Source: the human T2T-CHM13v2.0 reference genome, Homo sapiens
Reading direction: 5' to 3' (one strand)
Assembly (NCBI RefSeq): GCF_009914755.1
Contig: NC_060931.1
DNA: 64,000 nt
This document shows positions 1 through 64,000 of this stretch, piece by piece (position 1 is the first letter of the stretch; every line of letters starts with the position of its first letter). The position numbers were made by a program, and so were the translations under genes. A model generated the notes under the pieces. The model had not been told where the DNA came from and searched no databases. It saw only the letters and a list, made by a program, of their open reading frames with translations.

Positions 1-79
1 ACTATAATAATTTATTTCATCTTTGATTAGCACTTGGATTGTTTTGTGATTTCGGCAATTAGAAATGATGCTACAGGAG

Positions 80-289
80 ACTCGTTCTCACCTAAGGAGA
101 TTTTGCTTCCTAGGAGACATTGGTCAACGTTTTGAGACTTTTCTTATTGTAACAACTGGCAAGTGCTACTGGCATCTAGTAGGTAGAAGTTGGAGTCCTG
201 CTAAACGATCTACAACGCACAGGACAGCCACCCATGACAAAGAATTAACACACCTATAAAGTCAATAGTGCTGAGCTTGACAAACCCTG
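80..289 (+). mobile_element. MER20 (hAT-Charlie) DNA transposon remnant
   Basis: Matches remembered MER20 motifs: 'gattttgc..ctaggagacattgg', 'tgctactggcatctagt', 'gcacaggacagcc', 'gtcaatagtgctgag..tgacaaaccctg'. Confidence 0.75.
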
Positions 290-479
290 CTCTGGGTTAT
301 ATTGTTGGGAGAGAAATTGCTGGCTGATAAAGTATATTTATCTTCAAACTTATACAATACTACCATTCTGTTTTCTAGAGTGATTGTATCAATTTACACT
401 GCCATCATCAGAGTGGGAGGCTTCCCGATGCTGTATATCTGCACCAGCGCTAAATATCACCAGCTTAAAAATATTTTGC

Positions 480-801
<322 letters not shown>

Positions 802-804
802 CTA

Positions 805-1630
805 CAAAGGACATGAACAGATGCTTCTCAAAAGAAGACATACAACAAACATGAGAAAATGCTCAACATCACTAATTATCAGAGAAATGCATATCAAAAC
901 CACAACGAGATACCATCTCACACTACTCAGAATGGCTATTACTTAAAAAGTCAAAAAAGAACAGATGCCGGTGAGGCTGTAGCGAAAAGGGAACACTTAA
1001 ACACAGTGTTGGTGGGGATGTAAATTAGTTCAGCTCTATGGAAAATAGTTTGGAGATTTCTCAAAGACCTTAAAGCAGAACTATCGTTTGACTCAGCAAT
1101 CGCATTACTGGGTATATACCCAAAGGAAAACAAGTCATTCTACAAAAATGACACATGCACATATATGTTCATTGCAGCACTATTCACAACAGCAAAAACA
1201 TGGAATCAACCTAGGAGCCCAACAGTGGTGGACTGAATAAGGAAAATGTGGTACATATACACCATGGAATACTACACAGCCATAAAAACAGTGAAATTGT
1301 GTACTTTGCAGCAACATGGATGTAGCTGGAGGCCATCCTTTTAAGAGAATTAACGTAGGAACAGAAAACCAAATAGTGCATATTCTCACTTCTAAGTTGG
1401 AGCTAAACATTGGGTAAACATGGACATAAAGAAAGGAACAATAGACGCTGGGGTCCATGGGCTGAGGGTAGCAGGGAGTGCAACAAGGGTTGAAAAACTA
1501 CCGAGTGGGTGCTATGCTCACTACTTGGGTGACAGGATCATTTGTACCCCAAACCTCAGTGTCAGGCAATATACCCATGTAACAAACCTGCACATGTACC
1601 TCCTGATCTAAAATAAAAGTTAAAATTACA
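805..1630 (+). mobile_element. 5'-truncated L1 3' end (old L1PA/L1PB class)
   Basis: ORF2 C-terminal remnant plus L1 3'UTR ending in aaataaaagtt. Flanked by the direct repeat tttgccaatcta (793-804 and 1640-1651). Confidence 0.85.
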
Positions 1631-2227
1631 TAAATTATCTTTGCCAATCTAATTAATTATATTTCATCAGAGTTTTAATTAGTATTTCATTATTAGCTAA
1701 TGGGGTTAATCACTTTTACAAGTCTTTGTTGGCCAGGTTGATCAATTTTAAAAATTGGCTTATCTTCCTCATCCTCATTTATTTGTAGGTATTCTTTATA
1801 TAATCTGGCCTCTGGACAGTTGTTGGTTATAGGTTGTTCATATCTTCTCTGTGGCTTGTCTCTGTATTCTTATGTGATATTTTTTAATGTATAGAAATTC
1901 CTAATTTTAAATAACAAATATTTCTCTTTAGTGCTTTTTGTGAGGTGCTTAAGAAATCCTTATGTACCCCAGATTCATGATGATTCTCCTAAAATCTTTG
2001 GCATTTTACCTTTTTCATTTAGATCTTTAAATCACCTGGAAATGATTTTTGTGTAGGGAGTGTGATATAGTGTTCAATATCACTTTTTCCATATGGATAA
2101 CAAATTTACCTTTTATGACTTATTGGAAAATCTGTTCTGCTATTCCACCTTTCTCATAAATCAATAATCCATATATATGTGAGGCTTGGTTTATGGTCTG
2201 GTGAATCTGTCCCATTGGTCTATTTTG

Positions 2228-2600
2228 CAGGTTCAGCCCTCCAGGAAGCAGACTTTGAGACTCTGATAGAAGGGAGTTTGTTAAGGAGGGTGATTGGGAT
2301 CAACACATGTGGAAGGGAAGGAGCGAAAGCAAGATTGAGCAGAGGGAGAAGCTGGGCTGCAATTCAGTCTCAACAAAGCCTCAGTTGACCATATGGGAAA
2401 ATGAAGACAAGGTGGTTACTGAGAGTTGTTCAGAGTCGGGATGAGGGGGGCATAGCCTTTATATTCCATATCAATTATTGGATACAGGCTCTTTTCAGCT
2501 GAAATAAATAATTTATTCTGGCAGCACACCCAGCTTCTGGGAAAATAAGCTCTTTGATCCCAAAGGGATTTCAGCGGTACATCACAACATTCACTACAGC
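2228..2600. mobile_element. LTR16-like ERVL LTR remnant
   Basis: 'gggatcaacacatgtggaagggaagg...gcagagggagaagctgggctgcaa' resembles the LTR16 family. Boundaries approximate. Confidence 0.5.
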
Positions 2601-3929
2601 CCACCTCTTGAGCTGCTTGGATTTATTTCTTCATTTGAGGAGCAGATCTTCTAGGATTCTGGAAGACCTCTTTTAGAAACCAGTAGGAGGAAAGCGAATG
2701 GGACAAACTACAACCCTTGCAATGTAGGCATTCTTAGGACTGAAACTGATACTCGTAATCTTGCCTCTCTGCTCTCTATTCTAGATTTTCTCACCCTCAT
2801 CTAGCATCTCTGCTGGTCTTGGTGGCTAACTCAGTGTTACAAAACCTTAAACCTTGAGGGTTCTGAATCCTTGGTTACCATGCCCTTCTCAGGCCGTGAC
2901 TGCTGCAATCGTTCATCTACTGTCAAAATTGGCAACAGGGTACTGATTCACCCAAAGATATCACTTACATGCAAAACATTCTTCTCTGCTATCACTGTAT
3001 AACAGCAGCTTCACCTCTCCTGATGGCAGGGTCAATACCCATTGCTGTAACTCCTCTCTTACCTGCTGACCTTTGACACAGATGTTCAAGTGGCTTGAGC
3101 AGCAACCATAGCTTTTGTTTCAGTGCAACTCTTGCTGTGTGTCAAGCACTGTGGAGGGTCTGAAATTTTACATTACTTGCAAGCTAACAAGTTAGCTTGC
3201 TGTAGTTTCACAGACCATAGTGGAAGACTTAAGACTCCAATTCCTAAAGGGCAACATGAAAAAGACCAGGTAACACTTGCACATGCTGTCGGTTGCATTC
3301 TAGGAGAGCAATCCCAAGTGTAGGAAATCTGAATCTTTTATAATGGTTAGCAAGCCTCCTGAGGGAGACACTATTTCCAAAACTGTTCACTGTAAAAATA
3401 ATCTCAAGAAGATATTCTGGATCAAACAAAGTCAGTGCCACTTCTCAGAACAGCTTCAGAAACACAAGAAACCCATGGAGAATTTTCTCCTGGCACTATT
3501 GTTGTTTTATGTTTTGCTTTTACATGTTATAAACCTCACAGTATTTTAGTCATTGTATTTGCTAGAAAAAGTAATTTTCTTTAAAAAATATTTTATATTT
3601 TAAAATTCTCTATTACCTATTTTAAAAATTATTTGTGGTGCTCTCTGTATCGTTCTGTAGATCAAAATTTCCATTTGGTATTATTTCACTTTAGACTGAA
3701 GAATTCTCTTAGCCCTTTTTTTTTAGTTTTGAATCTGCTGGCTATGGATTATTTTAGATTTTATTTACCAGAAAATATATCTTTCTGGATACATTTTTGA
3801 GGAATTATTTTTTTTTTTTACTGGATATAGAATTCTAGATATAGAATTCTGGATATAGTATTTTTTCTTTCAGCATAAATTTTTTTTAACCTAATAATTT
3901 ATTTAATTCTCCTCAAGTAGAGATTATTT

Positions 3930-7522
<3,593 letters not shown>

Positions 7523-8354
7523 TGTTGTTGTTTATTTATTTATTTATTTTATTATACTTTAAGTTTTAGGGTACATATGCACAACGTGCAGGTTAGTTAC
7601 ATATGTATACATATGCCATGTTGGTGTGCTGCACCCATTAACTCGTCATTTAACATTAGGTATATCTCCTAATGCTATCCCTCCCCCCTCCCCCACCCCA
7701 CAACAGGTCCCAGTGTGTGATTTTCCCCTTCCTGTGTCTATGTGGTCTCATTGTTCAGTTCCCACCTATGAGTGAGAACATGGAGTGTTTGGTATTTTGT
7801 CCTTGGTAGTTTGCTAAGAATGATGGTTTCCAGCTTCATCCATGTCCCTACAAAGGACATGAACTCATCACTTTTTATGGCTGCATAGTATTCCATGGTG
7901 TATATGTGCCACATTTTCTTAATCCAGTCTATCATTGTTGGACATTTGGGTTGGTTCCAAGTCTTTGCTATTGTGAATAGTGCCGCAATAAACATACGTG
8001 TGCATGTGTCTTCATAGCAGCATGATTTATAATCCTTTGGGTATATACCCAGTAATGGGATTGCTGTGTCAAATGGTATTTCTAGTTCTAGATCCCTGAT
8101 GAATTGCCACACCGACTTCCACAATGGTTGAACTAGTTTACAGTCCCACCAACAGTGTAAAAGTGTCCCTATTTTTCCACATCCTCTCCAGCACCTGTTG
8201 TTTCCTGACTTTTTAATGATCACCATTCTAACTGGTGTGAGATGGTATCTCATTGTGGTTTTGATTTGCATTTCTCTGATGGCCAGTGATGATGAGCGTT
8301 TTTTCATGTGTCTGTTGGCTGCATAAATGTCTTCTTTTGAGAAGTGTCTGTTCA

Positions 8355-8621
<267 letters not shown>

Positions 8622-8692
8622 CTAAATGGTATTGCCTAGGTTTTCTTCTAGGGTTTTTATGGTTTTAGGTCTAACATTTAAGTCTTTAATCA

Positions 8693-9974
<1,282 letters not shown>

Positions 9975-9976
9975 CA

Positions 9977-10135
<159 letters not shown>

Positions 10136-10499
10136 TTAGAATTCGGCTGTGAATCCATCTGGTCCTGGACTTTTTTTGGTTGGTAAGCTATTAATTATTG
10201 CCTCAATTTCAGAGCCTGTTATTGGTCCATTCAGGGATTCAACTTCTTCCTGGTTTAGTCTTGGGAGGGTGTATGTGTCAAGGAATTTATCCATTTCTTC
10301 TAGATTTTCTAGTTTATTTGCATAGAGGTGTTTATAGTTTTCTCTGATGTTAGCTTGTATTTCTGTGGGGTCCGTGGTGATATCCCTTTTATCATTTTTT
10401 ATTGTGTCTATTTGATTCTTCTCTCTTTTCTTCTTTATTATTCTTGCTATCAGTCTATCAATTTTGTTGATCTTTTCAAAGAACCAGCTCCTGGATTCA

Positions 10500-11166
<667 letters not shown>

Positions 11167-11905
11167 TTGAGTGAGTTTCTTAATCCTGAGTTCTAGTTTG
11201 ATTGCACTGTGGTCTGAGAGACAGTTTGTTATAATTTCTGTTCTTTTACATTTGCTGAGGAGTGCTTTACTTCCAACTATGTGGTCAATTTTGGAATAAG
11301 TGGGATGTGGTGCTGAGAAGAATGTATATTCTGTTGATTTGGGGTGGAGGGTTCTGTAGATGTCTACTAGGTCCGCTTGGTGCAAAGCTGAGTTCAATTC
11401 CTGGATATCCTTGTTAACTTTCTGTCTCGTGGATCTGTCTAATGTTGACAGTGGGGTGTTAAAGTCTCCCATTATTATTGTGTGGGAGTCTAAGTCTGTT
11501 TGTAGGTCTCTAAGGACTTGCTTTATGAATCTGGGTGCTCCTGTATTGGGTGCATATATATTTAGGAGAGTTAGCTCTTCTTGTTGAATTGATCCCTTTA
11601 CCATTATGTAATGGCCTTCTTTGTCTCTTTTGATCTTTATTGGCTTAAAGTCTGTTTTATCAGAGACTAGGATTGCAACCTCTGCTTTTTTTTGTTTTCC
11701 ATTTGCTTGGTAGATCTTCCTCCATCCCTTTATTTTGAGCCTGTGTGTGTCTCTGCACATGAGATGGGTTTCCTGAATACAGAACACTGATGGGTCTTGA
11801 CTCTTTATCCAATTTGCCAGTCTGTGTCTTTTAATTGGAGCATTTAGCCCGTTTACATTTAAGGTTAATATTGTTATGTGTGAATTTGATCCTGTCATTA
11901 TGATG

Positions 11906-12643
11906 TTAGCTGGTTCTTTTGCTCGTTATTTGATGCAGTTTCTTCCTAGCATCGATGGTGTTTACAATTTGGCATGTTTTTGCAGTGGCTGGTACCGGTT
12001 GCTCCTTTCTATGTTTAGTGCTTCCTTCAGGAGCTCTTGTAGGGCAGGCCTGGTGGTGACAAAATCTCTCAGCATTTGCTTGTCTGTATTTTATTTCTCC
12101 TTCACTTATGAAGCTTAGTTTGACTGGATATGAAATTCTGGGTTGAAAATTCTTTTCTTTAAGAATGTTGAAGATGGGCCCCCACTCTCTTTTGGCTTGT
12201 AGAGTTTCTCCCAAGAGATCTGCTGTTAGTCTGATGGGCTTCCCTTTGTGGGTAACCCGACCTTTCTCTCTGGCTGTCCTTAACATTTTTTCCTTCATTT
12301 CAACTTTGGTGAATCTGACTATTATGTGTCTTGGAGTTGTTCTTTTCGAGGAGCATCTTTGTGGCATTCTCTGTATTTCCTGAAGTTGAGTATTGGCCTG
12401 CCTTACTAGATAGGGGAAGTTCTCCTTCATAATATCCTGCAGAATGTTTTCCAACTTGGTTCCATTCTGCCCGTCACTTTCAGGTACACCAATCAGATGT
12501 AGATTTTGTCTTCTCACATAGTCCCTTATTTCTTGGAGGCTTTGTTCATTTCTTTTTAATCTTTTTTCTCTAAATTTCTCTTCTCGCTTCATTTCATTCA
12601 TTTGATCTTCCATCACTGATACCCTTTCTTCCTGTTGATCCAA
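11906..12643 (-). pseudogene. L1 ORF1p remnant
   Basis: ORF1 motifs (LIGVPE, PRHIIVRF, KGKPIRLTADL, REWGPIF) with a frameshifted C-terminus. Confidence 0.85.
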
Positions 12644-14009
12644 TCGGCTACTGAGGCTTGTGCATTTGTCATGTAGTTCTTATGCCATGGTTTTCAGCTC
12701 CATCAGGTCCTTTAAGGACTTCTCTGCATTGGTTATTCTAGTTAGCCATTAGTCTAATTTTTTTTCAAGGTTTTTAACTTCTTTGCCATGGGTTCGAACT
12801 TCCTCCTTTAGCTCGGAGTAGTTTGATCATCTGAAGCCTTCTTCTCTCAACTCATCAAAGTCATTCTCCATCCAGCTTTTTTCCATTGCTGGTGAGGAGC
12901 TGCGTTCCTTTGGAGGAGGAGAGGTGCTCTGATTTTTAGAATTTTCAGCTTTTCTGCTCTGGTTTCTCCCCATCTTCGTGTTTTTATCTACCTTTGGTCT
13001 TTGATGATGGAGATGTACAGATGGGGTTTTGGTGTGGATGTCCTTTCTGTTTGTTAGTTTTCCTTCTAATAGTCAGGACCCTCAGCTGCAGATCTGTTGG
13101 AGTTTGCTGGAAGTCCACTCCAGACCCTGTTTGCTTGGGTATCAGCAGTGGAGGCTGCAGAACAGTGGATATTGGTGAGCAGCAAATGTTGCTGCCTGAT
13201 CGTTCCTCTGGAAGTTTTGTCTCAGAGGAGTACCTGGCCGTGTGAGGTGTCAGTCTGCCCCTACTGGGGGGTGCCTCCCAGTTAGGCTACTCGGGGGTCA
13301 GGGACCCCCTTGAGGAGGCAGTCTGTCTGTTCTCAGATCTCTAGCTGCATGCTGGGAGAAGCACTACTCTCTTCAAAGCTGTCAGACAGGGACATTTAAG
13401 TCTGCAGAGGATTCTGCTGCCTTTTGTTTGGCTATGCCCTGCCCCCATAGCTGGTGTCTACAGAGGCAGGCAAGCCTTCTTGAGCTGTGGTGGGCTCCAC
13501 CCAGTTAGAGCTTCCCAGCCACTTTGATTACCTACTCAAGCCTCAGCAATGGCGGGCGCTCCTCCCCCAGCCTCGCTGCCACCTTACAGTTTGATCTCAG
13601 ACTGCTGTGCTAGCAATGAGCAAGGCGCCGTGGCATAGGACCCTCCGAGCCAGGCGCGGGATATGATCTGGTGTGCCATTTGCTAAGACCGTTGGAAAAG
13701 TGCAGTATTAGGGTGGGAGTGACCTGATTTTCCAGGTGCTGTCTGTCACCCCTTTCTTTGACTAGGAAAGGGAATTCCCTGACCCCTTGTGCTTCCCTGG
13801 TGAGGCGATGCCTCACCCTGCTTCGGCTCATGCTTGGTGTGCTGCACCCACTATCCTGCACCCACTTTCTGACACTTCCCAGTGAGATGAACCCAGTACC
13901 TCAGTTGGAAATGCAGAGATCACCTGTCTTCTGTGTTGCTCATGCTGGGAGCTGTAGACTGAAGCTGTTCCTATTCGGCCATCTTGGCTCCACTGTTGTT
14001 GTTTATTTA

Positions 14010-16110
14010 AAACCTTTCTACTTTTTTGATGGAGGCACTTACTGCCATAAACTTCCTTCTTACTACTACTTTTGCTATATCTCATAGGTTTTGTTATGTT
14101 GTGTATGTATTTTCATTTGTTTTGAGAAGTTTTAAAATTTCCTTTTTAATTTCTGTTTTTTTATTTTGTTTTGTTGTGTTTTTGTTTTTGTTTTTTTGTT
14201 TTGTTTTTGTTTTGAGATGGAGGCTCGCTCTGTCACCCAGGCTGGAGTGCAATGGTGTGATCTCGGCTCACTGCAAGCTCTGCCTCCCTGGGTTTTACTT
14301 ATGCCATTCTCCACCTCAGTCTCCTGAGTAGCTGGGACTACAGGTGCCCGCCACCATGCCCGGCTAATTTTTTTTTGTATTTTTAGTAGAGACAGGGTTT
14401 CACTGTGTTAGCCAGGATGGTCTCGATCTCCTGACCTCGTGATCTGCCTGCCTCAGCCTCCCAAAGTGCTGGGATTACAGGCATGAGCCACCGCGCCCAG
14501 CCCTTTTTTAATTTCTTAATTGACCCATTGGTTGTTCAGAAGCATGTTACTTAATTTCCATATATTTGTATAGTTCTAAAAGTTCCTCTTGTTATTGATC
14601 TCTCATTTTATTCCATTGTGGTCTGAGAAAATATTTTATATGATTTTGATATTTAAAAATATTAGTTGAGAATAATTTTGTGGCCTGACATATAGTCAGT
14701 CCTGAAGAATGTTCCATGGGTTGATGGGAAGAATTTGTATCTGCAGCTATTGGGTGAAATGTTCTGTAAATGTCTGTTAGGTTCATTTGTTCTATACGAC
14801 AGTTTAAGTCCTATGTTCCTGTGTTGATTTTCCATCTAGGTGATCTGTCCAGTGCTAAAAAGTGTAGTGAAGCCCGATTATTGTATTGGGCCTATCTCTC
14901 TTTTTAATCTCTAATAATATTTGCTTTATATTGTTGGTTGTTCCAGTGTTGAATGCATATATATTTATAATTGTTATATCATTTTGGTAAGTTGATCCCT
15001 TTATCATTATATAATTACCTTTGTGTCTTCTTATGACTTTTTGGCTTACTGTCTATTTTGTCATATACAAACATAGCTATTCCTGCATACTTTTGGTTTC
15101 TGTTTGTGTGGAATGTCTTATTCCATGCATTTACTTTCAGTCTATGTGTGTCTTTACAGATGGGGTGATTTTCTTACAGAGAGCGTATAGTTTGGTTTTG
15201 TGATTTTTAAAAAATCCATTCAGCCAGTCTGTATCTTTTAATTGAAAGAGTTAAACAATTAACATTCAAGGTTATTATTCATAGGTGAGGACTTACACTT
15301 GTCATTTTATTAATTGTTTTCTGGATTGTTTGTATAGTTTTGTTCTTTTCTTCTCTTACTGTTTACTTTGTGGTTTGATGGTTTTCTGTAGTGATAATAT
15401 TTGGTTTCTTTCTCTTTCATGTGTCTGCTCTACCAGTAAATTTTATGCTTTTGTATGTTTTTGTGTTGGTATATATCATCCTTTTGCTTCCAGAGGTAGG
15501 ATTCTCCTGATCATTACTGGTAGCACTGATCTAGTGGATCTAAAGAATTCCCTCAGTTTTTGCTTGTTTGGGAAAGGCTTCATTTCTCTTTCATTTCTGA
15601 AGTATAGCTTTGTTGGGTATGGTTTTCTTGGTTAGCAAGTTTTTTTCTTTCAGCATTTTGAATATTTCATCACTTTCTATATTGGCCTGTAAGGTTTCTG
15701 ATGAGAAATCTCCTGTTGGTCTGATAATGATTCCCATAGATATGACTTGATACTTTTCTCTTGTTGTTTTCAGAATTTTCTGTTTGTCTTTGATTTTTGA
15801 CTATAATGTATCTCAGAGAGGACCTTTTTGGGTTGAATCTCTTTAGGAATTTTTGAGCTTCCTGTATCTGGCTGTCTGTATCTCTCTCAATACTTGGGAA
15901 GTCTCCAGTTATTTTATGAAATAGGTTTTCTGTGCCTTTTCCCATTTTATCTCCTTTTGGAATTTCCAAAATGCAAAAATCTGTTCAATGCTGTCTCGTG
16001 TCATGTGGGCTTTCTTCTTTTTTATTTTATTTTATTTATTTTTTAGTCTAACTGGGTTATTTTGAAAGACCTGTCTTCAAGTTTAAACATTCTTTCTTCT
16101 GGCTTTTAGT
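14010..16110 (-). mobile_element. Continuation of old L1MA (ORF2 5' part and ORF1)
   Basis: Antisense degenerate EN/ORF1. ORF 15670-15969 resembles ORF1 (QIQEAQ..RFNPKRSS). Confidence 0.7.
14155..14502 (-). mobile_element. AluY
   Basis: AluY diagnostics, (TTTTG)n tail and TSD-like tttttaatttct flanks. Confidence 0.9.
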
Positions 16111-16129
16111 ATGTCTCAGTTACTTGGAA

Positions 16130-16668
16130 ATGGTGAAATGAGCATAAAGATAAACTCTGTGAGCTTTTAATTAAAGAAGGAAAATAGAAATTCACCAGAG
16201 TAGTGAAGGACACCCCAGATCCTGGAAAAGGGGATGTGAGCAAGCAATCCTCATTACAGTGTTCAGCCGATAAAACTGCATGAAGCCACTGTACATGAGA
16301 CAGACAGAGAATCTCCTTCTTTGACTCATCTTTCCACTAGGAATCCATGCAACCCAGGCCAAGGGAGAGCACTTGGTTTCTTCCAATCCCTGAAGCTAAC
16401 ATGGGGAGAGGCTGGGAGATGCTGAGAGGGCAAGACACCAGGAAAAGCTGCAGGCACTTTCTCAGGCCTGGAAACAGGGGTCCTGGGACCCTGCCATTTT
16501 AAAAACAACCTCAAACAAATAAACTGAATTCAAATAAACTGGATAATAGACCAAATGTATCTTATAGACACTTACAGAACATTCTAACCACAGAATACAC
16601 ATCCTCACCTCTACGTGGAATGCTCTCCAAATTTGCTCATATGTTTGGTCATAATAAATAAATCAATA
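16130..16668 (+). mobile_element. L1PB 5' fragments (5'UTR piece joined to an EN piece)
   Basis: The EN-like segment 'gaccaaatgtatcttatagacacttacagaacattc' continues colinearly at about 22590, after the intervening L1PA. Confidence 0.55.
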
Positions 16669-18862
16669 GGGCAGCCATCATTATAACTCCAGGCTGCACT
16701 TTACCCTGGCTGGAGCCAGGGAGGCTGGACAGCTTGGTCGTGAGAGATATTCCCCACAGTACAGCATACTGGCTATGGCAGTCCATGTCCATATTGCTTC
16801 TTCAGGCCAGACCCTGACCCATATCTCCTCACTGGGTTGGGACTCCCTGCAGGAACTCCAACAACTCCAGCCAGAGGCTCAAGGACAGAACTCTGATCTC
16901 CTTGGGCCTAAGTCCCTAGGGGGAGGGGTGGCCGCAGTCTCCATGGGCCAGCAGACTTATTCTTTCCTCCTGCTAGCTCTGAGGAATCTGGGCAGCCCAG
17001 ACAAGTGGGTTTCCCCCCAGTGCATCACACCCCTTCCACCAAGGGACAGCCAAAGTGCTCCGTTAAACTGGTCCTGCTTTCTGTATCCCCCCAACTGGGT
17101 GAAACCCCTGCAACAGGGGTCACAGAGACCCTATATGGGAACATTCCTGCTGGCATCAGGCCAGTGCCACCTGAGGTCAAAGATCCCGGAGAAAGGAGCA
17201 GGCACCCATCTTTGCTGTTCTCCAGCCTCCTCAGGTGACATCTCCAGGCGTGGGAGTGAACCAGACAAACAGGGCCTAAAGTTAACCCCCAGCAAACTGC
17301 AGCAGCCCTACAGAAGAGGGATTCGACTATTGAAAGAAAAACAAACAAACAGCAATAACAACAGCATCAACAAAAAAGTTCCCACAAAAACCTCATCCAA
17401 GGGTCAGCAGCTTCAAAGATCGAAACTAGACAAACTCATGAAGATGAAGAAGAATCAATGAAAAAATGCTGAAAACCCCAGAGTGCTCCTTCTCCTCCAA
17501 ATGACTGCAACATCTCTCCAGCAGGGGCACAGAACTGGACAGAGGATGAGATGGATGAATGGACAGAAGTAGGCTTCAGAAGGTGGGTAATAACAAACTT
17601 CTCTGAGGTAAAAGAGCATGTTCTAACCCAATGCAAAGAAGCTAAGAACCATGATAAAAGGTTACAGGAGCTGCTAACTAGAATAACAAGTTTAGAGAGG
17701 AACATAAATGACCCGATGGAGCTGAAAAGCCCAGCACAAGAACTTTGTGAAGCATATACAAGTATCAATAGCTGAATTGATCAAGCAGAGGAAAGAATAT
17801 GAGAGACTGAAGACTATTTGCTGAAATAAGGCAGGCAAACAAGATTAGGGAAAAAAGGATGAAAAGGAATGAATAAAACCTCTGAGAATTACAGGGCTAT
17901 GTAAAAAGACCAAACCTACAACTGATTGGAGTACCTGAAAGAGACAGGTAGATTGAAATATTAGAAAACACACTTCAGGATATCATCCAGGAGAACTTCC
18001 TCAACCTAGCAAAGCAGGCCAACATTCAAATTCAGGAAATACAGAAAACCTCAGTAAGATACTTCACAAGAAGATCAACCCCAAGACACATAATCATCAG
18101 ATTCTCCAAGGTCAGAATGAAGGAAAAAGTGTTAAGGGCAGCCAGAGTGAAAGGCCAGGTCACCTACAAAGGGAAGCCCATCAGGCTAACAGCAGATGCA
18201 GATCTTTCAGCAGAAACCTGACAAGACAGAAGAGTGTGGGGGCCAATATTTGACTTCATAAAGAAAAGAATTTTCAATCCAGAATTTCATATCTGGCCAA
18301 ACTAAGCTTCATAAATGAAGGAGAAATAAAATCCTTTATAGACAAGCAAATGCTGAGGGAATTCATCACCACCAGGCCTGCCTTGCAAAAGCTCCTGAAG
18401 GAAGCACTGAATATGGAAAGAAAAAACTGGTACCAGCCACTGCAAAAACACACTAAAATACAAAGTCCAATGACACTATGAAGAAACGCATCGATGAGTA
18501 TGCAAAATAATCAGATAGCGTCATGATGACAGGATCAAACTCACACATAACAATATTAACCTTAAATGTAAATGGGCTAAATGCCCCAATTAAAAGACAA
18601 GGACTGGCAAATTGGATAAAGAGTCAAGACCCATTGGTGTGCTATATTAAAGAGACCCATTTCACATGCAAAGACACACATAGGTTCAAAATAAAGGGAT
18701 GGAGGAAAATTTACCAAGCAATTGGAAAGAAGAAAGAAGCAGGGGTTGCAATTCTAGTTTCTGACAGAACAGGCTTTAAACCAATAAAGATAAAAAAAGA
18801 CAAAGAAGGGCATTACATAATGGTAAGGAGATCAATGCAACTAGAAGAGCTAATTACCCTAA

Positions 18863-18907
<45 letters not shown>

Positions 18908-21900
18908 ACAGGAGCACCAAGTTTCATAAAATAAGTTTTTAGAGACCTACAAAGAGACTTAAACTCCTATACAATAATAGTGGGAGACTTTAACACCCCA
19001 CTGTCAATATTAGATGATCAACAAGACAGAAAATTAACAAGGGTATTCAGGACTTGACCTCAGCTCTGGATCAAATGGACCTAATGGATATATACAGAAC
19101 TCTCCACCCAAAAACAACAGAATATACATTCTTCTCAGTGCCACATGGCACTTACTCTAAAATTGACCACATAATTGGAAGTAAAACACCCCTCAGCAAA
19201 TGCAAAAAAACTGAAATAATAACAAATAGTATCTCAGACCACAGTGCATTACAAACTCAAGATTAAAAAGCCCACACAAAACCACAAAACTACATGGAAA
19301 TTAAACAACCTGCTCCTGAATGACTCTAGGGTAAATAGTGAAATTTAGGCAGAAATCAAGAAGTTCTTTAAAAACAATGAGAACAAAGAGAAAATGTACC
19401 AGAATCTCTGGGATACAGCTAAAGCAGTGTTAAGAGGGAAATTTATAGCACTAAATGCCCACATCAGAAAGCTAGAAAGATCTCACAGTGACACCCTAAC
19501 ATAACAATTAAAAGAACTAGAGAAGCAAGAGCAAACAAATTCAAAAGCTAGCAGAAGACAAGAAATAACTAAGATCAGAGAGGAACCAAAGGAGACAGAG
19601 ACATGAAAACCCCTTCAAAGAATCAATGAATCCAGGAGCTGGTTTTTTGAAAAAATTAATAAGATAGATGAACTGTCAGCTAGACTAATAAAGAAGAAAA
19701 GAAGGAAGAATCAAATAGACACAATAAAAAATGATACAGGGGATATCACCACTGACCCCAGAGAAATACAAACTACCGTCAGAGAATACTATAAACACCT
19801 CTACGCAAATAAACTAAAAAGTTTAGAAGAAATGGATGAATTCCTGGACACATACATCCTGCCAAGACTAAACCAGGAAGAAGTTGAATCCTTGAATTGA
19901 ATCCAATAACAAGTTCTGACATTGAGGCAGTAATAAATGGTCTACCAACCAAAAAAAGCCCAGGACCAGACAGACTCACAGCTGAATTCTACCAGAGGTA
20001 CAAAGAGGAGCTGGTATCATTCCTTCTGAAACTATTCTAAACAACTTAAAAGGAGGGACTCCTCCTTAACTCATTTTATGAGGACAGCATCATCCTGGTA
20101 CAAAAGACCAGCAGGGACACAACAAAAAAAGAAAACTTCAGGCCAATATCCTTGATGAACATTGATGCAAAAATCTTCAATAAAATACTGGTGAACCAAA
20201 TCCAGCTGCACATCAAAAACCTTATACACCACAATCAAGTTGGCTTCATCCCTGAGATGTAAGGCTGGTTTAACATATGCAAATCAATACATTTAATCCA
20301 TCACATAAACAGAACCAATGACAAAAACCACACGATTTTCTCAACAGATGCAGGAAAGGCCTTTGATACAATTCATAATCCCTTCATGTTAAAAACTCTG
20401 AATAAACTAGGTATTGATGGAATGTATCTCAAAGTAATAAGAGATATTTATGAAAAACCCACAGCCAGAATCATACTGAATGGACAAAGGTTGGAAGCAT
20501 TCCATTTGAAAACCAGCACAAGACAAGGATGCCCTCTCTCACCACTCCTATTTAACATAGTATTGGAAGTTCTGGCCAGGGTAATCAGGAAACAGAAAGA
20601 AAGTGTATTCAGATAGAAAGAGAGGAAGTCAAATTGTCTCTGTTTGCAGATGACATAATCCTATATTTAGAAAACCCCACATCTCAGCCCAAAAGTGCCT
20701 TAAGCTGATAAGCAACTTCAGCAGTCTCGGGATACAAAATCAATATGCAAAAATCACAAGCATTTGTATACACCAACAATAGACAAGCAGAGAGCCAAAT
20801 TATGGATGGAATCCCATTCACAATTATTACAAAGATAATAAAATACTTAGGACTACAGTTAATAAGGGACATGAAGGATCTCTTCAAGGAGAACTACAAA
20901 CCATTGCTCAAGGAAATAAGAGAGGACAAAAACAAATGGAAAATAATTCCATCCTCATGGATAGGAAGAATCGATATCATGAAAATGGCCATACTGCCCA
21001 AAGTAATTTATAAATTTAATGCTATCCCCATCAAACTAACATTGACATTCTTCACAGAACTAGAAAAAACTACCTTAAAATTCATATGGAATGAAAAAAT
21101 AGCCTGTATAGTCAAAACAATCCCAAGCAAAAAGAACAAAGCTGGAGGCATCACGCTACCTGACTTCAAACTATACTACAAGGCTACAGTAACCAAAACA
21201 GCATGGTGCTGGTACTAAAACAGACATATAGACCAATGGAACAGAATAGAGACTTCAGAATAAGACCACACATCTACAACCATCTTATCTTCAACGAACC
21301 TGCCAAAAACAAGCAATAGGGAAAGGATTCCCTATTTAATAAATGGTGCTGGGAGAACTGGCTATCTATATGCAGAAAATGGAATCTGAACCCCTTCCTT
21401 ACACCTTATACAAAAATTAACTCAAGATTGATTAAAGACTTAAATGTAAAACCCAAACCCTTAAAAACCCTAGAAGAAAACCTAGGCAATACCATTCAGG
21501 ACATAGGCACAGGCAAAGATTTTATGATGAAATTGCCAAAAGTATTTGCAACAAAAACTAAAATTGACAAATGGGGTCTGATTATACTAAAGAGCTTCTG
21601 CACAGCAAAAGAAACTATCATCAGAGCAAACAGGCCACCTACAGAATGGGAGAAAACTTCCAATCTACCCATCTGACAAATGTCTAATATCCAGAATGTA
21701 CAAGGAACTTAAACAAATTTACAAGAAAAAACCAAACAACCCCATCAAAAAATGGGCAAAGGGCATGAACAGACACTTCTTAAAATAAGACATTTATGTG
21801 GCCAACAAACATATGAAAAAAAGCTTAACATTACTGGTCATTAGAGAATTGTAAATCAAAACCACAGTGAGATACCATCTCATGACAGTCAAAATGGTGA

Positions 21901-22575
21901 TTATTAAAAAGTCAAGAAACAATAGAGGCTGGCGAGGCTGTGGAGAAATAGGAATGCTTTTACACTATTGGTGGGAATGTAAATTAGTTCAACCATTGTG
22001 GAAGACAGTATGGTAATTCCTCAAGGATCTGGAACCAGAAATACCATTTGACCCAGCAATCTCATTACTGGTTATATACACAAATGAATACAATCATTCT
22101 ATTATGAAGATACATGCACATGTATGTTTATCGTGGCACTATTCACAGTAAGAAAGACCCAACCCAAATGCCCATCAATGATAGACTAGATAAAGAAAAT
22201 GTGGTACATATACACCACGGAATACCCATAAAAAGGAATGAGATCATGACCTTTGCAGGTACATGGATGAAGCTGGAAGCCCTTCTCCTCAGCAAACTAA
22301 CACAGGAGCAGAAAACCAAACACTGCATGTTCTCACTCATAAGTGGGAGCTGAACAATGAGGATACATGGACACAGGGAGGGGAACAACACACACTGGAG
22401 CCTGTTGGAGAGGGGCGAGGGGAGGGAGAGCATCGGGACAAATAGCTAACGCATGTGGGGCTTAAAATGTAGTGATGGGTTGATAGGTGCGGCAAACCAC
22501 CATGGCACATGTGTACCTCTGTAACATACCTGTGTGTTCTGCACATGTATCCCAGAACTTAAAATCAATCACTCA
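16669..22575 (+). mobile_element. Near full-length older L1PA (about L1PA8-11), inactive
   Basis: 5'UTR, ORF1 remnant (17551-17775), ORF2 start at about 18526 and RT remnants. The 3'UTR 'gcatcgggacaaatagctaacgcatgtggggcttaaa' is typical of older L1PA. Confidence 0.9.
18863..18905 (+). repeat. (AT)n(AC)n compound microsatellite inside L1 ORF2
   Basis: Seen directly. Confidence 0.95.
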
Positions 22576-22589
22576 ATCAATAAATTAAA

Positions 22590-25500
22590 ATCATCAAAAT
22601 CATATCAAGTATTTTCTTGGACCATAGTGGAATAAAATTAGAAATCAATACTAAGAGGAACTCCAAAACTACACAAATAATGGAAGCTAAACTATTTGCT
22701 CCTGAAATATCCTTGGGAAGACAACAAAATTAAGGCAAGAATCAAGACATTTTTCAAAACAATTGAAAGTGGAGACACAACATATGAAAACCTCTGGGAA
22801 AAGAGCAAAAGCAGTGTTAAAAGGGAAGTTTATGGTGTAAATGCCCACATCAACAAGACAGAAAGATGTCTTATTAACAACATAACATCAAATCTCAAGG
22901 AAAAAGAAAAACAAGAACAATTTAAACCAAAAGATAGTCGAAGAAAAGAAGTAACAATGATTTGAGTAGAACTAAGTAAGTTTGAAAGTAAAAATCCACA
23001 GCATAACAGATCAGAGAAACAAAAATTTGATTTTTTGAAAGGATAAACAAAATTGACAGGCCACTAGCTGGATTAAACAAGATAAAAGAAGATTCAAATA
23101 AGCATAAGCAGAAATTAGTAAGGGGGCATTACAACTGATACAAAAGAAACAAATGGATCATCAGACACCCCTATGAACACCTCTGTGTGCACAAGCTAGA
23201 AAACCTAGAGGAAATTGATAAATTCCTGGAAACATACAACCCCCCCAAGATTGAATCAGGAAGAAATAGGAATCTTGAACAGACCAATAATGAATAATGA
23301 AATTGAATCAATAGTAAAAAAAATCTTACAACAACAACCCAAAAATCTCAGGACCAGATGGATTTATAACCAATTTTTACCAGATTTACAAAGAAGAGCT
23401 GGGACCAATCTTATTGAAACTATTCCAAAAAATTGAGGAGAAGGGAGTCCTTCCTAACTCATTCTACAAAATCAGTATTACCCTGATACCAAAATCAGGC
23501 AAGGACAATTAAAAAAAAAAGAGAGAGAAAACGAAACTACAAGCCGGTATCCCTGATGAACACAGATGCAAAAATCCTCCACAAAATACTAGCAAACTGA
23601 CTCCGACAGCACATCAAAAAACATAATTCAAGTGGGTTTTGTTCCAGGGATGCAAAGATGGTTCAACATCCACAAATCAATAAATGTGATTCATCAAATA
23701 AACAGAACTAAAAACTAAAACCATATGATCATCTCAACAGATGCCAAAAAGGTGTTTGATAGAATCCAACATCCCTTAATGATAAAAACCCTCGACAAAC
23801 TAGGCATCAAAGGAACATATATGAAAATAATAAGACATCTATGGGAAACCCATAGCCAACCTAATACTGAATGGAGCACAGTTGAAAGCATTCTCTGTAA
23901 GAACTGGAAAAAGACAAGAATGTCCACGGTCACCACTCCTATTCAACATAGTACTGGAAGCTCTGACCAGAGCAATCAGAGAAGATAAAGAAATAAAAGG
24001 CATCCAAATTAGAAAAGGGGGAGTCAAATTATCTCTGTTTACTGATGAAATGATTATATATCCTAAAACCCTATAGACTCCTCCAAAAAAAACTCCTAGA
24101 GTTGATAAACAAACTCAGCAAACAACTTTGATACAAAATCAAAGTACAAAAATCAGTAGCATTTCTATACACCAATAACTTTCAAGCTGAAAATGATATC
24201 AATAACTCAATCGCATTTATGAAAGCCACAGGAAAATAAAATACCTAGGAATACATATAACCAAGGAGATGAAATATCTCTACAAAGAGAATTATAAAAC
24301 ACTGATGAAAGAAGTTGAAGATTACACAAACAAATGGAAAACTTCCTGTGCTCATGGATTGGAAGAATCAGTATCATTAAAATGACCATACTGCCCAAAG
24401 CAATGTACAAATTCAATGCGATGTCTATCAAATTACCAATGTCTAATTTTTACAGAATTAGAAAAAACAATCCCAAAGTTGATATGGAACCAAAAAGAAC
24501 ACCAAATAACCAAAGAAATCCTAAGCAAAAAGAATAAAGTCAGAAGCATAATACTGCCTGATTTGGAATTATATTACAAATCTATATTAACAAAAATAAC
24601 ATCGTACTGGTGTAAAAATATAGATCAATGGAACAGAATAGGGAGACCAGATGTAAAGCTACACACCTACAACCAGCTGATCTTTGACAAAGTCAACTAA
24701 AATAATGGGGAAAGGTCACCCTATTAAATAAATGGTACTGGGAAAACTGACTAGCCATATGCAGAGTAACGAAACTGGACCCCTGTCTCTCAACACATAC
24801 AAAACTTAACTCAAAATGTTCAAAGGCTTAAAGGTAAGACCTGAAACTATGAAAATCCTATAAGAAAACCTAGGAAAAATATTCTAAAGACTTAAATGTA
24901 AGATCTGAAACTGTAAAAATCCTATAAGAAAACCTAGGCCAACTCTTTTGGCCTTGGCAAAGAATTTTTTTTAAAGACCCCAAGAGCAACTTCAAGAAAA
25001 AGAAATAGACACATAGGACTTAATTAAACTAAAAAGCTTTTGCAAAGAAATAAGCAACAAAGAAATAATTAACAGAGTAAGCAGACCACCTACAGAATTG
25101 GAGAAAATATTCACAAATTATGCCTCTGACAAAGGACTAATATCCAGAATTTACAAGGAACTCACTCAAACAACTCAATAAGAAAAAAAAAAAAAAAAGC
25201 CAAAAACAACCCCATTAAAGGCTAGGCAAAGGATGTGAACAGCCATTTCCTAAAAGAAGACATACAAACAGCTAACAAACACATAAAAATGTTCAGCATC
25301 ACTAATTATCAGATAAATACAAATTAAAACTTCAATAAGAATATCATCTTACACCAGTCAGAATGGCTATCATTAAAAAATCAAAATGCAAAAGATGCTG
25401 GCATGGATTCAGAGCAAAGGGAACACTTATACATTGTTGGTGGGAATGTAAATTAGTTCAACCTCTATGGAAAATAGTATGGAGATTTATCAAACAACTA

Positions 25501-26058
25501 AAAATAGAGCTACCATTTGACCCAGTAAATCCAGTACTGGGTGTTTACTCAAAGCAAGAGAAATCATTATATAGAAAAGACACCCGTACTTGTATGTTCA
25601 TTGCAGCACTATTCACAATAGCAAAGTCATGGAACCAACCTAAGTGTCCATTGACAGTTGAATCATTAAAGAAAATGTGGCATATATACACCACGGAATA
25701 CTACTCAGCCATAAAAAGAATGAAATCATGGTTTTTGCAGCAACATGGGTGGAGCTGGAGGCCATTATCCTAAGTAAACTAACTCAGAAACAGTAAGTCA
25801 AATACCACATGTTCTCAGTTATAAGAGGCAGGTAAACAATGAGTACACATGAACATAAAGATGGAAATAATAGACATTGGGGACTCCAAAAGGGAGAGGG
25901 TATGATGGGAATAAGGGTTGAAAAATTACCTATCAGGTATAATATTTGCTATTTGGGTAATGAGTACACTAGATGCTCAATCCCAGTGTGCAATATACCC
26001 ATGTAACAAACAAGCATGTGTACCACCAAATCTAAAATTTAAAAATAATAATAATAAA
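22590..26058 (+). mobile_element. L1PB ORF2 and 3'UTR
   Basis: Degenerate ORF2 fragments (22696-25773). L1PB-type 3'UTR 'gggttgaaaaattacctatcaggtataat...' and A-rich tail. Confidence 0.85.
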
Positions 26059-26099
26059 AATTCTTTTATATTTTAATTATCTTTTAAATAAAAAGATTT

Positions 26100-27250
26100 A
26101 TTATCTTATTATCTTTTTATTATTATTCAACAAAGAATATCTTTGTGGAATTTCTCATCAAATTATGAATTATTTTCCCAATTCCTTTGTATTGGCTGTG
26201 TTCTCTTGTATTTTACTGAGTTTCCTTAAGATCATTACCTTGAATTGTTTTTCAGGTATTTCATGGATTCTCATTTCTCTGGGGTCTGTTACTAGAGAAT
26301 TATTGTGTTCCTTTGTGGAGGTGTCATATTTCCTTGCTTTTTCTTTTCTTTTCTTTTCTTTTTTTTGTTTTGGTCATGCACATTGATATCTGTGCATCTG
26401 GTGTAACAATTGCTCTTCCAATTTTATGGAGTAGCTTTTGCAGGAAAAAACTTTGCCCTATACATGTATCTATAGTGTCAGTTGGGTGGGGTGCTTTGGC
26501 TTTGGTCCTGGGGGCTGTAGTATAGTCCTTGTATGTTCTCTTGGGCTATCATCAATACCAGTGCAGTCTGTGAGTTTCTCAGTGACTTAAGCTGTGGATA
26601 TTTGTGAAGGTTGTGATGCAGCTTTGATGGAGACAGGGGCACTGGGCAGGCCAGTCCTTGGGACCATGGGGGACCCACGCAGGTGTGTGATGGCCCCATT
26701 TCTGGAAAGGGAGGGTTTTCCAGTGGTGGTGATGACAGACCCTGAGTGGGCTGGTCCTCAGGCCCCTGGGTAGCATGTTCAGGCACCAGTGGTTGTGGTG
26801 GTTGTGATGGGCCTGGGTGGGCTGGTTTTTGTACCCCTGGGTGGCACATGTGGGTGCTGGCAGTGGTGGCAACAGGTTTTGGGTGAGCTGATCCTTAAAA
26901 CCCTGGCCAGCATGCATGGTGGCCCTGCTGCTGGAGGAAGTGAAGTTGCTGGTGGTGGTGGTGTTACGCCCCAAGTAGTGCAGTGCTTGGGTCCCTGAGT
27001 GGTGCTTGTGGCCCTGCTGTTGAAGGGGTCAGGGTCAGTGTTGACAGAAGTGGCTCTGGGCAGGTGGCTCTCAGGTTCTTGGGAGTACATGTTTTGGCTC
27101 CCTATATTCGGGGGACAACTTCCCTGATGCACAGGACCATCTGTTTCACAGGGCATAAGGTGCTATATGGGATTCGGTACTAGGGATGTGGCTGCACCAC
27201 TGGGTCCAGGTGGTATTGTAATGCTGTGTCCTTCTGGGTAGATTAGGGAG
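26100..27250 (-). mobile_element. Old L1M ORF1 and GC-rich 5' region
   Basis: Antisense ORF1 N-terminal-like sequence followed by a GC-rich, internally repetitive 5'UTR. Confidence 0.55.
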
Positions 27251-27555
27251 ATGTCTCCATATATTTTCTTTCTTTATTCATCTGTTGATGAAAACTTATG
27301 TGGCTTCCTCATCTTGGCTATTGAGAATAGTGCTTCAATAAACATGGGAGTCTAGATACTTCTTTGACACACCAATTTCCTTTCTTTTGGACATATACCC
27401 AATAGTGGTATTTTTGAATCGTATGGTAGTTCTATTTTTAGTTTTTTTAGGAACCGCCATGCTACTTACCATAGTGGCCATACTAATTTACATATCCACC
27501 AACAGTGTATGAGGCTTCTCCTTTGTCTGCATTCTCACCAAAATTGTTTTTTGTC

Positions 27556-27861
27556 TTTTTTTTTTTTTTTTTTTTTTGAGTCTTGCTCTGTTGCCCAGGC
27601 TGGAGTGCAGTGGCGCAATCTTGACTTACTGCAACCTCTGCCTCTTGGATTCAAGTGATTCTTGTGCCTCAGCCTCCCAAGTAGCTGGGATTACAGTGTG
27701 CACCACCACACCTGGCTAAATTTTTTTTGTATTTTTTTTTTCGTAGAGATGAGGTTTCGCTATGTGGGCCAGGCTAGTCTCCAATGCCTGGTCGCAAGTG
27801 ATCCACCTGCCTCAGCCTCCCAAAGTGATGGGATTACAGGTGTGAGCCACCATGCCCAGCC
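27556..27861 (-). mobile_element. AluS/AluJ
   Basis: Dimeric Alu with poly(T). Confidence 0.9.
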
Positions 27862-29143
27862 TGATAAAAGTCCTTTTAACTGGGGTGAGATGATATCATG
27901 TTTTGGTTTTGATTTGCATTTACGTGATGCTTAGTAATGTTGAGCATTATTCATACATTTGCTGGCCATTTGCATATCTTCTTTTGAGAAATGTCTGTTT
28001 AGATCTTTTGCCCATTTAAAAATCAGATTATTTGTTATTTTGTTATTGAGTTGTTTGAGTTCCTTACATAGTCTGGATATTAATCACTTGTCAGTTGAAT
28101 AGTTTGCAAATACTTTTTCCCATTCTGTAGGTTGTCTCTTCACTTTGCTGATTATTTCCTTGCTGCATGAAGCTTTTTAGCTTAATGTGATCCAATTTGT
28201 CCATTTTGCTTTGGTTGCCTGTGCTTTTGAGGTCTTACTTGAGAAATTGCTGCTCAGATCAATGTCCTGGAGAATTCCCTCAATGTTTTCTTGCAATGAT
28301 TTCATAGTTTCAGGTCTGACATTTTAGTCTTTATTCCCTTTTGATTTGATTTTTGTATATAGTGAGAAATAGAGATATAGTTTCATTCTTCTGCATATGG
28401 ATATCCAATTTTTCCAGCACCATTTATTGGAGAGACTGTCCTTTCCCCAATGTATGTACTTGGTGTCTTAAAAAAATGAGTCAATTGCAAATGTATGGAT
28501 TAATTTTTGGGTTCTCTATTCTGTCCACTGTGGTCTATGTGTCTGTTTTTATGCCAGTACCACGTTGTTTTGTTAATACAGCTTTCTAGTATTTTAAGTC
28601 AGGTAATGTGATGCCTCCAGCATTTCTCTTTTTGCTCAGGATTGCTTTGGCTATTCTATGTCTTTTGTGGTTCCATATAAGTTTTGGGATAGTTTTTTTC
28701 TATTTCTGTGAAGAATGTCATTGGTATTTTGATAGGGATTGCATTGAGTCTGTGGATACCTTTGTATAGCATGGACATTTTAACAGTATTAATTGTTCCA
28801 ATTTATAAACATGGAATATCTTTCCTTTTTTCATGTCCTGGAATATTTTCCTTCCTGTCCTCTTGATTTCTTTTATCAATTTTTTATGCTTTTTGTTGTA
28901 TAGATCTTTGACTTTTTTGTTTAAATTCATTTCTAGTTACAGTATTTTACTTGTAGCTGTTATAAATAGGGTTGCTTTCTTGGATTCTTTTTCAGATTGT
29001 TTGCTTTTGGCATATAGAAATGCTACTGATTTTCATATGTTGATTTCATATTCTGCAACTTTACTGAATTTGTTTATCAGTTCTAATGGTTTTTTTTTTT
29101 TTGGTGGAGTCTTTAGGTTTTTCCAAATAAAAGATTATATCAG

Positions 29144-29376
29144 AGCCGGGCACGGTGGCTCACTCCTGTAATCCCAGCACTTTGGGAGGCTGAGGCGGGC
29201 GGATCACAAGGTCAGGAGATCGAGACCATCCTGGCTAACATGGTGAAACCCTGTCTCTACTAAAAATACAAAAAAATTAGCGGGGCATGGTGGCAGGTGC
29301 CTGTAGTCCCGGCTACTCGGGAGGCTGAGGCAGGAGAATGGTGTGAACCCAGGAGGCAGAGCTTCCTATAACATAA
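29144..29376 (+). mobile_element. AluY-like element missing the distal right arm
   Basis: Alu homology stops at 'gaggcagagctt' (29364). TSD aaaagattatatc at 29129-29141 and 29377-29389. Confidence 0.85.
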
Positions 29377-32300
29377 AAAAGATTATATCGTCTGGAAACA
29401 AGGATAATTTAGCTTCTTCCTTTCCAATTTGAATGCCATTTATTTCTTTCTCTTGTCTTATTGCTCTATGACTTCCAGTATCATACTGAATAAAAGTGAT
29501 GAAAGTGGGCATCCTTGTCTTGTTACAAATTTTAGAGGAAAGGCTTTCAGTTTTTCCACATTCAGTATAATAGCTGTGAGTTTGTCCTATATGGACTTAA
29601 TCATGTTGAAGTATGTTCTTTCTATACCCAGTTTGTTGAGAGTTTTTATGATGAAAAGATGTTGAATTTTATTGAATGCTTTTTATAGCATCTATTGAAA
29701 TGACAATATGGTTTTTGTCCTTTATTCTGTTGATGTTGTGTATTATGTTTATTGATTTTCATGTCAGAGCATCCTTGCATCCCTGAGATAAATCCCACTT
29801 GATCATGATGAATGACATTTTTAATGTGTTGTTGAATTTGGTTTGCTAGTATTTTTTTTGAGAATTTTTGCATCTGTGTTCATCAGATGCATTAACCTGT
29901 AGTTTTCTTTCTGTGTGTGTGTGTCTTTGTTAGTCTTGGTATCAGGGTGATACTGGACTCATAGAATGAAGTCAGAAGTGTTCCCTTTTCCTGTGTCTTT
30001 GAATAGTTTATGGAGTATTCATATTAGTTCTTTAAATATTTGGTAGAATTTAGCAGTGAAATCATCAGTTTCTGGGCTCTTCTTTGATGAGAGACTTTTT
30101 TTTTTTTTCAATTATCATGGCTTCTATCTCATTACTTGTTTTTAGTCTATTCAGGTTTTGTATTTCTTCACGGTTCAATCTTGGCTTCTTCTGGGTTTTC
30201 CAATTTATTGGCATGTAGTTGCTCACAGTAGACTTTAATGATCCTTTGAATTTCTGTGGTATCAGTTGTAATGTCTGTTTTTCATCTCTGATTTTATTTA
30301 TTTGGGTCTTCTCTCCTTTTGTTTTTAGTGAGTCCGGCTAAAGGTTTGTTGATTTTGTCTATTTTTATAAAAACCACCTTTTCATTTCATTGATTTTTTG
30401 TCTTTTTAGTCTTGATTTTATTTATTTCTGCTCTGATCTTTATTATTTCTTTCCTTCTACTAATTTTGGGTTTGGTTTGCTCTTATATTTTTAGTTCTTC
30501 AACACGCATCATTAGGTGGTTTATTTGAAGTCTTTGTACTTTTTTGATGTAGGCCTTTATTGCTATAAACTTCCCTCTTAGCACTGATTTTGCTGTGTGC
30601 TCTAGGTTGTGGTATATTATGTTTCCATTTTCATTTGTTTCAAGAAATTTTTAATTATTCTGCTTAATTTCTTTATTTGCTGAACAGTCATTCAGGAACA
30701 TATTATTTAATTTCCATGTATTTGTGTAGTTTAAAAATTCCTCTTGTTATTGATTTCTGTTTTCTTCCATTGTCATCAGAAAAAATACCTGACACAATTT
30801 CAAATTTTTTGAATTTTTTGAGATGCATTTTGGTACATCCTTGAAAATCTTGTATGTGCTGAAGAGAAAAATGTATATTCTGCAGCTATTTGATAAAATG
30901 TTCTGCAAATGTCTTAGGCTTATTTGATGTATATTATAGATTATGTCCAATATTTCTTTGTTGATTTCTGTCTAGATGATCTGTCCAGTGCTGAGAGCGG
31001 GGTGATAAAATCCTCAGCTATTATTGTATTGGGGTCTCTCTGTCTCTCTGTCTCTTTTACTCTGGCCCTAATATTTGCTTGTTATATCTTCTTGCTGAGT
31101 TAACCCCTTTGTCATTGTGTAATTACCTGCTTTATTTCTTTCACAGATTTTGTTTGAAATATATTTTATCTGATATGAGTATAGCTACTCCTGACCTTTT
31201 TTTGGGTTTACATTCACATGGAATATCTTTTTTTCCATCCCCTCATTTTCCATCTATGTGTGTCTTTATAGGTGAAGTGAATTTGTTGTAGGCATCATAT
31301 AGTTGGGTTTTGGTTTTTAATTCATCCAGCCACTCCACCTTTTAATTGGATAATTTAGTTAATTTGTATTCAATGTTATTATAAGTAAGGACTTACTACT
31401 ATCATTTTGTTTTCTGGTTGTTTTATTAGTCCTCTGTTCCTTTCTTCCTGTCTTCCTTTGTGTATAAGTGATTTTCTCTGGTAGTATGTTTTAATTTCTT
31501 GCTTTTTATGTTTTGTGTATCAAATAGGTGTTCTCTTTGTGGTTGCTATGAGGCTTGCAAATAACATCTTATAACCAATTATATTTAACTAATGACAACT
31601 TTGTTCACAAAAAAGAAAAGAAAAAACAAGCAAGCAAAGAGAAAATTGAAGAACTCTACACTTTATCTCCTCCACTTTTTGACATTTTATTGTCTCTGTT
31701 TACGTCTTTTTATATTGTCTATCTCTTAGCAAATTGTTGTAGTTATTATTTTTGATAATTTGCCTTTTGGTATTCATACTAAAGATATGAGTGGTTTATC
31801 CACTATAATTACAGTATTACAGTATTCTGTATTTACCTGGGTACTTAATTTTATCAGTGAGTTTTATGATTTATTATTACACATTAGCATCCTTTTCTTT
31901 CAGATTGAAGAACTTCCTTTAGCATTTCTCATAAGACAGGTCTGGTGATGATTAAATTCTTCTATTTTTGTTTATGTAGAAAAGTCTATTTTTCATTCCT
32001 GTTCGAAAGATAACTTCACTGGATACAGTATTCTAGTTTAAAACTTGTTTTCCTTTAGCGCTTTGAATATGTCAATCCATTCCCTCTTGATCCATAAGGT
32101 TTCCACTGAGAAGTCTGCTGCCAGATATATCGGAGCTCATTTACATGTTACTTGCTTCTTTCCTCTTGCTGCTTTTGGGATCCTGTCTTTATCCTTACTT
32201 TTGAAAACTTAATTAGTTTACTCCTTGAGGTAGTTTTATTTGGTTTGAATATGTTTTGTGTTCTTTGATCTTCTTGTACCTGGATATTCATATTTTTTCT

Positions 32301-33881
32301 CATAAGTTTGCAAATTCTTTGTTATTTCTTGGAATAAATTTTCTATCCCAATCTCTTTCTCTATATCCTCTTTAAGGCTAATAACTCTTACATGTGCCCT
32401 TTTAAGGTTATTTTCTAGATATTGTTGGCATACTTCATTTTTTTTTCTTCTCTGGTGGTATATTTTCATATAACCTGCCTTTGAGCTCACTAATACTTTC
32501 TTCTGCTTGATCAGTTCTGCTGTTGAGATATTCTGATGCATTTTTCAGTTTGTCAATTAAATTTTTTAGCTTCAGAATTTCGGTTTAAATTTTAAATTAT
32601 TTCAATTTTTGTTAAATTTCTCTGATTGAAAATTCTGTATTCCTTCTCTGTATTATCTTGAAGTTCATCATGCTTCCTCAAGACAGCTATTTTGAATTCC
32701 CTGGCTGAGGTCACATATCTCTGTCACCCCAAGGTTGATCACTGGTGGCTTATTTAGTCTTTCTGATGAGATCATGTTTTCTTGGATGTTTCTGATGCTT
32801 GTGGATGTTTGTTGATGTCTGGGCATTGAAAAGTTAGGTGTTTATTCCAGTATTCACAGTCTTGTCTTGTTCATGCCAGTCTTTCTTGAGAGGGTTTTTC
32901 ATGATTTCAAAGGGTATTGAGTATTGCTACTTAAGCCTATGGTTACTGCAGTCATTTCAACACTAGGGAGTGCCCTAAGCCCAAGAACACTGAAGCTTTT
33001 GCAGACTCCTAGATACACAATCTTGGTGGACTTGGGGAAGATAAAGGAGAATTCCCTGGGTTCCTAGACAAAGTCTCTTACTCTCTTCCCTCTCTTTTCC
33101 TTAAGCAAAAGTCTCTCTTTCTGCACTGGGCCTTCTGGAACTGTTGGAAGGGTGACATGGACACTCCTATGGCCACCCCAGCAGGCACTGCTCTGGGTTG
33201 TACCTGAAGCCCATTGTCTCCCAGACCAGCACAGTTTTGGTGCTTGCCCAAGGCCCATGGCCACTACTGCCTGGCGGCCACTGATGTTTACTCAAGGCCC
33301 ACAGCCACTTTAGTCAGCAGGTGGTGAATCCTTCAAGGACTAGGTTTATCCTTGGTTCTCTACACTACAGAGCCAAACCATATCACCAGGTCACTTTAGT
33401 TGGCTGGTGGTGAAGCTGGCCAGGACTAAACTTTCTCCCACTGAGACAGAGAATTTCTCTCTGACTCAGGGCTAGTCTAAATGCTTCCTTCATGGACACT
33501 GGCAGAATTCTACTTGGTGTTGTGTTCCACCGTGACAGAGTGGCATTGAGTTCAAATGCAAAGTTTCACACTCACTTTGCTCTTTCTCCTTCAAACACAC
33601 AGATTATCTCCATACATTGTGCTGCTGGGGTTCGGGGAGGTGTGGTGTAGGCAATGTAAGACTGTCCTTCCTACCTTCTTCAATGCCTCTTTCCTTATCA
33701 GTAGGTTAAAACCAGGTACTAAGATCACTCATCTGATTTTATGTTCTTATGAAGGTGGATTTTTATATGAACAGTTGTTCAAATTGCTGTTCCTGCAGGG
33801 GGATGATTGCTGGAGGGCTCTATTCAGCCATCTTGCTCCTCCTCCTCCTCCAAATTACAGAATTTAAACATTCTATAATTA

Positions 33882-34207
<326 letters not shown>

Positions 34208-34527
34208 CTATATATATCTCAAGTCTGTGATTCTTTTAGAGTTAATTTTTGAAAAAGATGTGAGATTCAGGTTGAGGTTCATTGTTTGGCCTATGGATAT
34301 TTAATTGCTTCATACCACTTATTGAAAAGGTTATCCTTTCCCCATTGAATTGCTTTCATATATTTGTCAAAAATCAATTGAGCTTATTGTGTGGGTTTAT
34401 TTATGGAGTCTCCATTCTATCCCATTATGTCTGTCCCTCTGCCAATACCACACAGCCTTGATCACTATAGCTAAATAATAAGTCTTGGAATCTGGTAGAC
34501 TGGTTTTGTCTACTTTCTTCTTCCTTT

Positions 34528-34862
34528 TGTATGTATGTATGTATGTATGTATGTATGTATGTATGTATGTATAATTTTAGAGGCAGGGTCTAGCTCTGTC
34601 ACCCAGGCTGGAATGCAGTGGTGTAATCATAGCTCCCTGCAACCTTGAACTTCTGGACTCAAGTTATAATCCCACCCCAGCCTCCCAAGTAGCTGGGACC
34701 ACAGGTGTTTCCCACCACTCCCAGCTAATTTTTGAAATTTTTGTAGAGAAGGGGTCTTACTATATTGCCCATGCTGGTCTCAAACTCACGGCCTCAAGCA
34801 ATCCTACTGCCTCAGCCTCCTCAAACATTGGGATTACAGATGCAAGCCACTGTGCCTAGCTA
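34528..34862 (-). mobile_element. AluJo with (TATG)n tail
   Basis: AluJo-like 'aatcatagctccctgcaaccttgaac', preceded by a tetranucleotide tail at about 34528-34572. Confidence 0.85.
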
Positions 34863-34863
34863 A

Positions 34864-34864
<1 letters not shown>

Positions 34865-34913
<49 letters not shown>

Positions 34914-34993
34914 TTATATAGAGTGACATATATATAACATGTGATATATATATATGAGTCACTCTCACAAACAGACTGTTATATCTCCCAAAT

Positions 34994-35056
<63 letters not shown>
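34865..35056 (+). repeat. (CA)n and (CA)n(GA)n microsatellite cluster
   Basis: Seen directly at 34865-34910 and about 34996-35056. Confidence 0.95.
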
Positions 35057-35060
<4 letters not shown>

Positions 35061-35869
35061 ATGATAGCATGATTGGATTCTGGTAAGAATGAGAGAGCTA
35101 TCAAACTGGGATGAAAATCTGACCCAAGTGAAGGAGAAGTGAAGCATCCTTGACTTACTAGATCCCCAATTTTTACTCCTAGGCTTTCTTTCTAATAAAA
35201 TCTTCACACATTTAATCCTTTCTTGGTATCTGCTTCTCGAAGGACCTGGAGTAATAGATTGAAAAAAAACCTGGTGAAAAGGGGAGATAAAGTGTTAACC
35301 TTAGAATTTTTTGTAGCATTCCCAAGGGAATGAGAAAAATAATCTACAAACATAAAACAACAACAACAACAACAATTAATAGTAATAATAAAAGCATTAG
35401 TGCAAGAAAACACAGTTGAGATACAAGGGATAGAACTCTCTATCTCACTGCCTACCTTGGTCAGTTTACATACCATGTTCACACACCTTTGAAAACCTGC
35501 CACATGATTCAAGGTATGATTGAAAGGATAGCCCCTGTTTTGGAGCTTAAAGTTCTTCTAAAACATACACAAAACTTCCATAAATTGGAAACAGATATGT
35601 ATTGGGAGTAATAGTTAAGAACGAAGACAAAATTAAATCAGTTCTGAAGCATATACCCATTAAATAATTCCCTGTAAGTCCTCTTCAACTGCTTTCTTAA
35701 AAAACAGGAAGAAGTTCAGGTGAATGGACAAAGACTAAAATCAAGTTAAGATGTCACTGTTATCACTTTGGAATAGTGAAAGAAATTTGCTTTTTAAGGT
35801 CATGTGTCAATGCCGTTTAAGTTTCAAACTTAAATGGGTATTGGAGATGGTTGTAGGAATTAAAGAGTT

Positions 35870-36372
35870 TCAGGGATACCATGCTTGGATATCTTGTTTG
35901 TCCCTCCATATACGCTCTCCTCTTTTCCATACCTTGCTGATCGGTATGAACTGTATCAGTGGGCTCCCTTGTCCTCTAGTTTCTGGTTGAATTTGAACCA
36001 ATGGGAAGCACAGGCAAGAGATTAAAGAGAGGAAGAAGAGTAAAATTATATTATTTATTCCCCTGGGCTTTCTCCTTGTGGGGCACTTCAGGCTGGCTGC
36101 ATCCCTCCACTGAAGGTCACAGTTCCTATTAAGCAGTCCTCTCCAGAAAGTGCCCTCACCTTACTCCCACCGCCATCCTGCTAACGGTTCCCTTCTCTTG
36201 CCCTTCAGGAATAAGGATAGTAGGTGCTCCTCACGCTACTAGCTAGTCTGAGGGCACTGTTTTATCCCTTGAGACTTCCCTACTCCCTCTCCACACTTTC
36301 GAAAATAGTTCCTTTATTAAACTCTCCTCAAAGGACTACTTTTAAATGTGTCATCTGTTTCTTGCCAGGATT
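35870..36372 (+). mobile_element. LTR33-like ERVL solo LTR
   Basis: 'gggctcccttgtcctctagtttctggttg...ccaatgggaagcac', 'cctttattaaactctcctcaaa' and 'tgtgtcatctgtttcttgccagga'. Confidence 0.65.
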
Positions 36373-37242
36373 TTCACTTGAAGAGCATGAACTTAAATGA
36401 ATCACTAAAATATGGGATTAGATTATATTTACTTCAACTAGGAAGAAATGGTGATAGCTTATCACTAAAGGATAGATTTCTGGATTTCAAACTGAACAAT
36501 TCCCTTCTTCCACTAATGAAAGGAAATGCACTTTTTGACTTTCCTGAGTGTTCTCAGAGGTGAGGTATGACTTTCAGGCCATATTGGATGCCATAGAATT
36601 TAAAACTTGGCTATGATATTATGATGGTGGTGTACATACATATTTAAGTTTTAAAAATACATAAAAGAACAGAGAACAATAGTATACACACTTTAATTGG
36701 AGATTAGCTTCTTGACAATAAAGTGAAAAATCTATAATTATTTCAGTGTATATGAACTCTTTTTTTTTTTAAGCACATTTTAAGTTGAGCAACAGGGAGA
36801 CCTTTGGAGGAGCAAGGGATATAAAAATAATGAGGAATTAAATAATTTTATTGTTCTTAGAGAAATAAGTCAAATAATCTTCACTCTGGTATTACTTTCT
36901 GAGAGCTTTTTTCTTTCTTTTTTTTTTTCACATCCTAAATAGCCAGAAGCAAAATTTGGCATGCTATAGTTTCTAAACTTCTTTTGTTGAGGCTACCATT
37001 TGTTTTGGGACTGTTGATAAACATTTTCTTTTTCAACGCTGAGTTTGGAAACTATCGTGTATTACAGTGACCTAATTAGTGGTTTCCAAAGGGACAGTTA
37101 ACAAAAATTCTGATGTCTTTCCACCCTAGGTTGTATCTGAATTGGGAAATAGAATGTGCAACTTGAAAAGACCTTCAGGAGTTCTGTTCAATTGAGAACT
37201 GCTGGCCTGTGAAAGAGAAAATCAATATTTTAATCTCACCTT

Positions 37243-38135
37243 CTGTTATGGTCTGAATGTGTCTTCCCAAAATTTATATGTTGAAATGTAATCACCCTCG
37301 TGATAGTATTAAGAGATCGAGCCTTCAGGAGGGGATTAAGTCATAAAAAGTTCAGGGAGCTGCCACAGGGATGGGGCTACACAGAGAGCCCCTACTAGGG
37401 CAATTTCTATTGGAGCAGCAGGAGTGGGGCCACTGCAGAAAGGCCCCACCAGGGCAATGCCCAACAGAGTTATGGAGTTGGGGTCACCACAGAAAGCCCC
37501 CACTGTGGCAATGTTTAGTGGAATTGTGGAAGCAGGATGATCTCTGAGATCCCAGACTTGTAAAGCCACCAGTGTGCAATGTGCAGTGCCAGCCTGAGAG
37601 AGCCTCAGGCACTCGACTTCAACCCCTAAGAGCTGCTGCATGGGCTGCACCCAGCAAAGCCATGAAGGCAGTGCTGTCTGAGGGATTGGGGGCCCAACCT
37701 CCACTCCAGTGTGTGCAGAAGGCACGGCATGGAGTCAGAAAAGATTATTCCCAAGCCTCAAAACTTAATATTGTTTGCTTTGTGTTTTGGACTTACTTGG
37801 GACTTGGGATCTTCTTTCCTATTTTTCCCTTTTGGACTAGGAATGTTTATCGTATGCTTGTCCCACCATTGTAGTTGGAAGCACATAACTTGTTTGATTT
37901 TACAGGCTCACAGCTGGAAAGGAATTTGCCTTATGAAGAGTCATACCTTAAGTCTCACCTGTAACTGATATAGATTAAACTCCGGACTTTAGACATTGGA
38001 GCTGGTACTGGAACAAGTTAGACTTTTGGGGCTACTGGGATGGAATGAATGTATTTTGCATATGAGAAGAATATAAATTTAGGGAGTCAAAGGTAGAATG
38101 CTATGGTCTGAATATGTTTCCCTCAAATTCATAGT
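37243..38135 (+). mobile_element. MST-type MaLR: LTR fragment, internal fragment, second LTR start
   Basis: Two LTR starts tg(t/c)tatggtctgaat at 37243 and about 38099. MaLR-internal-like sequence with short tandem units lies between them. Confidence 0.7.
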
Positions 38136-38484
38136 TCTAAGGAAATATAAAACTAAATAGGTAAAGAGAATTATGATAGATTAAGGTGCCTGTTAAATTG
38201 ATCCTGCACAATTCAGGAATTTTTAAATTTTCAGAACGAAAACTCACACACATTTATTACACTGGTGTTCTTTGGAAAAGTGGGTCTGAATTATTATAAT
38301 ATGAAAATTGACTTTTTTTCCTGTTAAAAAATGTTAAAATTTAACTTTGGCTCTAAAATGATAAAAATTAGATACCAAAAGAGGTGATGAACCAAAATGC
38401 ATATTTTCAAAGTAGGGCGTTCAAGAACCAATTTGACAATTGACCTATAATAAAGACATAATAGAAGAGTTAACTGCATAGAGC

Positions 38485-38707
38485 GGGGGTCAACAAACTT
38501 TTCCTGTAAAGAGCCAGATAGTAAATGTTTTAGACTTTGTGGCCCGTAGGGTTTCTGTGGCAGCTACACAGCTCTGTTGTTGTAGTGCAAAAGCAGCCAC
38601 AAACAATACTTCAACAAATGAGCAGGGCTATGTTTCAATAACACTTTATTTACAAAGACAAGCAGTAGGCTTGATTTGTCCCAGAGGCTGTAGGTTGCCC
38701 ACTGCTG
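38485..38707 (+). mobile_element. MER58A DNA transposon
   Basis: 'ggggtcaacaaactttt..ctgtaaagagccagatagtaaat...tgtagtgcaaaagcagcca...ctttatttacaaa'. Confidence 0.85.
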
Positions 38708-39149
38708 GCATTGAGGAAATAAGGGCTTATGAAGAGGTTCTTTTGGAGAAAGTTCTCTCATACCCCTATGAGAACCTTCTCTCAAGCCTTGAGAGAGGGG
38801 GCCTTCAAAAGGTTCACTTGAAGCGCTTTACCTGTGTCCCTCCGAATTTACAACACATGTTGTTCCCCAAACTGGAAATTACCTTCACTCCCTACCAATG
38901 GCAGAACAAACACCCATAAGTGTTTCCTGTTCCCCAAGGCAGGTCACGGGGGACAGAACATCTGCCTAAACTGGCTTAATTTGAGTTCAAAAGAATCACC
39001 CCAGAAGGCAGGAGTCCAGAAGATACAATTCTGTGCAGAGTGAACTGAAACCTGGGGCAGACTGGGAAGTGGCTTCAGAGAAAAACGTGACTGGACATTC
39101 TAATTGAAACTCCGTTTGACCAGAGGATTTCTTTTACATTTTAAAAATT

Positions 39150-39582
39150 GAGCTGAAATGAAATGAGCCAGGCACAGAAAGACCAATACTGCATGATTTC
39201 AGATTGGATGTGGAATCTAAAAAAGCTAAACTCATAGGAGCAGAAAGTTGAATGGTGGTTTCCAGGGTTGTAGGGGCAGTGAGGGAGGTAGTGGGAAATG
39301 AGATGTTGGTCAAAGGGTACAAAGTTTCAGTTAGGAGGAATAAATTTTGGAAATCTATTGTACAACACAATGATTATAGTTAATAATTATTGTACACTTG
39401 AAAATTTTTAAGAGAGTTGATTTTAAATGTTCTCATCACACACACAAGCAGGCTTGAGAGGTGATGGATATATTAATTACCTTCATTTAGTCATTTCACA
39501 GTATATATCTATATCAAAACATCAGGCTGAACGCCATAAATAATATACAATTTTTATTTGTCAATTAGAAAGTAACAATAAA
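39150..39582 (+). mobile_element. L1MA/L1MB 3' end
   Basis: 'gagatgttggtcaaagggtacaaagtttcagttag...ttttaaatgttctcatcacac...tatacaatttttatttgtcaatt'. Confidence 0.8.
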
Positions 39583-41350
39583 GAGTGAGCTTATAAGTTA
39601 TGGAGTTAAAATTTTATGCAGAAGCAAGGGAAAATCTTCCTCCAGTGAAAAAATTCTAATGAGATTTTGAAGACAGAAACAAATCACATTTTTTTTGTTT
39701 TTGTTTTCTAAATGTTTTACAAGAGAAAATTTCAAAAGCATAATCAGTAAGAGGGAGAAAAGTGTGCTGAATTCCATGTATCCAGCTTGCAGCCATTGTT
39801 AACTCAGGACTAATCTTGTTTCGGTTCTACTTCCCTTTCACCACCCCCACACCCCAAACACAAAATTACTGATTCTAGATCATGTCATTTATTTACAAAT
39901 ACTTTAGTATGTATCTCTAAAAGGCATGAACTCTTTAAAAAACATAACCATGGAATCTTCAATAATATAGTACCTTAATATCCTCAAATATCTAGTCTGT
40001 GTTCAAATTTTTCTGATTGCCTAATAATTGATTTTAGATTTTGCTCAAATTAGGATCTAAAGTCTATATGTTGCCCTTTAGTTGTTAAGTCCCTTATAAT
40101 GTATAGATTCCCCAACATTTTTTTGGTCCTTTGCAATTTCTTTCTTTTTTGGTTGAAGAAACCAAAAAAGAAAACCAGGTTTTTGTCCTGTGAATTTCCC
40201 CTTTCTGGATATTGCTGATTGCATATTTGTGGTGGTGTTAGTAGGATTTTTTTAAAATTTCTTTTGAATTGCAAATAAGATCCAGAGACCTGATCAAATT
40301 CAGGTTTAATTATTTGGCAAGACCATGTCACGGGTGATGTGTGCACTCCTATAGTACTTCCAGGCCCATAATGTCTGGTCTTCCTCTGTGATGTTAATAT
40401 TTATCAGGATTTGGGACAGTTTGATAAATCCATTAGAAATTTTTGTTTTTTAATCAGCTTTCCACTTAATGGTTTTGGCAGCCATTGATGACTGCCCATA
40501 TCCATAATTTTATTAGGGGAAAATTACATTTTGATTACGTATCGCTGGTTGTTTTTGTTCAAAACATAGGTTGTATGTTAATCTGCCAGTACATTGGCAT
40601 CTTCTGGATGAGGGACTCATTAGTCTTCTCACAAGAGTCCCTTTTGTTCATTAGCTTGTGGAATTTGAGTGTCTGTATGTTTTTTTTTTAATTGTTTGTT
40701 TGGAGGGGAGTTGATAAGCTAATTAGCTATAGAGACAAATTTCATTTTTGCTTAACTGAATCTCACTGCATGAAAAGGCAATCTAATTCTCCAACCTACT
40801 TTGGTAAGGTCTGATGACTTCTGTGGGCATGACCTTCAGAAGACTGGTTGGTCCTCTGTTTTGGAAGATCCTTGAGTGCCAAGCACATGATACATTGATG
40901 ATCTGCTTAGTAAGAATAAATGTTGCTCCTCAGTTTGAGAGGTTTTTGCTGTCTTTGAGAAATATTTTCCCAGACATTCTAATGTCTAAATGCCATTTGA
41001 GTAGACAATCTTCTTCAATCCATGCCTGGTAAGTAGTGGGGTTCTGTGTAGCCAGCTTATTACACTAACTTCTCCTGACTCCAGTCATAGCTCCTTATTA
41101 TTTTGTCATCAATGATGTTAACCAAACCAAGGAACATATTTGCTACTTTTCATATATCTCACTCCTTCCTTTTTCACTATTGTCTTTGTAGAACTCATAA
41201 CATGTTTAAGAGGAAATTAAATACTGCATGTACAGATCTGAAGAGCTAGAGGCTGTATCTATAACCTTGCCGGTTTAAAGCATAGATCTTGAGTCCAAAA
41301 AAATTAAATGGGTACTGAGATCAAATTCTTGGAGGAAGAATATCAGGCTC
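39536..41350 (-). other. SAMD9: SAMD9 3'UTR (approximate; about 39700-40700 is an old L1MC/L1ME-like 3' end)
   Basis: Region between the stop codon and the candidate poly(A) site. Confidence 0.6.
39553..39558 (-). terminator. SAMD9: Probable SAMD9 polyadenylation signal AATAAA
   Basis: tttatt on the + strand gives a 3'UTR of about 1.8 kb, consistent with my recollection of the mRNA size. Other AATAAA hexamers lie at 39888-39893 and 40509-40514. Confidence 0.6.
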
Positions 41351-46153
<4,803 letters not shown>

Positions 46154-46993
46154 TTAGTATTATTAAAAGTAAAATTTTGAAACAATTTTAGTAGATAATA
46201 TATACATAATTTTCAAAATTTAAAAAGCTCAAAAGGATATGCCAATGAATTATCTCTTGAGAGAATGTGACTATTGCCAGTTTCTTCTGCATCCCTCCAG
46301 AGAAAGAATACCAAATACAAACACATGAACACACTTTTCCCACATAAATTGTGGCATACTATACATAATTCTCTTGCTTCATTCACTAAGTAAATTTTGG
46401 GAATGCTTCCAGTCAGTATATATAGAGATAGTTTATCCTTATTAATGATTGTTTGCTATAATGTGTGTTTGCTGTATTATTTAAGAACGTTCAATTCTGC
46501 TATAGAAAATAAGAGAAAAAAGAAGGATATTTGAAACTAAGTACAGAAGCAAGTTTGTGAGATACATCATGATAGACATAGATAAAGTAAATAGAGCATA
46601 TGAGTATTAAGCATAGTTAGAAAGGGATATAAGAACCAAATAGTAAATATTCATGAGACACACATGAAGCATTTGCTGTTTTTCAGGTCTAAATTTGGTT
46701 ACCTATTTGGTGACACCCATTCTAATCATTTGTGTTCTCCATTGAAGAAACATCAGTAAAATCCATAGTAGCTTATCAGGCTAATGACCTGTATCTGTGG
46801 CCAGGCATACTCATCCCTCTGCATTTCTCTGATTACAGCAAGTGTATGTCATTGACCCAGGACCTCTTCCATCTGCCAAGACCCTTTAAACAGACCTCAA
46901 CTCTGTTTCTCAAAATTGTACAATCAGTGGAGAATGCTGAAACATCAGAGAGGAAGAGAGAAGATATATTAACTTGCACAACTCAGGTAATGA

Positions 46994-47253
<260 letters not shown>

Positions 47254-48149
47254 TAAAAATATGCCCTTCAAGCATCTTAATTTTGTCTGTGAGCTGTTCT
47301 GTTCCATGTCATCTGGAATAGCTTGCTGAGTAGTGAACTTGTTGGCTACTGTTGTATTAAACTAATTTTTCACATAATAATTAATAAGAGCTGATTCCTG
47401 AGCAATAACTTGTGGCATAATTATTTAGTTTGCAAATTTGCAGACTACTATCTGAAAAATTAATGTCAATCTAGGCTACAGAAATATAGCAATGGTTAGA
47501 AAAAATGAAATTCAAATAATAATAGTCAGCTTTAAGTATGATCCAAAATTGTGAGACATTTTAATGAACTAAACTTTCATTTATCATGGGAGACATCAAA
47601 TTAAATAATGGAGACAGCCTGGGGAATGGTGGCAGATAAATTATTATATAGGCCCAAGTTCATGAAATAATACACAGAAATATTGTTTTCTAGTGGCAGA
47701 TACAAACTCAGGATTAGAATTTACCTTTCTTTCAAGACATGAAGATGCCAGAGCCATGGTCCAAGGTTTAAGCTATTATTTTTTTCATATGTAACTACGG
47801 TATACATAGAAAGTGAATAAGCAACATACCTTACAGCTATATCAATTCAAAATAGGCAAAGATAGGCAATATCTTAGTTGCGATTTTGTACTATAATTTT
47901 ATAAGATTTTACTATTGGGGAAGCTAGGTAAAGAGTACACAGAATATCAAATTATTTCTTACAACTACATATGAATCTACAATAATCTTAAATAAAATTT
48001 TACTCAAAAAATAAAAAACTGCAATGGTATCCATATTTAGAACTGAGCAGTAATAAAAATGCTGCATATAAAGAGTTGTAAGGAACAATGTCTACAATAC
48101 TTGGAGAAATATGTATAGCCTTGGATGTATTTATAAAAATGGAAGAATG

Positions 48150-48351
48150 GGTGTGGCCCGCCGTGCCTTGCCGTGCCTCGCCATGCGCCTGTGTGGCTAA
48201 GGCTTCTGCTGTGTGTGCGCGCAGGTGTGACTTGTGTCCGCAAAGTTTGTGATGTCCGGGGGACTGCATGTACCTTCAGCCGTCCTCCCTTCACACGCAT
48301 GTGGACACAGTGTCACCTCCTCAAGCCATAGGGTGCCGAGTCTAAAGCACA
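48150..48351 (+). other. CpG-rich non-L1 segment inside the L1 TSDs (candidate 5' transduction)
   Basis: Lies between the left TSD copy (48134-48149) and the L1 5' start at about 48352. Confidence 0.65.
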
Positions 48352-54474
<6,123 letters not shown>

Positions 54475-54816
54475 TAAAAAAGGAGGAATGACTGAAAATC
54501 ATGAACCTAATGCCAGTTTAATAAATTGAAAGAAGAATAACAGAATAAAACTGAAATAAGAAGAATGAGAAAAATAAAGATAAGAGCAGGAATTTATAAA
54601 GTGGAAAACAAAATGACAAGAGAGACTCAGTGAAGTCCAAGAGCTGTTTAGATAAAAAGTAATAAAATTGACACATCCATGGAATGATTAACCAAAAAAT
54701 AAAAAAGAAAGGTGGCACAAATAAGCAATATTAGAAACTTTAAAAATGAACCAACTTTAACTGAATAAATTGAAAACTGAGATTAATTGAGCAAATTCTT
54801 AAAAAATATAGCTTAC

Positions 54817-54917
54817 CAAACTGACTCTAGAAGAAACCGAAGAAGTCTCACTTCCAGGGTGATGTAGGAGATCACAAAAGGCCACCTATTCACCCACTGC
54901 AACCATGAGATCAAAAT
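54817..54917 (-). other. SAMD9: SAMD9 non-coding exon 2 (101 nt, probably alternatively spliced)
   Basis: Acceptor ttttgcaatttttcAG|att and donor ttg|GTAAGC. Fits my recollection of 2- and 3-exon SAMD9 isoforms. Confidence 0.7.
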
Positions 54918-55149
54918 CTGAAAAATTGCAAAACTCATATTTTTAAGTAATCACAAAGTCATCAATAGACCAGATGACAAGGACTGGATGAACTAAAATT
55001 CCAGAGAGGAAAGATCCCTGTCTATGTAAGCTTTGGGGGCATTTGTTGATTTGGGGTTGGGTTTAAGGATTAGACTTGGCCTACCGGGAGGAGGAAAACC
55101 AGTGGGGATTTTCATAGTCACAGGGGCGGGTCTAATGAAGTGCAATTAG

Positions 55150-55700
55150 AAGTGTTCCAAAATGTTTACCGTAATGGAAATGCAAAGTAAAATTACAACA
55201 AGATAATACTACATGCCTACCAGAATGGCTAAAATTAAAGACTGTTAATGCCAAATGTTGGTGATGATGTGGAGTCAGTGGAGCTCTCATATGCTGTCTG
55301 TGGGAATGTACATTGTTTTAGCCACTTCAAGAAACTATCAGTTTTTGTGAAGTTAAATATATACCTACTCTTTGGATCTGCAATTCTCATGAAAATTATT
55401 AAAGTACTGATACAGGCAACAACATGAATGAATATCACATCATACTGTGTGAAAGAAGCCAGTTACAACAGAAAACATATTGTAGAATTCTACTTATATA
55501 GTTTAAGAATAGGCAAAAGTAATCTGTCATAGAAGTCAGACTGATGTTGGGGGGTGGATATTTTCTGGGAAGGGGTGATGGAAATATTTTATATCTTGAT
55601 ATGGCTAGCGGTTGCACAGATAAGTACATATTAAAATTTCATAAAGGCTTACCCTTAAGTTTGTTCATTGTATACAAGTTATACTGTATTTAAAAAGCCA
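55150..55700 (+). mobile_element. L1ME-type 3' end
   Basis: 'gaaatgcaaagtaaaattacaacaagataatactac...cagaatggctaaaattaaa', then the 3'UTR. Confidence 0.7.
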
Positions 55701-57280
55701 ATAATGCCTCCAAAATACATTAGAAAATAAAACGGATGAATAAAATAAAAGAGATACTTGCATAAAAAAGATGATGGTGTGTTATGAATCAAGGATAATT
55801 GTGAATTCAATGGTATGTGAGGTCCTAAAGTTTTACTAGGTGTTTATTATTGCAGTCTCAGATTATGAACTTTTGACTTCTGCATCCCACTCAGTGTTGA
55901 TTCAATACTGGTTTTAGAGTTGTCTAAAAACTGACTACACCCTCGTCTAGTAACCATTCTATCTGAGTCACTTTCTTGTATCCATTTACTGAGTCACGTC
56001 TACTCCACCCTATGAAAGTATGCTCACTTTTGTTGCACCCACACTATTTAACACATAAAGCAGGGGTCCCCGATTATTGTGCTGCTAGCGTGCGCTGGCT
56101 CCTGAGGCCTCATACCTATGGCTCTCATCCCCCATCTCGCCGCTTCCCACCAGTACCCTTTTCCTAGGGTCTCCCTGACTTCCTTCATCAACTTGGACCT
56201 TTCACAGTTTTACAGACACAGTCCTTAGTCTCTGGTGATATGTCATAAACTAGATTATGAGACTGGTGAATTAGATGGATTATTTGATTCATGCAAGAAC
56301 TACATACCATTATATGTGAAAACGTAAAGTCAGGTTCTCATATAAGAGTGTGGGGGATGGAGAACTGGGCCTGAACATTTGGTTGGGAAAGTAAGCAAAT
56401 AATAAAGAAGTGACTTTTGACTGTTTTCTCTACTAGAGACACTATGAATATTTCAAATGTCATTGAACAGGTTACACTTTCACACTTCTTCCCCTAAAGC
56501 TTTTGTCAGATTATTGATAGCTGTGCCTTTCAATACATTATTTTAAAAAAATTGTTGATGATGTCACTCTTGGAGAAAATATATGCCAGCATTCATAGGT
56601 ATTTATGCCACTGTTCATAGATATTTTACATATTAATGATTTCTTTATACCCTCTCGTTCCAAAATGTTTTTTAGGTAATTTAGAAAGTAATATAGGATC
56701 ACACATATATTAAAACCCTTAGGTAAAGAAATCATGGGGAAGGCTAAATAAGGGTAGGGGGAGAAAAGGTGAAATGAGGGAGTAAAATTAGTACCTAAAA
56801 TTACTGGTTTTGATTCCGTATACTTTAAAAACTGACCTGAAAATTTGGTTCTGAGCATCTTAGTAGGAAACACTATTTGTTACTGATTGAACCCACATAC
56901 ATTTTTTAACTCTGGTTGGTGTTAAACTGTAGGGTTTGTTAACTTTTCTAGAAGGGAGTTGAAGGTCAGACCTTTATTCAGAAATGTGATCCTCCAACCG
57001 TCTTGCATTATCTTACTGTTTGCTTTGGGGAGAAATTAGACATAAACCTAGTATTTTTGCCAGGAACATAAAGCTGCCTTAATTCCAAAGACTTCCCATA
57101 GTAGTCTATCTGTCTGTCTGTCTTCCTATATATGTCATCCGACAACAATATCTGAGAAGCTCTCAGAGAGTTTTGTTTTCTGGAAGCTACCTATTTCTTA
57201 GAGTAGATGGTGGAAGTTGTATTTGATTAAAGTAAAGTACTTTTAAGTTTTCATTGCCTGTTCTTTATCTATCTTTCCGT

Positions 57281-57316
<36 letters not shown>

Positions 57317-57600
57317 TTGAGACAGTGTCTCACTCTGTTGCCTATGCTGGAGTGCAGTGGTACAATTACAGCTCACTGTAACCTTAAATTCCTGGGCTCA
57401 AGCAATCCTTCTGCCTCAGCCTCCAAAGTAGCTAGACTGCAGCTGCGTGCCACCACATCCAGCTATTTTTTTTTTTGGTAGGAATCTTGCTAGGTAGGGT
57501 CTTGCTATGTTGCCCAAGCTAATTTTGAATTCCTGGCCTCAAACAATTCTCCTGTCCTTGCCTTCCAAAGTGCTCAAATTACAGGCTACCACACCTGGCC
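57281..57600 (-). mobile_element. AluJ with (TTG)n tail
   Basis: Diverged dimeric Alu with a trinucleotide tail at 57281-57314. Confidence 0.85.
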
Positions 57601-57884
57601 TGTTTGTTCTTTCTGAAGATGCTGTATGCCTTGGGAGAGTTCATCAATAAAAGTGTCTGTAGTTTTCAACTGCATCTTTAATGAAATGTTATGACTAATT
57701 TTTCAACTAATATAAAGCAGACTGCTGTCAGAGCAACAAATAGTCTAGAATTTCTAGGCTTAGAATACTATTTTTTGTTTTGAGGTATATTTGAAGCTTC
57801 TAATTGAAAAGTATATTTCTTTCTATTCAATAAAATGCTGCTATAGATAGTAAGAACAATATTAATAATAGATATTGTACTTAC

Positions 57885-58010
57885 CCAGTAGTCTTGCAAA
57901 TTTCTTTTACATATATGTGGGGAAAACCATCTCTTTTAGTGCTGAAAATATCTGATGTGTTTGTTTTCTTCCTCCTACGATGCTAGAGAAAAGTATTTTC
58001 CTCATTCTGG
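57885..58010 (-). other. SAMD9: SAMD9 non-coding exon 1 (TSS approximate)
   Basis: Consensus donor tgg|GTAAGT (57884-57879) just downstream of a promoter motif cluster in non-repetitive sequence. Confidence 0.8.
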
Positions 58011-58015
58011 TTTTA

Positions 58016-58090
58016 ACGGAAGTCTATGTATTCTCTGCTTCTGTCTCACAGCAAGCTCTAATTGGCTCAGAAACAGCAGGGCGTGTTTAA
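58016..58090 (-). promoter_or_regulatory. SAMD9: SAMD9 proximal promoter: ETS, CCAAT box, GC box
   Basis: ACGGAAGT at 58016-58023; agCCAATtag on the minus strand (ATTGG 58061-58065); GGGCGTGT at about 58079-58086. No clear TATA box. Confidence 0.7.
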
Positions 58091-58120
58091 CAACTGGGAG
58101 GTTGGGGAAGGAAGAATATA

Positions 58121-58144
58121 GGTTTGGTTTCAGTTTCATTTCTC
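58121..58144 (-). promoter_or_regulatory. SAMD9: Extended ISRE/IRF-E
   Basis: Minus strand GAGAAATGAAACTGAAACCAAACC contains tandem GAAA half-sites. SAMD9 is a known interferon/IRF1-inducible gene. Confidence 0.9.
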
Positions 58145-58771
58145 AGATCTGAAATTACAGCACCGCCTTTTCTATCTGAAATGCTTTTTAATAAGCTATG
58201 GCTATATACCACCTTCTGGTCTGCTTGGTTAAAATCTGAAGGCTTAACAATTTTTCCTCACTTGAGAGTTTTGAGGGCTGCAGAAAGCCCCATTGTCTTG
58301 TTATAGACAAACTGTGGGATATTCTGGCTTAATTGATCCCTTGGGAATATGAGTTTACATTGCAGTCCCAGCCTTGTAGAGCACCAGGTTGGAGATACTC
58401 TAGGTCAATATTTCACTGGCCTTTAAGGGTGGAGTTACTGTCCATTCCTGTTTTCCTAAAGTGTAAAGAATGTCTTTCAGGGATAGGACTTCTTTGAGCA
58501 CCCCAATAAGTGCTAAATTCATTTATTGCAGAGCAGACCAGGGCTGCAGCAGACCTGATGGTCACATTGTAGAGATTTATCTTTTCTAAGGTCAGTGTCA
58601 GGGCCAGAGAGAAAACTGCCTGAGTGAGAGCAACAAAAATAGCTGATATTTTAAAAACTAACAGCAAGTACTGATATTTATTGTGTGTGCTCAATTAGCT
58701 TTTGGTTTCCACATCCCACAACTGATTCACACTGGTTTTAGATGAAAACATTTAAAAACATTTATTTTAAA

Positions 58772-58987
58772 ATATTTATTGGGCGCTTACCATGTACCAG
58801 GCATTGTTCTAAATGTTTCATATTAACTTAATTACTCTTCACAACAATCTCCTGAGGTAGAGATTATTTTTATCTCAATTTTAAAGGTGAAGAAACTGAG
58901 GCATAGAGATTAAATAATATGGCTAAAGTTTGCATAACTAATACATGGCAGAGATTCGAATCCAGGTTTCAGGCCAGTGCTCTTAAA
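58772..58987 (-). mobile_element. MIR SINE
   Basis: Core 'ggtgaagaaactgaggcatagagattaaataa...ggcagagattcgaatccagg'. Confidence 0.8.
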
Positions 58988-59129
58988 TCCTGAGGTTTAG
59001 GAAGAAAGAAAGTGGCTATGAAGGACAGCCTAGATATGACCATTACACTTATCACCCTCAGGAGCCCTCCTCGTAAGGGGACCCTGGGCCTGAACTCCAA
59101 AACCTGGGTTTCACTTTGCATGGGGACCA

Positions 59130-59221
59130 GTGTGATGGTTAATTTTATGGGTCAACTTGACCGGGCCACAGAGTGCCTAGATATTTGGTCAAACATTATT
59201 CTGGTGGTTCTGTGAGGGTGA
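59130..59221 (+). mobile_element. MLT2 LTR 5' fragment
   Basis: 'tgtgatggttaattttatgggtcaacttgac...gatatttggtcaaacattattctgg'. Confidence 0.75.
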
Positions 59222-60588
59222 GGAGGCAGGACTAGCTTGCAGCTCCTGCTGGGACAGACAGGACAGCATGTGGAGACTCACATCATGAACTTTTGCTTCA
59301 AGAATTACTGCAGCAACATACCAGGAAAGCCAAGAGAATTCACAGACCCTTTGAAGGAACTGTATCGCCACTGCAGTTTCTCTGAGATGCCAAAAAGAAA
59401 AGTCATGAGTCTGCTTGCTTTCTCAGCAGGGAGGCTGATAGCCAGGGGCAAGTTCTCAGCCCTGGTCACCGACTGCCTGGAAATAGATTCGATGTTGTTG
59501 GCAGGGGCACAGTGGGAGTGAGACTGGCCTTTAGGAGTGTGGGTTGTGTGGAAATGGGGTGAGGCCTGTGACTGCTGGCTTTTCCCCACTTCCCTGGTGT
59601 CCTATGTCACTCAGTGGAGACAGCCATAATCCCCCTGGGAACATAACTCCATTGGCCTGGGAACCACACCCCCGCCCCCTACAGCAAGTGCAGCAGACCC
59701 CACCCAATAAGAGTCTGAGCTCAGCCACACCTATGCCTGCCCCAACCTGTTGGTCTTTCTTTACCTGCCCTGGTTGCAAGACAAAGGACATATTCTGCCC
59801 ACTGCCTCAGAAACATGAATATATAACTAGATGACCCTAGGTCAAGTTTGCTTCCTCCCTATAGTACCACAGCTAATGCACTCTTGAAAATGCCACCTCC
59901 TGGCTGGAGGCCAACCAACACAAAACCAGAGCATTTAACGAAGATATAACCAAGGACCCTTACAGAGTCCACTTCACTCCCCTGCTACCTCCACTGGAGC
60001 AGGTGCTGGTATCCACAGCTGAAAGACCTGAAGATGTATTACATCACAGGACTCTTTGCCGACACTTCCCAGTACCAGTCTGGAGTCCAGTAGCTCTGCT
60101 AGATGACTAGGCCCAGAAGAGAAAAAACAATCACTGCAGTTTGGCTCCCAGGAAGCCCCATCCCTAGAGGAAGTGGGAGAACACTACATCAAGGGAGCAC
60201 CCTGTGGGACAAAAGAATCTGAATAGTAGCCCTTGAGTCCCAGATCTTCCCCCTGACACAGTCACCCAAATGAGAAGGAACCAGAAAAACAATTCTGGTA
60301 ATATGAAAAAACAAGGTTCTTGAACACCCCCAAAATACCACACCAGCTCACCAACAATATATCCAAACCAAGACAAAATCTCTGAATTGCCAGGAAAATA
60401 ATTCAGAAGGTTTATTATTAAGCTAATCAAAAAGGCACTAGAGAAAGGTGAATTCTAACTTAAAGAAATAACAAACATGATACAGGATATGAAAGGAAAA
60501 TTCCTCAGTGAAATAGATAGCATACATAAAAAACAATCACAATTTCTGGAAATGAAGAACACAATTAGAGAAATAACAAATGCACTGG
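59222..60588 (+). mobile_element. Old L1 (L1PREC2/L1PA13-16 class) 5'UTR and ORF1 start
   Basis: 5'UTR 'gaggcaggactagcttgcagctcc' and ORF1 start 'atgagaaggaaccagaaaaacaattctgg' at about 60270. Confidence 0.7.
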
Positions 60589-63500
60589 AGGTGGTTGGCA
60601 AGATGGCCAAATAGGAACAGCTTCGATCTGCAGCTCCCAGTGAGATCAATGCAAAAGGCGGGTGATTTCTGCATTTCCAACTGAGGTACCGGGCTCATCT
60701 CATTGGGACTGGTTAGACAGTGGGTGCAGCCCATGGAGGGTGAGCTGAAGCTGGGTGGGGCATCTCCTCACCCAGGAAACACAAGAGGTTGGGGAACTCC
60801 CTCCTGTAGTCAAGGGAAGCTGTGAGGGACTGTGCCATGAGGAACGGTGCATTCTGGCCCACCCACATATTACACTTTTCCCATGGTCTTCACAAGCTGC
60901 AGACTGGGAGATTCCCTTGGAGGCCTACACCACAAGGGCCCAGGGTTTCAAGCACAAAACTGGGTGGCCATTTGGGTAGACACTGAGTTAGCTGCAGGAG
61001 TTTTTTTTTTTAATACCCTAGTGGTGCCTAGAACACCAGCAAGACAGAACTGTTCACTCCCCTGAAAAGGGGGCTGAAGCCAGGGAGCCAAGTGGTCTAG
61101 CTCAGCGGATCCCACCCCCACGTGCCAGGTCTGTCCTGCAGACCCTGGCCGAGCGATGGATCTAAGGGGTACTCAGACACAGGTATGCGTGTAAGAGCAG
61201 CTAGGGATCTGCCTGGCTTTAGTGGCCGAAGTGCAGCAGCCCTGAGAAGCTGGAGCTGCTTGCTTTTATTCAGTGCAGGCACAATGTCGAAAACCTGGAG
61301 CAAACACAACCTGAAGGTTACTAACATTTATTGTTCCCCTTTCAGGAAATGTCATACACGTGGATGATCAAAGGTCAGTTCCTTGTCAATATAAGTAAAG
61401 GAACCTGTTTAAGATAAATTCCCCTATACTCACTTGTACCTACTCCTTGCCCTCTGCCTCAGGGATATAGAACAGCTGCCTTCAGCTATTCTCCCCTGGA
61501 GCTTTGCAGAACCTTCTGACCTTTCAGAAGTTCTGCTCCTTTCCCTATTGTTTCTCCCACCACTCTGACTGATCTCCTACACCCATGGAACCCAGCAAGC
61601 CAAGATCCACTGGCTTGAAATTCTCGCTGCAAGCACAGCAATCTGAAATTGACCTGTGATGCTAGAGCTTGGTAGGGAGAGTGGTGTCTGCCATTACTGA
61701 GGCTTGAGTAGGCTGTTTTCCCCTCACAGTGTAAACAAAGCCACCAGGAAGTTCAAATTGGATGGAGCCCACCGCAGCTCGACAAAGCTGCTGTAGCCAC
61801 ACTGCCTCTCTAGATTTCTCCTTTCTGGGCAGGGCATCTCTGAAAGAAAGATAGCAGCCCCAGTCAGGGTCTTATAGATAAAACTCCCATCTCCCTGGGA
61901 CAGAGCACCTGGGGGAAAGGGTGGCTGGGGCACAGCTTCAGCAGACTTAAGCGTTCCTGCCTGCCATCTCTGAAGAGAGGAGCAGATCTCCCAGAACAGC
62001 GCTAGAACTCTATTAAGGGACAGACTGCAGACTACCTCCTCAAGTGGGTCCCTGACCCCTGTGCCTCCTGACTGGGAGACACCTCCCAGCAGTGGTTGAC
62101 AGATACCTCATACAGGAGAGCTCCAGCTGGCATCTGGCAGGTGCCCCTCTGGGACAAAGCTTCCAGAGGAAGGAGAAGGCAGCAATCTTTGCTGTTCTGT
62201 AGCCTCCACTGGTGATATCTAGGCAAACATGGTCTGGAGTGGACCTTCAGCAAATTCCAGCAGACCTACAGCAGAGGGGCTTGACTGTCAGAAGGAAAAC
62301 TAACAAACAGATAGGAATAGCATCAACATCAACAAAAAGGACGTCAACACAAAAACCCCATCCGAAGGTCACCAATGTCAAAGACCAAAGGTAGATAAAT
62401 CCATGAAGATGGGGAGAAACCAGTACAAAAATGCTGAAAATTCCAAAAACCAGAATGCCTCTTCTACTCCAAAGGATCACAAGTCCTCAACAGCAAGGGA
62501 AGAAGATGACAGGGAGAATGAGTTTGATGAATTGACAGAAGTAGGTTTCAGAAGGTGGCTAATAACAAACTCCTCTGAGCTAAAGGGGCATGTTCTAACC
62601 CAGTGCAAGGAAGCCAAGAACCTTGAAAAAAGATTAGAGGAATGGCTAACTAGAATAAGCAGTGTAGAGAAGAACACAAATGACCTGATGGAACTGAAAA
62701 ACAGACCATGAGAACTTCGTGAAGCACACACAAGTATCAATAGCTGAATCAATCCAGTGGAAGAAGGGATATCACAGATTGAAGATCAACTTAATGAAAT
62801 AAAGCATGAAGACAAGATTAGAGAAAAAAGAATGAAAAGGAAGGAACAAAGCCTCCAAGAAATATGGGATTATGTGAAAACACCAAAATCTACATTTTAT
62901 TGGTGTACCTAAAAGTGACAGGGAGAATGGAACCAAGTTGGAAAACACTCTTCAGGATATTATCTGAACCTTCCCAAACTAGCAAGACAGGCCAACATTC
63001 AAATTCAGGAAATACAGAGAACATCACAAAGATACTCCTTGAAAAGAGCAACCCCAAGACACATACATCAGATTCACCAAGGTTGAAATGAAGGAAAAAA
63101 TGTTAAGGGCAGCCAGAGAGAAAGGTCAGGTTACCCACAAAGAGAAGCCAATTAGACTAAAAGCAGAACTCTCTGCAGAATTCCTACAAGCCAGAAGAGA
63201 GTGGGGGCCAATATTCAACATTCTTAAAGAAAAGAATTTTCAACCCAGAATTTCATATCCAGCCAAACTAAGCTTCATAAGTGAAGGAGAAATACAATCC
63301 TTTACATAAAAGCAAATGCTGAGAGATTTTGTCAACACCAGGCCTGCTTTACAAGAGTTCCTGAAGGAAGCACTAAATATGGAAAGGAAAAACTGGCACC
63401 AGTCATTGCAAAAACATACCAAATTGTAAAGACCGTTGACAGTAAGAAGAAACTGTATCAACTAAAAGGCAAAATAACCATCTAGCATTATAATGACAGT

Positions 63501-64000
63501 ATCAAAATTATACATAACAATATTAGCCTTAAATGTAAATGGACTAAAAGCCCCAATTAGAAGACACAGACTGGCAAATTGGATAAAGAGTCAAGACATA
63601 TAGGTGTGCTGTATTCAGGAGACCCATCTCACATGCAAAGACCCACATAGGCTCAAAATAAAGGATCGGAGGAATATTTACCAAGCAAATGGAAAGAAAA
63701 AAAAAAGCACATGTTGCAATCCCAGTCTCTGATAAAACAACTTTAAACCAACAAAGATCAAAAAAGACAAAGACGGACATTACGTAATGGTAAAGGGATC
63801 AAATGCAACAAGAAGAGCTAACTATCCTAACTATATATGCACCCAATACAGGAGCACTAAAATTCATAAAGCAAGTTTTTAGAGACCTACAAAGAGACTT
63901 AGACTCCCACACAATAATAATGGGTGACTTAAACACCCCATTCTCAATATTAGACAGATCAATGAATCAGAAAATTAACAAGGAAATTCAGGGCTTGAAC
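60589..64000 (+). mobile_element. L1PA7-like element (5'UTR, ORF1, ORF2 start), runs off the window
   Basis: Start ggttggcaagatggccaaatagg, ORF1 remnants 62403-63309 and ORF2 ATG at about 63493. Confidence 0.9.
61123..61581 (-). mobile_element. Solo LTR22-like (HERV-K HML-5) LTR inserted in the L1 5'UTR
   Basis: 459 bp with TG...CA termini. Minus strand starts tgtaggagatcagtcagagtggtgggagaaac. 6-bp TSD cccacg (61117-61122) / cccatg (61582-61587). Confidence 0.8.

What the first reader, a model, noticed from the sequence alone, without database searches (positions are those of the whole stretch)
48134..48360. About 200 nt of CpG-rich foreign sequence inside the TSDs of the intronic L1: candidate 5' transduction or template switch
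Seen: the left TSD copy (48134-48149) lies about 200 nt upstream of the L1 5' end, not next to it. Removing 48150-54490 rejoins an ancient L1 ORF2 remnant (…tgtatttataaaaatggaagaatg|actgaaaatcatgaacc…). The extra piece (ggtgtggcccgccgtgccttgccgtgcctcgccatgcgcc…tgtgtgcgcgcaggtg…) is GC/CpG-rich and resembles a promoter or first exon, within AT-rich DNA. Its CpGs look better preserved than those of the adjacent L1 5'UTR. Inference: the source L1 was transcribed from an upstream cellular promoter, or the RT switched to a cellular RNA. Either way a regulatory-type fragment was carried to about 2 kb from the SAMD9 coding exon.
Basis: partly seen in the sequence, partly recalled or inferred. Interest (0 to 1): 0.72.

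Follow-up and report, generated by a model that had tools for sequence, protein, structure and literature searches.

The report
L1 carrying a captured promoter fragment
An old full-length L1 retrotransposon in a SAMD9 intron carries about 200 bases copied from a CpG-island promoter on chromosome 13, an uncatalogued example of a recently described kind of chimeric insertion.

Summary
Window 48150-54490 is one insertion, bounded by target-site duplications at 48135-48149 and 54476-54490 (13 of 15 bases match). Deleting it in silico restores an ancient L1 ORF2 remnant that aligns straight through the junction with a paralogous copy.

Between the left duplication and the L1 5' end (GGTTCCAAGATGG, from about 48357) lie about 207 non-L1 bases. 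They have GC 0.61 and CpG o/e 0.64; the flanks have GC 0.32-0.34 and o/e 0.12-0.14.

- **Source:** the own-genome search found two other matches to this leader. One is chr13:23955333-23955524 (minus strand, 90% identity). The other is the SAYSD1 promoter CpG island on chr6 (75%). The chr13 locus is an old unprocessed partial duplicate of SAYSD1 that still has a CpG island. The leader runs antisense to the SAYSD1-like exon 1.
- **No source L1 or siblings:** no L1 adjoins either locus, and no sibling L1 with the same leader was found.
- **Mechanism:** most likely 5' transduction from a source L1 now missing from chr13. The junction has no splice donor and lies 13-14 nt after an endonuclease-like CT/AAAG site. 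Template switching and twin priming remain possible.
- **Novelty:** Law & Burns (2026) list 17 chimeras of this class. This one is not in their tables, so it is a new member of a known kind.

The parts
48034..48149 (+). Left part of the ancient L1 ORF2 remnant that the insertion interrupts
   Evidence: Aligns colinearly with paralog L021 up to the junction. L021 maps to nt 2132-3800 of the window's L1.
48135..48149 (+). Left target-site duplication, preceded by TTAT, which gives an L1 endonuclease-type site (AT/AAAA)
   Evidence: Matches 54476-54490 at 13 of 15 bases.
48150..48160 (+). First 11 bases of the leader, of uncertain origin (untemplated or cap-derived bases, or diverged chr13 sequence with an indel in a 10-nt tandem unit)
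   Evidence: The local alignment to chr13 starts only at 48161.
48161..48357 (+). Leader copied from chr13:23955333-23955524 (minus strand). That region is the CpG-island promoter of an unprocessed SAYSD1 duplicate, and the leader is antisense to its exon 1. Base 48357 (G) could belong to either partner.
   Evidence: (90% identity; only 2 other genome matches).
48358..54468 (+). Full-length but dead L1 (about 6.1 kb) of the GGTTCCAAGATGG 5'-end type, probably L1PA5/6-like, antisense to SAMD9
   Evidence: 5' end. (80-113 stops per frame; longest open stretch 275 aa). (canonical 3' end ...ACTTAAAGTATA). (an L1PA5 in Law & Burns Table S5 starts with the same GGTTCC signature).
54469..54475 (+). 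G plus T6 between the L1 3' end and the A-run. Together with the following A6 it forms a T6A6 palindrome in place of a plain poly(A) tail.
54476..54490 (+). Right target-site duplication; its A-run merges with whatever remains of the tail
54491..54750 (+). Right part of the interrupted ancient L1 ORF2 remnant
   Evidence: (31 genome matches at 67-81% identity, the window's own copy included).
47993..49191 (.). RefSeq 'enhancer' feature from the annotation supplied with the finding; it covers the leader and most of the L1 5'UTR
   Evidence: Hub annotation only. Not tested here.

Best explanation
Window 48150-54490 is a single L1 retrotransposition event, about 20-30 million years old. Its template was a fusion of (a) the first 190-200 nt of an RNA started in the CpG-island promoter of an unprocessed SAYSD1 duplicate on chr13, on the strand pointing away from the SAYSD1-like exon 1, and (b) a full-length L1 of L1PA5/6 type.

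The most likely way the fusion arose is classical 5' transduction. A competent L1 had inserted into the chr13 island about 200 nt downstream of that start site, in the same orientation. It was read through from the cellular promoter, and the longer RNA was copied into the SAMD9 intron. The chr13 source copy was never fixed or was later lost.

Shown: a single insertion, the chr13 origin, the absence of a splice donor at the junction, and the endonuclease-like site at the junction.

Inferred: the strand and start site of the source RNA, and the former existence of the source L1.

Since insertion the leader has lost about half of its CpGs. Nothing here shows that it has a function.
For: - One event: duplications at both ends, and the empty site is colinear with a paralogous old L1 ORF2 copy.
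- Origin: chr13 at 90% identity over 192 nt against chr6 at 75%. The window shares with chr13 a 10-nt block that chr6 lacks.
- Direction of copying, polarised with chr6: 9 changes are window-derived, 5 of them CpG transitions. Four are chr13-derived and 5 are ambiguous, 4 of those at CpG. This is the pattern expected of a methylated copy of an island.
- Source locus: the chr6 match is the promoter of the only SAYSvFN-domain gene in the genome. The domain exon is at chr6:38929891-38930103 (minus strand), and an intact MEQRLAEFR... exon-1 ORF ends at a GT donor.
- chr13 and chr6 are colinear over more than 6.5 kb at 80-92% identity. The chr13 exon-1 frame is broken, but 500-nt bins of its island still have CpG o/e 0.63-0.82.
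- Fusion transcript rather than a late join: the L1 is complete to within a few bases of the longest related 5' ends. Law & Burns use this same argument for their 17 cases (section 13).
- No splicing: chr13 continues GCCCC after the junction, with no GT.
- Predicted footprint of a source L1: the junction lies 13-14 nt after CT/AAAG. Only 118 of 2470 positions (4.8%) in the chr13 island have such a site 7-20 nt upstream, and 28 of 231 (12%) in the leader stretch.
- Age: non-CpG divergence is 9 of 142 sites (6.3%), giving about 19-32 Myr. That fits L1PA5/6.
Against: - No L1 sits at the chr13 junction. The sequence there continues as in the chr6 paralog.
- In chr13:23935001-23975000 there are only 3 old truncated L1 pieces (68-79% identity), all in the opposite orientation.
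- The own-genome search returned no second L1 with this leader. It found 3 matches including the window; the tool states that its counts are lower bounds.
- The endonuclease-site argument was made after seeing the junction, and the site is a weak 4-of-6 match.
- Which strand of the chr13 promoter is transcribed, and where it starts, was not tested. No CAGE data or annotation was available here.
- The first 11 leader bases do not align to chr13.
- The 3' end lacks a clean poly(A) tail.
Confidence: 0.55

Rival explanations
1. Template switching during target-primed reverse transcription. ORF2p copied the L1 RNA to its 5' end, then jumped onto a short promoter-proximal RNA from the chr13 island and copied it to its 5' end.
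For: - No source L1 at or near the chr13 locus, and no siblings.
- The join is exactly at the L1 5' terminus, with at most one shared G. That is where an end-of-template jump would occur.
- Law & Burns list template switching among the accepted routes (Figure 7 legend).
- The U6/L1 literature discusses the same model. For PMC4476161 I saw only the search listing and the start of the abstract.
Against: - In the Law & Burns text, chimeras attributed to RNA ligation or template switching (the U6 type) involve abundant small RNAs and mostly 5'-truncated L1s. Here the partner is an obscure unique RNA and the L1 is full length.
- There are no untemplated bases at the junction.
- The acceptor point coincides with an endonuclease-like site 13-14 nt upstream, expected by chance at only 5-12% of positions.
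Confidence: 0.2
2. Twin priming with a foreign RNA. The leader is an antisense copy of the first ~200 nt (5'UTR) of the plus-strand SAYSD1-like transcript of chr13. It was primed from the top-strand nick, and it was joined end to end with the completed L1 cDNA.
For: - The leader is antisense to the SAYSD1-like exon 1 and ends about 46 nt from its ATG. It could therefore be that gene's 5'UTR read backwards.
- The chr13 plus strand has a C|G step at the junction, which could be a start site.
- Law & Burns attribute antisense-oriented chimeras to twin priming.
Against: - Both cDNAs would have had to reach the very 5' ends of their templates before joining.
- In Law & Burns, pieces that map to the start of a transcript are 'essentially' always in sense orientation with the L1, and their antisense cases did not include first exons.
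- There is no clear microhomology between the left duplication's 3' end and chr13 at the leader's start.
- The coincidence with the endonuclease-like site counts against this model as it does against template switching.
Confidence: 0.07
3. RNA-level fusion in trans before reverse transcription, by trans-splicing or RNA ligation of a chr13 transcript to an L1 RNA.
For: - Law & Burns favour trans-splicing for many of their 17 cases, because 15 donor loci lack an intronic L1.
- The L1 is full length, as in their cases.
Against: - There is no GT (or convincing GC) donor after the leader's end in chr13, and no acceptor at L1 position 1.
- Ligation by RtcB needs a 5'-OH L1 fragment rather than a capped full-length RNA (recalled from the U6/L1 literature, not checked here).
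Confidence: 0.06
4. Two unrelated insertions that happen to abut: a chr13-derived retrocopy fragment and an L1.
For: None beyond the imperfect duplications (13 of 15 bases) and the odd 3' tail.
Against: - The only duplication pair brackets both parts together.
- The last 15 leader bases do not recur after the L1 3' end.
- The leader has no poly(A) tail or duplication of its own.
Confidence: 0.02

Closest known systems
[quoted passage not shown] MAP3K13 exons 1-2 + L1PA5 and FHIT exons 1-3 + L1PA4
   Same: A unique non-repetitive leader of about 150-200 nt sits at the 5' end of a near-full-length L1. A single 14-17 bp duplication brackets both parts. The insertion site has an endonuclease motif. 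The donor locus lacks an L1 today. The leader comes from a promoter or first-exon region rich in regulatory marks (section 13 and Table S5).
   Different: The leader here does not end at a splice donor. It maps to the antisense side of a pseudogene-type CpG-island promoter, not to annotated exons as far as I could tell; no annotation of chr13 was available. This element is not in their tables: 'SAMD9', 'SAYSD1' and 'chr7 931' gave 0 hits in the 6 held supplement files, and the only chr7 L1 in Table S5 is at chr7:7388030. mmc7.pdf could not be read.
U6/L1 and other small-RNA/L1 chimeric retrocopies (template switching or RNA ligation)
   Same: A bipartite insertion made in one target-primed event, with both parts in the same orientation and one duplication around both.
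   Different: In those chimeras the 5' partner is an abundant small nuclear RNA, usually full length, and the L1 part is mostly 5'-truncated (Law & Burns passages). Here the partner is a unique promoter RNA fragment and the L1 is full length. Rfam found no family in the leader: the best hit was 15.5 bits against a gathering score of 120.
SVA_F1 / MAST2 exon-1 capture
   Same: A CpG-island first-exon fragment became the new 5' end of a non-LTR retrotransposon and was carried to new sites.
   Different: That capture was by splicing and founded a family of many copies. Here there is no splice junction and only one copy.
L1 3' transduction (recalled)
   Same: Flanking unique DNA is co-mobilised because transcription does not respect the element's boundaries, and the flank identifies the source locus.
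   Different: It affects the other end of the element. It is caused by read-through of the weak L1 polyadenylation signal, not by an upstream promoter.

Membership tests
L1 5'-transduction / unique-RNA-L1 chimeric insertion | One target-site duplication brackets the non-L1 leader and the L1 together | tested here: met
   48135-48149 against 54476-54490, 13 of 15 bases. The empty site is colinear with paralog L021.
L1 5'-transduction / unique-RNA-L1 chimeric insertion | L1 endonuclease-type cleavage site at the insertion point | tested here: met
   The empty site reads TTAT/AAAAAT at the start of the duplication. The TT/AAAA motif is as given in Law & Burns.
L1 5'-transduction / unique-RNA-L1 chimeric insertion | Poly(A) tail at the 3' end | tested here: inconclusive
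   After ...AAAGTATA come G, T6, then an A6 that merges with the duplication. There is no clean tail.
L1 5'-transduction / unique-RNA-L1 chimeric insertion | The leader maps to a unique locus elsewhere in the genome, in the sense orientation and at the start of a transcript | tested here: inconclusive
   The unique chr13 origin is met. Transcript start and strand at chr13 could not be tested, because no annotation, CAGE or RNA data were available.
L1 5'-transduction / unique-RNA-L1 chimeric insertion | Leader and L1 arrive at the same time in cross-species alignments | not testable with these tools
   No primate genomes are held. Indirect only: leader-chr13 non-CpG divergence of 6.3% gives about 19-32 Myr, compatible with an L1PA5/6-type element.
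Classical cis 5' transduction (read-through from an upstream promoter) | A source L1 directly downstream of the transduced sequence at the donor locus | tested here: not met
   chr13 continues without an L1 and matches the chr6 paralog across the junction. No full-length L1 lies within 20 kb. A lost or unfixed source is assumed. The junction does carry the expected endonuclease-site footprint.
Splice-mediated exon capture (cis- or trans-splicing; SVA_F1-MAST2 type) | The leader ends exactly at a splice donor of the donor gene | tested here: not met
   chr13 reads ...CACAGGGCC|GCCCCATG, with no GT at or next to the junction.
Small-RNA/L1 template-switch or ligation chimeras (U6/L1 type) | The 5' partner is a known small structured RNA (snRNA, 5S, 7SL, tRNA and the like) | tested here: not met
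   Rfam scan of 47900-48700 at E up to 10: 4 chance-level hits, none near its gathering score.
Interspersed repeat that inserted separately | Many dispersed copies, with its own duplication | tested here: not met
   The own-genome search returned only 3 matches, the window itself included. There is no separate duplication.

The most novel reading that the evidence does not exclude
Read on the window's minus strand, the captured piece is the proximal promoter of a SAYSD1-type housekeeping CpG island. In that orientation it points, like SAMD9 itself, toward the single SAMD9 coding exon 2 kb away. It has kept half of its CpGs, whereas the adjoining L1 5'UTR kept a fifth, which suggests long-term partial protection from germline methylation. 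Together with the L1 5'UTR and its antisense promoter it may form the RefSeq-annotated intronic enhancer, or an alternative start region, of the antiviral gene SAMD9. It would also be a first documented case of a promoter-upstream antisense transcript serving as an L1 5' leader.
Probability: 0.1. Interest if true: 0.55.

Novelty: new member of a known kind. Interest (0 to 1): 0.3.

Why it matters
The element shows how L1 can pick up CpG-island promoter sequence and move it into another gene. This route is thought to have renewed L1 5'UTRs during primate evolution and to seed regulatory DNA. Here the donor can be named to the base, and the junction carries a testable footprint of a vanished source element.

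The case was missed by a dedicated 2026 catalogue, probably because the leader matches no annotated transcript. Such catalogues may therefore undercount leaders that come from unannotated promoter-upstream RNAs.

No functional consequence for SAMD9 has been shown.

Tried and rejected
- **Rfam** scan of 47900-48700 at E up to 10 gave only 4 chance-level hits. The small-RNA partner idea was dropped.
- **Flanks against the window's own L1.** blastn, tblastn, Smith-Waterman with a shuffle control (scores 40 and 46 against shuffle maxima 50 and 55) and nhmmer gave nothing significant at the junction. The only hit was an old ORF2 C-terminal piece at 55166-55327. The ORF2 identity of the flanks was shown instead through paralogous copies.
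- **Pfam on six-frame flank translations** was not accepted because of stop codons.
- **Pfam on the two long ORFs** in the chr13 island found 0 families. There is no evidence for a coding gene on the leader's strand.
- **Microhomology at the leader/L1 junction.** I first thought up to 6 nt were shared. Against the 29 related 5' ends, at most 1 G is shared, so it gives no support to template switching.
- **Splice-donor model** was rejected.
- **Literature searches with no useful result:**
  - '5 transduction' + LINE-1 + 'template switching': 0 papers.
  - SAMD9 + LINE-1 + 'antisense promoter': 0 papers.
  - SAYSD1 / pseudogene / 'chromosome 13': none of the 10 listed held 'SAYSD1'.

  I therefore found nothing in print on this element or on the chr13 SAYSD1 duplicate within that library.
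- **APOBEC-type editing** as the cause of the C>T cluster in the leader was considered. The changes are on the strand opposite to the one expected for first-strand cDNA editing, and n = 4, so it is left unexplained.

Full report
**1. What is in the sequence**

The left flank ends ...TTTAT AAAAATGGAAGAATG at 48149. It is followed by GC-rich sequence from 48150.

The L1 3' end (...CCCTAGAACTTAAAGTATA, ending at 54468) is followed by G, T6 and then AAAAAAGGAGGAATG (54476-54490). After that comes ACTGAAAATCATGAACC....

The two 15-mers match at 13 of 15 bases. With up to two mismatches the left 15-mer occurs only three times in the 64-kb window on both strands, against about one expected by chance anywhere. 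Two of the three occurrences are the ends of this insertion.

**2. Where the L1 starts**

A search of the window's own genome with 48340-48560 gave 3980 first-look candidates, of which 40 were scored. Homology to the other L1s begins at query base 18-22 (window 48357-48361) in most of them, and at base 10-14 in four.

Lined up, the 29 fetched copies show a variable G-rich start followed by GGTTCCAAGATGGC. An L1PA5 listed in Law & Burns Table S5 has the same signature.

So the L1 starts at about 48357-48358, is full length (about 6.1 kb), and is dead. Each reading frame has 80-113 stops.

**3. The interrupted ancient L1**

Both flanks are old interspersed repeats.

One paralog, L021 on chrX, holds homologs of window 48034-48069 and of 54493-54749. 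Their spacing is 73 nt in L021 and about 80 nt in the window.

The computed empty site aligns through the junction without a break. By nhmmer, L021 and seven other of the 11 fetched right-flank paralogs match the window's own L1 within nt 2100-4761, which is ORF2.

Direct comparison of the flanks with the window's L1 was not significant.

**4. The leader is foreign and unique**

It has GC 0.606, 12 CpGs and o/e 0.64. The L1 5'UTR has o/e 0.165, and the flanks have o/e 0.12-0.14. Rfam finds nothing.

In the own genome the 203-nt query had only three matches:
- the window itself;
- chr13:23955333-23955524, minus strand, 90% identity, query bases 12-203;
- chr6:38939607-38939770, plus strand, 75% identity.

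Neither of the other two is adjacent to an L1.

**5. What the source is**

The chr6 match lies in a CpG island. On the opposite strand there is an intact ORF, MEQRLAEFRAARKRAG..., ending at a GT donor. About 9.5 kb further along the same strand is the genome's only significant SAYSvFN-domain exon (E = 1.9e-26). This is the SAYSD1 promoter and exon 1. The gene name follows from the domain; my memory of its N-terminus agrees.

chr13:23955134-23961613 is colinear with chr6:38939972-38931475 at 80-92% identity, Alus aside, and a further block lies at 23969215-23969478. The exon-1 frame on chr13 is broken (MEQPLAEFRFARKR...stop), and no SAYSvFN hit exists on chr13.

chr13 is therefore an old, unprocessed, partial SAYSD1 duplicate. 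Its island is still CpG-rich (o/e 0.63-0.82 across 23953501-23956000).

Tudor-domain exons lie 114-127 kb further along chr13 on the plus strand. I take them, from recall, to be RNF17.

The leader is on the strand opposite to the SAYSD1-like exon 1, and its first aligned base is about 46-55 nt from that ATG. It looks like the first ~200 nt of a divergent (promoter-upstream antisense) transcript. The strand and start of the real RNA were not testable here.

**6. Direction and age of the copy**

Differences were polarised with chr6 over 186 aligned columns:

| Class | Count | Detail |
|---|---|---|
| Window-derived | 9 | 5 CpG transitions; 4 non-CpG C>T |
| chr13-derived | 4 | |
| Ambiguous | 5 | 4 at CpG |

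The window shares with chr13 a 10-nt block that chr6 lacks. The window piece is thus a decaying copy of the chr13 island.

Non-CpG divergence is 9 of 142 sites (6.3%), or about 19-32 Myr depending on the rate. The Poisson range on the count is wide (4-15 differences).

The leader keeps 11 of the 22 chr13 CpGs. The L1 5'UTR keeps 8 of 41 inferred ancestral CpG sites, while related copies keep a median of 13. Fisher p = 0.02.

**7. The junctions**

- **5' side.** Clear homology to chr13 starts at 48161. The first 11 bases are unassigned, and a 10-nt tandem unit differs in copy number.
- **3' side.** chr13 reads ...GTCTAAAGCACAGGGCCG|CCCC and the window reads ...GTCTAAAGCACAGGGCCG|GGTTCC. There is no GT donor and no untemplated bases, and at most one shared G.
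- **Endonuclease footprint.** The junction lies 13-14 nt after CT/AAAG. This is what the left duplication of an L1 inserted at that chr13 point would look like. Such a site lies 7-20 nt upstream of only 4.8% of positions in the island and of 12% in the leader stretch.

**8. Mechanism**

Law & Burns (2026) describe 17 hg38 insertions in which unique mRNA or lncRNA starts are fused to near-full-length L1s. For this paper I read the outline and abstract, section 13, the first parts of the discussion and the methods, and searched the supplements.

Their findings:
- 15 of the 17 are in sense orientation.
- 6 end at splice donors.
- 15 donor loci have no L1.
- They argue for fusion transcripts because the L1s are full length, unlike those in U6-type chimeras.

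The present case fits that class but has no splice junction. That leaves read-through from an upstream promoter, template jumping, or twin priming.

I favour read-through, for three reasons:
- the L1 is full length;
- the partner RNA is obscure;
- the junction has the endonuclease-site footprint.

Against it, no source L1 exists at or within 20 kb of the chr13 site, and no sibling was found.

**9. Comparison and novelty**

The kind is known. This instance is not in the Law & Burns tables. 'SAMD9', 'SAYSD1' and 'chr7 931' gave 0 hits in the six held supplement files, and the only chr7 L1 in Table S5 is at chr7:7388030. One supplement, mmc7.pdf, could not be read.

Their annotation step required a BLAST match to RNAcentral, Gencode or Rfam. 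That requirement could explain the miss.

Nothing shows a function for the leader. The RefSeq enhancer label comes from the supplied annotation and was not tested.

**Verdict**

The source is identified, and the mechanism is probably 5' transduction. It is a new member of a known kind, of modest interest.

Noticed in passing
L002-L007: chr13:23955134-23969478 (T2T), compared with chr6:38929555-38939972: An old unprocessed partial duplicate of SAYSD1 on chr13. It is colinear with chr6 at 80-92% identity. Its exon-1 frame is broken and no SAYSvFN exon is detected, yet its CpG island is preserved (o/e 0.63-0.82) and extends about 1.6 kb beyond the duplication boundary. I found nothing in print on it in the library searched.
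   Followed up: partly
window 48161-48345 (leader): Four of the nine window-derived substitutions are non-CpG C>T on the L1-sense strand, all with a 5' C (CC or CCC context): 4 per 45 non-CpG Cs. The L1 5'UTR has 3 per 225 (Fisher p = 0.016). The strand is opposite to that expected for editing of first-strand cDNA. Unexplained, and the numbers are small.
   Followed up: partly
window 54469-54490: The L1 3' end has no plain poly(A) tail. After ...AAAGTATA come G and T6, then an A6 that forms a T6A6 palindrome and runs into the right duplication. The duplication could be read as up to 20 nt (17 of 20) if the T-run is counted. The other L1 in the window (3' end near 7564, minus strand) has an ordinary A-rich tail.
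   Followed up: no
L005 8341-8504 and 9230-9393 (chr13:23953341-23953504 and 23954230-23954393): A 164-nt inverted repeat, 90% complementary with a 725-nt spacer, lies inside the chr13-specific part of the CpG island. Long ORFs on both strands there match no Pfam family.
   Followed up: partly
window 47867-48018: A separate ~150-nt old repeat piece. It had 416 first-look candidates in the genome, of which 40 were scored (the window's own copy plus 39 at 74-80% identity). In several fetched loci it lies just beyond the 3' end of old L1s. This suggests the 3' terminus of an older L1 family nested beside the interrupted ORF2 remnant.
   Followed up: no
window 55166-55327: An old L1 ORF2 C-terminal fragment on the plus strand, matching nt 5371-5545 of the window's L1 (nhmmer E = 1.3e-7). 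It is not colinear with the ORF2 remnant at the insertion site, so the old L1 here is fragmented or there are two elements.
   Followed up: no
window 48358-49260 relative to SAMD9 (minus strand): The L1 is antisense to SAMD9. Any L1 antisense-promoter transcription (a property recalled, not tested) would run through the leader toward the single SAMD9 coding exon at 46128. A search for SAMD9 + LINE-1 + 'antisense promoter' found no paper.
   Followed up: partly
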